This document shows, piece by piece, positions 1 to 64,000 of a DNA stretch of 64,000 bases. Within the stretch, counting starts at the first letter, position 1; the number at the start of each line of letters is the position of its first letter. The notes beneath the pieces were generated by a model. It was not told the origin of the DNA, did no database searches, and saw nothing but the letters and a program-made list of their open reading frames with translations. Both the position numbers and the translations under genes were made by a program. The stretch is from Hyphomicrobiales bacterium (GTDB taxonomy: Bacteria; Pseudomonadota; Alphaproteobacteria; Rhizobiales; Xanthobacteraceae). The DNA lies in NCBI GenBank assembly GCA_038230475.1, contig JBBRNE010000012.1, positions 4,413-68,412 of the forward strand, read 5' to 3'.

Positions 1-1
1 C

Positions 2-688
2 GACAAGCCCGAAGACCAATTCATGGCGGCAAGTGGCGTACGCCGTGCACTCGCGTCCTCAAAAGGTTCGGGTCGTTTCTGGTCGGGGTCATCGAGCGTC
101 GATGCGCTTGACGCGAAAGCCGATGCACTCGCGGTGCTGGCTGCCGCAGGCGCGCCGATGCAAGGATTGCAGATCGTCGCTGGCTCCGAAGTAAAAGATT
201 TTCCGGCGTGGCTGCATCCGGGACGCTCGGGAACGATTCAAATCGGTCCGCAAAACATTCTCGGATATTTCGGCGAGTTGCATCCGCGCGCACTGGAAGC
301 GCTCGGTGCCGAAGGCCCGTTGGTCGGGTTTGAAGTGATCCTCGAAAAAATTCCCGACGCCAAGGCCAAGCCGACGCGCGCGAAGTCTCTTCTGGAAATG
401 TCCGCGTTCCAGCCGGTATCACGCGATTTCGCCTTCATCGTGGATCGCAAGATCGCTGCAGGTGACATCGTTCGTGCCGCGCAGGGCGTGGACAAGAAAC
501 TGATTGCGAACGTGACCGTGTTTGACGTCTATGAAGGCAAAGGCATCGACGAGGATAAAAAATCCATCGCAATCGCCGTGACGCTGCAGCCGCGCGAAAA
601 AACCCTGACCGATCAGGAAATCGACGCGGTGGCAGCAAAGATCGTGGCCGACGTCACCAAAAAAACCGGCGGGACACTTCGCGGATAA
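2..688 (+). CDS. pheT: Phenylalanine--tRNA ligase beta subunit, C-terminal part (5' truncated by window edge)
   Basis: Frame open from the window start. LHPGRSG..GYFGELHP motif and C-terminal anticodon-binding domain (FQPVSRDFAF..VFDVYEG..KSIAIAVTLQPREKTLTD). Confidence 0.96.
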   Translation, partial: DKPEDQFMAASGVRRALASSKGSGRFWSGSSSVDALDAKADALAVLAAAGAPMQGLQIVAGSEVKDFPAWLHPGRSGTIQIGPQNILGYFGELHPRALEALGAEGPLVGFEVILEKIPDAKAKPTRAKSLLEMSAFQPVSRDFAFIVDRKIAAGDIVRAAQGVDKKLIANVTVFDVYEGKGIDEDKKSIAIAVTLQPREKTLTDQEIDAVAAKIVADVTKKTGGTLRG

Positions 689-726
689 AGGCGCAAGCTC
701 CGGTCCGGCAACATTGATGGTAGCGG

Positions 727-1512
727 ATGATGAAATTCAACAACGGCACTTTTACAGCTTCCATCGCCGGCCTTTTCAATAAGGGTCTGCGATTTCCGAC
801 GGTCATCGATATCGGGGCTGCGGACGGTAATTTCTTCGTCGACCATTTCGATGCAGGGTTTTTTCCCAATGCGGTGCCGTTGAATATTGATGCAAATCCA
901 ATCTACGAAGACTCCTTGCGCAATATCAAGGATGTCCTCGGTGGTGAATATCTCATTGCTGCAATAAGCGACGCGCCGGGTGAAATTGAATTTACAAATT
1001 CGGTCCATCCCTATTGGAGCTCGATACGACCGCCTAGCGACCCATATTGGACGCGAATAAATAATCTACATTCCGAAGTAAGGAAGGTCCAAGCTTTCAC
1101 GCTGGATGGAGTCATCGAAGCTAAAAAATTAAACGGCCCCTTTCTTCTAAAGATGGACGTTCAGGGCGCTGAGGAAAATGTGTTGAAGGGCGCGCGCGAG
1201 ACGCTGCGGCAAACGGATGCGGTGATCGTCGAAGCTGATATTGACGATTTTCAAAAGATCAACACAGCTCTAGTCGCCGCCGATTTTTCTCTTTACGATT
1301 TGACGCAGCTAGTCTGGATCGAAGGCGGCGCGTTAGGTTGGTTTTATCCGGTCTACCTGAATAATCGCCATGAAAATCTCAAGGCAAGCGCTTTCTGGGC
1401 AAAGGGTCAGGACGACGCCGTGATCAAGATGCAGGTCGAGCGGCGAAAAGCTCTGCTGGGATCAAACAATCTTAAGTTAAGCAAATTTCGTGCGATGTTT
1501 CCGAAAAAATGA
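727..1512 (+). CDS. FkbM-family SAM-dependent methyltransferase
   Basis: VIDIGAADG SAM motif, TLDGVI and LLKMDVQGAEENVLKGA typical of FkbM. Visibly AT-richer than neighbours. Confidence 0.85.
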   Translation: MMKFNNGTFTASIAGLFNKGLRFPTVIDIGAADGNFFVDHFDAGFFPNAVPLNIDANPIYEDSLRNIKDVLGGEYLIAAISDAPGEIEFTNSVHPYWSSIRPPSDPYWTRINNLHSEVRKVQAFTLDGVIEAKKLNGPFLLKMDVQGAEENVLKGARETLRQTDAVIVEADIDDFQKINTALVAADFSLYDLTQLVWIEGGALGWFYPVYLNNRHENLKASAFWAKGQDDAVIKMQVERRKALLGSNNLKLSKFRAMFPKK

Positions 1513-1614
1513 CGGCTGCGCTGCTGGCGGTACACTTCGCGGATAGTTGAGCGTGCGATAGCTTGCAATCGCGCCGGATAAATCTAGCCTCCGTAAAAAG
1601 ACACGGAGGACACC

Positions 1615-2571
1615 ATGATCGATCGCCGGGATATTCTCAAAGCCGCAGCAGCAAGTGCTGCCGCTGTCGCAACCCACGCGACATTGGCCTTCGCGCAGGA
1701 CGCGCCGAAAAAGCCGCGAACGCGCATTGTGTTTCTCGGCACGAAAGGTGGACCACGCGTCACCTTGGGACGATCCAATCCCGCGAGTGTGATTCTCGTC
1801 AACACCACGCCCTACGTCGTCGATTGCGGCATGGGAGTGAGCCATCAACTGGCGGCGGCGGGCGTGCCGTTGACGTCGATCAAAGACATTTTCATCACGC
1901 ATCTTCATTCCGACCACGTCCTCGAATACGGCAACCTCGTCTACAACGCGTGGACGTCGGGGCTTCAAACGCCCATCCACTCGTATGGGCCGAAAGGCCT
2001 GATCCGTTACAGCTTCACCTATTGGGAGTTGAACAGGTTCGACATCGAAACGCGCATCGCGGACGAAGGCCGTCCGGATTTGCGCAAGCTTCTGATCGCG
2101 AAGGAAATCGAGGACGACGGCCTCGTGATGCAAGACGACAATTTGAAAGTGACGGCGTTCCGCACCCCGCATCCGCCCATCGTCGATAATTTCGCCTACA
2201 AATTCGAGACGCCCGACGGCATCATCGTTTTTTCAGGCGACACGGCGTTCAATCCGAAGCTCGCGGAATTCGCCAAGGGCGCGGACGTGCTCGTGCACGA
2301 AGTCATGTATGAACCGGCGGTGGATCGCCTCGTCGCAAAGAACACCAACGGCGCGACGCTGAAAAAACATCTGATGGACAGCCACACCACGACCGAAGAT
2401 GTCGGACGTATCGCCGCGATGGCGGGCGTCAAGTTGCTGGTACTGGATCATTTGGTGCCGGGCGACGATCCGCTGGTGACGGACGACAACTGGACAGAGG
2501 GTGTAAAAAAACATTTCAACGGCAAGATCATTCTGGCGAAGGATCTGATGGAGCTGACGCTGCCGGTTTGA
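1615..2571 (+). CDS. Tat-exported MBL-fold metallo-hydrolase (RNase Z/arylsulfatase-like)
   Basis: DRRDILK twin-arginine signal with AFA cleavage site. FLGTKGGP, VVDCG, THLHSDH, FSGDT, VLVHE and LDHLVP metal motifs. GGAGG RBS. Confidence 0.88.
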   Translation: MIDRRDILKAAAASAAAVATHATLAFAQDAPKKPRTRIVFLGTKGGPRVTLGRSNPASVILVNTTPYVVDCGMGVSHQLAAAGVPLTSIKDIFITHLHSDHVLEYGNLVYNAWTSGLQTPIHSYGPKGLIRYSFTYWELNRFDIETRIADEGRPDLRKLLIAKEIEDDGLVMQDDNLKVTAFRTPHPPIVDNFAYKFETPDGIIVFSGDTAFNPKLAEFAKGADVLVHEVMYEPAVDRLVAKNTNGATLKKHLMDSHTTTEDVGRIAAMAGVKLLVLDHLVPGDDPLVTDDNWTEGVKKHFNGKIILAKDLMELTLPV

Positions 2572-2580
2572 TTTTTGAGT

Positions 2581-2629
2581 GGGCATGATCTTGTCCGAAA
2601 ACCGGTTCTCCCTTTTCGGGATCTTGCGC
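2581..2629. repeat. Palindromic repeat family B, copy 1 (GCATGATC..CCGAAAA..TTTTCGG.GATC)
   Basis: gggcatgatcttgtccgaaaaccggttctcccttttcgggatcttgcgc; similar to 7006, 9237 and 27268; between convergent genes. Confidence 0.9.
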
Positions 2630-4095
2630 TAGTTCCGTTGCGGCCAAGCCAAGCCGCCTTGTTGCGCTGGCGGCGCCGATGAAATCTTTTCGCGCGGCCC
2701 GCGACCGCGCTGGGGTCTCGTCGGCGCATCGGACGGCAAAGCTTTCAACACACCCAATTTGCGTAACGCTGCCTCCGCCGCGCGCTCGCCGGATTCCCAC
2801 GCCCCGCCGACGGTGCCGGCTTGAGTCTCGTGCACAGCGTCGCCTGCAAAAAACAAACTGCCGAGCGGCTCCATCAAAACCTTGTGCGCACCCTGGCCTC
2901 CGGGAGAAGCCGCTGCCATCGCACCCAACGCATACGGACCATCGTTCCAGCGTGTCGCTTTGCTTCGTGTGACTTTAGACGCGACGTCCGCGCCGAACAA
3001 TTTTGTCAGCCACTCGACCGCGAACGCCGTCATCTCTGCTTCGCCGCGCGCCGACATCGCCGCGCCGAACGAGCCCGCGACATCGACCTGGCACAGCGAC
3101 GAGCCGCCGAGATTGGCAAGCAGAAATCCCGTTTGCTTATCCGTGCTCTGCTCGATCATGACATCGTCGCGCGCCAGTCCCAGCGGATTGCCGGGCAGTT
3201 CGAGCGCGATGTGATCGTAGCTGCCGAGGCTGAGTTTGGACGCGGCGTCCTGCTGCCGCTTCGGTAAATCCGGCGCGAATTTTATTTTCCCGGACAACAG
3301 AACATTCGTCGAAGCCGTCACGATGACAGTCTTGGCGTTGATCGTGCCTGCGGGCGTCTCGATTTGCGCATCTTTCGCGCCCCACGAAATCCGCGTCACG
3401 GGCGTGGACAGCGCGACCGTCAAACTCGCGCCGAGTTTTGCAATCAACGTGCCGAGACCCTGACGGCACGCGACGGCTCCATCGCGCGGTGCCATCATCA
3501 CCAAGTCCAAAGCGGACAGATCCTGCAAGTCTTTTCCCGTGGCGTAAGCGCCGAGAATAAAATCGGTGGTGCCGGCCCACTCGCGCAAATCTTTCGGAAG
3601 TGCTGCGGCGGCCGACATGTCCGGCTTGCCGCGAACCGCGTCCATGATGCCGCGATTGGCGCGAACTAAAAGCGACAGAAAATCCTCGGTCTCGCCTGCG
3701 CGCGCATTGCGGCGACCGATACGAATGCGCTGGCCGCGCGGCGCGGGATACATTTCCGCGTCAACGCTGCGCGCAAGCTTGGCGACGGGATTGGCGTCGG
3801 AGTTATAAAGCCACCGCGCGCCGCGATCGAATGGCACGTCGAACGTCGAATTGTCGGTAAAACACCGCCCGCCGATTCGGTCGGTCGCCTCCAGAACGAC
3901 CGCCGTTCGGCCCGCCGCAGCGACGCGCCGGGCGGCGGCTATGCCTGCGGCACCCGCGCCGATCACAACGATGTCAGCCTCGCGCGGCAGCGTCGCGGCC
4001 CGCGCCATGCGCGGTAAAATTCCCGGCGCAAGGCCCGTAAGCGCCACCGAGCCTTTCAAGGCGTCCCGCAGGACATCGCGGCGCGTCAATCGCAT
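2629..4095 (-). CDS. Tat-exported FAD-dependent oxidoreductase (flavin amine oxidase family)
   Basis: LTRRDVL Tat motif, VIGAGAAG Rossmann fold, EATDRIGGR, FDRGARW, C-terminal FFAGDA..GTVGGAWESGERAA. Confidence 0.88.
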   Translation of the reverse strand: MRLTRRDVLRDALKGSVALTGLAPGILPRMARAATLPREADIVVIGAGAAGIAAARRVAAAGRTAVVLEATDRIGGRCFTDNSTFDVPFDRGARWLYNSDANPVAKLARSVDAEMYPAPRGQRIRIGRRNARAGETEDFLSLLVRANRGIMDAVRGKPDMSAAAALPKDLREWAGTTDFILGAYATGKDLQDLSALDLVMMAPRDGAVACRQGLGTLIAKLGASLTVALSTPVTRISWGAKDAQIETPAGTINAKTVIVTASTNVLLSGKIKFAPDLPKRQQDAASKLSLGSYDHIALELPGNPLGLARDDVMIEQSTDKQTGFLLANLGGSSLCQVDVAGSFGAAMSARGEAEMTAFAVEWLTKLFGADVASKVTRSKATRWNDGPYALGAMAAASPGGQGAHKVLMEPLGSLFFAGDAVHETQAGTVGGAWESGERAAEAALRKLGVLKALPSDAPTRPQRGRGPREKISSAPPAQQGGLAWPQRN

Positions 4096-4299
4096 GGCAT
4101 GGTTGTCCGATTCTCAACAAAAGCGGGAACGTCACTGAAGTTGCCGCATCAAACCGCCAGCGGCAACCGGCATGGTGAATCTTTGGTGAGCAAGACGCTT
4201 GACGCATGAACTAAATTGAAATTGGTATCGACGACAATAAACCAAGAAAAACGGCCAGAACGAGCCGCGCGCCAAAAGGCGTTCTTGGGGGAGACACTC

Positions 4300-5196
4300 A
4301 TGGGCTTTGTGCTCGATACCGTTGGCAAGGTCATTGCCGGCTACCTTCAGAAAGAGGTGCCGGGCTACGAACCCTTTACGCCAAGCGATCCTGAGCGGCT
4401 GCGCGGGCTGATCGAGCCCGGCGACGTGCTGCTGGTCGAGGGCAACAATCGCATTTCCGGCATCATCAAATATCTGACGCAATCCACGTGGTCTCACGCG
4501 GCACTTTACGTCGGCCCGATCGACGGCGCGTTCGAGCCGGATGGCGAACAGCATGTGCTGATCGAGGCCAATATCGGCGCAGGCGTCGAGACCGCGCCGC
4601 TGTCGCGATACTTCCCGTATCACACCCGTTTGTGCCGCCCGGTCGGGCTATCGTTCGAGGACCGCGAAACCGTTTGCCGCTACGCCATCAACCGCGTCGG
4701 CTTCGGCTACGACACCAAGAACATTCTCGACTTGATGCGTTACCTCATTCCGTTGCCGGTCCCGCAGCGTTTTCGCCGCCGCATGCTCTCGCTCGGCTCG
4801 GGCGACCCGACCAAGATCATCTGCTCGGCCTTGATCGCGCAGGCGTTCGGCGCGGTGCGTTATCCGATCCTGCCGAAAATCACCGAGGCGAAGACCCGGC
4901 GCGCGCGCCGCGAAATTCTGCACATCCGCGACTCGTCGCTCTATATGCCGCGCGACTTCGACATCTCGCCCTATTTTGAAATCATCAAACCGACGATTGC
5001 GCGCGGCTTCGACTACACGGCACTTCATTGGGCAGACACGACCAAACCGTCCCCGGAGGTGACGGACGAAGAAGATCCCTTTCCAGAAGAGATCTTCGCG
5101 CCGGGGATCGTTCCTGAAGCGGCTGACGCGGAAACGGAAGCGGCGATGGTTTGGACTGAAGACGTAAGCCCGCGCCGGTTTGAAAACGCGGCGTGA
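4300..5196 (+). CDS. YiiX/YebB-like permuted papain-like (NlpC/P60) enzyme
   Basis: PGDVLLVEG, STWSHAALY (His) preceding ICSALIAQAF (Cys), the permuted order. GGGGAG RBS before ATG 4300. Confidence 0.8.
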   Translation: MGFVLDTVGKVIAGYLQKEVPGYEPFTPSDPERLRGLIEPGDVLLVEGNNRISGIIKYLTQSTWSHAALYVGPIDGAFEPDGEQHVLIEANIGAGVETAPLSRYFPYHTRLCRPVGLSFEDRETVCRYAINRVGFGYDTKNILDLMRYLIPLPVPQRFRRRMLSLGSGDPTKIICSALIAQAFGAVRYPILPKITEAKTRRARREILHIRDSSLYMPRDFDISPYFEIIKPTIARGFDYTALHWADTTKPSPEVTDEEDPFPEEIFAPGIVPEAADAETEAAMVWTEDVSPRRFENAA

Positions 5197-5200
5197 GTTT

Positions 5201-5277
5201 CGTCATTGCGAGCGAAGTGAAGCAATCCAACACCACGAGAGATAGAATGCTTCGTCGCTCCGCTCCTCGCAATGACG
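5201..5277. repeat. CGTC-tagged palindromic repeat family A, copy 1
   Basis: cgtcattgcgag..gaagcaatcca..atgcttcg..ctcgcaatgacg with 12-bp terminal inverted repeats. Confidence 0.92.
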
Positions 5278-5353
5278 CCAAGTTTGCTGGCCGCTCTTGC
5301 CGAATTCAAAAGGACTATCTAAGTCTCCGTAAGTTCTGACGGAGGATCGTCCC

Positions 5354-6103
5354 ATGCTCGACGCCGCACTGAAGGCGTTATCCCAAATCCTGTCGCCGCC
5401 GATGCGGTCGCTGCTGTGGAAGTCCGTCGGACTTGCACTGGTGCTGATCGTTGCATTGTCGATCGCGCTGCAGCGGGCGTTGGGCTGGCTCGCCAATATG
5501 GGCGAGTTGTGGGCCGAAGGCGTCGCCGGACCGGATTATTCGACATTGCTGAATGTGTTCGCGTGGATCGTGTCCATCGCGGCGGGATTGGGCGTCGTGC
5601 TCGGCGCGATCTTCCTGATGCCCGCGATCACGTCATTGGTTGCCAGCTTCTTCGTCGATGACGTCGCCGACATAGTCGAGCGCAAATATTATCCGGCTGA
5701 ACAGCCGGGGAAGGCGCTGCCGGTCGTGCGCTCCACCGTCGAAGGCGTCAAAACCGCGCTGCTGACGATTCTGGTTTATTTGATCGCGCTGCCGCTGGTG
5801 CTGTTCGCTGGCGCAGGCTTCATCGTGTTTTTCATCGCAACGGCGTGGTTGCTGGGGCGTGAATATTTTGAACTCGCCGCGATGCGCTTTCGCACACCCG
5901 AAGAAGCCAAACTTCTACGTAAACGAAATGGCATGACGGTGTTCACGGCGGGGTTGTTTATTGCAGCGTTCGTGTCGATTCCGATCGTCAACCTCGCGAC
6001 GCCTTTGTTCGGCATGGCGTTCATGGTTCACATGCACAAGCGGCTGTCGGGTCCACGACCTGAGTTGATCGAGCCCGCAAGGAAGGCCAGCCTCCCCGCC
6101 TAG
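5354..6103 (+). CDS. CysZ-like/EI24-domain membrane protein
   Basis: Several hydrophobic helices. LLGREYFELAAMR and IPIVNLATPLFGMAFMVH are typical of this family. Confidence 0.8.
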   Translation: MLDAALKALSQILSPPMRSLLWKSVGLALVLIVALSIALQRALGWLANMGELWAEGVAGPDYSTLLNVFAWIVSIAAGLGVVLGAIFLMPAITSLVASFFVDDVADIVERKYYPAEQPGKALPVVRSTVEGVKTALLTILVYLIALPLVLFAGAGFIVFFIATAWLLGREYFELAAMRFRTPEEAKLLRKRNGMTVFTAGLFIAAFVSIPIVNLATPLFGMAFMVHMHKRLSGPRPELIEPARKASLPA

Positions 6104-6118
6104 ACCCGCAGTTCAAAT

Positions 6119-6196
6119 CGTCATTGCGAGCAGCGAAAGCTCCGAAGCAATCCATCATTGACCTCTCTGGATTGCTTCGCTTTGCTCGCAATGACG
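6119..6196. repeat. Family A repeat, copy 2
   Basis: cgtcattgcgagca..gaagcaatcca..tggattgcttc..tgctcgcaatgacg; between convergent genes. Confidence 0.92.
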
Positions 6197-6201
6197 CAGA
6201 T

Positions 6202-6996
6202 TTATTTATTCCCAATGTAAATCGACCTCTCCGGCCAGCGACACAGATCGCTGATCACGCATTTGCCGCAAAATGGTTTGCGCGCGACGCAGGTATAGCG
6301 TCCATGCAGGATGAGCCAGTGATGCGCGTGGCGCGCGAATTCCGGCGGAACGATTTTCAGAAAACCCAACTCCACTTCGAGCGGATTTTTTCCGGGCGCG
6401 AGACCCGTGCGATTGCCGACGCGAAACAGATGCGTGTCCACCGCAATGGTGGATTCACCGAACGCGATGTTGAGAACGACGTTGGCGGTTTTGCGACCGA
6501 CACCCGGCAGCGCTTCCAGCGCCTCGCGCGTGCGCGGGACTTGTGAATGATGCTCGGCGATCAATCGCTCAGACAGCGTGATGACGTTCTTGGCCTTGCC
6601 CTTGTAAAGCCCGATGGTCTTGATGAGATCGCGCACGCGCTCCTCGCCGAGCGCGACCATTTTCTCCGGCGTATCCGCAACCGGAAACAGATTGCGTGTC
6701 GCTTTGTTCACGCCGGCGTCCGTTGCCTGCGCGGACAGCACGACGGCAACCAGCAGCGTGTAGGGATTGACGTGTTCCAGTTCGCCTTTTGGTTCAGGAT
6801 TCGCATTGCGAAAGCGCGTGAAGGCTTCGGTGACTTCGGCAGGAGTCCAAAGATTTTGGTTTGACGGCTTTTGCTTTGAGGGCTTCAGCTTGAGAGTTCT
6901 TGGCTTGGCAGGTTTGGCCGCCTGCTTCGCCTTCACCGACGTCAATTTCTTCGCCGCGACTTTGGATTTCGATTTGATCGCTTTTTTCGCCATCAT
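6202..6996 (-). CDS. nth: Endonuclease III
   Basis: LLVAVVLSAQATD, HhH motif LPGVGRKTANVVL, AVDTH, and the 4Fe-4S motif C-X6-C-X2-C-X5-C. Lys-rich N-terminal extension. Confidence 0.96.
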   Translation of the reverse strand: MMAKKAIKSKSKVAAKKLTSVKAKQAAKPAKPRTLKLKPSKQKPSNQNLWTPAEVTEAFTRFRNANPEPKGELEHVNPYTLLVAVVLSAQATDAGVNKATRNLFPVADTPEKMVALGEERVRDLIKTIGLYKGKAKNVITLSERLIAEHHSQVPRTREALEALPGVGRKTANVVLNIAFGESTIAVDTHLFRVGNRTGLAPGKNPLEVELGFLKIVPPEFARHAHHWLILHGRYTCVARKPFCGKCVISDLCRWPERSIYIGNK

Positions 6997-7005
6997 TTAT
7001 GTATA

Positions 7006-7052
7006 GGCATGATCCCGAAAAGTGGGAACCGATTTTCGGACAAGATCATGCC
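7006..7052. repeat. Family B repeat, copy 2 (opposite orientation to copy 1)
   Basis: ggcatgatcccgaaaagtgggaaccgattttcggacaagatcatgcc in the 78-bp gap between divergent nth and the DUF2244-type gene. Confidence 0.9.
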
Positions 7053-7074
7053 GGATAGGCTATAGTCACTCGTC

Positions 7075-7593
7075 ATGGACGCACGCAACGACATTGAAGA
7101 CGATGCACAGCCTGTTTTGTTCTCCGCGCTGATTACGCCGCATCGCTCATTGGGTTCGACCGGCTTTCTGGTGCTGATGGGAATTCTCACCGTCGTGAGC
7201 TTCGCGGCGGGGATGGCTTTCCTGCTGATGGGCGCATGGCCGGTGTTGGGCTTTTTCGGTCTCGACGTGCTGCTGGTCTATTGGGCGTTTAAGGTGAATT
7301 ACCGCCGCGCGGCCGCGACCGAAGAAATCACCATCACGCATTCTGAAATTCGCGTGCGCCGTGTCAGCCATCGCGGCCACACGGTGGAATGGACACTCAA
7401 TCCGCTCTGGGTGCAGCTCGATAAAAAAACCCACGAAGAATTCGGCATCGAAAAATTATATCTGGTCGCGCGCGGGCGCAGGCTTTCGATCGGCAGCTTT
7501 CTCGGCGCGGACGAAAAAGCAAGCTTTGCCAAGGCTTTATTGGCGGCGCTCCAGGCTGCAAAACGAGGTCCGACACTCAATCCAATCGTCTGA
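7075..7593 (+). CDS. DUF2244-type integral membrane protein
   Basis: LITPHRSLG..GAWPVLGFFGLDVLLVYWAF..IGSFLGADEK pattern; two TM segments. Confidence 0.8.
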   Translation: MDARNDIEDDAQPVLFSALITPHRSLGSTGFLVLMGILTVVSFAAGMAFLLMGAWPVLGFFGLDVLLVYWAFKVNYRRAAATEEITITHSEIRVRRVSHRGHTVEWTLNPLWVQLDKKTHEEFGIEKLYLVARGRRLSIGSFLGADEKASFAKALLAALQAAKRGPTLNPIV

Positions 7594-7646
7594 TTCACAT
7601 CAGGAATCGGGTGGTTTGCGCGTGGTCTGCGTTCTAAATCCAGACC

Positions 7647-8567
7647 ATGATGGAAACCGCATTGATAAATTCAACCATGAAAAAATCTCCGCTCGCAGGA
7701 CCGCGCCTCGCAAAACCCGCCACGCAGGGCGCAGCGTTGCGCGATTATGAATCCGTACAGCGCACGATCGCCTTCATTACCGAACACTGGCGTGCGCAGC
7801 CGACCATCGAGGCGATGGCGGACGCGGCGCACGTCACGCCCGACGATCTGCATCATCTGTTTAGACGGTGGGCGGGTCTCACGCCAAAAGCCTTCATGCA
7901 GGCGCTGACGCTCGACAATGCCAAACGCCTGTTGCGCGATTCCGCCAGCGTACTCGATGCTGCGTATGACTCTGGATTGTCGGGGCCGGGGCGTTTGCAT
8001 GATCTGTTCGTGACACATGAAGCGATGTCGCCCGGCGAATGGAAAAAGGGCGGCGAAGGCATGATCCTGAAATATGGATTTCATCCCTCGCCGTTCGGCG
8101 TTGCGGTTGTGATCGCCAGCGAACGCGGCCTTGCAGGCTTGGCGTTCGCGGATGAAGGCGAAGAACAACCCGCGCTCGAAGACATGACACGGCGCTGGCC
8201 GCTTGCGACTTACGTCGAGTCCTACGCGGAGACCGCGCCGCTGGCGAAACGTATTTTTGACTCCACGCAATGGCGCGAGGACCAACCGTTGCGCGTCGTT
8301 CTGATCGGGACAGATTTTGAAGTCCGCGTGTGGGAAACGCTTCTGAAAATTCCGATGGGCCGCGCGACGACCTATTCAGACGTCGCGAATAACATTCGTA
8401 AACCGAAAGCCTCGCGTGCGGTCGGCGCAGCCGTCGGCAAAAATCCGATTTCGTTTGTGGTGCCGTGTCACCGCGTGCTCGGAAAATCTGGCGCGCTTAC
8501 CGGCTATCATTGGGGCATCACGCGCAAGCAGGCGATGATCGGCTGGGAGACGGGAAGAACGGCTTGA
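7647..8567 (+). CDS. AraC-HTH / O6-methylguanine-DNA methyltransferase fusion (Ada-like); start could be 7650 or 7677
   Basis: HLFRRWAGLTPK HTH, GLSGPGRLHDLF, and the VVPCHRV active-site Cys. Confidence 0.88.
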   Translation: MMETALINSTMKKSPLAGPRLAKPATQGAALRDYESVQRTIAFITEHWRAQPTIEAMADAAHVTPDDLHHLFRRWAGLTPKAFMQALTLDNAKRLLRDSASVLDAAYDSGLSGPGRLHDLFVTHEAMSPGEWKKGGEGMILKYGFHPSPFGVAVVIASERGLAGLAFADEGEEQPALEDMTRRWPLATYVESYAETAPLAKRIFDSTQWREDQPLRVVLIGTDFEVRVWETLLKIPMGRATTYSDVANNIRKPKASRAVGAAVGKNPISFVVPCHRVLGKSGALTGYHWGITRKQAMIGWETGRTA

Positions 8568-8568
8568 G

Positions 8569-9192
8569 TTAAGCCGCCAGATCCTTCACCGACGCCACCG
8601 TCGAATCCGCATTGAGCCGATAGATGATTGGCGCACCGGTTGCGAGTTCGCGCTTGAGAATTTTTTCCGGCGTGAGCTTTTCCAGGACCATAATCAACGC
8701 ACGCAGCGAATTGCCATGCGCGGCCACAAGCGTGCGCTGACCGCGCAACACGCCGGGCAGAATTTCCTGCACATAATAAGGCAGTGTGCGCGCCAAGGTA
8801 TCCTTGAGCGATTCACCGCCCGGCGGCGGCACATCGTATGAGCGCCGCCAGACCAGAACCTGTTCCTCGCCCCATTTTTTTCGCGCGTCGTCTTTATTAA
8901 GGCCGGACAATTCACCATAGTCGCGCTCGTTCAGCGCGATATTTTTCGTCACCGGAATTTTTGGCTGGCCCATTTCGGTCATCGCCAATTCAAGCGTGCG
9001 CTGCGCGCGTTTGAGCACCGACGTGAACGCGACGTCGAACTGAAGTCCTTCGGCCTTGAGTTTGCCGCCAGCCGCAATCGCTTCCTTGACGCCAAGCTCA
9101 GTGAGGTCAGGGTCTTTCCAACCGGTGAAAAGATTTTTCAGATTCCATTCGCTTTGGCCGTGACGCACGAGCACAAGAAGACGGTCGCTCAT
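8569..9192 (-). CDS. gpmA: 2,3-bisphosphoglycerate-dependent phosphoglycerate mutase
   Basis: [32 protein letters not shown]. Confidence 0.95.
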
Positions 9193-9236
9193 TTCTTTCA
9201 ATCCAGCACTTGTTCTTAGATTTTGATTTTATGTTT

Positions 9237-9285
9237 GCGCATGATCTGATCCGAAAACCGGTTCCCACTTTTCGGGATCACGCGC
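9237..9285. repeat. Family B repeat, copy 3; overlaps the dapB stop codon
   Basis: gcgcatgatctgatccgaaaaccggttcccacttttcgggatcacgcgc; the dapB TGA (9278-9280) lies within the arm. Confidence 0.9.
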
Positions 9286-10090
9286 CCAGTCCAAGCACAT
9301 CAGCCATCGTGTAGAAACCCGGCTTCTTGCCCTTGGCCCACATCGCCGCCTTCAGCGCGCCGCGCGCGAAGATCATGCGGTCTTCGGATTTATGCGCGAG
9401 TTCAATGCGCTCGTAAGGACCAGCGAAAATCACGGTGTGGTCGCCGGTCGACGTGCCGCCGCGCAACGTCGCAAAACCAATGTCACCGGCATTGCGCGAA
9501 CCCGTATGGCCGTCGCGCGAACGCACCGAGCGTTTTGTCAGATCGACGCCGCGTCCTTCGGCTGCAGACTTGCCAAGCAGATACGCCGTGCCGGAAGGTG
9601 CATCGATCTTGGCGCGGTGATGCATTTCGAGAATCTCGATGTCGAAATCCTCGTCCAAAGACTTTGCCACCTGCTTCACCAGCGCAGCCAGAAGATTGAC
9701 GCCGAGCGACATGTTGCCGGATTGGACAACGACGGCCTGCTTGGTGACACTCTTGATGACGGCATCGTCCGACGAAGAAAGCCCCGTGGTGCCGATGACG
9801 TGCACGATGCCACGTTGCGCGGCGATAGCCACATTGGCGATGGTCGCGGCTGGCACGGTGAAATCGAGAATGCCGTCGGCGCCCTTCGACATCGTCCACA
9901 GATCGCCGGAGAGTTCGACGCCGTTGGCGGGCAATCCAGCCAGAGCGCCCGCGTCCTGCCCGAGCAGTTCCGATGTTGGCGCCTCAAGTGCGCCAACCAG
10001 AACTGCGCCCGGCGTCTCGGAGATAGCGCGCACCAGAGTGCGGCCCATTCGGCCACCGGCTCCCGCCACGATCAGCTTCATATCGGACAT
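9278..10090 (-). CDS. dapB: 4-hydroxy-tetrahydrodipicolinate reductase
   Basis: [37 protein letters not shown]. Confidence 0.96.
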
Positions 10091-10162
10091 CGTTCAAATC
10101 CCGGCAATTCAGGCCGGTATAGCGGGTGAAAACCGCTTTGTCAGTATGCGCTGCGGCAAGGC

Positions 10163-10468
10163 TTAAGGCTGCGGACCGTCATAGCCCTCGACAATGACGA
10201 GATCGTTCTCGGCATGCGGCTGGCGTTTTTTGACCAGCGCCTGATATTCCGGCGATTTGTAGCAGGCCAGCGCCGTCTCGTAGTCCTTGAATTCGATGAG
10301 GACGTTGCGTGAGCGCGACGTGCCTTCCGCGCTTTCGTACTTGCCGCCCCGCGTCAGGAACTTCGCGCCGAATTTGGCAAACACCGGCCCGTTGAAAGCG
10401 ACGTAGTCGCGTTTATACCCTTCGAGATCGTGCACATCGACGCGCGCCATCCAGTATCCCTTGGCCAT
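10163..10468 (-). CDS. DUF1330-type protein, copy 1
   Basis: KGYW..FLTRGG..EG..RNVLIEF..CYKSPEYQ..R..VEG pattern. Confidence 0.85.
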   Translation of the reverse strand: MAKGYWMARVDVHDLEGYKRDYVAFNGPVFAKFGAKFLTRGGKYESAEGTSRSRNVLIEFKDYETALACYKSPEYQALVKKRQPHAENDLVIVEGYDGPQP

Positions 10469-10495
10469 ATTATTCTCCGTGCTGTCTCGTTTCGA

Positions 10496-10798
10496 TCAAG
10501 GTTGCGGGCCGTCAAAGCCTTCGAGGATGGCAAGATCGAGGTCGGCATGAGAGGTACGCAGTGGGATGATGGCTTTGTAGTCGGGATCGGCATAGCAGGC
10601 CGCAGCAGTACAAGCGCCGGGAAATTCGATGACGACGATACGCGGCTTCATGTGGCCTTCGAGCAGATCGACCTTGCCGGCGCGAGACACATAGCTTGCG
10701 CCATACTTCTTGAGGATGTTCTGCAAAGCAGTTGTATATTTCTTGTATTCATCGGCGTTCTTCACGTCGACAAGAGCAAGCCAATAGCTTTTGGACAT
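10496..10798 (-). CDS. DUF1330-type protein, copy 2 (diverged tandem paralog)
   Basis: Same length and pattern (SYW..SRAG..LEG..RIVVIEF..CY.DPDY..R..LEGFDGPQP); shares the C-terminal DGPQP. Confidence 0.82.
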   Translation of the reverse strand: MSKSYWLALVDVKNADEYKKYTTALQNILKKYGASYVSRAGKVDLLEGHMKPRIVVIEFPGACTAAACYADPDYKAIIPLRTSHADLDLAILEGFDGPQP

Positions 10799-10810
10799 CT
10801 CAACCCCCTC

Positions 10811-11515
10811 TCACGGCGCGGCGTTCTGAATTTCTTCGACGATGGATTCCGCCGCAGCCTTCGGATCTTTTGCTTCGACGATGGGCCGCCCCACCACCAG
10901 ATAGTCCGCACCGGCAGCAATCGCCTTGGTCGGCGTCATGATGCGTTTCTGATCGCCGACCTCAGAGCCCGCAGGGCGAATGCCCGGCGTCACCAGCGTC
11001 ATTTGCATCCCGACAGTGCCGCGCACCGCGTCGGCTTCTTCCGCTGAACACACCAGACCGTCGATGCCGAGCGCCTGCGCCTGCAACGCGCGCGTCTCCA
11101 CCAACTCCGCAACGCCGAGACGAAATCCCGCCGCGTGCAGATCGTCGTCGTCGTAGGAGGTCAAAACCGTGACGCCAAGAATTTTTAAGTGATCGCCGCG
11201 CGCCTCGACCGCCGCCTGCATCGTCTGCGGATAGGCATGCACCGTGAGAAACGTCGCGCCCATCTTCGCAATATTCTGCACGCCTCTGGCAACGGTGTTG
11301 CCGATGTCATGGAGTTTGAGATCGATGAAAACCTTCTTGCCGCGATCCGCCAATTTTGAAACCAATGGCAAGCCGCCCGCATAGGCAAGTTGATATCCAA
11401 TCTTGTAGAAATTCACGCTGTCGCCGAGCGTCGCGATCAGCGCCTCGGCCGCTTCCGGGCTGGACAGATCGAGCGCGACGATGAGCCGGTCGCGATTTGC
11501 GATGTCATGTGTCAT
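10811..11515 (-). CDS. pyrF: Orotidine-5'-phosphate decarboxylase
   Basis: [32 protein letters not shown]. Confidence 0.96.
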
Positions 11516-11536
11516 GTGGATTGCGTCATCCCGCCC

Positions 11537-12118
11537 TCACATCATCTGCTGCGACACGGCAATGAGCTGGCGCACCGTGGCGCGCAGCAAATTCGCGTCG
11601 CTTTCATTCTTGAGCGCGCCCATGTCGTCGAACGCCTTGTCCGCATATGAAAGCCCCATCTGCGTCGGAATCACGGTCGCGCCGCACCCAAGTGCCAGAA
11701 TCTGGCGCAGCGCCATCAAAACGCGGACGCCGCCAAATTTACCATTAGACGCAGCGCCAATCGCAAAAGCACGCTCGCGAAACACTTGGCCTAATGTCTC
11801 GTTGCGTTCGCGCACCCGCGTCACCCAGTCGATGGTGTTTTTGACCAAAGGCGGCACCGACGAATTATATTCCGGCGTCACGATAAACACGCCGTGATGC
11901 GCGCCGATCATGCGTTTGAGATCGACCGCAACTTTGGGAACGCCGGAATTCGCCTCAAGGTCGCCGTCATAAATCGGCAGCGGAAAATCGCCAAGCGAGA
12001 TCAGCGTCACATCGACATCGGCCAGCGCCAATTCTTTCACGACCGCGGCCGCAAGCTGCGCGTTCAGCGAACCTGTGCGGAGCGAGCCTGGAATGACGAG
12101 AATTTTAAGCGCGGCCAT
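11537..12118 (-). CDS. NADPH-dependent FMN reductase
   Basis: GSLRTGSLN, LPIYDGD, TPEYNSSVPPLVKNTIDW. Confidence 0.9.
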   Translation of the reverse strand: MAALKILVIPGSLRTGSLNAQLAAAVVKELALADVDVTLISLGDFPLPIYDGDLEANSGVPKVAVDLKRMIGAHHGVFIVTPEYNSSVPPLVKNTIDWVTRVRERNETLGQVFRERAFAIGAASNGKFGGVRVLMALRQILALGCGATVIPTQMGLSYADKAFDDMGALKNESDANLLRATVRQLIAVSQQMM

Positions 12119-12171
12119 TTATGAAGGCAGCCTGTTCACCGCAGCGGGAGAGAGCGTAGCGTGGTTGCCGC

Positions 12172-12771
12172 TCACCCCTTGCGATACACCCACACGCGCG
12201 CGGGCGGAAGGTTCATCCAAATCCGCTCGGACGCCTGGGTCATGACACCCGGCTGCGATTTCGGAATCGGCGGCGCGACGGAATAAGTGAACTGGATGAA
12301 CGGCGCGCCGGGCTCAAGCTTCATAAACGCATCGCGCATCAGCTTGACGCGGATCATCATCGGCTTGGTGACGATCGGAAGTCCCGACACCATTGCCGAA
12401 CCGGGTTCAGATAATTCTGCGAGAGTCTTGTCGAGATTGTAAGCGTCGCCCTGAATCACCGTCGCTTGCGGATAACGCTCACGCAGCAGCGCGCAGAAAC
12501 CGGGATCGAATTCCACCAGCACGAGACGTTTTTCGGCCACGCCGCGCTTGAGCAGCGCGTCGGTGATCGCGCCGGTGCCGGGGCCGAGTTCAATGACGGG
12601 AGCTGTAGACTGGGTTTCGACATAGCTCGCAACCGTGCGGGCCAAAACCTTGCCCGATGGCATCACCGCGCCCATGTGCAACGGCTTTTCGATCCATGAA
12701 CGGAGGAAGCGGACCTCGTCGTCGAGGCGGAGCGGCTTCTTCAGCGCACGCGCGGCGGATTGCGGAGCCAT
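12172..12771 (-). CDS. pmtA: Phospholipid N-methyltransferase PmtA
   Basis: GAVMPSG, VIELGPGTG, FIQFTY, NLPPARVWVY; position downstream of dnaKJ as in Bradyrhizobium. Confidence 0.88.
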   Translation of the reverse strand: MAPQSAARALKKPLRLDDEVRFLRSWIEKPLHMGAVMPSGKVLARTVASYVETQSTAPVIELGPGTGAITDALLKRGVAEKRLVLVEFDPGFCALLRERYPQATVIQGDAYNLDKTLAELSEPGSAMVSGLPIVTKPMMIRVKLMRDAFMKLEPGAPFIQFTYSVAPPIPKSQPGVMTQASERIWMNLPPARVWVYRKG

Positions 12772-12827
12772 TTTACTTCCAGGAGGGCCCGAAGGGAGGG
12801 CGGGACGTCAAATTTCCTTCACAAAGG

Positions 12828-12855
12828 GGTATAGACGCAAGCAAAAACCGTCAAG
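12828..12855 (-). promoter_or_regulatory. Candidate promoter for pmtA (CTTG-N17-CTATACC)
   Basis: Minus strand reads cttgacggtttttgcttgcgtctatacc in the dnaJ-pmtA gap. Confidence 0.5.
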
Positions 12856-12863
12856 GAATTGAC

Positions 12864-14003
12864 TTAGGGCGTATTCGTCTTGGTGCCGAAGAAGTCCTTG
12901 ACCATCTTGAAGAAACCCGCAGCCTCGGGTTGGGTTTCACCCGAAGACAGCTTTTCGAACTCTGCGAGCAGGTCTTTTTGCTTTTTGGTGAGATTCTGTG
13001 GCGTTTCGACCACGACCTGGACGTACATATCGCCCGTCTGCCGCGACCGCAGCACTGGCATGCCTTTCGAGGCAATCCTGAAACGACGCCCGGACTGGGT
13101 ACCGGACGGCACTTTGACCTTGGTTTTGGTCTTGTCGATGGACGGTACTTCAAACTCGCCACCCATCGTCGCCGTCACCATCGAGATGGGAACGCGGCAA
13201 TGCAGATCCGCGCCGTCGCGCTGGAAGAATTTATGCGCCGTGAGCGACAGAAAAATATAAAGATCGCCGGGAGGGCCGCCCTGAACACCGGCTTCGCCTT
13301 CACCCGCAAGACGAATGCGCGTGCCGTCCTCGACGCCCTGCGGAATGTTGACCGACAGCGCGCGGTCTTTCTGGACGCGACCCTGACCCGCACACGACGG
13401 GCATGGGCTCTCGATAAACTGTCCGCGTCCATGACAAGCCGAGCATGTCCGCTCCATGGTGAAGAAGCCCTGGCTATGCCGCGTGCGTCCCGCGCCACCG
13501 CACGTCGGACATGTCTTCGGCTTGGTGCCGGCTTTCGCTCCGGTGCCGGAACATTGCTCGCACGTGACAGCCACAGGAATGTTGATCTGCGCGGTCTTGC
13601 CGGCGAACGATTCCTCTAAAGTGATTTCCATATTGTAGCGTAAATCAGCGCCACGCTCGCGGCCGCCGCGTCCACCACGCTGCCCGGCCATGCCGAACAG
13701 GTCTTCGAAAATATCCGAGAAGGATGACGCAAAGCCCGACCCGAAACCGGGACCGCCGCCCATTCCGCCGGTGCCCTGCTCGAACGCAGCATGACCGAAG
13801 CGGTCATAAGCAGCGCGCTTCTGACCGTCTTTCAGAATGTCGTAGGCTTCGGAGATTTCCTTGAATTTATGTTCGCAGGACGGATCGCCCGGATTTTTGT
13901 CCGGATGCCATTTCACCGCGAGCTTGCGGAACGCCGTTTTCAGTCCGGCGTCGTCGATCGTGCGCTCGACCTCGAGCGTCTCGTAGAAACAGGTCTTAGC
14001 CAT
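12864..14003 (-). CDS. dnaJ: Chaperone DnaJ
   Basis: J domain with HPD, G/F-rich region, four CxxCxGxG repeats. Confidence 0.98.
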
Positions 14004-14055
14004 TTTCGATCTGCAACATGCGAGCCAAAATTTTACGGGCCTTCAGGATCAAACA

Positions 14056-14081
14056 AAACCTCCCCCGCAAGGGGGAGGTTT
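14056..14081 (-). terminator. Intrinsic terminator-like hairpin between dnaK and dnaJ
   Basis: Perfect 11-bp stem aaacctccccc-gcaa-gggggaggttt, followed on the minus strand by a T-rich tract (ttttgtttg). Confidence 0.7.
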
Positions 14082-14093
14082 CGGTGAGACGCG

Positions 14094-16001
14094 TTACGCC
14101 GACTTCTTGTTCTTCTTATCGTCGTCGTCGTCGACTTCGGTGAATTCGGCGTCGACAACGTCATCCTTGGCGGCATCCTTTTTCGCATCGGCTTCCGCCT
14201 GCTGCGTGTACATGGCCTCGCCGAGTTTCATCGACGCCTGCGCGAGCGTGTTGGACTTGGTTTTGATGCCTTCGGCATCGTCGCCCTTCAACGCTTCCTT
14301 CAAGTCAGCCAAGGCATCTTCAATGGCCTTGCGCTCAGGCTCACCGACCTTGTCGCCATGCTCGGCCAGCGCCTTCTCGGTAGAATGCACCAGCGCGTCC
14401 GCATGGTTCTTGGCGTCGACCGCCTCGCGGCGCTTCTTGTCGTCGGCCGCATTGGCTTCGGCGTCCTTGACCATCTTCTCGATGTCGCTTTCCGACAATC
14501 CACCGGATGCCTGAATGCGAATCTGCTGTTCTTTATTGGTCGCCTTGTCCTTCGCCGACACATTGACGATGCCGTTGGCGTCGATGTCGAACGTGACTTC
14601 GATCTGCGGCATGCCGCGCGGTGCCGGCGGAATTCCCATCAAGTCGAACTGACCGAGCGCCTTGTTGTCAGCGGCCATCTCGCGTTCGCCCTGGAACACG
14701 CGAATGGTGACGGCACCCTGATTGTCTTCTGCAGTCGAGAACACCTGACCTTTTTTGGTCGGGATCGTGGTGTTGCGCTCGATGATGCGCGTGAACACGC
14801 CACCCAGCGTTTCAATGCCGAGCGACAAGGGCGTTACGTCGAGCAACAGCACGTCCTTGACGTCGCCCTGCAACACGCCGGCCTGAATCGCTGCACCGAT
14901 CGCAACCACTTCGTCCGGGTTGACGCCCTTGTGCGGCTCTTTACCGAACAGTTGCTTCACGACTTCCTGAACCTTCGGCATACGCGACATGCCGCCGACC
15001 AGAACAACCTCGTTGATCTCAGCAGCCGAAAGACCTGCGTCCTTCAGCGCCTTGCGACATGGCTCAACCGTCTTCTGAACCAGATCGTCAACCAGCGCTT
15101 CGAATTTTGCGCGCGTCAACTTCATGGTCAGATGTTTTGGGCCCGATGCGTCCGCCGTGATGAACGGCAGGTTGATTTCGGTCTGTGTCGTGGACGACAG
15201 TTCGATCTTGGCTTTTTCAGCGGCTTCCTTCAGGCGCTGCAGGGCAAGCTTGTCGTTACGAAGATTGATGCCCTGCTCTTTCTGGAATTCATCGGCGAGA
15301 TAGCCGACCAGACGCATGTCGAAATCTTCACCGCCGAGGAACGTATCGCCGTTGGTGGATTTCACTTCGAACACGCCGTCGCCGATCTCCAAGATCGAGA
15401 CGTCGAACGTGCCGCCGCCCAGATCATAAACCGCGATGGTGCCCTGCTTGGTCTTGTCGAGACCGTAAGCGAGTGCCGCAGCCGTCGGCTCGTTGATGAT
15501 GCGCAACACTTCGAGACCGGCGATCTTGCCGGCATCTTTCGTCGCCTGACGTTGCGCGTCGTTGAAGTACGCAGGCACGGTGATGACCGCTTGATCGACC
15601 TTCTGGCCGAGATGAGCTTCTGCGGTCTCTTTCATCTTCTGCAAAATGAATGCGGAGACTTGTGAGGGCGAATAGCTCTGCTTGTCGGCTTCGACCCATG
15701 CGTCGCCGTTCGATGCCTTCACGATTTTATAGGGGACGAGTTTCTTGTCCTTCTCCACCGTCGGATCGTCGTAACGGCGGCCGATGAGGCGCTTGACGGC
15801 GAAGATGGTGTTTTCCGGATTTGTCACAGCCTGACGCTTGGCCGGCTGGCCGACGAGGCGCTCTGCGTCATCGGTGAAGGCGACGATGGACGGGGTCGTC
15901 CGCATGCCTTCGGCGTTCTCGATGACTTTGGCGTTCTTGCCGTCCATGACGGCAACGCACGAATTCGTCGTGCCGAGGTCGATCCCAATGACCTTTCCCA
16001 T
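14094..16001 (-). CDS. dnaK: Chaperone DnaK
   Basis: [30 protein letters not shown]; full-length Hsp70. Confidence 0.99.
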
Positions 16002-16129
16002 GGTCCTTCAATCCTTCTTTTTGCGGCAGGTTGGCCGGGCCCTGACGGCGCACCAATCCAACCCCCAAGAGTTTTACTGAGTGTTACTCAAACGTTCGAA
16101 AATCACGCGCTTGCGCGACGCTCCGCCTC

Positions 16130-16157
16130 ATATAGGAGGGTGACATAGCGCCGCAAG
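16130..16157 (-). promoter_or_regulatory. RpoH (sigma32)-type promoter of dnaK
   Basis: Minus strand CTTG-cggcgctatgtcaccct(17)-CCTATAT matches the alphaproteobacterial RpoH consensus. Confidence 0.75.
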
Positions 16158-16192
16158 GACCGCAGCGCATCAGCCCCCGAAAACATCGAGAT

Positions 16193-17464
16193 TTATGCGG
16201 GTGCAACCGTCGTTTTGGGTTGAATTTTGAGCCGCCAAATCAGGTAGCCGATGAAGACCGGAGCCACCAGCGCAGGTCCCGGCACGTGATAAGTCCCGAG
16301 CGCCAGTTGAAGCGCCGGAATCCAGAACACCAATTGCGCCAGCCGCCGCCCCGAACTGTCCAGTTGGCCGGTCGCCAGCAAAATCACGGCGGCAAAAGTC
16401 AACGGCACGAGGTCGTAGGACAACAAATATGGCGAGGCGCAAACCGTGCAGGCGAAAAATAATGCCCGCACGATCGCGGGGTTGGTGTCACGCCGCGACG
16501 CAGATGCCCAGATCAGCGCCCCGACGGCGAAAATTGAGAACACCGCCTGCACCGACATCGCCAGCACGTAAGAAATATTCAACCCGCGCAGGTTCATGAA
16601 CACGGTCGGGAAAAACGGCGTTGCGATCCGGTCGGGATCGGCCAGCACAAGTCCCTGCACTGGCAATCCATTGACAATAAAATCTCTCCAGACCTGAACG
16701 CCGAAAATCGCCGTGGTCATCGCGACAAGCGCAATCGCCGTGATCGCGGCGGCAAAGAACACGCGCCAGCGTCCCGAGGCGATCAGCAAAATTGGAAACA
16801 GCAGTCCAAGCTGCGGCTTGATCGTGAGCAGCCCGATCAGACATCCCGCGATCAGCGGGCGACGGTCCAACAAGGCGAAGACCGCAATCAAAAGTGCGCT
16901 GGTGAGGAACGCGCTCTGACCTGAAATCAAACACATCAAAGCCGCAGGCGACAGCAACACCGGAATGAGGGCGCGCCAGTCTGAGACCTCGCGCTTTGCA
17001 ACGGCGGCGAATAACGCGACGCCCATCACAGTCCACAGCGAGAGCGCTGCGAGATAGCCCAGTTTCCCGAACGGTGCCGCGAGCAGTATGATGCTCGGCG
17101 GGTATGACCAGTTCTGTCCGTTGAGGTCATAGCCAACGAGTTCGCGGATCGCGTGGTGATAGGTCGCGATGTCGTAGAACGCACTCGGATTGCTGCTCCA
17201 CGCCGCGCGCCCATACATCCAAAAATTCAGAAAGTCGCGGCCGACCGCCAAGGACGTCCCGTCGCACGGGATGGTCGTGGTCCAGGTAATGGTGGCGACA
17301 TAGGCGATCGCGGTGAGAAAAAACAACGCGCTGCCGAACAGCAGCAGATCGCGATAGATATTTTTATCCTCAGCGCCGAGACTCGACGGCAGCCAAGCAT
17401 CGATCCGCCGCTTCAACCGGGCATTCAACGCACCCTGCGTCCTCATGAGGATTTGATCTGTCAT
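16193..17464 (-). CDS. GT87/DUF2029-type polytopic membrane glycosyltransferase (GT-C)
   Basis: GRDFLNFW, WSYPP, GQSAFL, LLTIKPQLGLL, SPYLLSYD; about 10 TM segments. Confidence 0.82.
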   Translation of the reverse strand: MTDQILMRTQGALNARLKRRIDAWLPSSLGAEDKNIYRDLLLFGSALFFLTAIAYVATITWTTTIPCDGTSLAVGRDFLNFWMYGRAAWSSNPSAFYDIATYHHAIRELVGYDLNGQNWSYPPSIILLAAPFGKLGYLAALSLWTVMGVALFAAVAKREVSDWRALIPVLLSPAALMCLISGQSAFLTSALLIAVFALLDRRPLIAGCLIGLLTIKPQLGLLFPILLIASGRWRVFFAAAITAIALVAMTTAIFGVQVWRDFIVNGLPVQGLVLADPDRIATPFFPTVFMNLRGLNISYVLAMSVQAVFSIFAVGALIWASASRRDTNPAIVRALFFACTVCASPYLLSYDLVPLTFAAVILLATGQLDSSGRRLAQLVFWIPALQLALGTYHVPGPALVAPVFIGYLIWRLKIQPKTTVAPA

Positions 17465-17628
17465 TCTTCCTGAAATGACGGAAAACCTTTAAGGAGCGGT
17501 AATTTCGCCCGCAGCTTCTGACTTCATGCAGCAAATCGGGGCTTGATCTGTTGGCGGCAGACCTGTTGCTTGGCGCGGAAACAGGCCGCCATCATCGAAC
17601 GGCCTCAATGATCCAACAGTCAGGTTCC

Positions 17629-18588
17629 ATGAAAAACGTCGTCAGCCAATATATTCGCTTTGGTCTTCGTCTTTTTGCCTTCGCATCGATCCTGACCGCT
17701 GCCGCTGCGGCCCATGCCGAGGACCCTATTTTTCCGCCAGGCGCACGCGTCGGCCTCGTGCCGCCTGCCGGCGTGACGTTGTCCAAGGAATTTCTGGGAT
17801 TCGAAAACGAAGACAAAAGCATCAAGTTCGGGATCGCGGAAATTCCGGTGGCTGCATATGAAGCCGTCGAGACTGCGTTCAAGGAAGGCAAGCCGACAGT
17901 CACCGGCAACAAGGTCGAACAGATCAAGGCGGCGGCGGGCGATGCCTACATCACGACGGAAACGCGCAAGGAAGACGACAAAAGTTTCAAGACCTATTCG
18001 CTGATCGCAAAGAGCGACAAGATTTCTGCATACGTCATTGCGCAGTTGCGCGAAGGGGTCGCCAACGTTCCGTCCGATGCAGACATCCGCAAGGCGCTGG
18101 CAACGACAGCCATCCGCGGCGAAGTGCCGTTGGCCGAACAATTGAGCCTGCTACCTTTCAAACTCAATGAATTGAGCGGCTTCAAAACCGTGCGCAATCT
18201 CGCATTGAATGCCTCGGTGCTGCTCACAGACGGCACCGAAGATACCCAACTCGACGGCGCGCCCTATATGGTGATCGGCACGATTCCAGCTTCAGCCGAA
18301 TCGCAGGACGACCGAGCGCGGTTTGCCGAGCAAGCCGCGCGCACAATTCCCGGCATACGCAATGGGCGCATGACGGGCAACGAGCCGATTCGTATCGACG
18401 GCACACCGGGATTCGAGACGCGCGTCGACGCCGTGACAGGAAAGAACGACACACCGGTGACTATCGTGCAGTGGCTGCGCTTCGGCAGCGGTGCAACGCT
18501 TCGGATTATCGCAAGCTCGACAAAAGACGAATGGCCGAAGGCGTTTCCGCGTTTTCGCGCGGTCCGCGACGGCATTGCGCCGAAATAA
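17629..18588 (+). CDS. Secreted/periplasmic hypothetical protein
   Basis: Signal peptide ending AHA|E; uninterrupted 319-codon ORF ending at a repeat element. Confidence 0.8.
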   Translation: MKNVVSQYIRFGLRLFAFASILTAAAAAHAEDPIFPPGARVGLVPPAGVTLSKEFLGFENEDKSIKFGIAEIPVAAYEAVETAFKEGKPTVTGNKVEQIKAAAGDAYITTETRKEDDKSFKTYSLIAKSDKISAYVIAQLREGVANVPSDADIRKALATTAIRGEVPLAEQLSLLPFKLNELSGFKTVRNLALNASVLLTDGTEDTQLDGAPYMVIGTIPASAESQDDRARFAEQAARTIPGIRNGRMTGNEPIRIDGTPGFETRVDAVTGKNDTPVTIVQWLRFGSGATLRIIASSTKDEWPKAFPRFRAVRDGIAPK

Positions 18589-18592
18589 TCGC

Positions 18593-18663
18593 CGTCATTG
18601 CGCGCGAAGCAAAGCAATCCATAAAGCGCTGGATCGTTTCGGAGCTTCGCTCCTCGCAATAAC
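18593..18663. repeat. Family A repeat, copy 3 (degenerate)
   Basis: cgtcattgcgcgcgaagcaaagcaatcca..tggatcgtttc..ctcgcaataac; between convergent genes. Confidence 0.85.
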
Positions 18664-18673
18664 TAAAATTGAA

Positions 18674-19306
18674 CTATGACGATAAATCCTGCGCCGCCGA
18701 CGGCGCGGGCTTCGCGCCGCCCTTGGCGATGGCCACGAGAGCCGGCCGCAGCACGCGTTCGCCGATCGTATAACCGGACTGAATGACTTGCACGACGGTG
18801 CCGGACGCGACCGACGAATCCGGCACTTCATACATCGCCTGATGAAAATTCGGATCGAACTTGTCATTGAGCGGATCGAGCTTCTGCACGCCGTTCTTCT
18901 CGAGCGTCTTGTGCAGCGAGCGCTCGGTCAGTTCGACGCCTTCAATAAGAGCCTTGAGGCCGGGATCGGCGGCATCTCGCGCTTCCTGCGGCACGGCATC
19001 GAGCGCACGTTGAAGATTGTCGGCAATGTCGAGCACATCGCGCGCAAACGCTGCGATTCCATAGGCGCGCGCGTCGGTCACTTCCTTGGCGGTGCGCTTG
19101 CGGAGATTTTCCATCTCGGCCAGCGTGCGAAGCATCTTGTCCTTGGCATCCGCGATGTCCTTGGTCAGCGCCTCGACCGATCCTTCTTCAGGATCGTCCG
19201 GCATAATATAAGGCTTGGAAACCACCGGCTCCTTGTCGTTGGCCGGCTGCGCGCCATTTTGCGCGGCGGTCTCCGGATTGGTCTTTTGCCCGTTTGAATC
19301 GGCCAT
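18674..19306 (-). CDS. grpE: Nucleotide exchange factor GrpE
   Basis: LRTLAEMENLRKR, FDPNFHQAM, GYTIGERVLRPALV. Confidence 0.96.
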   Translation of the reverse strand: MADSNGQKTNPETAAQNGAQPANDKEPVVSKPYIMPDDPEEGSVEALTKDIADAKDKMLRTLAEMENLRKRTAKEVTDARAYGIAAFARDVLDIADNLQRALDAVPQEARDAADPGLKALIEGVELTERSLHKTLEKNGVQKLDPLNDKFDPNFHQAMYEVPDSSVASGTVVQVIQSGYTIGERVLRPALVAIAKGGAKPAPSAAQDLSS

Positions 19307-19357
19307 CACGCACCTTCTCGGCAATCATCGTCTTGAATGGGGGAATTGTTATGCCGG

Positions 19358-19386
19358 ATATCGTGGTTTAGGCCGCGAAAATCAAG
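19358..19386 (-). promoter_or_regulatory. Candidate RpoH-type promoter of grpE
   Basis: Minus strand CTTG-N18-ACGATAT in the hrcA-grpE gap. Confidence 0.45.
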
Positions 19387-19399
19387 CCGTTTAGTGCGG

Positions 19400-20491
19400 T
19401 TACTTGCCTATCACCTGACTGACGATCCTCGCCGCGTAATCCACCATCGGGATCACGCGCGCATAATTCAGCCGTGTCGGCCCGATGACACCGAGAACGC
19501 CGACGATCTGACCGGAATTGTCGCGATAGGGCGCGATAATCGTCGACGATCCCGACAGCGAAAACAGCTTGTTCTCCGAACCGATGAAAATACGAACGCC
19601 ATCGGCGCGTTCCGCGCGGCCCAGAAGATCGATCACGCCTTTCTTGGCTTCCAGATCGTCGAACAGCAAACGCACGCGTTCCAGATCTTCCATCGCGTGC
19701 AGGTCTTCGAGCAAATTCGCATGGCCACGCACGATCAGTTGACGGTCGTCGCCACCGCCGCCCGACCAGCTTGCGATACCTGCCGTGATAACTTTCTGCG
19801 TCAGCTCATCGAGCTGACTGCGGCTTTCGCTCATCGCCACTTCAAGTTCGCCACGCGCTTCGGCCAGCGTGCGTCCGCGAATGCGCGCATTGAGAAAATT
19901 CGATGCCTCTGTGAGTGCCGACATCGGCACGCCGGGCGGCAGCGTGAGAACGCGGTTTTCCACTTGGCCGTCTTCAGCGACCAGCACGACGAGCGCCTTC
20001 TCAGGCTCCAGCCGCACGAATTCGATGTGCTTCAATCGCACATTCGATTTTGCCGTCAGCACGACGGCGGCGGCGCGCGTCAAACCTGACAACCGCGTCA
20101 ATGCTTCACTCAATGCGGCTTCGACCGAAGTCGCGCCGCCGACGGTCTTGAGTTGGTTCTCGATCGAGCCGCGCTCTGCCTCGGTCAAGTCGCCGACCTG
20201 CATCAAGGCATCGACGAAAAATCGCAAACCCAACTCGGTCGGCAATCGCCCTGCGGACGTATGCGGCGCATAAATCAAGCCAAGCTGTTCGAGGTCCGAC
20301 ATCACGTTGCGAACGGAAGCGGGCGACAGCGGCATCGTGATCAGGCGCGAGATATTGCGCGAACCGACCGGCTCGCCGGTGGCCAGATAGCTCTCGACGA
20401 TTTGACGGAAAATATCGCGTGACCGCTCGTTCAGCTGCGCCAATCCAGCGTTCGGCGTAATCAGATTGCTGATCGGGTCGTGATGGGCCAA
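19400..20491 (-). CDS. hrcA: Heat-inducible transcription repressor HrcA
   Basis: [43 protein letters not shown]. Confidence 0.97.
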
Positions 20492-20605
20492 ATCCGGCTC
20501 CGGGTGCGAATACCACCTTATTATAGTGCGCCCTTGCCGCTGCGGCCAGCGGCCCCTAAAAGCACCGCAGATGATGAGATAACCCCATTATTCTGGAGAA
20601 ACTCC

Positions 20606-21322
20606 ATGCGGCCAAGCCGTCGTGCGCCCGATGAACTGCGCTCCGTCACGCTGGAACGAAGTGTCGTCAAATATGCCGAAGGTTCCTGCATGGTGAAATT
20701 CGGCGACACCCATGTGCTGGTGACGGCAACTTTGGAAGAACGTTTGCCACCGTGGCTCAAGGGCCAAGGCCGCGGCTGGGTCACTGCCGAATATGGCATG
20801 TTGCCGCGCGCCACCCATGAGCGCATGCGTCGCGAATCCGCTGCCGGAAAACAAAGCGGACGCACTGTTGAAATTCAGCGGCTGATCGGGCGTTCTTTGC
20901 GGACCACCGTCGATCTTGTGGCGCTCGGTGAACGCCAGATCACGGTCGATTGCGATGTCATTCAGGCCGACGGTGGCACGCGCACCGCAAGTATCACCGG
21001 CGCGTGGGTTGCACTCGCGGATTGCCTGCAATGGATGAAGGCGCGCAACATGCTGAAAAACGAAAATGTTCTGCGCGACAACGTCGCCGCGATTTCCTGC
21101 GGCATTTATAACGGAACGCCGGTTTTGGATTTGGATTATGCCGAAGATTCCGAGGCCGAGACCGATGCGAACTTCGTCATGACCGGCGACGGGCGTATCG
21201 TCGAGGTGCAGGGCACCGCCGAGAAAACACCTTTCACGCAGGATGAGTTTTTGAAATTGATGGCACTGGCGCAAAAGGGCATCGGCCGCCTCGTGGAACT
21301 GCAAAAGCTGGCAGTCGCGTAA
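20606..21322 (+). CDS. rph: Ribonuclease PH
   Basis: [47 protein letters not shown]; GGAG RBS before ATG 20606. Confidence 0.97.
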
Positions 21323-21323
21323 G

Positions 21324-21405
21324 TGTCATTGCGAGCGACGCGAAGCAATCCAGAGGCTGCCAGGAAAAACTGGATTGCTTCGTCGCTGTGCTCCTCGCAA
21401 TGACG
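21324..21405. repeat. Family A repeat, copy 4 (inside the rph-rdgB operon)
   Basis: tgtcattgcgag..gaagcaatccag..ctggattgcttcg..ctcgcaatgacg immediately after the rph stop. Confidence 0.92.
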
Positions 21406-21435
21406 AATGCTTTGATTTTCGGCTACGGTTGATCC

Positions 21436-22071
21436 ATGTCCTCTCATCGCCGAATCACAGGCCGCCTCGTGATCGCAACCCACAATGCTGGCAAGCTTGC
21501 CGAGATGCGTGAACTGCTCGCGCCTTACGGCATCGATGCGGTGTCGGCGGCGGACTTGAAGATCGCCGAACCGGATGAGACGGGCAAAACTTTTCAGGCC
21601 AATGCGCGGATCAAGGCCATTGCCGCCGCGAACGCAACGCAGCTTCCGGCCTTCGCCGACGATTCCGGATTGTGTGTCGATGCACTCGATGGCGCGCCCG
21701 GAATTTATTCGGCGCGGTGGGCTGGCGAGACCAAAGATTTCAACACCGCGATGGCGCGCATCGAACGCCTGTTGCAGGAGCGCGACGCGATCGAGTCCGA
21801 GCAACGCAAGGCGCATTTCGTCTCGGCGTTATGCGTCGCGTGGCCGGACGGACATCTTGAAGACGTCGAGGCGCGCGTCGATGGCACGCTGATTTGGCCG
21901 CCGCGCGGCGATGCAGGCTTCGGTTACGATCCGGCGTTTCTTCCCGACGGACATGCGCGTACCTTCGGCGAAATGACGAGCCTCGAAAAGCACGGTCTGC
22001 CGCCGTTAGGATTGGGATTGTCGCATCGCGCAAAAGCCTTCGTGAAGCTGGCGGAGATGTGCCTGAAATGA
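21436..22071 (+). CDS. rdgB: Non-canonical purine NTP pyrophosphatase
   Basis: [37 protein letters not shown]. Confidence 0.95.
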
Positions 22072-22154
22072 GCGCGCACATTTCAGATGTTGCTTTTCAC
22101 CTCTCCCGCGCGCGGGGGAGGCCGGCGCAATTGCGCCGGGAGGGGGCGCGATGA
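22068..22154 (+). CDS. Putative 28-aa ORF linking rdgB and hemW by two ATGA overlaps
   Basis: ATG 22068 overlaps the rdgB TGA; TGA 22152-22154 overlaps the hemW ATG 22151. Mostly encoded by a GC-rich palindromic element. Confidence 0.35.
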
Positions 22155-22196
22155 CGGCCCCCCTCCCCACCCCGCCCCCGCTTACGGGGGAGGGAG
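22100..22196. repeat. Multi-hairpin G/C-tract palindromic element (family C) overlapping the hemW 5' end
   Basis: Hairpins cctctccc..gggggagg, perfect ccggcgcaattgcgccgg, gaggggg..ccccctc and cccccg-ctta-cggggg. Encodes PLPTPPPLTGEG in HemW. Confidence 0.8.
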
Positions 22197-23338
22197 ATAA
22201 GGCCTTCGGCGTCTACGTCCACTGGCCGTTTTGCCTTTCGAAATGCCCATATTGCGATTTCAATTCCCACGTCCGCCATCAAGCCGTCGACGAGGACCGT
22301 TTCGCGGGCGCATTCGAGCGTGAGATCGCAACCACTGCGGCACGTATACCTCAACGTGAAGTGACGTCGATTTTTCTCGGCGGCGGCACGCCGTCATTGA
22401 TGAAGCCTGAAACCGTCGGCAAAATTTTGGACTCCATCGGCAAGCATTGGAGCGTTGCGAAGGACGTCGAGGTCACGCTGGAAGCCAATCCGACCAGCGT
22501 CGAAGCCACCCGCTTCAAAGGCTATCGCGCAGCGGGCGTCAATCGTGTGTCGCTCGGCGTGCAGGCGCTCGATGATGCGTCTCTCAAATCGCTCGGAAGA
22601 CTTCACACGGCGCGCGAAGCGCTCGATGCGGTGGCGATAGCGCGTAGCGCCTTCGACCGTTATTCGTTCGATCTGATTTACGCGCGGCCCGACCAGACAC
22701 CGCAGATGTGGGCGCAAGAACTCAAACTCGCGATTTCCGAAGCTGCCGAACATCTGTCGCTGTATCAACTCACGATTGAACCCGAGACGCCATTTTACGG
22801 ATTGCATGCCGCAGGCAAGCTCGCGATTCCCGATGAAGCTGTTGCGCGCGAGTTGTACGACGCGACGCAGGATGTTTGCGCGGCTCAAGGTTTGCCGTCA
22901 TACGAGATTTCCAATCACGCGCGACCGGGTGCCGAGTGCAAACACAATCTGGTTTATTGGCGCGGGCAGGAATATGCCGGCATCGGTCCCGGCGCGCATG
23001 GACGGATTGACATCGATGGCGCGCGTCACGCCATTGCGACTGAAAAGCGTCCTGAAACATGGCTGATGCGGGTTGAGGCACAAGGCCACGGCGTCACAAC
23101 GGATGAACTGCTCAACAGCGAAGAACGTGCGGATGAATATTTGCTGATGGGATTGCGTCTTGCGGAAGGCATCGACCCGAAGCGCTACGAAATGCTGTCG
23201 GGTCGCGCGCTCGATCCAAGGCGTATTGCGATTCTGACCGATGAAGGCGCGATCGTCGTCGATGCCAATGGCCGCGTGCGCGTAACGGCGGAGGGATTTC
23301 CGGTGCTCGACGCGGTGGTCGCAGATTTGGCGGCGTGA
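22151..23338 (+). CDS. hemW: Radical SAM heme chaperone HemW
   Basis: YVHWPFCLSKCPYCDFNSH (CxxxCxxC), FLGGGTPS, TLEANP, HLSLYQLTIE, YEISNHA; follows rdgB as usual. Confidence 0.93.
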   Translation: MTAPLPTPPPLTGEGDKAFGVYVHWPFCLSKCPYCDFNSHVRHQAVDEDRFAGAFEREIATTAARIPQREVTSIFLGGGTPSLMKPETVGKILDSIGKHWSVAKDVEVTLEANPTSVEATRFKGYRAAGVNRVSLGVQALDDASLKSLGRLHTAREALDAVAIARSAFDRYSFDLIYARPDQTPQMWAQELKLAISEAAEHLSLYQLTIEPETPFYGLHAAGKLAIPDEAVARELYDATQDVCAAQGLPSYEISNHARPGAECKHNLVYWRGQEYAGIGPGAHGRIDIDGARHAIATEKRPETWLMRVEAQGHGVTTDELLNSEERADEYLLMGLRLAEGIDPKRYEMLSGRALDPRRIAILTDEGAIVVDANGRVRVTAEGFPVLDAVVADLAA

Positions 23339-23347
23339 CCCCTCGCT

Positions 23348-23470
23348 CGTCATTGCGAAGGACAACTATCACTTTCCGCGATGTCATCGCCGCGCGTGTC
23401 CCGGCGATCCCGATTAACGAAGCACAATGCCCAATAGATCGAGATGGCCGGGACGAACCCGGCCATGACA
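23348..23470. repeat. Composite repeat: family A left stub plus GTCAT..CCGGC..GCCGG..ATGAC element (family D)
   Basis: cgtcattgcgaag stub at 23348, then gtcatcgccgcgcgtgtcccggcgatc..gatggccgggacgaacccggccatgac; between convergent genes. Confidence 0.75.
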
Positions 23471-23488
23471 ATAAATTATATTGTCGGT

Positions 23489-24709
23489 TTAAGCCCCGAA
23501 ACTCTTTGGCGATCCAACAACCGGCTGCGCGCCACCGGCTGCGACTTTCATCACCGCAAGTCCGCGCTCGTTGGTGCCGTCGGTGCGAAAGCGAAAAAGA
23601 CCGTCAATACCCGCAAAACCCGACGCGTTGGTGAGAACGTCCTGCGAAAAACGTTGTGCGCCTTGCGTACGCGCGAGTGCTGCGACCAATGCGACGGCAT
23701 CGTAAGCAAGCGTCGCGGTGCGAACGGGATCCGATCCATACTTGGCACGATAGCGCGCCGCAAAACTTTTGAAGCCCGACGGATCGGGTGCCGCATAAAA
23801 TCCGCCCTGCAGATTCGGATCAGCATAGACGCGCGGCGAATCCCACAATCCAGTGCCGAGCAGTTGCAGGCGCTTGAGGTTAGCGCCGTTCGCAGCCAAA
23901 GTTTGCGCGACATTCACAACGGCGTCGCCGTCGTCCGCAAGCATCAGCGCATCGGCTGTGCCAAGCGCCGATGCAACATTGCGGGCGACAGTCTGCGTCT
24001 GCGCCGGGTCGGTCGAATATTTCTCGAACGCGACAACGCGTCCGCCCTTGCGCGCGACCGCTTGCTTGAATGCAGCCTCAACGACATTGCCGTAGGCGTT
24101 CTCCGGCAGCAGTGCTGCGAAGGATCGTTTACCGGTGCTTGCCGAATAATCGACGATGCGGTTGACGTCGGACTCCGGCAGAAAGCTCAGGAGATACACA
24201 CCGCGACCGGCGACGCTGGAGTCGGTTGAAAACGCAATCACCGAGATACCGCGCGCGCGCGCGACCGCTGCGGTTGCGGGGACCGACAATCCGAACAGCG
24301 GGCCGAGAATGATTTCCGCGCCTTCGCCGAGAGCTTGCTGTGCGCCCTGTTGCGCACCTTGCGCCGAACCCGCATCGTCCTTGATCAGAAGCTGAATGTT
24401 CGGCGACTGGAATTCTGCAAGTGCGAGTTCGGCTGCATTGCGCATCGACTGTGCGGCGACGCCGGCATTGCCGGATGCCGACAGCGGCAACAGCATCGCG
24501 ACTTTGACCTGACCGGAACCAACGGCGGTGGGCTGTTCCTGCGGACCGGCAGGTGCAGCCGGTGCGGGCTCAAGCCCCGCGGAGGGTCCGCCAAACGATG
24601 ACGGAAGACTGGCGCAGCTTGCGACCAGCGGTGCACCGAGAATCAGTCCGAGCGCGCTTCGGCGGGTTGCCCCGCGAAGTTGCGTTTTCGGATTGAACGG
24701 GTCGACCAT
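23489..24709 (-). CDS. LpoA/LppC-like periplasmic-binding-protein-fold lipoprotein (putative PBP activator)
   Basis: TRRSALG twin-Arg plus LVASC lipobox; KVAMLLPLS, ILGPLF, TLAYDAV, GFAGIDGLFRF; next to rsmI/yraN. Confidence 0.8.
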   Translation of the reverse strand: MVDPFNPKTQLRGATRRSALGLILGAPLVASCASLPSSFGGPSAGLEPAPAAPAGPQEQPTAVGSGQVKVAMLLPLSASGNAGVAAQSMRNAAELALAEFQSPNIQLLIKDDAGSAQGAQQGAQQALGEGAEIILGPLFGLSVPATAAVARARGISVIAFSTDSSVAGRGVYLLSFLPESDVNRIVDYSASTGKRSFAALLPENAYGNVVEAAFKQAVARKGGRVVAFEKYSTDPAQTQTVARNVASALGTADALMLADDGDAVVNVAQTLAANGANLKRLQLLGTGLWDSPRVYADPNLQGGFYAAPDPSGFKSFAARYRAKYGSDPVRTATLAYDAVALVAALARTQGAQRFSQDVLTNASGFAGIDGLFRFRTDGTNERGLAVMKVAAGGAQPVVGSPKSFGA

Positions 24710-24908
24710 ATCAGCATCCCATTGATCCGATTCCGGATCGGCCCGCGTATTGTCCCGCAGGACGCTCTGGAAGGGGATTCAGGCATATTGTCGGCGAATA
24801 GTTAACTAAAACAAAAGCTTTGTGGCAGCGTCGCCTGCGAAAATTCGCGACGTCTGCCATTGCAGTTGCGAACAAGACGAGGCCCACCTTCGAGGCTAAG
24901 ATACGTTC

Positions 24909-25853
24909 ATGCGCCCCAAAACGGTTCGATCCGCCCCACAAGACCCGTCCTCACAAGACAGCGCCCGGACTTTCTCCGTTGCCGGGCAGGTTCTCACCGC
25001 GCCGAAGGTTCCAGCCGGACTTTATCTGGTCGCCACGCCGATCGGTAATCTCGGCGACATTACGCTGCGTGCGCTGGAAACGTTGGCAGCTGCCGATGTC
25101 GTCGCCTGTGAAGATACGCGCATCACGCATCGGCTGATGGAGCGGTACATGATCACCACGCCATTGACGCCGTATCACGATCATAACGCTGAGGCCGCGC
25201 GCCCGAAAATCCTGGAAAAATTATCGCAGGGCGGATCGGTCGCGCTGGTATCGGACGCCGGCACGCCGCTTATTTCGGATCCCGGATTCAAACTGGTGCG
25301 CGAAGTCTGCGCGGCTGGGCATCAAGTCATTGCATTGCCGGGGCCGTCGTCCGTGTTGACCGCACTTTCGGTCGCCGCATTGCCGACGGATCGTTTTTTC
25401 TTCGAGGGGTTTCTGCCGCCGAAACAAGTTGCGCGACGCACACGTCTTTCAGAATTGGCGCGGATCGACGCAACATTGGTGATGTTCGAATCCGGCGCGC
25501 GCGTTCAGGACAGTTTGCAGGATCTCGCGCTGATCATGGGCGAACGCGACATGGCAATCTGCCGCGAAATGACGAAGCTCCATGAAGAGGTCAAACGTGG
25601 ATCGGTTTCCGAACTGGCTGCATTGGCGAATGAACTTGAGACGCGCGGCGAGTTTGTTCTTGTCGTCGCCCCGCCTCCTGCAAATTCCGCCGTGATGGAT
25701 GACGGCGTACTCGACGATCTACTGCGCGCATCCCTGAAACACGACAGCGTCAAGGATGCGGTGGCGCAGGCGATGGAAATTTCCGGCAGGCCGCGCCGGG
25801 AAATTTATGCGCGCGCGCTCGAACTTGCGAAACACCTCAATGCCGACGAATAA
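24909..25853 (+). CDS. rsmI: 16S rRNA C1402 2'-O-methyltransferase
   Basis: [45 protein letters not shown]. Confidence 0.95.
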
Positions 25854-26229
25854 AGAGCGCCAGCCTTCATCGAAGCGCGTCGCAGCGTTTCAGACCGGCA
25901 TCTCGGCGGAAAGCCGCGCCTGCTATTATCTGTTTGCGAAGGGCTACAAGATTCTCGCGCGACGTTTCAAAACGCCTTACGGCGAGATCGACGTTGTCGC
26001 GCGGCGCAGAAACCTTCTCGCCTTTATCGAAGTCAAAGCTCGCGCTAAACTCGACGATGCAGCGTACTCAGTCACTCAAAAACAGCAGCAACGCATCATC
26101 GCAGCAGCGCAAGTCTGGCTCGCGGATCATGAGGAACATGCAAATTTCGACATGCGGTTCGACGTTGTGCTGATTGCGCCGAGGCATATGCCGCGCCATC
26201 TGATGGCGGCATTCGACGCCAGCACCTGA
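25840..26229 (+). CDS. yraN: YraN-family (UPF0102) nuclease
   Basis: [30 protein letters not shown]; start overlaps the rsmI end. Confidence 0.92.
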
Positions 26230-26315
26230 CCGGCTGCATTGCATTCGGATAGTCTGGCCAAGACCTAAGAAATCGAACAGATTGCCGCCGCGCACATTGA
26301 GAAACGGATTTGAGA

Positions 26316-27257
26316 ATGAAGCTGAAAGTCGCCGTCCAGATGGACCCCATCGCGCGAATCAACATTCGCGGCGACTCGACGTTTGCATTGCTGCTGGAAG
26401 CACAGAAGCGTGGCCACACCCTTTCATATTATACGCCGGAGAGTCTTTCGCTGAACGGCAAGACTCTTGTAGCAAACGTCCAGCCGCTGACGGTACGCGA
26501 TCAAGAAGGCGATCATTTCACGTTGGGCGATTCAAAGCGCATGCAACTCGACTCGTTCGACGTGATTCTCTTGCGCCAGGACCCGCCATTCGATCTGGCT
26601 TATATTACGACGACGCATTTTCTCGAACGCATCCACGACAAGACGCTCGTCGTCAATAATCCGAAGAGCGTCCGCGACGCGCCGGAAAAAATCTTCGTCA
26701 TGGAGTTCGCGGATCTGATGCCGCCGACGCTGATCTCGCGCGACAAGAACGAGATCAATGCGTTTCGCAAGGAACATGGCGACGTGGTGATGAAACCGCT
26801 TTATGGCCACGGAGGTGCTGCGGTGTTTCGCGTGACGTCGCAGGATATGAATTTCGGTTCGCTCTACGATATGTTCGCGGTGACGTTTCGCGAGCCATGG
26901 GTAATTCAGAAATTTCTTCCTGAAGTCAAACACGGCGACAAGCGCATCATTCTCGTCGATGGCGAATTCGCCGGCGCGGTGAACCGCGTACCGGCGGAGG
27001 ACGATCTTCGCTCCAACATGGTGCGGGGAGGTGCTGCGCAGGCGACGGATTTATCCAAGCGCGAGCTTGAAATCTGCCGCCGTCTCGGTCCGGCGCTGCG
27101 TCAATTGGGGCTTCTGTTCGTTGGCATCGACGTCATCGACGGCCACCTCACGGAAATCAACGTCACCTCGCCGACGGGAATCCGCGCTATCGCCAAACTC
27201 GGCGGTCCGGACGTGGCAGCCATCGTCTGGGACTGCATCGAGACCAAGCGGCGATAG
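26316..27257 (+). CDS. gshB: Glutathione synthetase
   Basis: [37 protein letters not shown]. Confidence 0.96.
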
Positions 27258-27267
27258 AGCCGGGCTG

Positions 27268-27316
27268 GGGCATGATCTGATCCGAAAACCGGTGCCCTTT
27301 TTTCGGGATCATGCCC
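27268..27316. repeat. Family B repeat, copy 4
   Basis: gggcatgatctgatccgaaaaccggtgcccttttttcgggatcatgccc; 10 bp after the gshB stop. Confidence 0.9.
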
Positions 27317-27441
27317 TGATTTCGCGGTGCAAAATGCCCAATTGTTTAATCAATTACTGACCATCGTCCGCCAATCTGTTTGACGGGTTCCATCCGCGCG
27401 CCGAAGTGTTGATCGGCTCGCAGGCACCAAACAGGCGGCTT

Positions 27442-28278
27442 ATGGCTCTTGAGGTTTTCAACGGCACATCGATCCCCCGCGAGCTGGCCACAGCCGCGAT
27501 GGAGTTCCTGTGGGCGAAGTGGAAAACCCTCAACTCGACCAATGATTTGACGCTGCAGCGCCTGACCGAAGAATGCAGCTATCCGCTGCGCGCAAACTCG
27601 ACCTACATGATGAGTGTCGGCGACGATTTCGTTTACATGTACGTCGGGCATGGCGTGCAATCCGCCGCCGCGCAGAATCTTGCGGGCACTCTGCTTTCCA
27701 AAAGCGACAATCCGCTCGCGGTTGAATTCGCCGAGGTCTACCGCCAGGTCTCAAAAAAACTGACGCCGACCTTCCTGCGGTTTACCGGCACGCGCTCGCA
27801 GGGCGGGCAGCTCTGGCAGCGGCTGGTTTTGCCGATCAAGATCGCCGATGGCGCGGTGATTCTGGTGGTCTACTCGGAGCTGATCACGCACCAGGTCGAA
27901 GTCTACGAGCAGCTGTTTCGCACCGCGCCTGACGCAATGATTATCGCCTGTCCCATCGTCAACGATGTCGGCCATGCTACCGACGGCTGGGTGGTGATGA
28001 TGAATGACAGCGCCCGCGAAATGCTGAAATTCGACGGCAGCATCGGCAATCTGCGGCTCAATCAGCTACCGCAATTCGCCGGCGTGGATATTTGGAACCG
28101 AATCTACGCACCGAAATCGGCGGCCGCCGCGACGCCAATCACCACCGCTGAATTCGACGTCGAACTGATGCGCTTCCCGCATGTGTTCGGTCTCAAAATT
28201 CGACCCAAGGTCGTGATCCCCGACGGCCTGACGCTGGTGCCCGCCGCCGACGCCGATTTCGCGCTGGCACGAGGCTGA
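27442..28278 (+). CDS. Hypothetical protein, probably tandem PAS-like domains with no output domain
   Basis: N-half (FVYMYVGHGV..FAEVYRQV..QRLVLP) resembles PAS; C-half begins LFRTAPDAMII..VVMMNDSAREML, a PAS-start pattern. Confidence 0.6.
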   Translation: MALEVFNGTSIPRELATAAMEFLWAKWKTLNSTNDLTLQRLTEECSYPLRANSTYMMSVGDDFVYMYVGHGVQSAAAQNLAGTLLSKSDNPLAVEFAEVYRQVSKKLTPTFLRFTGTRSQGGQLWQRLVLPIKIADGAVILVVYSELITHQVEVYEQLFRTAPDAMIIACPIVNDVGHATDGWVVMMNDSAREMLKFDGSIGNLRLNQLPQFAGVDIWNRIYAPKSAAAATPITTAEFDVELMRFPHVFGLKIRPKVVIPDGLTLVPAADADFALARG

Positions 28279-28312
28279 GTTTCGGGTCAGACCAACAATC
28301 CGGTCTTGCAAT

Positions 28313-28327
28313 GTTCTCCAAATGTTC
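28313..28327 (+). promoter_or_regulatory. LexA (SOS) box upstream of comM
   Basis: GTTC-tccaaat-GTTC, a perfect alphaproteobacterial GTTC-N7-GTTC, 76 bp before the ATG. Confidence 0.85.
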
Positions 28328-28403
28328 TTGCGCAGAAAAAAGTTCCTGCTAGGCTTTCGGCCGGGACGAGAACGTCCCGCAAGCAAACGCCCACAAGGAA
28401 GTC

Positions 28404-29942
28404 ATGGTTCAGCGCGTCTCCACGGTGGCGTTTGAAGGCATCGACGCCCGTGCGGTGGATGTCCAGGTTCAGGTCGCGCCGGGATTGCCCGCTTTCACTA
28501 TCGTCGGTCTCCCCGACAAGGCCGTCTCCGAAGCACGCGAGCGCGTGCGCTCGGCGTTGATCGCATCGGGTCTGGCACTTCCCGCACGGCGGATCACGGT
28601 CAATCTTGCGCCTGCCGATTTGCCGAAGGAAGGCAGCCATTACGATCTGCCGATTGCGCTGGGATTGATGGCCGCCATCGGCGCCATTCCGCCTGATGCG
28701 CTTTCGGATTTCACGGTGCTTGGCGAACTCGGTCTCGACGGATCGATCGCGCCGGTTTCGGGCGTGTTGCCTGCCGCTATCGGTGCGAATTCGCGAGAAG
28801 AAGGTTTGATCTGTCCGGCAGCATGCGGTGCCGAGGCCGCGTGGGCCAGTCCCGACATTGAGATTATCGCGGCGTCCTCGCTCATTCAGCTTGCGAACCA
28901 TTTCAAAGGCACGCAGGTGCTGTCGCGTCCGCAGCCGAAAATCACCGAACCCAAATCCTCGATGCTCGATCTGCACGATATCAAGGGGCAGGAGAGCGCC
29001 AAGCGCGCATTGGAAATCGCTGCCGCCGGCGGGCATCATTTGCTCATGATAGGCTCGCCCGGTGCGGGCAAATCGATGCTCGCCGCAAGATTGCCGACCA
29101 TTCTGCCGCCGCTATCGCCGTCAGAGTTGTTGGAAATTTCCATGATCGCCTCGGTCGCCGGAGAAATCCAAGGCGGCGCGCTTACATCGCAACGCCCGTT
29201 CCGCGCGCCGCATCATTCGGCGAGCATGGCGGCATTGACCGGCGGTGGCATGCGCGCAAAACCCGGCGAGATTTCGCTGGCGCATAACGGCGTGTTGTTT
29301 CTGGATGAGTTGCCTGAGTTCGACGCGCGCGTCCTCGACTCGCTGCGCCAGCCTTTGGAAAACGGCGAAGTCGCAGTATCGCGCGCCAATCATCGCGTCA
29401 CTTATCCTGCGCGTTTCATGCTGGTCGCCGCGATGAATCCGTGTCGCTGCGGTCACGCTTATGAACCGGGTTATTCCTGCAAGCGCGGCCGCATCGAACG
29501 CTGCATCGGCGATTATCAAGGCCGCATTTCAGGACCGCTGATGGACCGCATCGATCTGCGCATTGAAGTCCCTGCGGTGAGCGCGTCCGACCTCATTCTT
29601 CCTCCGCCCGCAGAAGGCTCTGCCGAAGTCGCAGCACGCGTGGCCGCCGCGCGCGCCATTCAACTCGCGCGCTATCAGGCTGCAGGTTTGGAAAATGTGC
29701 GCACCAATGCGGAAGCGCCCGCTGCCATCCTTGAAGAAGTAGCCAAGCCTGACGCGCAGGGCCTCAAACTGCTGCGCGACGCCTCCGATACGATGCGGCT
29801 GTCCGCGCGCGGCTATCATCGCGTATTGCGAGTCGCGCGAACGCTGGCAGATCTCGACGGCGCGGTCATCATCAGCCGCCTCCACATCGCCGAGGCATTG
29901 TCCTACCGCGCACTTGCCGACGATGTCCGCCGCGCGGCTTGA
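28404..29942 (+). CDS. comM: ComM/YifB Mg-chelatase-like AAA+ ATPase
   Basis: IVGLPDKAVSEARERV, NLAPADLPKEGSHYDLPIA, GSPGAGKSMLA, LAHNGVLFLDE, SARGYHRVLRVARTLADL. Confidence 0.94.
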   Translation: MVQRVSTVAFEGIDARAVDVQVQVAPGLPAFTIVGLPDKAVSEARERVRSALIASGLALPARRITVNLAPADLPKEGSHYDLPIALGLMAAIGAIPPDALSDFTVLGELGLDGSIAPVSGVLPAAIGANSREEGLICPAACGAEAAWASPDIEIIAASSLIQLANHFKGTQVLSRPQPKITEPKSSMLDLHDIKGQESAKRALEIAAAGGHHLLMIGSPGAGKSMLAARLPTILPPLSPSELLEISMIASVAGEIQGGALTSQRPFRAPHHSASMAALTGGGMRAKPGEISLAHNGVLFLDELPEFDARVLDSLRQPLENGEVAVSRANHRVTYPARFMLVAAMNPCRCGHAYEPGYSCKRGRIERCIGDYQGRISGPLMDRIDLRIEVPAVSASDLILPPPAEGSAEVAARVAAARAIQLARYQAAGLENVRTNAEAPAAILEEVAKPDAQGLKLLRDASDTMRLSARGYHRVLRVARTLADLDGAVIISRLHIAEALSYRALADDVRRAA

Positions 29943-30017
29943 ATTCGCAAGCCTGCAAACTTTTCAGTAACGATCTGCGTTTACACTTCAGGAACCATAA
30001 ATTCCTGCGAGTGGTTC

Positions 30018-30482
30018 ATGCGTATCAAGCTTCTGGCTTCCGTCGTGCCTCTGCTGCTGGCGGGCACTATTGCCGGTGTCGAACTCGCCCCTGGTACCCG
30101 ACCTTGCATCTCGATCGGCGGCAAATCACTGCAAATCGCGACCGCGCCATGGCAAAGCCAATCCCATGTGAGCTTCACGAGCGATCTTCACGCCGCTTCG
30201 GTGCGCGTGCAGGTCGTCGATCGGCCCGAACTTGCGGACTTCACCGTGATCGACGACATGGATACTGCGGAGGCTGAAAGTTGCAGTCTTGGTAGCGACG
30301 TCAAATTCGTCAGCGTCGCGCCGCATGCGTCCGACGACGAACCTGTAATCTATCTCTCCACCGACGCTGGCGCGGATTACCGCATTTTCGTGCAGTCGCG
30401 CACGCTCAGTGTGGAAGATGCGGCGGCGCTTGTGGTCGGTGCCAATCGCGCACGCACCACCCAGCGAACGGCCGGGCTTTAA
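30018..30482 (+). CDS. Secreted hypothetical protein with short internal repeats
   Basis: Signal-like N-terminus; repeated V-x-hydrophobic...A(D/S) units; two Cys. Confidence 0.65.
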   Translation: MRIKLLASVVPLLLAGTIAGVELAPGTRPCISIGGKSLQIATAPWQSQSHVSFTSDLHAASVRVQVVDRPELADFTVIDDMDTAEAESCSLGSDVKFVSVAPHASDDEPVIYLSTDAGADYRIFVQSRTLSVEDAAALVVGANRARTTQRTAGL

Positions 30483-30604
30483 GACTTCATCAACCATGTT
30501 TGCAACGGCTTGCGGTGCTGGGATGAGCCTCAAGCAGTTCGCAATGTCGGCACCGCATTCTGGCAACGCGCGCTGCGCGCAACGGAACTCCAGGACGGCC
30601 TAAC

Positions 30605-32854
30605 ATGCTGCGGGCATTGCGATTAAGATTACGCCTGCGCCGCCTCGCTCGCCGCTATCCACGAATCAATTTCCTCATTCGCTCCTTCATGATTTTTTCC
30701 GCTGCGTTCGGCGGCGCTTACGGATTCATATCCGGAAGTCGCGGCGAAAATTCCGGCTACGATCCGCAGGCTTTTGCCATCGGTGCGAGCTTCCTGTTCG
30801 CGCTGGCCTGTGTCGGACTGGCAACCATGAGCATGCGAATGCGCTGGTTGCGCAAAAAAATGCGCAAGCTCAAATTGCATAACGAGTCGCTGACCGATCG
30901 CAATTGGGAATTGAAAGAGGCGGAAGAACACGCGCGGTCCCTTTTCGAGTCTCAAAGCGATCTGATCGTGTTGCGTGATTCCGAAGGCCGCATCACCTCG
31001 GTCAACGATGCTTATTGTGTGCTGGCGCAGAAATCGCGCGACGATCTGATCGGCTCGCCATTCGTGCTGCCTGTTGTCGAACAGGGCGACGAGGCAACAG
31101 AAACCAACGGCACGCGCGTCCACGACCAAAAGGTCGATAGCGCGTGGGGGCCGCGCTGGATCGCATGGCGCGAGGGCTATGTCCGGCGCGACGCCAATCA
31201 GCCCGCCGAATTGCAATGTGTCGGCCGCGACGTGACGGATCGCGCGGAAACCGAACGTGCACTCGGCGAAGCGCGTGATCATGCCAATACCGCGAACCGC
31301 GCGAAATCGAAATTTCTCGCGATGGCGTCGCATGAAATCCGCACGCCGCTGAACGGCATTCTGGGAATGAGCGGCCTTCTGCTCGACACCTCGCTGACCG
31401 CAGAGCAAACGACTTACGCAAAAGCCGTCAAGACATCCGGCGACGCATTGCTGGCGCTGATCGAGGAGCTGTTGGATTTCTCCAAGATGGAAGCCGGCAA
31501 GATCGATCTTGAACAACGGCCGTTTGCGTTGTCGGGCTTGATCGAAGACATCACAGAGTTGCTCGCGCCGCGGGCGCAGGCCCGCAAGCTCGAAATCGCC
31601 GCCTATGTCGATGAGCGGTTGCCGATACGGGTTGTCGGCGACGCCGCGCGCCTGCGTCAGGTGCTGCTCAATCTTGCGGGCAACGCAATCAAGTTCACGC
31701 CGACCGGCGGCGTCGCAATCATTGTCGAGCCTGGAATCTGGCCCGGTGAAATCAGTTTCCTCGTTCGCGACACAGGTATCGGCATCGCGCCGGAAGCGCA
31801 GCAACGAATCTTCCGCGAATTCGAGCAAGCATCTGAGCGCACGTCGCGCAATTATGGCGGAACAGGATTGGGTCTCAGCATTTCTGAGCGCATCGTCAAG
31901 CGCATGGGCGGGCGCATCACGCTGGAAAGCGCAGAAGGCGAAGGCGCTACGTTCGAGTTTTCGATTCCATTGAGTGCCGCCGAAAACGATGGTGCGCCCG
32001 CAGCGTTTGACATTCCCGACCTCACCGACAAATCGATCATGCTGGTGGGGCCGCAAACCATCGAAGCCTCGCTCATTGCGCGGCGGCTCGAGCGCTGGGG
32101 CGCGCAAACCTGCACGCTTTCCGATCCGTCCATCGCAAGCGCATTGCTGCCGGAACGCTCGTGGCACGCTATTATGGTCGATCGCATGATCGGCGCATTC
32201 GAGATGAAGCAGCTCGGCGAAGCAGCGCTTCATCACACAACCTTGCGAATAGCGATGTTCACGCCAGCCGCACGACGCGAGCTCGATCCATCGATGACAG
32301 AAGCATTCAACGGCTATTTGGTGAAGCCTTTGCGCGCAGCCTCGCTTGCCGCACGCGTTGTCGCGCCTTCCGCCACACTCGTGCCGGACATATCTGACGT
32401 GGCCGATTCCACCACCGATAATCAGACGCCCGCACCCGGGCTGTCGCGCGGCCTCTCCGTGCTGGTCGCCGAAGACAACGAGATCAATGCGCTTCTCATT
32501 CGTTCACTGCTGACGCGGCTCGGCCATCATCCTGTGATCACGACGGATGGCGAGCAGGCGCTGGAGTCCTGGGTTGCAGCGGATACTGCAGGCGCGCCTT
32601 ACGATCTGATTCTAATGGATGTGCAGATGCCGAAGCTCGACGGCATCGAGGCGACGAAACAGATTCGCGCGCGTGAGGCAGCACGCAGCCTGCGTCATAC
32701 GCCGGTTATCGCGTTGACCGCGAATACACTCGTCGACGATCGCTATGCATGCTTTGAAGCCGGCATGGATGGCTTCCTCGTGAAACCGCTCGACCGCGAC
32801 AAACTGGCCGACGCACTCGCAAGCGTTGGAATATCCGGAACCATCGCGGCGTAA
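30605..32854 (+). CDS. Membrane PAS hybrid histidine kinase (HisKA-HATPase-degenerate REC-REC)
   Basis: Two TM helices, PAS, SHEIRTPLNG H-box, NLAGNAIKFT, DTGIG, GGTGLGL; C-terminal REC (AEDNEIN, MDVQMP, KP). Confidence 0.93.
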   Translation: MLRALRLRLRLRRLARRYPRINFLIRSFMIFSAAFGGAYGFISGSRGENSGYDPQAFAIGASFLFALACVGLATMSMRMRWLRKKMRKLKLHNESLTDRNWELKEAEEHARSLFESQSDLIVLRDSEGRITSVNDAYCVLAQKSRDDLIGSPFVLPVVEQGDEATETNGTRVHDQKVDSAWGPRWIAWREGYVRRDANQPAELQCVGRDVTDRAETERALGEARDHANTANRAKSKFLAMASHEIRTPLNGILGMSGLLLDTSLTAEQTTYAKAVKTSGDALLALIEELLDFSKMEAGKIDLEQRPFALSGLIEDITELLAPRAQARKLEIAAYVDERLPIRVVGDAARLRQVLLNLAGNAIKFTPTGGVAIIVEPGIWPGEISFLVRDTGIGIAPEAQQRIFREFEQASERTSRNYGGTGLGLSISERIVKRMGGRITLESAEGEGATFEFSIPLSAAENDGAPAAFDIPDLTDKSIMLVGPQTIEASLIARRLERWGAQTCTLSDPSIASALLPERSWHAIMVDRMIGAFEMKQLGEAALHHTTLRIAMFTPAARRELDPSMTEAFNGYLVKPLRAASLAARVVAPSATLVPDISDVADSTTDNQTPAPGLSRGLSVLVAEDNEINALLIRSLLTRLGHHPVITTDGEQALESWVAADTAGAPYDLILMDVQMPKLDGIEATKQIRAREAARSLRHTPVIALTANTLVDDRYACFEAGMDGFLVKPLDRDKLADALASVGISGTIAA

Positions 32855-32879
32855 CTGCGCGTCCGTGCGCCGTTCGCCC

Positions 32880-32897
32880 ATGTCATAAATCCGTATC
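32880..32897 (+). promoter_or_regulatory. Pho-box-like direct repeat upstream of the olsB-like gene
   Basis: ATGTCAT-AAAT-CCGTATC versus consensus CTGTCAT-AAAT-CTGTCAY; possible third half-site ccgtgct at +11. Confidence 0.5.
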
Positions 32898-32967
32898 ACG
32901 ACCGTGCTTAATCACCCTTTTGAAGCTGTGTTCCTGCGATTCGCGGAACTCGGCGCTGAGGAAACTC

Positions 32968-33909
32968 ATGCACGGCGAAAAGCCCGGCCTGATTCAAATG
33001 TTCCGGCCTGAGTTTGCAAAGTCGGCGGCGTCTGCGGCAGCGACATGGCTCAAAACTCCAAGCGCAAACGGGCTCATCAAACCGAAGCGCATTTTTCCAA
33101 TTACGCCGCCGCTCGGCCGCATTGGGCCGCTTGAGGTTCGTCTCGCGCAAAGCAAGGGCGACATCAAGCGCGCGCAGAAACTGCGCTACAAAGTTTTCTA
33201 CAAAGACGGCAACGCAATTGCCGATGCTGCGACCATGCTCGCGCAGCGCGACAAGGATGCGTTCGACAAAATCTGCGATCATCTGCTGGTGATCGACCAC
33301 GACGCCAAACCATCGATGAGCGGCAAGCAGCCAGTCGTGGGTACATATCGTCTGCTGCGTCAGGACGTCGCCGCGCGCCATAGCGGTTTCTACACTGACA
33401 GCGAATTCGACATTTCTGGAATCATCGAACGTCAGCACCGGCTGAAATTTCTTGAGCTTGGGCGCTCATGCGTGCTGCCAGCCTATCGCACCAGGCGGAC
33501 AGTCGAACTGTTGTGGCATGGCGTGTGGAGCTATGTGCGTCGTTACCGATTCGATGTGATGATCGGCTGCGCCAGCTTTGAGGGCACAGATCCCAACCGT
33601 CTCGCGCTCCCGTTGTCGTTCCTACATCATTTTGCGAGCGCGCCGGAGGATTGGCGCGCCAGCGCGCATCCGTCGCGCCGTGTCGATATGAACCGAATGG
33701 CGAAGGAGTCCATCGATACCAAGGCCGCGCTTCGTGCGCTGCCGCCGTTAATCAAAGGCTATTTGCGCGTTGGCGCCTTCATCGGCGAAGGCGCGGTCGT
33801 TGACCACCAGTTTGGCACCACGGATGTACTGGTGATCATGCCGGTGTCGGCGATCAATACTCGCTATCTCGATCATTTCGGCGCTGACGCAAGCCGGCAC
33901 GCGGCATGA
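32968..33909 (+). CDS. olsB: OlsB-like GNAT N-acyltransferase (ornithine-lipid synthesis)
   Basis: AQKLRYKVFY, DAFDKICDHLLV, VGTYRLL, LELGRSCV, LPPLIKGYLRVGA, VVDHQFGTTDV; GAGG RBS. Confidence 0.75.
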   Translation: MHGEKPGLIQMFRPEFAKSAASAAATWLKTPSANGLIKPKRIFPITPPLGRIGPLEVRLAQSKGDIKRAQKLRYKVFYKDGNAIADAATMLAQRDKDAFDKICDHLLVIDHDAKPSMSGKQPVVGTYRLLRQDVAARHSGFYTDSEFDISGIIERQHRLKFLELGRSCVLPAYRTRRTVELLWHGVWSYVRRYRFDVMIGCASFEGTDPNRLALPLSFLHHFASAPEDWRASAHPSRRVDMNRMAKESIDTKAALRALPPLIKGYLRVGAFIGEGAVVDHQFGTTDVLVIMPVSAINTRYLDHFGADASRHAA

Positions 33910-33918
33910 CCCGGCCAC

Positions 33919-33997
33919 CGTCATTGCGAACGAAGCGAAGCAATCCAACTTCAGAAGGGACATGGATTGCTTCGTAGCTGCGCTCCTCGCAATGACG
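33919..33997. repeat. Family A repeat, copy 5
   Basis: cgtcattgcga..gaagcaatcca..tggattgcttc..tcgcaatgacg; between convergent olsB-like and coaA. Confidence 0.92.
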
Positions 33998-34008
33998 AGT
34001 GAACAGGC

Positions 34009-34965
34009 TTAAAGTCTGCGCAGCGACACTTCCTCGATGATGTGGTCGCTGCCCTTCTTGAGAATCAACGTCGCGCGCGGCCGTGTCGGAAGGATGCTCT
34101 CCTTCAGGTTCACGAGATTGATCGTGTTCCAAAGCGACAACGCCTTCGCGGTCGCTTCTTTATCGGACAATTTAGAATAGCGATTGAAGTAGGATCGCGG
34201 ATCGAGAAACGCCGTGTCGCGCAGCGCGATGAAGCGTTCGACATACCATTCGCGCAAAATGTGCTCTTCGGCATCGATATAGACCGAGAAGTCGAAAAAG
34301 TCCGACACGAACGGAACGGCCTTGCCGTCGCTCGGCAAGCGGCCTGTTTGCAAAACATTCAATCCTTCGACGATCAGAATGTCCGGACGATCGATCTCCT
34401 GCCATTCGTTCGGAATGATGTCGTAGGTCAAATGCGAATAGATCGGCGCGCGCACCGGACGGCGACCGGATTTGATGTCGGAGAGAAACGCCAAGAGTGT
34501 CGGAAGATCGTAGCTTTCCGGAAAGCCCTTCTTCTGCATCAAGCCTTCGCGTTCCAGAACCTCGTTCGGAAACAAAAATCCGTCCGTCGTGATCAAATCG
34601 ACTTTCGGCTGTGGTTCCCATCGCGCCAGCAGCGCCTGAAGCACGCGTGCCGTGGTGGATTTGCCGACCGCGACAGAGCCCGCGACGCCGATGATGTAAG
34701 GCATCTTGCGGTCTTCGATGCCGAGGAACTGACGCTGCGAGACGAACAAGCGCTGTGCCGCCGCGACGTAGTAGGTCAGCAACCGCGACAGCGGCAGATA
34801 GATTTCCTCGACTTCTTTCATGTCGAGACGATCGTGCATCGAATGCATCTGCGCGACTTCGTCGGCCGTCAGCGTCATCGGCGCATCGTCGCGCAGCGCT
34901 GCCCACTGTGCGCGCGAGAAGCGGCGATAGGGATCGTATAAAACCTGATCGGCTCTCACATCCAT
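34009..34965 (-). CDS. coaA: Type I pantothenate kinase
   Basis: [44 protein letters not shown]. Confidence 0.96.
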
Positions 34966-35004
34966 GAGCCACATCCCTCACGCAAACGCATACGCCACGA
35001 ACTC

Positions 35005-35328
35005 CTAGTCGCGCTTGCGCGCGGCTTTCTCTTCAAGACCTGAAATCTGTGTGCGCGCAGCCAACGCGTCTTCGACTTCCGAGAATTTCACGTCGCGGGA
35101 TTTCAGCAGCACCAGCAAGTGATAAATCAGATCGGCACTTTCCGCGATCAGATGGCTTCGGTTGTTCTCGATCGCGGCGATCACGGTTTCGACCGCTTCC
35201 TCGCCGAGTTTCTTGGCACAGTGATCCGTGCCCTTGTCGAGCAGCTTGCGCGTATAGGACGCGTCACCGCCCGACGCGGCGCGGGCATCGATGGTGGCTG
35301 CAAGATCCTGGATCGTGAACCGGCTCAT
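35005..35328 (-). CDS. hisE: Phosphoribosyl-ATP pyrophosphatase
   Basis: SYTRKLL, KKLGEEAVE, ESADLIYHLLV. Confidence 0.95.
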   Translation of the reverse strand: MSRFTIQDLAATIDARAASGGDASYTRKLLDKGTDHCAKKLGEEAVETVIAAIENNRSHLIAESADLIYHLLVLLKSRDVKFSEVEDALAARTQISGLEEKAARKRD

Positions 35329-35397
35329 AAGGCGTTTCTATCAGGTCCAGGGTTGGCCGGGGAGCGCAAAGTACTGAATGGAATCAGGTATTTGGTA

Positions 35398-36174
35398 TTA
35401 AGGATCGAGCCGCATCGGCAGGCCTTGGCGAACCATATGATCCTTAGCTTGGCGAATCGTGAATTCGCCGAAATGGAATATCGACGCGGCCAGCACCGCC
35501 GTCGCGTGGCCTTCGCGAATGCCCGCCACCAGATGATCGAGATTGCCGACGCCGCCTGAGGCGATCACCGGCACTTTCACACTGTCGGCAATGGTGCGCG
35601 TGAGCGGAATGTCAAAACCCTGGCGGGTGCCGTCGCGATCCATCGAGGTCAGAAGAATTTCGCCGGCACCCAGCGACACGACTTCCTGCGCAAACTCGAC
35701 GGCGTCGATGCCGGTGGATTTCCGCCCGCCATGCGTGAAGATTTCCCAACGATCGTTATTTCCCGAACGCGGCACGCGCTTGGCATCGATCGCGACCACG
35801 ATGCATTGATCGCCGAACTTCTCGGCAGCTTCTTTGACGAATTCACGCCGCTCCACCGCAGCGGAGTTGATCGACACTTTATCGGCACCGGAGTTGAGGA
35901 GCGTGCGAATGTCTTCGACCTTGCGCACGCCGCCACCGACGGTGAGCGGCATGAAGCAGGCTTCCGCGGTTCGTCGCACGACGTCGAGAATCGTGCCGCG
36001 ATTTTCATGCGTCGCAGTGATGTCGAGAAAACATAATTCGTCGGCACCGGCGGCGTCGTAGGCAATCGCGGCTTCCACCGGATCGCCGGCGTCGCGCAGA
36101 TCGACGAAATTCACGCCCTTGACGACGCGGCCGTCCTTCACGTCGAGACAGGGAATGACGCGGACTTTAAACAT
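35398..36174 (-). CDS. hisF: Imidazole glycerol phosphate synthase subunit HisF
   Basis: [40 protein letters not shown]. Confidence 0.97.
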
Positions 36175-36189
36175 GAGAAACCCGGAACA

Positions 36190-36930
36190 TCATGCTGCCG
36201 CTCGCGCGTTGCGAATAAGCTTGAGCGCTTCCGCCGGATCGACGCGGCCATCGTAGAGCGCGCGACCTGAGATTGCACCTTCGAGTTTTCGCGCGCGCGG
36301 TTCCAGTAGAGCCTTCACGTCTTCAATCGACGCAAATCCACCTGATGCAATCACCGGAATCGAAATCGCATCGGCAAGTTCAATCGTCGCGTCGAGATTA
36401 AGGCCCTTGAGCAAGCCATCGCGCGCAATATCGGTGAAAATGATGGCTGCAACGCCCGCATCCTCAAATCGCTTGGCGATGTCGAGCGCGGTCACTGTGG
36501 ACGCTTCCACCCAACCCTCCACCGCGACCTTGCCGTCACGCGCATCGAGACCCACCGCCACACGGCCCGGAAATTTCTTAGCGGCTTCCTTCACCAACTG
36601 AGGATCGCGTACCGCAGCCGTGCCGATAATCACGCGCTTGATGCCTTTCGCGAGCCACGCGTCAATCGTAGCAAGATCGCGAATCCCGCCACCGAGTTGC
36701 ACAGGAAATTTCACAACCTTCAGCATCGATTCTACCGCCGATGCATTCACCGGCTTGCCCGCGAACGCACCATCGAGATCGACAACGTGAAGATATTCAA
36801 AGCCCTGCGTCTCGAATGTTTTCGCCTGCGCCGCAGGGTCGAGATTGAACACGGTCGCGCGCGACATATCGCCTTGCTCAAGGCGCACGCACTGGCCGTT
36901 CTTCAGGTCGATGGCGGGAAAGAGAATCAC
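36190..36930 (-). CDS. hisA: ProFAR isomerase
   Basis: [30 protein letters not shown]; GTG start overlaps the hisH stop (GTGA). Confidence 0.96.
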
Positions 36931-37577
36931 GGCTTCCACTTGAGAAAATTCGAGATCAGAGCCAGCCCAAAACGTTGGCTTTTTTCCGGGTGAAATTGCG
37001 TGCCGATGGCAGTGTCCTTCGCGACGATAGCCGTCACCGCCCCGCCGTAGTCGGCGCACGCGATAACGTCGGATTCGTTCGCGGCGTTGAGATGATACGA
37101 GTGCACGAAATATGCGTGGCGGCCCTTATCTCCCAAGGGCAAACGCTCGAGCACAGGATGCTCGCGAATGAGATCGAGCGTGTTCCAACCCATGTGCGGT
37201 ATCTTTAAATTTTCCTCGCGCGGCGTAATTTTTTCAACATCGCCCGCAATCCAGTTCAGCCCTGGCGTCGTGACGTATTCCTTGCCTTGCGTCGCCATCA
37301 GCTGCATGCCGACGCAAATTCCAAAAAAGGGCCGCGCCTTGTCGCGCACGGCTTCCGTCATCGCCTCAACCATGCCGTCCAGCGAGTCCAGACCCTTGCG
37401 GCAATCGGCGAATGCGCCGACGCCGGGCAACACGATACGATCCGCGCGAAACACCGTCTCAGGATCGCGGGTCACAACAATCTTCTCAGGGATGTCCATC
37501 AACCGCGCTGCGCGCTCGAACGCCTTCGCTGCCGAATGCAGATTCCCGGAACCGTGGTCGATAATCGCTACGCTCAA
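36927..37577 (-). CDS. hisH: Imidazole glycerol phosphate synthase subunit HisH
   Basis: [34 protein letters not shown]. Confidence 0.96.
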
Positions 37578-38068
37578 CGCGGCGCTCCGGGCTGAGGAAA
37601 GAATCCAACGACGTCGTCCTGCGGTGGCAAAGACGCGCGCGGCAGCGGAGGAAGCGGCGACAAGCTACCACGCGGCTCGTTGCGTTGGGCGTTTCCATCC
37701 CAACGGTCGAAGAAACGGCGCTCGGCGGCTTCTTCGTTGTCGGCAACAACGACATCGAGCTGACGCCATTTTCCGCGCGACAGTTTCCAACGCCGTAGCG
37801 ATCCCGCTTCGAAGCCGACCAGCAGCGCGAACAGAAACATCACGATGAATCGCGCTTCCAAGCCGATGTTCATAAATTTGAACGCAATCTCGCCGACGAT
37901 TGCAATCGTGATATAGCCGACCAACGCCAGCCACAGCCGGTGCCAGATCAGCCAGACGATCGCAGCGACGAACGCCCAAAAATAAAAACCGTCGCGAACG
38001 AAAATGACTTTATCCGGCGAAGTGCGGACATCGGCGGTCGCTGGCGCGTGGACTGTGTAGACGGCCAT
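37574..38068 (-). CDS. DUF2628-type membrane protein
   Basis: [26 protein letters not shown]; coupled to hisH by overlap. Confidence 0.8.
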
Positions 38069-38179
38069 TGCTGGTCTCCGGAATTGCGAGCGCAATCTGA
38101 CTTAAATTGCTACGCCAAGTTCATTTCGTAAGAGCGCCGCGTGCATGACAAGCATGCGTGACGCCTGCGAATTTACGTA

Positions 38180-38773
38180 TCAGCCGCCGAGCGAGCCCTT
38201 GGTCGAGGGCACTTCATTCGCCGCGCGCGGATCGATGGCCACGGCCATGCGCAGCGCCCGAGCCAACCCCTTAAAGCAGGACTCCGCGATGTGATGCGAA
38301 TTCTCGCCGTAAAGCGTTTCGACATGCAGAGTCACGCCCGCATTGACCGCGAACGCGTTGAACCATTCGCGCACCAATTCAGTGTCGAACGCGCCGACCT
38401 TGTCGCGCGGAAATTCGGCTTTAAACACCAGCACCGGACGTCCCGAAATATCGATGACGACGCGCGACAGCGTCTCGTCCATCGGCATGTGGATCGACGC
38501 GTAGCGCGTGATGCCCTTCATGTCGCCGAGCGCCTGCTTCACGGCCTGACCTAGCGCGATGCCGACATCTTCCGTGGTGTGGTGATGGTCGACATGCAAG
38601 TCGCCATCGGCCTTTACAGAAATATCAATGCGCGAATGCCGCGCCAGAAGGTCGAGCATGTGATCGAAAAAACCGATGCCGGTCGCGACATTTGACACGC
38701 CGGTGCCGTCGAGATTGACGGTGACAGCAATATCGGTTTCCTTCGTTTTGCGCTTGATGGTGGCTGTGCGCAT
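38180..38773 (-). CDS. hisB: Imidazoleglycerol-phosphate dehydratase
   Basis: [34 protein letters not shown]. Confidence 0.97.
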
Positions 38774-38968
38774 GAAAATCGCTCTCCGAGGGGCAGATTT
38801 GGCCCCTTTTACAGGCTGATGACATACCAGTCCGGAGACGCCTTCGCTACTGCGGGACGGTGCCATTTTCGGCAGATAATTCGACTATGGTGAGCGGATT
38901 GCGCTGGTGTCTCAGCCATTTGCATCAACGCCTGCTGATACTTAAATCCCAGGAATAAAGGGGTTTCC

Positions 38969-39535
38969 ATGAACGCATCACCGCCAGAGGTCTGGCACGG
39001 CACAACGATCCTGACTGTCCGCAAGAATGGCAAGGTTGTTATCGGCGGCGACGGCCAAGTGTCCATCGGCCAGACCGTCATCAAGTCCAACGCCAAAAAG
39101 GTCCGCAAGCTCGGCAAGGGCCAAGGAGGCTATGACGTCATCGGTGGCTTTGCGGGCGCGACCGCCGACGCCTTTACTCTGTTTGAGCGGCTCGAAAGCA
39201 AGCTCGAACAGTATCCCGGGCAACTCACACGCGCCGCCGTCGAACTTGCGAAAGACTGGCGCACGGACCGCTATTTGAGACGGCTTGAGGCGATGATGAT
39301 CGTCGCCGACAAGGACGTGTCGCTCGTGCTGACCGGCACCGGCGATGTGTTGGAGCCCGAACACGGCGTCATGGCCATCGGCTCGGGCGGAAACTATGCG
39401 CTGGCGGCTGCACGCGCATTGGTCGATTCGGACAAGGACGCTGAGACCATCGTGCGGCGCGCGCTGGATATTGCGGCTGATATTTGCGTCTATACAAATC
39501 GCAACGTCACCATCGAGATGCTGACGAGCGGTTGA
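38969..39535 (+). CDS. hslV: ATP-dependent protease peptidase subunit HslV
   Basis: HGTTIL (N-terminal Thr after processing), [22 protein letters not shown]. Confidence 0.97.
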
Positions 39536-40023
39536 TGGCAAGTTCGTCCTACGAATTCCAGCCGATGACGACGGACGATCTGCCGCTGATCCGCCGCTGG
39601 CTTGAAACCTCGCATGTTGCGGAGTGGTGGCACGATCCAGTCGAGCAGTTCGAGCTTGTGAGCGGCGATCTCAATCATCCCGACATGGCGCAGTTCATCG
39701 TTCATGCGGATGCTCGTCCGTTCGCCTATCTGCAATGCTACAACCTTAGCGACTGGAATACCGGGTTCGGCGTTCAACCCGACGGCACGCGCGGTCTCGA
39801 TCAATTCATCGGCGAAGCCGATATGCTTGGACACGGCCACGGCGCGGCTTTCATCCGTGCATTTGCCGAACGTTTACTCGCGAGTGGCACGCCGCGAGTC
39901 GTGATCGATCCAGACCCGAACAACGCACGCGCTATCAAATCCTATGAAAGCGCCGGATTTCAACGCTCGCACATTGTCGATACGCCCGACGGCCCCGCAC
40001 TATTGATGGTACGCAACGCATGA
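39535..40023 (+). CDS. GNAT acetyltransferase of the AAC(6')-Ib/siderophore-acyltransferase-like group
   Basis: [47 protein letters not shown]; TGATG overlap with hslV and ATGA overlap with hslU. Confidence 0.8.
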
Positions 40024-41324
40024 CGGACTTCTCCCCCCGCGAAATCGTTTCCGAACTCGATCGTTTCATCGTCGGCCAAACCGACGCCAAGCGCGCGGTA
40101 TCGATCGCGCTTCGCAACCGCTGGCGACGGCTTCAACTCACCGGCTCGCTGCGCGAAGAAGTGCTCCCGAAAAATATCCTGATGATCGGACCTACAGGCG
40201 TGGGTAAAACCGAAATAGCGCGGCGGCTGGCGCGCTTGGCCGGCGCGCCGTTCATTAAGGTGGAGGCGACGAAATTCACCGAAGTGGGCTACGTCGGCCG
40301 CGACGTTGAGCAGATCATTCGCGATCTCGTCGAGGTAGCGATTTTGCAAACCCGCGAGCGCAAGCGCAAGGACGTTGCCGCTAAGGCGCAACACGCAGCC
40401 GAGGAGCGCGTGCTCGACGCACTGGTGGGGCCCGCATCGAGCCCCGCGACGCGCGAATCCTTCCGCAAGAAATTGCGCACCGGTGAACTCAACGACAAGG
40501 AGATTGAAATCGAGACGCAATCGTCGGGCGGCGGTTCCCCGATGTTCGAAATTCCCGGAATGCCGGGTGCGCAGATGGGCGCCATCAACATCGGCGATAT
40601 TTTCGGCAAGATGGGCGGGCGCAAGAAAACGCGCCGTCTCAGTGTGGTCGATTCGCATGAAATTCTCGTCAACGAGGAGAGCGACAAGCTGCTCGATGAC
40701 GATTCTCTGACACTGGAAGCGATTCAAGCTGTCGAGAACAACGGCATCGTGTTTCTGGATGAGATCGATAAAATTTGCGTGCGCGACGGTGCGCGAACAG
40801 GCGATGTATCGCGCGAGGGCGTGCAACGCGATTTGCTACCGCTCATTGAAGGCACCACCGTCTCCACCAAACACGGCGCGGTGAAAACCGATCATATTCT
40901 TTTCATTGCGTCCGGCGCGTTTCACATCGCCAAACCTTCCGACCTATTGCCGGAGTTGCAGGGCCGACTTCCGATTCGTGTCGAGTTGCAGGCGCTGACG
41001 CGCGACGACATGCGGCGCATTCTGACAGAGCCAGAGGCCTCGTTGCTCAAGCAATATGTGGCGCTGATGCAAACCGAAGGCGTCACGCTGGATATTACAG
41101 ATGATGCGGTCGATGCGCTGGCCGACGTCGCGGTGGCCGTGAATTCGAGCATCGAAAATATCGGCGCACGGCGTCTGCAAACCGTCATGGAACGCGTGCT
41201 CGATGAGATTTCATTCGTCGCACCCGACCGCAACGGCGAGACGATTCGTATCGACGCAGATTATGTGAAGAAGCATGTCGGCGATCTGGCGAAAAACGCC
41301 GATTTAAGTCGGTTTATCCTTTAA
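40020..41324 (+). CDS. hslU: ATP-dependent protease ATPase subunit HslU
   Basis: [51 protein letters not shown]. Confidence 0.98.
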
Positions 41325-41379
41325 TACAGCGCATGACGTTATGGGAAAACTGCTTCACACTTTTCGGCGGTAAGCGCAT

Positions 41380-41973
41380 CTACCTCGCACGCCTCACGCG
41401 CACATAGAGCGCGCCCTCTCCGCCGTGGCCGATATGCGCCTGCTCGAAGCCGATAACGACGCTGCGAAACTCCTGCAGACCGAGCCATTCCGGCACCATT
41501 CGCCGCAACAGACCGCGCTCCGCACCCGGCTCGACCGTGCGGCCTTTTCCGGTAATCACAAGCACGAGCGCGAAACCGTTGTCACTCGCATCGTAAAGAA
41601 ATCTTCGTAGCGCGCGGTGCGCCCTATCCTGCGTCATGCCGTGAAGATCGAGCCGCGCGTCGATGCCCTTCTTCCCACGTGAAATTTGTGTGCGCTCGCG
41701 GCGACCGATTGGCGCGAGCGGCGGCGGCGAAGGCTGCTTGATGCTGACCGGATTTGTTTGCGGTATTTTTTTCGGCTTTTTAATTGATGTTGACGGCGAT
41801 CGTGGGGGCCGCGCAAGCTCCGCAATATCCGCGGATGCGGCCAACGGTTTCACTGATTTCCCCCTCTTCGGCAAAGGCTTCGCCTCCTTCGTCACGCTCT
41901 GCCAAAGTTCAATCTCTTCGCCGCTCAACGCGCGCTTGCGGCGCGGGGGATCGAGATTCTTCGGGCGCTTCAT
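41380..41973 (-). CDS. Stand-alone Smr/MutS2-domain protein
   Basis: LDLHG, LVITGKG, HGGEGALYV. Confidence 0.92.
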   Translation of the reverse strand: MKRPKNLDPPRRKRALSGEEIELWQSVTKEAKPLPKRGKSVKPLAASADIAELARPPRSPSTSIKKPKKIPQTNPVSIKQPSPPPLAPIGRRERTQISRGKKGIDARLDLHGMTQDRAHRALRRFLYDASDNGFALVLVITGKGRTVEPGAERGLLRRMVPEWLGLQEFRSVVIGFEQAHIGHGGEGALYVRVRRAR

Positions 41974-43535
41974 CGGCGATGACGCCAGCGTCGCGAACGC
42001 CGCTGCGGCTCGACTTTCGCTTCCACTTTGGTTGGCGCTTCCTTGGGGCGCGCCTCGGGCAGTGGAATCAGTGAAGGTGGTGGCGTCTGCAACGCGATTA
42101 CCGGCGTATCTTTACTTACAGGCGGGTCCGATTTGTCTTTCGCTGAATCCGCCGTCGCCGGTTGGGCGCTGTCCTTCCGAGGAAACAATTTCGCTATCCG
42201 CTCGGACGGACGATCCGCAGGAAGCGGCATGGTCTTGCCGCGCGCGACGGGATCGAGGCTTCGCGGCAATAACATTGCGAATTGCGCGGCGTTCTTCAAT
42301 CGCCCCGCGACGCGCCCGGCATCCACTCCCGCGCCGAAATAAATATCCGCGCGTGCAGGGCCGACGATGGCTGAGCCTGTGTCCTGCGCCACCATCAAAC
42401 GACGAAACGGCGTGTTGGATTTTTCTGACTCGATCGGCAGATCGCCTGAGATGAAAAACGGCGTGCCATAAACGTGCAGCGATTTATCGACCGCAATCGA
42501 GCGGCCTGCAGTGAGCGGCACGCCTTGCGCGCCGACTGCTTCGTCCTTGTCCGACAACTGCACTTCACGAAAGAAAACATATGAGCGGTTTTGACGGCGC
42601 AGTTCTTTCGCCGCATCGGGGTCCTGCTCCATATATTCGCGGATCTTCTGCATCGACATTTGTTCTTTGGGAATAATCCCGCGCTCGATCAAAACGCGGC
42701 CGACCGGCGTATAGCCATACCCGTTGTGCGCTTCATAGTTGAGCCGCACGACCGAGCCGTCCTGTACGCGAACGCGCGCCGAGCCTTGAATTTGAATAAA
42801 CAGCAGATCGGTCTCGCTCTTGAGCCACACGACTTCGAGCCCGCGACCCGCTATCGCTCCGTCCTCGATCTCGGCTCGATCGTAATACGGCACGAGTTTT
42901 CGACGTCCGATCTTGCGAAACACGTCACCCTTGTTCGGCAGACTTGTGCTGGCTTGGGAAAATCCGCGCACGAACAAGTTGGAAGGGCGGCGATACAATG
43001 GCACTTGAAAGAGATCGCTTTTGGTGCGCGAACCATCCACCACCGGCTCGTAATAGCCGGTGACGAATCCCGCATCCTCGCCGATGCGCGAAATCTGCAG
43101 CGGCACAAAATTCTGCTCGAAAAATTCCCGCGCTCCGGCTGTGTTGGAAATGTCGGATTCGCGCGCAATCTTGCAGGGATCGCGCAGCGACGTGCCAAGC
43201 GCTTTGTTGTCGGCGGAAGGTTTCGTCTGCGCGGCAATGGACTTGCAGCTATCGCGAAATGTTTTGAAGGCGGGAAGCGGATCGTCGTCGGACCATCCGA
43301 TGACCTCGCTCCATTTCAACGGCACATATTGGCTGCCGCTGATTTCAAGCGGCCAGACCACGTCGCGATAATTATTAACGTGATGCGTACCGCCCGGCGT
43401 GTGATAGCGCTCGCGGCGCGCCTGCGCTTCATCGCCCGCCCATGGCGGGAAAAAAATCAGTCCTACAGCGCACAGAAGCAGCCATGCGCCGGATAATACC
43501 AGAACCGATTTATCAGAGGCCGCTCTCGGTGCCAA
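41970..43535 (-). CDS. mltA: Membrane-bound lytic murein transglycosylase A
   Basis: GFVTGYYEP, FIQIQGS, SYVFF, SIAVD, AQDTGSAI..RADIYFG; probable TTG start overlapping the tim44 end; Pro/Lys-rich C-tail. Confidence 0.92.
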   Translation of the reverse strand: MAPRAASDKSVLVLSGAWLLLCAVGLIFFPPWAGDEAQARRERYHTPGGTHHVNNYRDVVWPLEISGSQYVPLKWSEVIGWSDDDPLPAFKTFRDSCKSIAAQTKPSADNKALGTSLRDPCKIARESDISNTAGAREFFEQNFVPLQISRIGEDAGFVTGYYEPVVDGSRTKSDLFQVPLYRRPSNLFVRGFSQASTSLPNKGDVFRKIGRRKLVPYYDRAEIEDGAIAGRGLEVVWLKSETDLLFIQIQGSARVRVQDGSVVRLNYEAHNGYGYTPVGRVLIERGIIPKEQMSMQKIREYMEQDPDAAKELRRQNRSYVFFREVQLSDKDEAVGAQGVPLTAGRSIAVDKSLHVYGTPFFISGDLPIESEKSNTPFRRLMVAQDTGSAIVGPARADIYFGAGVDAGRVAGRLKNAAQFAMLLPRSLDPVARGKTMPLPADRPSERIAKLFPRKDSAQPATADSAKDKSDPPVSKDTPVIALQTPPPSLIPLPEARPKEAPTKVEAKVEPQRRSRRWRHRR

Positions 43536-44214
43536 CGAGCTTCCAGTTCGGATCGCGCGAGGAAATATCACGAGCGAAAGTCCAGACATCGGTGACGTCG
43601 GTCAGCTTGTCGGCGCTGCCATCGACGACATTGCCGTCCTTGTCGCGCGTGACCGAAATCATCTGCGACACGAAGCGTAGCGTGATCTGCGCCATGCGGT
43701 CGCGAACTTCGGCATTGCTGATCGCCGCCTTGTCGATCGAGGCGAAGCGCGTCTCAACCTTCTCGCCGCGCTGCTCGCGCTCTTTAATGGCTGCGTCGAA
43801 GCCGTCATAGACATCGGACGACAGCAGGTCCTTCAGCGCGCGGCGTTCGCCGTTCGCAAAAGCCAGCACGATCATCTCATAAGCGCTTTTCGCGCCGGTG
43901 ACGAAATGCTGCGCGTCGAATGACGGATCGGTGGCCGCAATCTGGTCGAGACCCTGAGCGAGAGCAGAGCCCGCGTCGGCGACCCCTTTCCAGCGATCCG
44001 GAGCCGTCGCGGGTTCCGCAGATGGTGCAAGCGGTGTCTGATCCGCGACGTGACCCGGCATCGGCACCACATTGTCGGTCGCGCCGTGCAACACGTCGCG
44101 CGCCGCGCGGTCGAACGGCGGACGCTCGTCGCCTGTGCGCTGACCCAGCACGCTGCGCAAGCGCAGAAAAATAAAGACGGCCAAGGCCAAAAAGATAATG
44201 GTGTAGATGTCCAC
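43513..44214 (-). CDS. Tim44/TimA-family membrane protein
   Basis: N-terminal TM plus LRSVLGQRTG, FVTGAKSAYEMIVLAF, DVWTFARD..PNWKL. Confidence 0.9.
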   Translation of the reverse strand: MDIYTIIFLALAVFIFLRLRSVLGQRTGDERPPFDRAARDVLHGATDNVVPMPGHVADQTPLAPSAEPATAPDRWKGVADAGSALAQGLDQIAATDPSFDAQHFVTGAKSAYEMIVLAFANGERRALKDLLSSDVYDGFDAAIKEREQRGEKVETRFASIDKAAISNAEVRDRMAQITLRFVSQMISVTRDKDGNVVDGSADKLTDVTDVWTFARDISSRDPNWKLVGTESGL

Positions 44215-44313
44215 GTCGCGGTCACTTTCTGATCGGTATCAGGGCGCTCATTGACAGAGCGTCCGCTTTGGCGCGTGGCGCCCAGGATTGTCACTAACAA
44301 GATCGTTATTAAT

Positions 44314-44342
44314 ATGTAGGCACGAAAGCCGGTTCAGCCAAC
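44314..44342 (-). promoter_or_regulatory. Candidate RpoH-type promoter for tim44-mltA-smr
   Basis: Minus strand GTTG-N18-CCTACAT. Confidence 0.4.
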
Positions 44343-44638
44343 GTCACCAAACGCCGCGCTAACGGAATAAAGTCATGATGGTGGACCGACACTTCACACT
44401 CGGTACGGCCAATTTGGCTCAGTTCTAGCCGATACGGCGGGTGCGGCCAACCTTCCAAGAACCTTCAAAGGCCGGATTGAGGGCTATCGTCCTTGTCGAA
44501 TGCGGCAAGCCTATGATAGCCACTCGCCTCGATTGAGCTTCGCACGTCGCATTCACAGCGAATTGGGCACTTTAATTGCCGATTTTGCAGGCGTTTGCTC
44601 GCGCTCGGTCCGGCTTTCACCGCTCTCGGAGAGATATC

Positions 44639-45115
44639 ATGACCAACGGAAATGGCGCGCCTGTCGAGAACGCCGCCCCACCCCAGCTCAACGTACTGGC
44701 GCAATACATCAAGGATCTGTCGTTCGAGAATCCGAATTCTCCGGCGTCGCTCGGTCCACAGGAAAAACAGCCCTCGATCAACATCCAGATCAACGTGACT
44801 GCGAATAACGTCGGCGAAAACGATTATGAAATCGCGTTGGCGGTCGAAGGTAAGGCCGAGCAAGAAGGCAAGCTGCTGTTCGCATTCGAGCTGATCTATG
44901 CCGGCGTGTTCCGCGTGCAGAATGTCGCGCAGGAAAATCTGCACCCGCTCATTATGATCGAATGCCCGCGGCTGCTGTTCCCGTTCGCGCGCGAGATCAT
45001 TTCAACCTCCGTGCGCAACGGCGGCTTCCCGCCGCTGATGCTCGACCCGGTGGATTTCGTCGGATTGTATCGTCAGAACATGGCGCGGCAGGCGGAACAG
45101 CTCAAGCCGAGCTGA
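44639..45115 (+). CDS. secB: Protein-export chaperone SecB
   Basis: [30 protein letters not shown]. Confidence 0.96.
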
Positions 45116-45137
45116 AATTATCCAACTGACTTGGCCG

Positions 45138-45833
45138 CTAGCTTTCAGACTTGAATTCGTTCCACAGCGCGCTTTCGCCGAGCGTGGCGACGAAGTCTAC
45201 ATGCGCTGCGACGTCCTGTTCGGAAAGCCGTGGTGCGAGCGGCGTTTCGCGCAAGCGTCGAGGTTGGTCCGATTGCCCACCTGAAAATGACTGACGGGTT
45301 TCGGCGAGAATCATCTGCGACTGACGCGCGCCGATCAGATCGATATACACTTCTGCGAGCAATTCGGCGTCGAGCAGCGCGCCGTGTTTGGTGCGACGTG
45401 AATTGTCGATCGCGTAGCGTGAGCAAAGATCATCGAGCCGGTTCGACACGCCGGGATGCTTACGGCGCGCCAAGGTGAGCGTATCGACGAGGCGGTCGCG
45501 CGAGATCGCGGCGCGCCCTACCTTACCCAGCTCGGCATTGATGAAACCAATATCGAACGATGCATTATGAATCACGAGCGGCGCATCGCCGATGAATTCC
45601 AGAAATGCGTCCGCCACGGTGGCGAACAGCGGCTTGTCGGAGAGAAACTCGCTCGATAGACCGTGGACGTCGAACGCTTCCTTTGGCATGTCGCGTTCGG
45701 GATTGAGGTAGACGTGATAGGTTTGACCGGTCGACATGCGGTTGACCATCTCGACACAGCCGATTTCGACCAGGCGATCGCCGCGCAGCGGATCGAGGCC
45801 AGTGGTTTCGGTATCGAGAACGATTTCGCGCAT
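45138..45833 (-). CDS. dnaQ: DNA polymerase III epsilon subunit
   Basis: [21 protein letters not shown] (DEDDh exonuclease). Confidence 0.96.
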
Positions 45834-45858
45834 TTCGATGTATCGTCAATTTCGAGAA

Positions 45859-46458
45859 TCAGATCCGCCGTTGCGGCATCTTAACGGCTTCAGCGAGAAT
45901 TTCCTCGATCCTTTCGCGTACCGGATCGAGTCCATGCGACGTATCCACGATAAAATCCGCGCGTTTGCGTTTTTCCGCGTCCGGCGTCTGTCGCGCCAAA
46001 ATCGCGTCAAACTTTTCGTGGGTCATGTTCTCGCGCGCGAGAATTCGCGCACGCTGAATCTCTGGCGTCGTCGTGACAACGACAACCGCATCGACGCGCG
46101 CCTCGCCGCCGGTTTCGAACAGCAGCGGAATATCGAGCACCGCCACCGGCGCGCCGGATTTATCCGCGTCGGCAAGAAATTTCTGCTGATGGGCGCGCAG
46201 CATCGGATGAACCAGCAATTCCAGCTTCTTCATCGCCTCCGGGTTGTTCACCACCATCGCGGATAATTTCTGCCGGTCGACTTTGCCGTTCACAGTACTG
46301 CCGGGAAACGCCGCTTCGACTGCCGATGTCGCTTCGCCTTCATAGACCAGATGCACCGTAGCGTCGGCGTCATAAACAGGCACGCCGGCCTCCGCGAACA
46401 ATTTCGCGGTGGTGGATTTCCCCATTCCGATCGATCCGGTCAGGCCCAGCAACAACAT
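45859..46458 (-). CDS. coaE: Dephospho-CoA kinase
   Basis: [24 protein letters not shown]. Confidence 0.96.
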
Positions 46459-46472
46459 GAGCTCACTCGCAA

Positions 46473-47081
46473 TTACACGGTCAGGAGATTTTCGCTGCGC
46501 AGATAGCCCAAGAGCGGCAGCAGCGGAAGTCCCAATATCGTAAAGTGATCGCCTTCGATCCGCTCGAACAAATGCGCGCCGAGGCCTTCCAGCTGATACG
46601 CGCCAACGCTGGTCGTGACAGAAGTGCCTGCGGCGTCGAGATAGGCTGCGATCTCAGCGACGGTCAATTTCCGCATCGACATCGAGGCGGCGCTGGTGTG
46701 GTCGAACAAAGATCGCCCGTCTTTGAACAGGTTCACCGCGCTATGCAACTGGTGGGTTTGACCGGCAAGCGCCTGTAGTTGAATTACAGCAGCGTTGCGA
46801 TTGTCCGGCTTGCTGAACAGCCGCTCGCCGAGTGCAAGCGTTTGGTCGGCGCCGACCACGTAGCGGCCGGAATGCTTTGCGGAAACATGCCGTGCTTTTT
46901 CAAAAGCCAGCAGCGACGCAATTGCACTCGCGTCCGTCAAGCCTGAGTTCTTTTGAATGGCGCGTTCGTCGATGTCCGCTGGCACTGTCTCGACATTCAA
47001 TCCGGCATCGATGAGCAGCGTTTTGCGCGTTTCACTTTGCGAGGCAAGAATCAGCGGCTGTTGCGCGCGCCACACCGACAT
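46473..47081 (-). CDS. maf: Maf-family nucleotide pyrophosphatase
   Basis: LILASQS, DIDER, VVGADQ, FSKP, GAYQLEG, ILGLPL. Confidence 0.92.
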
Positions 47082-47086
47082 CGCGA

Positions 47087-47923
47087 TCAGGCTTTCTGGC
47101 GCTGACGGTCAGCGTATAATTTCATGACCGCCGCAGCCGTTTCCTCGATCGAGCGGCGGGTGACGTCGAGCAGTTCCCAATTATATTTCGCACTCAGCTT
47201 GCGTGAGAACGCGACTTCGTCCGCCACCGATTTGCGGTCGATATAGGCATCGTCGCCGGTCTTGGCGCCAAGTCCAAGCAGCCGATTTTGTCGAACCTGG
47301 ATCAATCGCTCAGGCGTGGCATGCAGATTGACCACGAGCGGCTTTTTTAGAATTTCAAGCTGATGCGGAATCGGAATTCCGGGCACTAAGGGGACGTTGG
47401 CGGTGCGCACGCCGCGATTGGCGAGATAGATCGACGTTGGTGTTTTCGACGTGCGCGATACGCCGACAAGAACGACGTCGGCGTCTTCCAATCCTTCAAC
47501 GTGCTGGCCGTCGTCATGCATCATGGAATAGTTGAGCGCGTCGATGCGCTTGAAATATTCGGAGTTGAGCGTGTGCTGCGCACCGACGCGCTGCGAGGTT
47601 TCAGTTCCCAAATATGCCTGAAACAATTGCATCACTGGGCCGATGATCGACAGACTTGGAATATTGATCTCGCGGCATTTCGCCTCAAGCCGCTCGACGA
47701 GATCCGTTTCAAGTATTGTAAATAGAACGATGCCGGGCGCTTCTTCGATTTCCGCCAGAACGCGATCGAGCTGCTTCTGGCTACGAATTAGCGGATAGAC
47801 ATGCTCCACCGGCGAGACGTTTGAATACTGCGCCGCGACCGCACGCGCGACTGTGATGAGCGTCTCACCCGTCGAGTCTGAGATCATGTGAAGATGAAAG
47901 TAGCTACCGCTGGTAGGCATCAA
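47087..47923 (-). CDS. Pyruvate,phosphate dikinase regulatory protein (DUF299 kinase/pyrophosphorylase)
   Basis: [38 protein letters not shown]. Confidence 0.93.
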
Positions 47924-48422
47924 CCCTTCGCCGATCTATCGTTTTCACGCCGCTGCTGTGGACCACTGTGAATCGCTGTGTGCAGCAAGGCTCCAAAACC
48001 ACTGTGAGCGAACATCTTCGAGGATAACCCGATTTTCTGTCCACAGTGCAGAAACGGGGAGAATGTTCAGCCGTTCAAGGAATGCTAATGAGCTTATGTG
48101 GATTTGTCTTGGATGAATCGCGGACGATTGGCCTTAAGTTCGTAAGACCGCACACTAATTTCTACAGACAACAATTTTCTGATAGCGGGCATAACTTCGG
48201 ATGCTATCGATGAAAGCGTCGCTTGATGTGGAAAATCTTGCGCTGGCGCTAATCACTGCAACACTAACTCTAACCTAAGAATCTAAAAAGGATTCTTTAG
48301 AAAAGTGGTGCTTGCGGATAGATCGCCTCTGGTTTCATGTATCGATGCGGTCCAACACACGCCGTATTTCTTCGTTCCAGCCGAATGAGAAATTTCCCCA
48401 GAGATTCTTCTGAGTTTTCACG
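47924..48422. other. Probable chromosomal replication origin (oriC)
   Basis: Non-coding and AT-richer. TGTGGAAAA (48227-35) fits TTWTNCACA; 2-mismatch boxes at 47957, 48037, 48097, 48313. GANTC at 47970, 48115, 48279, 48291, 48403. CTAA-rich tract at 48264-48304. Genes diverge; parS/parAB nearby. Confidence 0.75.
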
Positions 48423-48845
48423 ATGTATGAGTGGATCAAGGCGTTGCATGTGATCGCGGTCATCTCCTGGATGGCTGGGATGCTATATCTGCCGCGGTTG
48501 TTTGTTTATCACGCAGCCGTCGCCGCCGGATCTCCGCAATCCGAAACTTTCAAGGTCATGGAACGGCGGCTGCTGAAGTTCATCATGAATCCGGCGATGA
48601 TCGTTGCGTGGGGCGCGGGGCTTTATTTGATTTGGGTAGGAAATTGGCACAAAGCCGGGTGGTTTCAGGCCAAATTCATGCTGGTGATTTTGATGTCCGG
48701 TGTTCACGGCTATCTGAGTGGCCGGGTTCGGGCCTTCGATCAGGACCGCAACACCAAAAGCGTAAAATTTTATCGCATTATCAATGAAGTGCCGACCGTG
48801 TTGATGATTTTCATAGTTATTTTGGCGGTCGTAAAGCCGTTTTAG
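48423..48845 (+). CDS. hemJ: Protoporphyrinogen oxidase HemJ
   Basis: WIKALHVIAVISWMAGMLYLPRLFVYH, MERRL, RIINEVPT. Confidence 0.95.
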   Translation: MYEWIKALHVIAVISWMAGMLYLPRLFVYHAAVAAGSPQSETFKVMERRLLKFIMNPAMIVAWGAGLYLIWVGNWHKAGWFQAKFMLVILMSGVHGYLSGRVRAFDQDRNTKSVKFYRIINEVPTVLMIFIVILAVVKPF

Positions 48846-48878
48846 CAACGCGCCCGACCTCGCTGCCTAAACGATTTC

Positions 48879-48907
48879 CTTGCGTGAACCGAGCCGATTT
48901 TCTATAT
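48879..48907 (+). promoter_or_regulatory. Candidate promoter of rho (CTTG-N18-TCTATAT) with a ~200-nt leader
   Basis: cttgcgtgaaccgagccgattttctatat, followed by a C/T-rich leader up to ATG 49115. Confidence 0.5.
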
Positions 48908-49114
48908 TCGACTTCTCTCCCCGAACGCAGGCAGATGCGGTTGAGTCCCGGTTCCGATGTTGAACCGGCCATTGCATCAGGTTCGAAGCCTCCCCGGCAC
49001 ATTCTCTTTTCAAGACCTGCGGACTTCCCAAGCTTTTGACGTCCGTTTGTTCGCGAGCAAGCCGAACCGTACCCTGCATCCCTCCCCTCGAATAAACTCC
49101 ACAGGACAATCCCA

Positions 49115-50380
49115 ATGCGGGAAATAAAACTACAAGACCTCAAAACCAAAACCGCGGCGGAGCTCGTCTCGTTCGCGGAAGAAAACGGGGTCGAAAATGC
49201 CAGCACCATGCGCAAGCAGGAGCTGATGTTCGCCATCCTCAAGCAGCTTGCGATCGCCGAAACCGACATCATCGGTGAAGGCGTCGTCGAAGTTCTATCC
49301 GACGGCTTCGGTTTTTTGCGTTCCTGGGACGCGAACTATCTTCCCGGCCCCGATGATATTTATGTCTCGCCCTCGCAAATTCGCCGTTTTGGATTGCGCA
49401 CTGGCGACACCATCGAAGGCCATATTCGTTCACCGAAAGAAGGCGAGCGATACTTTGCGCTGTTGAAGGTCAACACGCTGAATTTTGAAGATCCGGAAAA
49501 ATCAAAGCATAAAGTCAATTTCGACAATCTCACGCCGCTGTTCCCTGACGAACGCTTTCGTCTCGAACTGGAAGATCCGACCCGCAAGGATCTGTCGGCA
49601 CGGGTTATCGACATCGTGGCGCCTATCGGCAAAGGCCAGCGCGCATTGATCGTCGCTCCACCACGTACGGGTAAAACCGTGCTGATGCAGAACATCGCGC
49701 ATTCGATCACAGCCAATCATCCGGAATGTTTTCTGATCGTGCTTCTGATCGACGAGCGTCCGGAAGAAGTCACCGATATGCAGCGCTCAGTGAAGGGCGA
49801 GGTTGTCTCGTCCACCTTCGACGAACCGGCCTCGCGTCACGTTCAGGTCGCCGAGATGGTGATCGAAAAAGCCAAGCGCCTGGTCGAGCACGGTCGCGAT
49901 GTGGTGATCCTGCTGGATTCCATCACACGTCTCGGAAGAGCCTATAATACAGTGGTTCCGTCATCCGGTAAGGTTTTGACCGGCGGTGTCGATGCCAACG
50001 CGTTGCAGCGCCCGAAGCGTTTCTTCGGCGCCGCGCGTAACATCGAGGAGGGTGGATCGCTGACGATTATCGCAACCGCGCTGGTCGATACCGGCAGCCG
50101 CATGGACGAAGTGATTTTCGAGGAGTTCAAGGGCACGGGCAACTCGGAATTGATTCTCGACCGTAAGGTGTCCGACAAGCGCACTTTCCCGGCGATCGAC
50201 ATCGCGCGCTCCGGCACGCGCAAGGAAGAACTCATCACCGATCCGCTGTTGCTCAAGAAGATGTACGTGCTTCGTCGTATTCTCAATCCGATGGGCACGA
50301 TGGACGCCATCGACTTCCTGCTCGACAAGCTCCGCAACACCAAGAACAACGCGGAGTTCTTCGAGTCGATGAACACCTAA
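49115..50380 (+). CDS. rho: Transcription termination factor Rho
   Basis: [36 protein letters not shown]. Confidence 0.99.
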
Positions 50381-50402
50381 CAAGCGTTTCCCAAAAATAT
50401 AG

Positions 50403-50455
50403 CGGGCGAAGTGCGGCGTTGGAAATTTCCAAGCTCGCTTCGCCCGGACTTTTTT
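50403..50455 (+). terminator. Intrinsic terminator after rho
   Basis: cgggcgaagtg..ttggaaatttccaa..cgcttcgcccg long stem followed by T6. Confidence 0.7.
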
Positions 50456-50582
50456 GATTATTGCGGTTGTGCGGCGCATCAATATTTATGCTGCAGCCTA
50501 AGGTGCAGCAATTTAACCAGTGGTTAGCCATGTTGTCGGCCTTGGGCGTTGTGTCGGGCATGCGCTCCCGACAAAAGAAGCC

Positions 50583-51920
50583 ATGAGTTCTCGCGATCAC
50601 ACCATTTTTGCTTTGTCGTCAGGCCGCCCGCCTGCTGCGATTGCCATTGTCCGCGTCTCAGGCCCGAACGCGCGAATTACGCTCGAAAAGCTATGCGGGA
50701 AATTGCCCGCTCCTCGCTCTGCTCACGTCACGACGCTTCGCGATTCGGACGGCAACGTGATCGACGAATCGGTCGCGCTCTGGTTTCCGGGACCAAACTC
50801 CGCAACGGGCGAAGACGTCGCCGAATTTCAAATTCACGGCGGTCGTGCGGTGATTGCCGCGTTGTTCGAGGCGCTCGGAAAAATAGAGGGGTTGCGTCCG
50901 GCGGAGCCTGGAGAATTTACGCGACGTGCATTCGAGAACGGCAAGCTCGATCTGACCGAAGCTGAAGGCCTCGACGATCTCATTCACGCCGACACCGATC
51001 GCCAGCGCCGTCAGGCTTTGCGGCAACTCAAGGGCCTTCTCGGCGAGAAGGCCGAGAGCTGGCGCAAGCAAGTCATCGAAGCATCGGCGTTGGTTGAGGC
51101 CGGAATCGACTTCTCGGACGAAGGCGATGTGTCGGCGGAATTGGTCGCGCCTGCTTTGAAAAGAATTTCTGCATTAAAATCGGAAATCGAAGAAACCCTT
51201 GGCGCGCAGGCACAAAGTGAACGTCTGCGCGACGGCCTTGTGGTTGCGATTGCGGGTCCGCCGAATGCGGGCAAATCGACATTGCTCAATCGTCTGGCGC
51301 GGCGCGACGCGGCAATTGTCTCGCCACATGCGGGCACCACGCGCGACGCCATCGAAGTGCATCTCGATCTCGATGGATATCCTGTGACGCTGATCGACAC
51401 GGCTGGGATTCGCGATGCGTCCGACCCTGTCGAGCAGGAAGGCGTTCGTCGCGCCCGCGAGCGCGCCCGCACGGCTGATCTTGTTCTGTGGCTTGTCGAT
51501 GCGAATGAACCGACGCCGCCTGAAATCGACGGCGTTGAAAACGTGCCGGTCTGGATTCTGCGCAACAAGATCGATGTTGCGGCGACGGGCGCCACGCCTC
51601 ACACGTCTGGCGAAAACCTCCACGAAATCTCTGCATCACGTGGCGACGGCATAACTGAATTGGTCGGAAATCTTGTGACGTTTGCGCACGAATTTTTTGG
51701 CTCTGCTGAAGGCGCGTTAATTAGTCGAACGCGGCATCGACTGTTATTGCGGGAAACCGCCGATTCGCTAGGACGTGCGCTGAATTCTGGCGGACGAGGC
51801 GACGAAATTCTCGCCGAAGAGCTACGAATTGCAATTCATTCCTTGGGAAGGCTTACCGGGCGGGTCGATGTTGAGGATATTTTGGACGTTATTTTTCGGG
51901 AATTCTGTATCGGAAAATAA
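50583..51920 (+). CDS. mnmE: tRNA modification GTPase MnmE
   Basis: [50 protein letters not shown]-terminal FCIGK. Confidence 0.97.
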
Positions 51921-51928
51921 ATTCGAGA

Positions 51929-51944
51929 TGTTTCACGTGAAACA
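51929..51944. promoter_or_regulatory. parS site 1
   Basis: TGTTTCACGTGAAACA, a perfect consensus palindrome. Confidence 0.95.
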
Positions 51945-51960
51945 CCACATTCTCTGCTCC

Positions 51961-51976
51961 CGTTTCACGTGAAACG
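51961..51976. promoter_or_regulatory. parS site 2
   Basis: CGTTTCACGTGAAACG, a perfect palindrome 16 bp after site 1. Confidence 0.95.
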
Positions 51977-52022
51977 TCGCTTTCGCCTTTCGGCGTTCGC
52001 GCTCCGGCGTTAGAACGCGCGC

Positions 52023-53891
52023 ATGAAATCATTCGACGTCATCGTCATCGGAGGAGGCCACGCCGGCTGCGAAGCCGCGTCGGCGTCCGCGCGTATGGGC
52101 GCGAAGACGGCACTGGTCACGCACAAATTTTCGACCATCGGAGCGATGTCCTGCAATCCCGCTATCGGCGGTTTGGGCAAGGGACATCTGGTTCGCGAAG
52201 TCGATGCGCTCGATGGTTTGATGGGTCGCGTCGCCGATGAGGGCGGCATCCAGTTTCGTGTGCTCAACCGCCGCAAGGGACCGGCCGTTCGCGGACCCCG
52301 CGCGCAGATCGATCGCAAGCTTTACGCAGCGGCGATGCAGGTGGCGATCCGCAACACGGAAAACCTGACCGTGATCGAGGGCGAGGCCGACGAACTTCTT
52401 CTCAACGAGGGAAAAATTGCGGGGATTCGTCTCGGCGACGGCAATGAAATCTCAGCAGGCGCCGTTGTCATCACGACCGGCACATTCCTTCGAGGCTTGA
52501 TCCACCTCGGGGAAAAGAACTGGCCTGCCGGACGCATCAATGAAGCACCCGCGACGGGACTATCAAAATCGTTCGAGCGGGCGGGCTTCACGCTGGGACG
52601 CTTGAAGACCGGTACGCCGCCGCGCCTCGACGGATCGACGATCAACTGGGCGGCGGTTGAGATGCAGTCCGGCGACGATCCGATCGAACCGTTCTCCGTG
52701 ATGACCGAGCAAATCACCACGCAACAGATCGAATGCGGCATCACACGCACGACGAATGCCACTCACGAGATCATCCGCGCCAACGTGCACCGCTCGCCGA
52801 TGTATTCCGGTCAGATCACAAGCACCGGGCCGCGATATTGTCCGTCCATCGAAGACAAGATCGTTCGCTTCGGCGATCGCGACGGGCATCAAATTTTTCT
52901 CGAGCCGGAAGGTCTCGACGACACCACCGTTTATCCGAATGGCATTTCGACGTCGCTTCCCGAAGACGTTCAGCAGGCTATTCTGGCGACGATTCCGGGC
53001 CTCGAAAATGTGCGGATGGTGCGCCCCGGCTACGCCATCGAATACGACCACGTCGATCCGCGCGAACTCGATCCGACGCTGCAGACCAAGCGCGTGCCGG
53101 GGCTTTTTCTCGCGGGGCAGATCAACGGCACCACGGGCTACGAAGAGGCTGCAGCGCAGGGGCTTTTGGCAGGTTTGAATGCCGCTTTGCTGGCCTCTGG
53201 AGCCGCGCCTGTCGTGTTTGACCGCGCCGATGGGTATCTCGGCGTCATGATCGACGACCTCACCTCACGGGGCATCACAGAGCCCTATCGAATGTTCACG
53301 TCGCGCGCCGAATATCGACTGACTTTGCGTGCCGATAACGCCGATCAGCGTCTCACGGGTCGCGGAATTGCGTTGGGTTGCGTGGGTTCGGAGCGCCGAT
53401 TGTTTCACGTGAAACGAATGGCGGATTTGGCCAGCGCCAAGGCTCTCTCGAAGTCGCTTTCGATCACACCGAATGAAGCCGCCAAGCACGGTCTTGCGCT
53501 CAACCATGATGGACAGCGCCGCACGGCGTTCGAGTTGCTGGCGTATCCCGATGTGAGTTGGGATCAGGTCGCGTCGATCTGGCCGCAGCTCAATGAAATC
53601 GATCCGAAGATCGCAGTGCATCTGGAGATCGATGCGAAATACGACGTCTATCTTTCGCGCCAGGCGGCGGATGTCGATGCATTTCGGCGTGACGAAAATC
53701 TCGCTCTCACAAACGTCGATTTTTCCTTGGTGCCGGGGCTGTCGAATGAAGCCCGGCAGAAGCTGGAGACAGTTCGCCCGCGCACGATTGGACAGGCCGG
53801 CCGCATCGAGGCGATGACGCCGGCGGCGCTCGCTATTCTGGCGGCGTATCTACGCCGCGAAGCGCGGCGCTCGACTGCGGCCTCGGCCTAA
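52023..53891 (+). CDS. mnmG: tRNA uridine-5-carboxymethylaminomethyl modification enzyme MnmG (GidA)
   Basis: [55 protein letters not shown]. Confidence 0.98.
53401..53416. promoter_or_regulatory. parS site 3 (inside mnmG)
   Basis: TGTTTCACGTGAAACG; encodes LFHVKR. Confidence 0.88.
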
Positions 53892-53897
53892 CGGGTC

Positions 53898-54566
53898 ATG
53901 CCTTCGACAAAGCCTTCGCCGATTTCAGCCGCCGACAAAGCCGCTGCCTTGGCGCTGACGCCTGTTTCACGTGAAACAGAGCAACGGCTGGACGCCTACG
54001 TCGAGCTTCTCGTCGCGTGGCAGGCGAAAACAAACCTGATCGCGTCCTCGACGCTTCCCAATATCTGGACGCGCCACATCGCCGACTCGCTTCAGCTTCT
54101 CGATCTCGCTCCCAGAGCAAAATTCTGGGCTGATTTGGGCAGCGGTGGTGGATTTCCCGGCGTCGTTCTGGCCTGTGTGTTTGCCGAAAGCGGCGCGACC
54201 GTCGATCTCGTTGAGCGCAACGCCAAGAAGGCAGCCTTCCTGCGCGAAGCGCTCAGGATCACGAAGGCACCCGGCACCGTTCATTTGTCGAGCATCGAGG
54301 ATTATGTGGATAGGTATGGCGGACACATCGATTGCGTCACTGCCCGCGCGGTCGCCCCACTAGACTTGCTGCTGGGATACGCCCAGCCTCTGGTGAAACG
54401 CGGTGCAAAAGCATTGTTTCTAAAGGGGCAAGATGTAGAGCCTGAATTGACGGAAGCTACTAAATATTGGAAGATTGAGCCTCGCCTCCATCCCAGCCGC
54501 ACCGGTGGCGACGGATGGATCGTCGAAATCGACAGCATCGAGCGGCAGACAGTTCAATCTTCGTAA
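53898..54566 (+). CDS. rsmG: 16S rRNA G527 methyltransferase RsmG (GidB)
   Basis: NLI, RHIADS, DLGSGGGFPG, VTARA, KG. Confidence 0.95.
   Translation: MPSTKPSPISAADKAAALALTPVSRETEQRLDAYVELLVAWQAKTNLIASSTLPNIWTRHIADSLQLLDLAPRAKFWADLGSGGGFPGVVLACVFAESGATVDLVERNAKKAAFLREALRITKAPGTVHLSSIEDYVDRYGGHIDCVTARAVAPLDLLLGYAQPLVKRGAKALFLKGQDVEPELTEATKYWKIEPRLHPSRTGGDGWIVEIDSIERQTVQSS
53963..53978. promoter_or_regulatory. parS site 4 (inside rsmG)
   Basis: TGTTTCACGTGAAACA; encodes VSRET. Confidence 0.9.
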
Positions 54567-54585
54567 CAGGGTACGGGCCAGGCAC

Positions 54586-55443
54586 ATGATCGGCATCGAC
54601 GGAATTTTCAAAGGCGAAAACGGCGGCTCGGCAACTGAGGCCGGCCATCCGCGAATTCTCGCACTCGCCAACCAAAAGGGCGGCGTCGGCAAGACCACGA
54701 CTGCGATCAATCTCGGCACGGCGCTGGCCGCCATCGGCGAGCGTGTGCTGATCGTCGATCTCGATCCGCAGGGCAACGCCTCGACGGGCCTGGGCATTGA
54801 TCGGCGCAACCGCAACTGCTCGACCTACGACGTGTTGATCGGCGAAGCGAAACTGCGCGACGCGATCATGCCGACCGCCGTGCCGCGTCTTCACATCGCG
54901 TCATCGACGATGGATCTGTCGGGTCTCGAACTTGAATTGGGTTCCGCGCGCGATCGCGCGTTTCGTCTGCGCAGTGCGCTGGCCGAATTGAACACCGGGA
55001 CCGACACCGAAAACGATTACACCTATGTGCTGGTCGATTGTCCGCCGTCGCTCAATCTCATCACCGTCAACGCGATGGCCGCGTCGCATGCGATCCTCGT
55101 TCCGCTTCAATGTGAATTTTTCGCACTCGAAGGACTGTCGCAGCTACTGCAGACGGTCGAGCAGGTTCGCACCACGCTCAATCCGACGCTGACGATTCAC
55201 GGCATCGTGCTGACGATGTTCGACGCGCGAAACAATTTGTCGAACCAGGTCGTGGCCGATGTGCGCCAGTTCATGGGCAAGAAAGTTTACGACACCATGA
55301 TCCCGCGCAATGTGCGCATCTCGGAAGCGCCGTCCTACGGCAAACCAGTTCTTGTCTACGATCTCAAATGCATCGGCTCTGAGGCCTACCTCAAACTCGC
55401 GACCGAAGTGATTCAGCGCGAGCGCGAATTGCGTACGCACTGA
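54586..55443 (+). CDS. parA: Chromosome partitioning ATPase ParA
   Basis: NQKGGVGKTTT, DLDPQGNAS, DCPPSL, QCEFFALEG, IPRNVRISEAPS. Confidence 0.97.
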   Translation: MIGIDGIFKGENGGSATEAGHPRILALANQKGGVGKTTTAINLGTALAAIGERVLIVDLDPQGNASTGLGIDRRNRNCSTYDVLIGEAKLRDAIMPTAVPRLHIASSTMDLSGLELELGSARDRAFRLRSALAELNTGTDTENDYTYVLVDCPPSLNLITVNAMAASHAILVPLQCEFFALEGLSQLLQTVEQVRTTLNPTLTIHGIVLTMFDARNNLSNQVVADVRQFMGKKVYDTMIPRNVRISEAPSYGKPVLVYDLKCIGSEAYLKLATEVIQRERELRTH

Positions 55444-55518
55444 ATTTCGCAAAGTGCAATTTGAGTTTGAGATGGCGGGAGCGGTGAGTTGAGTGGTGCG
55501 AGTGCAAAAGGAACGGCG

Positions 55519-56412
55519 ATGGCCGACGAAGCGCGTTCGCGATTGGGTCGCGGTCTTGCCAGTCTGATCGGAGACGTTGGCGGAGAAGCCGCGCATGTCG
55601 ATCGTCCCAACCGCGCGCAGCGCCGCGTACCTATCGAATTTCTAAAAGCCAATCCGCGCAATCCGCGCCGGGCGTTTTCTGACGTCGAACTCGACGAACT
55701 TTCTGCATCGATCAAACAGCATGGCGTGATCCAGCCGATTGTCGTTCGCCCCGTGAAGGGTGCGACCGATCGTTTCGAGATCATCGCCGGTGAACGCCGA
55801 TGGCGCGCCTCGCAACGTGCTGGCTTGCGCGACGTGCCGATTGTCGCCCTCGAAGTCACCGACAGCGCCGCGCTCGAAATCGCGATCATCGAGAACGTGC
55901 AGCGTTCGGATTTGAATGCGATGGAGGAAGCGCAAGGCTATCACGCGCTCGTTGCCGAATACAAACACAGTCAGGATGAGATCGCAAAGCTCGTTGGCAA
56001 AAGTCGCAGCCATGTCGCCAACATGATGCGGTTGACGAAGTTGCCGAAGGACGTGCAGGGCTTTATCGCCGACGGAAAACTTTCGGCGGGCCATGCCCGT
56101 GCGCTGATCGGCGTGCCCGACGCGACCGCTGCTGCGAAGCGCATTGTCAGTGAAGGCCTTACGGTGCGTCAGGCCGAGGCGCTTGCGCATGAACAAGGCG
56201 TGCCGCAACGCAAGCCGCAGAAGGGCCGCGCGGGGAAGGCGGCGAAGGGAAAAGATGCCGATACGGTGGCCCTTGAGCGGCGCGTCAGCGATGTCTTGGG
56301 ATTGAAAGTCAGCGTCGAGCACCGCAATCCAGGCGGCGCAGTGCAGATCAAATACCGCGATCTCGATCAGCTCGACGAAATTCTGCGGCGTCTGGAATCA
56401 GGCCGTAAATAG
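55519..56412 (+). CDS. parB: Chromosome partitioning protein ParB
   Basis: SRLGRGLASL, NPRNPR, IIAGERRWRA, ENVQRSDLN, GKSRSHVAN HTH. Confidence 0.97.
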   Translation: MADEARSRLGRGLASLIGDVGGEAAHVDRPNRAQRRVPIEFLKANPRNPRRAFSDVELDELSASIKQHGVIQPIVVRPVKGATDRFEIIAGERRWRASQRAGLRDVPIVALEVTDSAALEIAIIENVQRSDLNAMEEAQGYHALVAEYKHSQDEIAKLVGKSRSHVANMMRLTKLPKDVQGFIADGKLSAGHARALIGVPDATAAAKRIVSEGLTVRQAEALAHEQGVPQRKPQKGRAGKAAKGKDADTVALERRVSDVLGLKVSVEHRNPGGAVQIKYRDLDQLDEILRRLESGRK

Positions 56413-56434
56413 CCGTTTTTTGCAATTTTTGAAA

Positions 56435-57463
56435 TTACCCGCGGCGGCGGGAGTTGACCGCGATCGCCAGCAGCGCACGCTGTGCGATGACTTCCGCCAT
56501 TGCCGATTGCTTGCGCATGTCGGCGGCGGCTTCGGCGAGTTGCGCGATATTGCGCAGCAGTCTTTCCGTGCTCGAATTTCGCAACGCCGTCTCGACCAGC
56601 GGCTTGCGTGAAAAATGCAGACGCGGAAATCCGCGCTCGGCAACTTCGCCCTCGCTTTGACCCTCATCAATAGAAAGCCTTGCCTTGTGCAGTTGCGCCG
56701 CGTGGCGTTGCGCGGTCATCACAATGAGGCTTGGATAAATTCCGGCGGCCATCGCTTTTGAGAAAGCCTTTTCGACTTCCGCCGGCTTGCCGGCGAATGC
56801 GCTGTCGATAATCGGGTCGAGCGCGAGGCCCGACGCATCGGTGACGATGGCGACGATGTCGTCCAGCGTGATTTCGGGTTTGCCGTGCGCGTAAAGCGCG
56901 AGTTTGCGGATTTCATTGCGCGACGCCTGACGGTCCCCACCAAGCAACGATGTCAGTGCCGTGCGCGCGTCCGCAGATATTTTCAGATGAGAGGCGCGTA
57001 GTTCGTCGTCGATCAGGCGTTCGAGATCCCTCACACCGTCGGCGTAGCACGCAATCGCGACGGCAGACTTGGCGCGCTCGCAGGCCTTGCGAAGCGGCGC
57101 GTCGGGACGCAATTCGCCCGCCTCGATCACGACCCGGCAATCTTTTGGCGACATTTCGGCGAGCGTATCGATACCCGCGGCGAAACTCTTTCCGCCTGCA
57201 CGAATGCGAATCGCGCGCCGTCCACCGAACAACGGCACCGTCATGGCTTCATCGACGAGGCGAGAAGGCTCAGCGGCAAGTTCGTCGCCGTCGAGTCTCA
57301 CAAGTGAAAACGGATCGTTGGGATCATCGACGGCCGACGCCAGCAGCGCGTCGGCGCGTTCACGCACGAGACCTGCATCCGGACCGTAGAGAAGGATGAT
57401 GGGACGTGCCGGATCGGGCCGGGCCAGAAACGCGTCGATGTCTCGTCCGCGAAGGGCGACCAC
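56435..57463 (-). CDS. holA: DNA polymerase III delta subunit
   Basis: LLYGPDAGLVRE, VPLFGGRR, ACYAD, SRNEIRKLALY; in the leuS-lptE-holA order. Confidence 0.93.
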   Translation of the reverse strand: MVALRGRDIDAFLARPDPARPIILLYGPDAGLVRERADALLASAVDDPNDPFSLVRLDGDELAAEPSRLVDEAMTVPLFGGRRAIRIRAGGKSFAAGIDTLAEMSPKDCRVVIEAGELRPDAPLRKACERAKSAVAIACYADGVRDLERLIDDELRASHLKISADARTALTSLLGGDRQASRNEIRKLALYAHGKPEITLDDIVAIVTDASGLALDPIIDSAFAGKPAEVEKAFSKAMAAGIYPSLIVMTAQRHAAQLHKARLSIDEGQSEGEVAERGFPRLHFSRKPLVETALRNSSTERLLRNIAQLAEAAADMRKQSAMAEVIAQRALLAIAVNSRRRG

Positions 57464-57464
57464 G

Positions 57465-57539
57465 CTAGTGTCCCGAATCCAAAGTTCGCTTCATGTTGCC
57501 GCGCATTCTTTCCAGCGAACTTTGGATTCAAAGGGACAC
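57465..57539. repeat. Bulged-hairpin MITE-like element E1
   Basis: GTGTCCC+GAATCCAAAGTTCGCT (57468-90) pairs with AGCGAACTTTGGATTC-aaa-GGGACAC (57514-39); CTAG at the left end. Confidence 0.8.
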
Positions 57540-57554
57540 GGGCGAATTATAATT

Positions 57555-57630
57555 CTCGTGTGGCTTTGTTCAAACATTCTCTTGGCGGGCAAGCAGCACA
57601 AACAAAGATAATGTTTGAACGCCACACGAG
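57555..57630. repeat. Bulged-hairpin MITE-like element E2 (inverted relative to E1)
   Basis: CTCGTGTGGC-ttt-GTTCAAACATT (57555-78) pairs with AATGTTTGAAC+GCCACACGAG (57610-30). Confidence 0.8.
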
Positions 57631-57633
57631 CGG

Positions 57634-58188
57634 TTACATCCCCGTCGCGAAATACGACGCCATGCGCTGGTTGATATTCTCCGCGATCACATTCGCGGCG
57701 CGATCTTCGGCATCGCGCAACGCACGAGAGCGGGCGAAGCGCTGGGTCTGTCCGGGAATATCGTATGACACGCGCGAGAAGGTATTGCCGGTGAGGATCG
57801 ATTTGTCGGACGTGTTGTCCTTGAGCTCATACGTCACATTGATGCCATAGGTCTCAGCGTCAGCCAGCGCCGTGCTCGGATCGACGATGACCGTCAAGCG
57901 GCTGGTGGTCAGCTTCATCAGAAGCCGATGCGTGGGCGGACCGCCGACGGCCGCACCGTACATCTGGAACATCAGCGCGTTGCGAATGCCTAAGCCAACG
58001 CGTGCTTCGCGTGAGCCGTTCGGCAAATTCAGCGGCGGAACTTCGACACCGAGCAGCTTGTCGCGCAACCCCGGCGAGCCGTTCGGCCCGCGTTCGGCGT
58101 ACATCGGCTGAAAGCAGCCAGCCGTCACGGCGGCCAGTGATGCCACAGCAATCAGCCGGACAGCTATGCGCTTATCAAACCACAACAT
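57634..58188 (-). CDS. lptE: LPS assembly lipoprotein LptE
   Basis: Lipobox VTAGC followed by FQPMY; RVSYD..RFAR.RA..DAE.RAA; located between leuS and holA. Confidence 0.85.
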
Positions 58189-60805
58189 TCACGATCCTCT
58201 GCGGAACGACGATGACCTTTTTGGGGGCCTTCCCGTCCAGCGTCGATTTTACCGTATCGAGTGTTAAAACGGCAGCCTCTATTTCCTCGTTCGAGGCATT
58301 TCGAGCCACCGTGACATCTCCGCGCTTCTTGCCGTTAACCTGCACGGGGAGCGTAATTGTGTCATCGAGCAGCAAACCGGGTTCGATTTTCGGCCACTGT
58401 GCCTCGGAAACCAACCCCTTGTGGCCGAGCACTTGCCAGCATTCTTCCGCCAGATGCGGCATCATCGGGGAAATCACGACCGCGAGCATGTCAAAGGCTT
58501 CGCGCGCGGCTGCCGCAACGACCGCGTCTTTTTCAAGCGGTTTGGCTGGATCGTCGACAACTTCAGCGAGCGCGCTGACGAACGTGTAAATTTTTGCGAT
58601 GCCGGTGTTGAAGCGCAGCCGCTCGATGGCATTCGAGACGTCACTCAATGTGCGATGAGCGACCATGCGCAGCGCTTTTGCGTCGGCGTGATCGGGTGCG
58701 ATAACAGTGTTCGGGTTCGGCAGATGAGGTGCTGCGGCGTTCACCAGCCGCCACACGCGCTGAACGAAACGGCTGGCACCCTGCACGCCTTCTTCGCTCC
58801 AGATCACGTCGCGGTCAGGAGGAGAATCGGAAAGCATAAACCAGCGTGCGGTATCGGCGCCGTAGGTACCGATGATGTCATCTGGATCGACGGTGTTGCG
58901 CTTTGACTTCGACATCTTTTCTATGGAGCCGATTTCGACGATTTGGCCTCCATCAAGAAGCGTGGCCTGCCGCTTGTCGCCGGCCACATCGATTTTGATT
59001 TCCGCAGGCGACGCGAAAGTACCGTCCTTCTTCTTGTAAGTCTCATGCACCACCATGCCCTGCGTGAACATGCCGGCGAACGGCTCGTCCATGCCGACAT
59101 GACCGGTAACTTTCATCGCGCGCGTAAAGAAGCGCGAATACAGCAGATGTAAAATCGCGTGCTCGACGCCGCCGATATATTGATCGACCGGCATCATGCG
59201 ATTGACGACATTGGGCGTCGTCGGTGCCTTTTCATTCCACGGATCGGTGAAGCGTGCGAAATACCATGATGAGTCGACGAAGGTGTCCATCGTGTCGGTT
59301 TCGCGCTGCGCCTTGCCGCCGCATTTCGGACAGGCGACGTGTTTCCAAGTCGGATGATGGTCGAGCGCGTTGCCGGGTTTGTCGAACGACACGTCGTCCG
59401 GCAGCACGACGGGAAGATCTTTATCCGGCACAGGCACCACGTCGCATGTCGGACAGTGAATGACTGGAATCGGACAACCCCAATAGCGCTGACGCGAGAT
59501 ACCCCAGTCGCGCAGGCGGAAGTTGACCTGCCGCTGCGCGACAGCGCGATTTCCCAACGTCGTTGCTTCAAGCCGCTTTGCGACTTCCTCCTTGGCTTGC
59601 ACAATCGTCATGCCGTCCAGAAAGCGTGAATTGATCATCGTGCCGTCGCCGTCATAGGCGATGTCAGTAATGACGAATGTTTTAGGATCGGTGTCGGGCG
59701 GGCAAACAACAGGCGTATTGCCGAGTTTGTATTTGTTGACGAAATCCAGATCGCGCTGATCGTGCGCTGGACAGCCGAAGATCGCGCCCGTGCCGTATTC
59801 CATCAAAACGAAGTTCGCGACGTAAATCGGAAGCATCCATGACGGGTCGAGCGGATGCGCGGCCTTGATGCCGGTGTCGAAACCCATTTTCTCGGCGGTG
59901 TCGATGTCAGCTTGCGCTGTGCCGCGATGTTTCGTCTCGGCGATAAAATCGGAGAGTTTCGGATTTTTCTTTGCAGCCTCCGTCGCCAGCGGATGATCGG
60001 GCGCAATGGCAACGAACTTCGCGCCGAACAACGTATCCGGCCGTGTGGTGAAAACTTCGATCTCACTCTCATTGTTCGGCGTGGATTTTGCGTCGAGTGC
60101 AAAGCGAATCAGCAAACCTTCTGAACGGCCGATCCAATTTCTTTGCATGAGCCGGACTTTGTCGGGCCAGCGATCCAGCGTATCGAGCGCGTCCAAAAGT
60201 TCTTGCGAGTATTTCGTGATCTTGAAGACCCACTGATTCATCTCGCGCTGCTCGACGACAGCACCGGAACGCCAGCCCTTGCCGTCGATCACCTGCTCGT
60301 TGGCGAGCACGGTCATATCGACCGGATCCCAGTTGATCTTGCGCTTTTCGCGCTCGGCCAAACCCACACCGAGAAAGTCGAGAAACATCTTTTGCTGATG
60401 TTTGTAATAACTCGGATCGCAGGTCGCGAATTCGCGCGACCAGTCGAGCGACAGCCCCATGGTCTGGAGCTGCTTCTTCATCGTGGCGATATTTTCGTAG
60501 GTCCATTTTTTCGGCGCGACCTTGCGTTCGATCGCGGCATTCTCGGCGGGCAAACCGAACGCATCCCATCCCATCGGGTGCAAGACATTGTAGCCCTTGG
60601 CACGCATGGTGCGCGCGACAACGTCGCCCATCGTGTAGTTGCGGACGTGACCCATATGGATTCGCCCCGACGGATAGGGGAACATCTCGAGGACGTAGTA
60701 TTTCTCGCGGGGGTCGTCGTTTTTGGTCGCGAAAATCGCCTGCTGATCCCACAGGCGTTGCCATCGCGGCTCGGTTTCGCGGGCGTTATAGCGTTCAATG
60801 CTCAT
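58175..60805 (-). CDS. leuS: Leucine--tRNA ligase
   Basis: [36 protein letters not shown]. Confidence 0.98.
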
Positions 60806-60923
60806 GGTAAGGCGTCGTCTGCCGAGAAAACAGGGTGAATTGTAGCGGCAGACTAGCCACAAAAGGCGGCGTTGGGTCAACGCCTTGGGCGTGATTCGGG
60901 GTGCATGGACGGTTGGCTTAAGT

Positions 60924-62615
60924 TCAGCTTGCCAGCGAGACGTTGTGATCGCTGACCCGGACCAGCGCATGTTCGACCACGGTGTTGCGGCCGCGGCGTT
61001 TTGCAGCGTAGAGCGCAGCGTCCGCCGCTTCGATCAAATCATCCTGCGGCTGGGCTTCGCTCGGGGAGATCGATGCGACGCCGACGCTCACCGTAATTCG
61101 CTTCGCGGTGCTCATGCTATGCGGAATGGCGAGACCTTCGACACGCGCGCGAATCTGCTCGCCGATTTGCATCGCATTTGCTGCGTCGCTGTTCGGCAAC
61201 AGCAGACAGAATTCCTCGCCGCCGTAACGCGCCGCAAATCCTGACGCTTCGTTGGCAATTGCCGCGAGCGTTTCGCCGATGCGGCTCAGACACACGTCAC
61301 CCTCGGGATGACCGTAGGTGTCGTTAAAGAGCTTGAAATGATCGACGTCGATCATCAGCAGCGACATTGGCGTTTCTGTTTGTAGCGCCTTCATCCATTC
61401 GAATTCAAGACGGCCTTGCAGCCCACGGCGATTCGCAAGTCCCGAAATCATATCGACGGATGCAATCACCGTGAGCCTGTCATTGGCTGCGACCATCTCG
61501 CGTTCGCGCTCTGCAAGTTGTGACGCCATAACGTTGAACGCTCGTGTCAGAGGCGCGAATTCCTGCGGCATCCCGGTATTCGAGGCGCGAACGGAAAGAT
61601 CGCCGCGGCCAAAGCGGTTGGCCGTCGCGGTCATAGTCCGGATCGGGCGGATGATAAGACGTTCGCCGGCGAACCACGCACCGATCAACGCCAGAAGTCC
61701 GACCAGGCCGAGCTGTACATAGGCCGTCATAATGTCGCGATCGATATCGCCGAGCATTGTCGATTCGTTGATGCTCACAATCAGCCGAGCTTTGGTGCCT
61801 ATCACTCGCGCGAACGAAACGGCTTTCTTTTCACCGTCGGCCGATTCGAATGAAATCGAACCGGATTCGCGGTCGAGATTGATTTCACTGTGGGCGACGG
61901 TCTCAAGCAGCGATGTGTCCTTGAGATGGGTCCCGATCAGATTCTCATGTTCGGCTCGTGCTGCGAGAATTACGCCTTGGCTATCCACCAGCCACACGGA
62001 GACGCCGGCGCGGCTGATCCGCTCGTTCATCAGTTGCGCCATCCATTTCAAATCGATTGCTGCGATGATAACTGCCTCCGGTCCGCCATCGACGGCCGAA
62101 ACCGGGTAGCTTCCGACGAGAACCGGCTGGCTTGAGACACGGCTGAAGATGTAGTCGCTCAGGACGAATTCGTGAAATTCAAGCGCGCGTTTGAAGTAAT
62201 CGCGGTCGCCTAGATCGGTACCGACCATACCGGGCGTGGTGGAACATTGGACTTTGCCATCGGTTCCGAGAATCGAAAGATTTTTGATCCATGGCAGATC
62301 GACGCGAAGGCTCGCGCGCATGATGGCGCAGCCGCGACCCTGCTGCGATGCCGCCGAATAGATATACGCCGACGATTTCAAAACGGCTTGGACAGTTGAA
62401 ATGATCTCGCGCTGCGAATCTGCGGTATGCCGCGCCAATGCGGACAATTCGCCGGCTGCTTGCGTGACTTCCTTGGCGCGAGTGTCCTCGAGGACTCGAA
62501 CGCGATCGGCCATCAGCGGCACGACAAGAATCAGCGCGAGCAGCACCAGCCGCGCGCGAATTCCAAGAAGCGCCTTGAGTTTTGACGAGTTGCGGCCGAA
62601 ACTGACGATCGACAT
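60924..62615 (-). CDS. Membrane diguanylate cyclase (Cache-HAMP-GGEEF)
   Basis: Two TM helices flanking a Cache-like domain, [27 protein letters not shown]. Confidence 0.92.
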
Positions 62616-62727
62616 CGTTCTTCCCCTTGCCCCCGCATTTGAAGCTAGGTCAAAGGCTTCAAAAAGCTTTCCCTCAATTTGCTAAAATTTGAACGATCCT
62701 GAATCACCTCATAACGGTACTATTCCC

Positions 62728-63429
62728 ATGTCTTCCGACAACGTATCATCGGTAACGACTGATTCACCACGCGGCCTTGCTGATGTTCGGAAGGAAATTG
62801 CGCGTGCATGCGACGAGGCGCGCCGCGATCCGTTGTCGGTCACATTGATTGCAGTTTCAAAGACGTTTGAAGCATCTGCGATCACGCCTGTCATCGCGGG
62901 CGGGCAACACGTTTTCGGCGAGAATCGCGTTCAGGAAGCCAAATCAAAATGGCCGGATTTGATGGCCACGCACCCTGGCATAGCGTTGCATTTGATCGGG
63001 CCCCTACAATCCAACAAAGCGAAGGAAGCGGTCGGGCTGTTCGACGCCATTCATTCAGTCGATCGCCCCAGCATTTGCGAAGCGTTAGCCAAGGAACTGG
63101 CGAAGCAAATCGTTAAGCAAGATCGGCGGCCGCAATTATTCGTTCAGCTCAACACCGGCGAAGAACCGCAGAAGGCCGGTATAGCGCCGCTCGACGCAGA
63201 TGCGTTCATTGCAGGTTGCCGCGAAAAATACGGCTTGGAAATTTCCGGACTGATGTGCATTCCGCCGGTCGATGAAGCGCCCGCACCGCATTTTGCATTG
63301 ACCGCGAAAATCGCCGAGCGCAACGGATTAAAATTATTGTCGATGGGGATGAGCGCGGATTTCGCGATTGCGATTCAATTTGGCGCAACGCATGTGCGCG
63401 TCGGTTCGGCGATTTTCGGCCACCGTTGA
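62728..63429 (+). CDS. yggS: PLP homeostasis protein YggS
   Basis: LIAVSKT, FGENRVQE, LHLIGPLQSNK, GLMCIPP, LSMGMSADF, VRVGSAIFG. Confidence 0.95.
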   Translation: MSSDNVSSVTTDSPRGLADVRKEIARACDEARRDPLSVTLIAVSKTFEASAITPVIAGGQHVFGENRVQEAKSKWPDLMATHPGIALHLIGPLQSNKAKEAVGLFDAIHSVDRPSICEALAKELAKQIVKQDRRPQLFVQLNTGEEPQKAGIAPLDADAFIAGCREKYGLEISGLMCIPPVDEAPAPHFALTAKIAERNGLKLLSMGMSADFAIAIQFGATHVRVGSAIFGHR

Positions 63430-63438
63430 AAATTCCTG

Positions 63439-63999
63439 CTAGCTAATCACGATGCTTGTCGAAGGACCGATCCGCGACAGAAGGCGTCGCATCGCGGATG
63501 CCGTCATTCCTACGCATCCGGCGGTTGGTGAATAGTTCTCGCGCGCCAGATGAAGAAAAACCGCGCTGCCGCGTCCGGCGATGCGAGGCCGCGTATTGTA
63601 ATCGATCTCAACAATAAAGTCGTAGAGGTGATCGTCACGCGTGAGGCGGTCGCCCGGCTGATCGCCGTCCCGTCTGATCGGCCTGTTATAGTGGCGATCC
63701 GTGGGATCTTCCGACCAGGCATCTGCCGGTTTGATCGCGCGCACTGGCAAAAAAGTGCGCGGTCGAATGTGACGATCGGCGCGCCACCACAATCGTACCG
63801 GACGAAATACGCCGCGCGGCGTCGCGCCGTCACCCTCGAACTTGTTGGATCTGATGCCGCCCCGACCCAGCGCAATCGGGGTCGCTTGGTTAGCCGCAAT
63901 GAGCCAACCCCGGCTCGGATGGCCGGCGCTTGCATGAATTCTGATCACTGAGAGCGGTTGATCACGCAGGCGTGTCCGGTAAGTCCTTGGAAAAATGAC
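63439..63999 (-). CDS. L,D-transpeptidase (YkuD-like) family protein; frame stays open to the window edge
   Basis: EGDGATPRG, W..DP....YN, AVFLHLAR..PTAGCV catalytic His/Cys; no in-frame stop upstream of 63948. Confidence 0.85.
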   Translation of the reverse strand, partial: VIFPRTYRTRLRDQPLSVIRIHASAGHPSRGWLIAANQATPIALGRGGIRSNKFEGDGATPRGVFRPVRLWWRADRHIRPRTFLPVRAIKPADAWSEDPTDRHYNRPIRRDGDQPGDRLTRDDHLYDFIVEIDYNTRPRIAGRGSAVFLHLARENYSPTAGCVGMTASAMRRLLSRIGPSTSIVIS

Positions 64000-64000
64000 G

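What the first reader, a model, noticed from the sequence alone, without database searches (positions are those of the whole stretch)
22068..22200. Palindromic element inserted at the hemW start creates a translational relay: rdgB, 28-aa ORF, hemW
Seen: the ATG overlapping the rdgB stop (22068) opens [28 protein letters not shown], which stops at 22154 overlapping a second ATG (22151) that starts HemW in another frame. A four-hairpin GC element (22100-22196) encodes most of the short ORF and the Pro-rich HemW N-terminus ([14 protein letters not shown]) before the conserved AFGVYVHWPFC. No clear SD precedes 22151. Inference: the ancestral coupled start was 22068; the element inserted into the CDS out of frame, and expression was rescued by a new ATGA junction inside it. 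This would be repeat domestication that preserves coupling.
Basis: partly seen in the sequence, partly recalled or inferred. Interest (0 to 1): 0.7.

Follow-up and report, generated by a model that had tools for sequence, protein, structure and literature searches.

The report
Hairpin repeat bridged by relay ORF
A 105-base hairpin-forming repeat sits inside the first codons of the heme-chaperone gene hemW, and a 28-codon "relay" reading frame, kept in at least nine related genomes, appears to pass ribosomes from rdgB across the repeat to a new hemW start. It is a well-supported new example of a trick already proposed for mycobacterial MIRU repeats.

Summary
rdgB (21436-22071) ends in ATGA. The ATG at 22068 opens a 28-aa ORF whose TGA (22152-54) overlaps ATG 22151, the only usable hemW start. 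A four-hairpin element (about 22093-22198) encodes both the short ORF and HemW's Pro-rich N-terminus.

One sub-claim is wrong. A good SD (GGAGG, 22139-43, 7 nt upstream) exists, but it is locked in the 5' arm of hairpin 3, with the ATG in the loop.

- **Ancestral state:** all 33 same-genus genomes without an insert start hemW on the rdgB stop (MSADAKQAFGVY...), so 22068 is the ancestral start. The insert adds 113 nt, which shifts the frame.
- **Conservation:** seven genus genomes and two from other genera carry the element. In all nine the short ORF ends within -8 to +2 nt of the hemW start, in four sequence versions (ATGA, TTGA, TAGccATG, TTGACTGA). In the seven genus copies every length change is 3 nt.
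- **Selection:** stems are 94-98% conserved and loops 31-74%. hemW dN/dS is 0.05-0.09.
- **Mechanism:** the most likely one is termination-reinitiation plus ribosome unwinding of the SD hairpin. This is inferred, not shown.
- **Precedents:** MIRUs, RPEs and bicistronic designs.

Verdict: a real feature, a new variant of a known kind, of moderate interest.

The parts
21436..22071 (+). rdgB (non-canonical purine NTP pyrophosphatase). Its stop TGA at 22069-71 overlaps the relay ORF's start.
   Evidence: ORF. Pfam Ham1p_like 3.5e-58. NCBIfam TIGR00042 166 bits against a cut-off of 145.
22053..22056 (+). GGAG inside the rdgB 3' end, 11 nt upstream of ATG 22068. This is the likely SD of the ancestral hemW start, which is now the relay ORF start.
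   Evidence: Read from the sequence. GCGGAGAT(G/C)TGCCT is conserved in all relatives, but the stretch also encodes RdgB residues, so its function as an SD is inferred.
22063..22086 (+). Small palindrome CTGAAATGAGCG/CGCACATTTCAG that encloses the rdgB stop and relay start. It is specific to this genome.
   Evidence: Inverted repeat I4. Also listed as a weak terminator-like site, where one site was found and 1.3 were expected from shuffles.
22068..22154 (+). Relay ORF of 28 codons ([28 protein letters not shown]). It starts at the ancestral hemW ATG (ATGA with the rdgB stop), reads through hairpins 1 and 2 and the 5' arm of hairpin 3, and stops at a TGA that overlaps the hemW ATG.
   Evidence: Equivalent ORFs of 28-30 codons occur in G013, G024, G011, G009, G050 and G048, and further ones in G390 and G160.
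22093..22198 (.). Four-hairpin mosaic palindromic repeat. Consensus: TTCTTCA-hp1-hp2-GGGAGGGGG-variable loop-CCCCCTCCCC-AA-hp4-GGGAGA. The outer 22 nt on each side are also complementary to each other, like terminal inverted repeats.
   Evidence: Alignment A1 of 19 copies. RNAalifold gives 32 pairs, 4 of them with compensatory changes. Stems are 93-97% conserved and loops 23-34% across the 19 copies.
22100..22121 (+). Hairpin 1 (CCTCTCCCGC GC GCGGGGGAGG).
   Evidence: Palindrome I3. The stem is 98% identical among the seven hemW copies.
22122..22139 (+). Hairpin 2 (CCGGCGCAA/TTGCGCCGG). This stem covaries within the family.
   Evidence: I10. Compensatory pairs at alignment columns 35-47, 36-46 and 37-45.
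22138..22168 (+). Hairpin 3. The 5' arm GGGAGGGGG (22138-46) holds the SD GGAGG (22139-43). The 12-nt loop CGCGATGACGGC (22147-58) holds the TGA/ATG overlap. The 3' arm is CCCCCTCCC(C) (22159-68).
   Evidence: I9. Free energy -24.4 kcal/mol. SD unpaired probability 0.0 and start codon 1.0. The same layout is found in all seven genus copies.
22151..22154 (+). ATGA, where the hemW start (22151-53) overlaps the relay ORF stop (22152-54).
   Evidence: ATGA is found in 5 of 7 genus copies, TTGA in G050 and TAGccATG in G048.
22154..22198 (+). Element-encoded HemW N-terminal extension [15 protein letters not shown] (3' arm of hairpin 3 plus hairpin 4), read in the family's nearly stop-free 'PLP..AGEG' frame.
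   Evidence: Frame statistics: 2 stops in 19 copies against about 12 expected. The same peptide type (SPLPNPPPQAGEG) occurs in relatives.
22171..22194 (+). Hairpin 4 (CCCGCCCCCG CTTA CGGGGGAGGG).
   Evidence: I11. The stem is 94% identical among the hemW copies.
22151..23338 (+). hemW (radical SAM heme chaperone), 395 aa. The conserved core begins at AFGVYVHWPFC (22202 onward).
   Evidence: Pfam Radical_SAM plus HemN_C. NCBIfam TIGR00539 HemW 297.9 bits against a cut-off of 205.4, with the match starting at residue 21. dN/dS is 0.05-0.09.

Best explanation
A mobile or once-mobile 105-120 nt palindromic repeat of Xanthobacteraceae inserted into roughly codons 4-9 of hemW. It separated the gene body from its ancestral start, which overlaps the rdgB stop (ATGA).

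Proposed sequence of events on the mRNA:
1. Ribosomes that finish rdgB, or that initiate at the old start, translate a 28-codon junk ORF through hairpins 1, 2 and the 5' arm of hairpin 3.
2. This melts the roughly -24 kcal/mol hairpin 3, which otherwise locks the SD (GGAGG).
3. They terminate at a UGA in the hairpin loop that overlaps a new AUG (AUGA, -4 spacing).
4. They reinitiate there, or let a fresh 30S bind the now-exposed SD.
5. The product is a HemW whose first 15 or so residues ([15 protein letters not shown]) are encoded by the 3' half of the repeat.

Shown: the anatomy, the ancestral state, the conservation of the arrangement, and purifying selection on hemW.

Inferred: that the short ORF is translated and that HemW synthesis depends on it.
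For: **Anatomy.** ATG 22151 is the only possible hemW start.

**Ancestral state.** All 33 element-less genus genomes have the hemW start overlapping the rdgB stop. The same holds in other families.

**Relay conserved.** It is found in 7 of the 42 genus junctions read, and in G390 and G160 of two other genera. The short ORF always begins at the old start and ends -8 to +2 nt from the hemW start. Four different sequence solutions occur: ATGA, TTGA, TAGccATG and TTGACTGA.

**Frame kept.** The distance from old start to new start is 83, 83, 89, 89, 89, 89 and 92 nt. The three variable segments differ only by 3 nt (32/35, 18/21, 11/14), which implies at least four indel events, all multiples of 3. 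Without the stop, the short-ORF frame would run about 70 codons into hemW across its start.

**SD.** It lies 6-10 nt upstream of the start in all copies and is always fully paired. Hairpin 3 has a free energy of -22 to -25 kcal/mol (-13 in G048). The start codon lies in the loop and is predicted unpaired in four of the seven genus copies (its third base pairs in G011 and G009; in G050 the codon is mostly paired).

**hemW stays functional.** dN/dS is 0.05-0.09 in pairs with and without the element, at dS 0.3-1.06.

**Stems under constraint.** Stems are 94-98% identical among the hemW copies. Loops and the 5' flank are 31-74% identical.

**Old start codon kept.** It persists although it needs rare codons in rdgB. 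The last codon ends in A (overall NNA share 11%) or uses CTT (13% of Leu codons).

Against: - There is no expression data of any kind. No Ribo-seq or proteomics exists for this uncultured-type genome.
- The seven genus copies probably descend from one insertion, because they share the hp2 loop TCTT and the loop GCGATGA. Part of the 'conservation' is therefore inheritance.
- The stems are equally conserved at other loci such as polA and the ligase gene. Stem conservation may therefore reflect a family-wide DNA-level constraint or gene conversion rather than a role in hemW translation.
- The old start and its SD lie in rdgB coding sequence, so their retention is partly forced.
- In G160 an in-frame TTG at -11 could read through the whole element without any relay. 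In G062 other in-frame ATGs exist.
- A ribosome terminating in the loop must reinitiate next to a very stable refolding hairpin. Strong structure just downstream of a stop was reported to lower coupling (PMC12548453).
Confidence: 0.7

Rival explanations
1. hemW initiates independently. It is translated from ATG 22151 by ordinary 30S binding to the GGAGG SD whenever hairpin 3 breathes or is opened by a helicase, RNase or temperature. The short ORF is an incidental leftover of the old start. Its stop near the ATG only prevents out-of-frame ribosomes from running over the start.
For: A canonical SD at canonical spacing exists in every copy. The start codon lies in the loop. The element brings SD-like GGGAGGGGG wherever it lands. 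A stop near the start would also be selected under this model, simply to avoid occlusion.
Against: The SD is predicted 100% paired in a hairpin of -22 to -25 kcal/mol in six of seven copies. The old start codon is retained in all nine genomes. The exact -4 overlap is kept or re-created in different sequence forms. This precision is not needed just to stop stray ribosomes.
Confidence: 0.17
2. hemW has decayed. The insertion inactivated it, and the apparent relay is a chance arrangement in a gene on its way to loss.
For: HemW is dispensable in some bacteria (own knowledge). The distribution of the element is patchy.
Against: hemW is intact in all element-bearing genomes. dN/dS is 0.05-0.09, the same as in element-less pairs, at dS up to 1.06. 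No second hemW exists in the genome: the only other hit has E = 4.9e-4. The frame relation is kept through at least four indels.
Confidence: 0.03
3. Assembly or homopolymer error. A miscounted G or C run puts 22068 artificially out of frame. In reality the old start reads straight through the element, giving an RPE-like in-frame insertion.
For: The element has runs of 5-6 G or C. The hemW frame is open through the whole element back to 22067. In G160 an in-frame upstream TTG does exist. The same family sits in frame in polA.
Against: Seven independent genus assemblies, several of them closed or long-contig, show the same frame offset (83, 89 or 92 nt, each 2 mod 3) with different loop sequences. 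A recurrent identical error is implausible. Reads could not be checked.
Confidence: 0.04
4. Programmed -1 frameshift. Ribosomes starting at 22068 slip -1 inside the G-rich SD-like tract, stimulated by the downstream hairpins. The result is one long HemW with a 27-residue longer N-terminus.
For: hemW is in the -1 frame relative to the short ORF. An internal SD and strong downstream structure are classical stimulators. The hemW frame is stop-free through the element.
Against: There is no X XXY YYZ slippery heptamer in the window or the relatives. The conserved feature is the stop/start overlap, which a frameshift does not need. The G050 CTT-TGA-C motif would shift +1, into the wrong frame.
Confidence: 0.03

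Closest known systems
MIRUs (mycobacterial interspersed repetitive units; Supply et al. 1997, as described in PMC12548453 and PMC3184786)
   Same: Both are short GC-rich interspersed repeats with internal inverted repeats, found inside operons at a gene start. [quoted passage not shown] Both are interpreted as letting the insertion occur with minimal effect on expression.
   Different: - Different phylum. Sequence relatedness to MIRUs was not tested.
- This is a single copy, not a tandem VNTR.
- It lies inside the CDS rather than at the start codon.
- The original start now drives the relay ORF. The downstream gene uses a new start and SD located in a hairpin of the repeat, and it gains a repeat-encoded N-terminus.
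Rickettsia palindromic elements (RPE; Ogata et al. 2000, listed in PMC3184786), and REPs inside genes (Di Nocera et al. 2013, PMC3733652)
   Same: Both are palindromic repeats of about 100-150 nt that sit in protein-coding genes and are translated as extra peptide. The family here also lies in frame in polA and in an ATP-dependent DNA ligase. This matches the remark that intragenic REPs are frequent in replication and repair genes.
   Different: At hemW the insertion is out of frame and only the 3' half is translated as part of the protein. There is no GTAG or CGTC tag, and no RAYT transposase in this genome.
Leader-peptide coupling: synthetic bicistronic designs (PMC12548453 ref. 78; PMC13255528), and plasmid R1 tap-repA (own knowledge)
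   Same: A short non-functional ORF carries the downstream gene's SD in its 3' end. It terminates on or next to the downstream start. Ribosomal helicase activity removes an inhibitory structure around the RBS.
   Different: Here the short ORF is itself coupled (ATGA) to a real upstream gene, giving a two-step relay. It arose from a repeat insertion rather than by design or as a replication-control device. Dependence has not been measured.
Neisseria REP2 repeats (PMC3184786)
   Same: The repeat supplies an RBS and an ATG that become the translational start of the adjacent ORF.
   Different: REP2 also carries a promoter and sits upstream of genes. It has no relay ORF and no hairpin-sequestered SD.

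Membership tests
MIRU-like relay repeat | Short interspersed repeat present in several copies per genome | tested here: met
   Matches in 28 of 48 genus genomes, with up to 15 hits per genome. 19 full copies were aligned. The own genome has only 2 copies.
MIRU-like relay repeat | ORF within the repeat overlaps the upstream gene's stop and is coupled at about -4 nt to the downstream gene's start | tested here: met
   ATGA at both ends in the window. The same or an equivalent arrangement occurs in eight more genomes.
MIRU-like relay repeat | Sequence homology to mycobacterial MIRUs, with tandem (VNTR) arrangement | tested here: not met
   The tandem arrangement was tested and is absent: a single unit with no tandem copies. 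Sequence homology to MIRUs was not tested, because no MIRU sequence was fetched. The element is therefore not filed as a MIRU. It only works like one.
RPE-type protein-coding palindrome | Palindromic repeat translated in frame as part of a conserved protein | tested here: met
   The 3' half encodes HemW residues 2-16. The whole element is in frame in the PolA linker and in a DNA ligase. One frame is nearly stop-free, with 2 stops against about 12 expected.
RPE-type protein-coding palindrome | Homology to RPE-1..8 of Rickettsia | not tested
   No RPE sequences were compared.
REP / REPIN (RAYT-associated) | 20-40 nt palindromes tagged by GTAG or CGTC, with a RAYT (Y1 transposase) in the genome | tested here: not met
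   No GTAG or CGTC at the hairpin ends. PF01797 is absent from the own genome, while the control genomes were positive.
MITE | Terminal inverted repeats | tested here: met
   The outer 22 nt pair with each other in the alifold consensus: alignment columns 9-30 with 99-120, nearly invariant.
MITE | Target-site duplication, and a parent IS with matching terminal inverted repeats | tested here: inconclusive
   About 16-22 nt of hemW codons 2-9 are duplicated on both sides of the element in G009, G011 and G050 (p <= 0.001 to 0.009). No flank duplication was detectable at 14 other loci. A parent IS was not searched for.
Translational coupling by unfolding and reinitiation | Stop of the upstream ORF within a few nt of the downstream start; the downstream RBS is sequestered in structure that the upstream ORF crosses | tested here: met
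Translational coupling by unfolding and reinitiation | Downstream translation depends on upstream translation | not testable with these tools
   This needs reporters, Ribo-seq or proteomics.
HemW (TIGR00539) | Scores above the curated equivalog cut-off; Radical_SAM plus HemN_C domains | tested here: met
   297.9 bits against a cut-off of 205.4. Pfam domains.

The most novel reading that the evidence does not exclude
The four-hairpin repeat is a portable 'operon-safe' cassette: a mobile element family adapted to live inside genes and gene junctions. On this reading its design features are:
- one stop-free frame that can be translated as a harmless Pro/Gly-rich linker;
- a built-in SD locked in a hairpin;
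- a variable loop that captures or evolves a start/stop overlap.

Any insertion near a coupled gene start would then be converted into a two-step ribosome relay.

At hemW the locked SD would be more than tolerated. It would make HemW synthesis strictly proportional to rdgB translation, or make it conditional (for example on temperature or a helicase). That would explain why the stems stay 94-98% identical while synonymous sites are saturated. It would also explain why the same junction carries this element, or its remnants, in roughly ten genera.
Probability: 0.15. Interest if true: 0.75.

Novelty: new variant of a known kind. Interest (0 to 1): 0.5.

Why it matters
The locus shows, with unusually rich comparative evidence, how a bacterium keeps a gene expressed after a selfish hairpin repeat lands inside its first codons.

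The old coupled start is recycled to drive a junk ORF that hands ribosomes to a new start inside the repeat.

The family preserves a whole series of outcomes at one locus:
- the intact relay;
- in-frame fusion of the 3' or the 5' half of the repeat;
- fusion of rdgB to the relay frame;
- decayed remnants;
- clean absence.

This makes the locus a natural experiment on translational coupling, on the cost of structured RNA at start sites, and on the decay and loss of repeats inside genes.

For annotation, gene callers will mis-start or truncate such genes and will miss the relay ORF.

It also extends the MIRU principle from Actinobacteria to Alphaproteobacteria, which supports the idea that relay ORFs are a general way of tolerating repeats inside operons.

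Tried and rejected
- **Raw reads and RNA-seq:** Cross-genome conservation was used instead.
- **Known RNA families:** Rfam search of 21300-23600 at E <= 1 gave no hit.
- **Terminator or promoter role:** only one weak terminator-like site at 22063-86 and no promoter-like site, which is no more than the shuffles give.
- **RAYT/REP system:** no Y1 transposase in the genome and no GTAG/CGTC tags. Rejected.
- **prfB-like +1 frameshift:** G050 has SD-CA-CTT-TGA-C, but the +1 frame is not hemW's. Rejected.
- **-1 frameshift:** no slippery heptamer found.
- **Loop ATGA as a duplicated copy of the old rdgB/hemW junction** (prompted by earlier scan notes):
  - Only the long G050 loop resembles the ancestral N-terminal codons (p = 0.007, uncorrected).
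  - The other loops are too short to test. Left open.
- **Target duplications as a family trait:** clear at hemW in G009, G011 and G050, but none at 14 other loci.
- **Single insertion or several:**
  - The rdgB+hemW tree needs at least 6 gains or losses for the seven full copies.
  - The hemW copies share private features (hp2 loop TCTT, loop GCGATGA).
  - I could not separate an ancient insertion with repeated excision between the flanking direct repeats from lateral spread by recombination or from re-insertion.
- **The 660-712-aa open frames through the element in L114, L117, L119 and L124:** they look like antisense shadows of a GC-rich gene and were not counted as coding.
- **Look-alikes by sequence in earlier scan notes:** none found.
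Full report
**1. Observation.**
- The window carries rph (20603-21322), rdgB (21436-22071) and hemW (22151-23338) on the + strand. Pfam and NCBIfam confirm the identities: Ham1p_like/TIGR00042 for rdgB; Radical_SAM + HemN_C and TIGR00539 at 297.9 bits (cut-off 205.4) for hemW; RNase PH for rph.
- The rdgB stop TGA (22069-71) overlaps ATG 22068. This ATG opens [28 protein letters not shown].
- The stop of that ORF, TGA 22152-54, overlaps ATG 22151. In the hemW frame, ATG 22151 is the first and only ATG/GTG/TTG between the in-frame stop at 22064-66 and the conserved AFGVYVHWPFC.
- Four GC hairpins are present: 22100-21, 22122-39, 22138-68 and 22171-94.
- As RNA, 22050-22215 folds at -93.8 kcal/mol, with z = -4.6 against dinucleotide shuffles.
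GGGAGGGGG at 22138-46 places GGAGG 7 nt before the ATG, so there is an SD.
- That SD is the 5' arm of hairpin 3 (-24.4 kcal/mol). Its predicted unpaired probability is 0.0, while the AUG sits unpaired in the 12-nt loop.

**2. The element is a repeat family.**
- The own genome (3.18 Mb, 19 contigs, 57.9% GC) has only one other copy, at C3:208650-208770.
- Across the 48 species genomes of the genus, 28 have matches. Full-length copies number up to a dozen per genome.
- An alignment of 19 copies gives the consensus TTCTTCA-CCTCTCCCGC-TTGC-GCGGGGGAGG-TCGGCGCGC..GCGCGCCGG-GAGGGGG-(variable loop, 11-30 nt)-CCCCCTCCCC-AA-CCCTCCCCCGC-AAGC-GCGGGGGAGGG-AGA.
- The two outer 22-mers are also complementary to each other, like terminal inverted repeats. 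Hairpin 2 shows compensatory changes.
- The 5' part (hairpins 1 and 2) and the 3' part (3' arm of hairpin 3 plus hairpin 4) also occur alone.
- There is no Rfam hit, no GTAG/CGTC tag, and no RAYT transposase in this genome.
- One reading frame (PLPLAGEVG...PLPNPPPQAGEG) is nearly stop-free: 2 stops in 19 copies against about 12 expected.
- Consistent with that, the other copy in this genome lies in frame in the PolA linker between the 5'-nuclease and 3'-5' exonuclease domains. That insertion is shared with G062, G009 and G050.
- In G050 a further copy lies in frame in an ATP-dependent DNA ligase.
- Intragenic REPs in replication and repair genes have been noted before (PMC3733652).

**3. Ancestral state.**
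- I read the rdgB-hemW junction in 42 genomes of the genus.
- In all 33 without a large insert, the hemW start overlaps the end of rdgB: ATG at -1 (ATGA), ATG/TTG at -8, or TTG at -11. The N-termini are short, for example MSADAKQAFGVYVHWPFC.
- More distant Hyphomicrobiales show the same tight junction.
- ATG 22068 is therefore the ancestral coupled start.
- In the window the distance from it to the GCC of AFG is 134 nt, against 21 nt in relatives. The net gain of 113 nt is 2 mod 3, so the insertion is in the CDS and out of frame.
- In G009, G011 and G050, hemW codons 2-9 are recognisably present on both sides of the element, a duplication of about 16-22 nt (p <= 0.001 to 0.009).
- No such duplication is detectable at 14 other loci.

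**4. The relay is conserved.**

Seven genus genomes carry the full element at this junction. In every one the short ORF starts at the old start codon and stops on or next to the hemW start.

| Genome | Stop/start arrangement |
|---|---|
| G000, G013, G024, G011, G009 | ATGA |
| G050 | TTGA |
| G048 | TAGccATG |

- A family-wide search and targeted fetches add two more cases. G390, from another genus, has TTGACTGA, an 8-nt overlap. G160, from a third genus, has TTGA at the rdgB stop followed by ATGA, although an in-frame TTG at -11 could also read through there.
- G062 carries remnants of this element plus a different repeat. The end of that repeat...CCCGGCCATGAC, again gives an ATGA reached by an ORF from the old TTG. 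Other in-frame ATGs make that case ambiguous.
- The distance from old start to new start is 83, 83, 89, 89, 89, 89 and 92 nt. It is the sum of a 5' flank (32 or 35), hairpin 1 (22), hairpin 2 (18 or 21) and the hairpin 3 arm-to-start segment (11 or 14).
- Every length difference is therefore exactly 3 nt, which implies at least four events. Copies at other loci have hairpin 2 lengths of 17, 18, 19 and 21, so the family itself imposes no 3-nt rule.
- The SD lies 6-10 nt from the start and is fully paired in all seven copies.
- If the stop were missing, the short-ORF frame would run about 70 codons into hemW across its start.

**5. Selection.**
- hemW has dN/dS of 0.05-0.09 in pairs with and without the element, at dS of 0.3-1.06. 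It is therefore expressed and functional.
- Among the seven hemW copies, stems are 94-98% identical (hairpin 2: 85%, with covariation). Loops are 31-74% identical and the 5' flank 58%.
- The G000/G013 pair, with dS of 1.06, has identical stems but diverged loops and flank.
- Stems are similarly conserved across loci. This constraint may therefore belong to the family (DNA-level, or gene conversion) rather than to hemW expression.
- The old start codon is retained everywhere although it needs an A-ending last codon or CTT in rdgB. NNA codons make up 11% and CTT 13% of Leu codons in this genome. This is suggestive, but partly explained by inheritance.

**6. History.**
- On an rdgB+hemW tree, the seven full copies need at least six gains or losses.
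- Yet the hemW copies share private characters absent from copies elsewhere: the hairpin 2 loop TCTT, the GGGAGGGGG arm and the loop GCGATGA. This points to one origin.
- Truncated derivatives occur in other genera:
  - the 3' half fused in frame to the old start (L031, L034, L154);
  - rdgB fused to the relay frame, so that its new stop overlaps ATGAGCCCCCTCCCC (L036, L151);
  - the 5' half in frame (L156);
  - decayed remnants (L157, L158).
- My preferred reading, at roughly 55%, is an old insertion followed by repeated loss. Exact excision between the roughly 20-nt flanking direct repeats is a plausible route.
- Lateral spread by recombination (about 25%) and re-insertion at a hot spot (about 20%) are not excluded.
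- The origin of the loop start is unresolved. The G050 loop resembles the ancestral N-terminal codons (p = 0.007, uncorrected). The other loops are too short to test.

**7. Mechanism.**
- Two models of translational coupling are established: RNA unfolding and reinitiation or scanning. Both are most efficient at -4/-1 spacing (PMC12548453; PMC6728339).
- The anatomy here fits both at once. The relay ORF crosses the 5' arm that locks the SD, and it terminates in the loop on the start codon.
- Synthetic bicistronic designs use exactly this layout to neutralise structure at the RBS (PMC12548453 ref. 78; PMC13255528).
- I put 0.7 on the relay being required for normal HemW synthesis and 0.17 on independent initiation. 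Small weights go to sequencing error, gene decay and frameshifting.

**8. Comparison and novelty.**
- The principle is already in the literature for MIRUs. [quoted passage not shown]
- Earlier notes of this scan report relay ORFs across unrelated hairpin repeats in several phyla. I used them as leads only.
- What is different here:
  - the position is inside the CDS;
  - the old start is reused as the relay start;
  - the repeat donates the SD, the start and an N-terminal peptide;
  - the SD is sequestered in a hairpin;
  - one locus preserves a series of evolutionary outcomes.
- I file it as a new variant of a known kind, with interest 0.5.

**9. Limits.**
- The tree rests on two genes.
- Energies and accessibilities are predictions.

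Noticed in passing
own genome outside the window: genome.fa C3:208650-208770 (polA ORF C3:207615-210704): The only other copy of the four-hairpin element in this genome lies in frame in DNA polymerase I. It encodes SPLPLAGEVGAQSATGGGLFQSRNTPSLPSPASGGGS in the linker between the 5'-nuclease and 3'-5' exonuclease domains. The same polA insertion occurs in G062 (L118), G009 (L123) and G050 (L120).
   Followed up: partly
L127:1501-1619 (G050): A copy of the element in reverse orientation lies in frame in an ATP-dependent DNA ligase (DNA_ligase_A_M plus DNA_ligase_A_C), around residues 114-150.
   Followed up: partly
window 21322-21406: The rph-rdgB spacer is a long inverted repeat (GTCATTGCGAGCGACGCGAAGCAATCCAG...CTGGATTGCTTCGTCG...CTCGCAATGAC). 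It belongs to an abundant family, with about 44 BLAST hits in this genome.
   Followed up: partly
window 23339-23475; L148 (G062): Another repeat family follows hemW, with about 34 hits in the genome. In G062 a member of this family sits at the rdgB-hemW junction, and its end ...CCCGGCCATGAC provides an ATGA that is reached by an ORF from the old TTG start. This may be a second, independent relay.
   Followed up: partly
L014 (G005), L037, L040: between the rdgB stop and hemW: A different, AT-rich insert of about 110 nt occupies the same junction in three genomes. It has the conserved motifs GATCGTTAAAATTGTAATCAA and TGCTTAACATG. It could be a promoter or a regulatory RNA.
   Followed up: no
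L159, L160, L161 (other genera): A shared motif GAAACTGCCATATGCTC lies 20-30 nt upstream of the hemW start, where rdgB and hemW are uncoupled.
   Followed up: no
L004 (G010), about 50 nt before the HWPFC codons: An element-less junction carries a 15-nt tandem duplication GCCTTC-CATACTGAA-GCCTTC exactly at the insertion site. It may be an excision footprint.
   Followed up: no
L133 (G050), hairpin 3 loop: GGGAGGGGG-CA-CTT-TGA-C closely mimics the prfB (RF2) +1 frameshift site, with an SD, CUU and UGA-C. However, the +1 frame is not the hemW frame.
   Followed up: partly
L002, L017, L018 (G013, G011, G009): In the genomes with a TTG-type start, rdgB and hemW are in the same frame through the whole element and are separated only by the rdgB TGA.
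   Followed up: no

Follow-up and report, generated by a model that had tools for sequence, protein, structure and literature searches.

The 170-bp gap that separates lptE from holA (57464-57633) in the window, i.e., the whole 64,000-nt stretch of DNA that was analysed, most probably holds one fossil copy of a non-autonomous MITE of 163-169 bp that was derived from, or mobilised by, an IS630-family IS and that inserted at CTAG (we place the probability of this reading at roughly 0.85). The copy itself is 166 bp in length (57465-57630, corresponding to C12:61877-62042 in the genome) and was matched over the full model length by both nhmmer and covariance model (CM) searches. Its predicted link to an IS derives from matching ends and a common target. 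The family comprising this twin-hairpin element is apparently new and is of an ordinary kind (IS630-derived MITE); a description of it was found nowhere in the searchable literature.

Architecture of the lptE-holA gap

The leuS, lptE, and holA genes are all encoded on the minus strand. leuS (58175-60970) is followed by lptE (57634-58188), which codes for a protein of 184 aa (Pfam LptE, PF04390; 59-86% identity to orthologues) and terminates with a TAA stop codon at 57634-57636. On the other side of the gap, holA (56435-57463) codes for DNA polymerase III delta (342 aa; Pfam PF06144) and begins with a GTG start codon that is conserved with relatives.

The gap comprises two hairpin modules, denoted E1 (57465-57542) and E2 (57555-57630), and the AT-rich linker CGAATTATAATT (57543-57554) that joins them; a strand is not applicable to the element or to any of these parts. 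The inner stem of E1 is a perfect 16-bp helix (57475-57490 with 57514-57529) that closes a loop of 23 nt, and it is separated by an AAA bulge on the inner arm (57530-57532) from an outer stem of 10 bp (57465-57474 with 57533-57542), within which the inner CTAG has decayed to CGGG. The inner stem of E2 is likewise 16 bp (57568-57583 with 57605-57620), and its outer stem of 13 bp (57555-57567 with 57618-57630) carries an unpaired TTT on the 5' arm, which is the inner arm. The linker displays TATAAT on both strands and forms the core of the palindrome GAATTATAATTC located between E1 and E2 (57544-57555). Folding of the 186-nt gap RNA yielded -82.2 kcal/mol, as compared to -48.4 +/- 4.0 kcal/mol for shuffled sequences (z = -8.4). 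The first-pass annotation had described the gap as two inverted, bulged hairpins with an AAA bulge and a TATAAT palindrome between them, and every detail of this description was recovered by the fold and its coordinates. The junction was identical in an independent Logan assembly (SRR19962015), indicating that the element is not an artefact of a single assembly.

Screening of the 3.18-Mb Afipia-like assembly with BLAST and iterated nhmmer identified 12 full-length copies of the element (163-169 bp), each comprising both hairpins and the linker, and no partial copies anywhere in the assembly. A composite covariance model (R1) recovered the same 12 loci. A model built from a single module (R2) returned 44 matches on both strands and, among the matches listed, all fell within the 12 pairs; these accounted for all 24 modules, and no solo hairpin module was among them. 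Collectively, these searches bear out the earlier proposal of a structure-defined, MITE-like family. They do not bear out the proposal that the two hairpins are separate members of that family since all copies in the genome are pairs, such that the mobile entity is one bipartite unit of 166 bp.

Alignment of the first module with the reverse complement of the second revealed homologous mirror images that share a CAGC-type (TGCAGC-like) loop motif. The unit is thus two-fold symmetric, with the order outer arm, loop, inner arm, AT-rich linker, inner arm, loop, and outer arm. The outer arm of E1 recurs in inverted form as that of E2, such that the two constitute terminal inverted repeats, a bulge of 2-3 nt is always found on the inner arm in copies of the family, and the linker consensus AATTATAATT is a feature of the family. 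Taken together, the layout would comprise a left terminal repeat, a loop of ~28 nt, an inverted copy of the repeat with 2-3 extra nt, the AATTATAATT linker, and the mirror image of this arrangement for the right repeat. Since a repeat and its own inverted copy would be found on each side, each half folds into a bulged hairpin. The inner arms may have been inactivated as transposase substrates by the 2-3-nt insertion so that the outer ends alone would be used. If only the outer arms are uninterrupted ends of the transposase type, this would account for the movement of the pair as one entity.

RNAalifold predicted 50 pairs for the family, 36 of which exhibit compensatory changes, and covariation within a module extends to the tetranucleotides at its ends (CTAG/CTAG or CTCG/CGAG). 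Such strong covariation, when considered with the conserved TGCAGC-like loop motifs and the orientation bias among copies (described below), could be taken to point to selection for an RNA function rather than to selfish DNA; the twin hairpin might, for instance, be a site of processing by RNase III/E or act as a small RNA through which lptE and holA are adjusted independently. We regard this as improbable. G-U pairs are equally common in the sense (59) and antisense (60) directions, such that the covariation does not demonstrate selection at the RNA level and is explained equally well by a constraint on a DNA-level palindrome. Moreover, no Rfam family reached threshold, with a scan of the gap returning only sub-threshold, miRNA-like noise, and both the presence of bursts of identical copies in a family that varies from few to many copies per genome and the match between the ends of the element and IS terminal repeats argue against an RNA element.

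Insertion site and IS630-family ends

Comparison of the gap with that of relatives substantiated the claim that the element was inserted into the leuS-lptE-holA operon. The element is absent from the lptE-holA junction of 47 of 47 other Afipia species representatives, in which the spacer is 8-14 nt in length. The three genomes that encode the closest HolA relatives in public assemblies (89, 87, and 86% identity), all of which are metagenomic, likewise have empty sites, with 8-nt spacers of AACAAGAC, CCAAAAAA, and ACCGAAAA, respectively. When flanks were compared with those of the closest relatives, the residue that does not belong to the element comprised CCG on the lptE side (57631-57633, minus strand) and C on the holA side (57464, minus strand), which we interpret as the left and right remnants of an original 8-nt spacer. 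The empty site can be reconstructed as TAA-CCG-CTAG-C-GTG, and precise deletion of the element would restore CCGCTAGC. CCG, CTAG, and C together amount to exactly 8 nt, and insertion into a CTAG within the spacer is therefore the simplest history. The element would have landed at this CTAG, duplicating either TA or the whole CTAG, and would thereby have moved the start of holA from 8 to 170 nt past the lptE stop codon.

Additional filled and empty pairs were obtained by using this genome as the source of the empty allele for copies in other genomes, and several such pairs were recovered. In the cleanest of these, two other genomes (G007 and G020) carry the element at a site where one CTAG marks the exact point of insertion in the present genome. 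CTAG is present at both ends of the element and only once in this empty site; old copies have decayed ends. Duplication of TA and duplication of CTAG are not separable from such comparisons because the ends belong to the hairpin and show covariation within it (CTCG/CGAG variants).

CTAG is present at only 0.12 of its mononucleotide expectation in the genome (1,389 sites). For at least 3 of its 12 copies, the CTAG at one end overlaps a TAG stop codon of a host gene, and many of the few available CTAG sites are a C followed by a TAG stop, such that the ends of copies often coincide with stop codons. Specificity for CTAG would thus lead the element to land on TAG stops and to split translationally coupled gene pairs, including those that involve essential genes (holA, secF, and folK). 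GTAC (0.26), TATA (0.35), and TTAA (0.48) were also depleted genome-wide, and TCGA, GATC, GCGC, and CGCG were enriched more than 2-fold.

No sister strain with the insertion was detected in two exact-pattern scans of metagenome contigs, and an exact-protein look-up returned the identical Logan contig and no other carrier. Two other lptE-holA junctions, from a Tardiphaga MAG (L009:3026-3182) and an uncultured alphaproteobacterium (L010:3029-3150), harbor other insertions of ~125-155 nt, the former of which carries a repeat of the CCTCATCCTGAGGAGCGGCC... type. These insertions suggest that the lptE-holA junction has been the target of repeated, independent invasions.

Over their outermost 25 nt, both hairpins agree with the terminal repeats of IS630-family IS from related genomes at all but two or three positions (22-23 of 25). 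IS630 itself targets TA with a preference for CTAG, and IS copies identified in Afipia, G126, and G152 are flanked by CTAG. One such correspondence was observed in G126, which encodes a 1,214-bp IS630-family IS flanked by CTAG with ends of CTAGTGTCCCGAGTCATAAGTTCGC and CTAGTGTCCTGAACCAGAAGTTCGC; the outer arms of the MITE in the same genome are CTAGTGTCCCGATTCCGAAGTTCGC (22/25 with the IS end) and CTAGTGCCCTGAACCTGAAGTTCGC (23/25), with the left end of the IS pairing with E1 and the right end with E2. In the window, the outer arm of E1 (57465-57489) also matches the left terminal repeat of the G126 IS at 22 of 25 positions, and that of E2 (57607-57630) represents a divergent version of the right terminal inverted repeat. 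A second IS, of 1,184 bp, was identified in G152 with eight equal-scoring matches, two copies of which were compared and were 100% identical. It codes for a transposase of 360 aa and shares its first 15 nt with the end of the MITE, and one of its copies is inserted in the CTAG at the end of a MITE (L133:1078-1096). The transposases of G152 and G052 contain the Pfam domain DDE_3 together with HTH_32/28/29/23.

Several other IS types were considered as partners and rejected. The ends of the commonest IS630-like type in Afipia (~1,050 bp, ends CTAGAGCG...) are unlike those of the element, those of the types in G012 and G048 have only CTAGTG in common with it, and the type in G052 matches at 17 of 24 positions, to a divergent copy (C2:27364).

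Genes encoding DDE_3 transposases were identified in 16 of 48 Afipia genomes, and G152 yielded 34 matches. None was detected in the present genome or in G018, in which the element is present in high copy number, and the G126 and G152 transposases had no tblastn match in the present genome. The first-pass annotation had noted that no transposase is nearby, and this holds for the whole genome with respect to DDE_3. It had also considered the mobiliser to be unknown; the terminal inverted repeats now point to the kind of mobiliser that was probably involved, an IS630-family IS. The lack of a matching transposase suggests that the copies in this genome are immobile fossils, and the identity among them, at only 65-85%, is consistent with this status.

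The same data bear on whether the repeat could be a REP/REPIN doublet that depends on a RAYT (Y1) transposase for its mobility. An inverted doublet of hairpins is superficially similar to a REPIN. However, the element ends in CTAG rather than GTAG or CGTC, its modules are 76-80 nt rather than 20-40 nt, no Y1_Tnp gene is present in the genome, and the arms match IS630-family terminal repeats. We therefore regard a REPIN identity as effectively refuted.

Predicted effects on holA expression

Copies of the element in this genome are located at several other operon junctions (mlaE|mlaF, folB|folK, secD|secF, and a response regulator|kinase pair), often within a few nt of stop and start codons. Of the 62 copies examined, 37 are flanked by genes that run in the same direction. 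The copies at the other operon junctions lack a good promoter motif, and E2 at the present junction lacks features of a terminator, which suggests that read-through is the norm for the family and the default at this junction. By analogy with the habit of the family, transcription of holA most probably continues to come from the leuS-lptE promoter by read-through.

The first-pass annotation had raised the possibility that E2 terminates upstream transcription, and holA would in that case depend wholly on an internal promoter. E2 is a long, stable hairpin positioned directly past the lptE stop codon, as might be expected for an intrinsic terminator. However, the stem is followed by AAUUAUAAUUCG rather than a U-tract, a terminator scan returned 0 matches, and the same architecture is present in the many co-directional junctions noted above, including those inside operons. 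We consider termination at E2 to be very improbable and retain read-through as the default.

A motif resembling a sigma-70 promoter is nonetheless present in the gap. On the minus strand, a -35-like TTGAAC (57573-57568) is separated by a 16-nt spacer from a -10-like TATAAT in the linker (57551-57546), with a predicted start near 57539. This is the TTGAAC-N16-TATAAT that had been reported to point at holA; it matches the sigma-70 consensus at 10 of 12 positions and is the only promoter-like match in 57300-57800 (shuffle mean of 0.1). The TATAAT of the linker is a feature of the family. The -35 is not, with CAGAAC being the family consensus at this position and TTGAAC being specific to this copy. 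When the 62 copies were evaluated in the E2-to-E1 direction, only this one reached 10/12 and the next best reached 9/12; most display ATGTCA-18-AATTAT or TTGCGA-16-AATTAT (8/12). In the opposite direction, 2 of the 62 copies reached 10/12.

One explanation for this motif, and the core of what the first-pass annotation proposed, is exaptation, whereby the insertion broke the coupling between lptE and holA and the copy was subsequently reshaped, such that TTGAAC and TATAAT would form a working sigma-70 promoter, holA would be expressed from its own transcript starting at ~57539, and E1 would provide a 5' stabiliser and, through GGGA, a Shine-Dalgarno sequence (SD). In its favor, the motif (10/12 with a 16-nt spacer) is the sole match in the region, only 94 sites this good are present genome-wide on both strands, the copy is the sole one at 10/12 in the E2-to-E1 direction, it precedes an essential gene whose putative 8-nt coupling to lptE was lost, and the family favors the E2-to-E1 orientation between co-directional genes. 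Conversely, because TATAAT is built into the family and 3 of 124 copy-strands reach 10/12, the motif may have originated by chance. The junctions upstream of secF, folK, and mlaF are just as tight and are occupied by copies that lack the motif, which suggests that a promoter is not required, and both the SD and the very start of the transcript would be paired within a stable stem. We view exaptation as possible but on balance doubtful. The pattern at holA is suggestive of selection where a promoter would help most, and chance is possible given the built-in -10. A more specific version of this scenario, and one that we hold more tentatively still, is that selection favored paired changes in the E2 stem that turned the built-in TATAAT into the full TTGAAC-N16-TATAAT after the 8-nt coupling was severed, placing holA on its own MITE-made transcription unit with E1 as a cap-like 5' stabiliser and SD donor.

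Whichever transcript carries holA, the insertion is predicted to have altered its translation. In relatives, the holA GTG is 8 nt past the lptE stop codon with no SD in between, a spacing that suggests translational coupling. The insertion would abolish this putative coupling. In the window, the only SD-like motif before the holA GTG is GGGA (57471-57474, minus strand), which is 7 nt upstream of the GTG and within the outer stem of E1. The end of E1 had been reported to read GGGA..CTAG directly before the holA GTG, and GGGACACTAG-C-GTG was indeed found there. Since the outer end of the element is always GGGACACTAG or GGATCACTAG, a weak SD is placed 7 nt from whatever follows. A role for the E1 GGGA as the holA ribosome binding site (RBS) is plausible, although this site is a prediction and is paired in the outer stem. 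E1 has its bulge between this stem and the stable inner helix, and the GTG is one nt from the stem. The conserved GTG may thus be translated through the terminal GGGA, which would act as a weak SD that is exposed when the outer stem, here 7-9 bp, opens.

At junctions between co-directional genes, copies in the E2-to-E1 orientation (as at holA) outnumber those in the opposite orientation (26-27 versus 11; p of about 0.014-0.02). Insertion at a palindromic target should be blind to orientation, and the bias therefore points to selection on the effects of the element on expression.

Distribution and comparison with known repeats

Matches to R1 were identified in 24 of 24 Afipia genomes scanned, with 3 to >35 copies each, and in 86 of 151 genomes from the same GTDB family, representing 35 of the 52 genera that were sampled; the copies in this bacterial family number in the hundreds. 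Among other families of the order, matches were detected in 1 of 16 genomes. The exception, G025, yielded 64 matches (best E of 4.7e-24), with none in the 15 other families, and its copies may reflect horizontal spread of the element or of its IS. In G152 and G126, many copies score equally and are near-identical, and some are located within the terminal CTAG of another copy, which suggests recent bursts of transposition. Elements in G152 that are nested in each other's terminal CTAG form head-to-tail arrays (L135, G152:C1:51869-52435). In the present genome (C1:142184-143919), a copy at C1:143073-143236 is located between two ORFs of 295 and 222 aa without a Pfam match, the first of which may encode a ParA/MinD-like ATPase given its P-loop-like motif (GADKGGVGKT).

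These results provide a name and a likely mobiliser for a repeat that occupies narrow gaps within operons of Afipia, Bradyrhizobium, and related taxa and that annotators would otherwise meet as unexplained hairpins. The copy between lptE and holA represents a compact, natural test case for the expression of an essential gene behind 166 bp of strong secondary structure, and it could show whether MITEs supply promoters in alphaproteobacteria.

MITEs derived from IS630-family IS are known in other Bacteria, including RUP in Streptococcus pneumoniae and Nezha in cyanobacteria. Like these, the element described here is small and gene-less, has terminal repeats in common with IS630-family IS, targets TA, is intergenic, and varies in copy number with evidence of bursts. 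Unlike these, it has four copies of the repeat, with each terminal repeat accompanied by an inverted copy bearing a 2-3-nt insertion and the whole forming two foldback hairpins around an AT-rich linker, and it has no sequence relationship to them. The Correia/NEMIS elements of Neisseria, some copies of which create promoters and the hairpin RNA of which is processed, are similar in habit only (~100-160 bp, TA target, location in or next to operons, and co-transcription). They differ in sequence and host, and the two ends of a Correia element pair to give a single long hairpin whereas the present element forms two local hairpins. Promoter activity and processing have been shown for Correia/NEMIS, whereas here they would be hypothetical. 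The ERIC/IRU elements of enterobacteria are imperfect palindromes of ~127 bp that are found in transcribed intergenic regions of operons and affect the stability of flanking mRNA in an orientation-dependent manner, and in these respects they resemble the present element; their sequence and target are different, and we know of no partner IS for ERIC. Within the same bacterial family, Br-REP1 and Br-REP2 of Bradyrhizobium are also palindromic repeats (20-40 nt) that are located in 3'-UTRs and intergenic regions, but their consensus sequences (CCGGAATCTCGAGATTCCGG and CGAGATTCCGGG..., respectively) differ from that of the present element and lack both CTAG ends and an IS partner (PMC5082802).

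A different G/C-rich palindromic element, with arms of CCCCTCCCC and GGGGAGGG, was observed in the rdgB-hemW gap of the window (22068-22200). It has a predicted fold of -99.8 kcal/mol (z = -3.4), and its sequence is unrelated to that of the twin-hairpin MITE.
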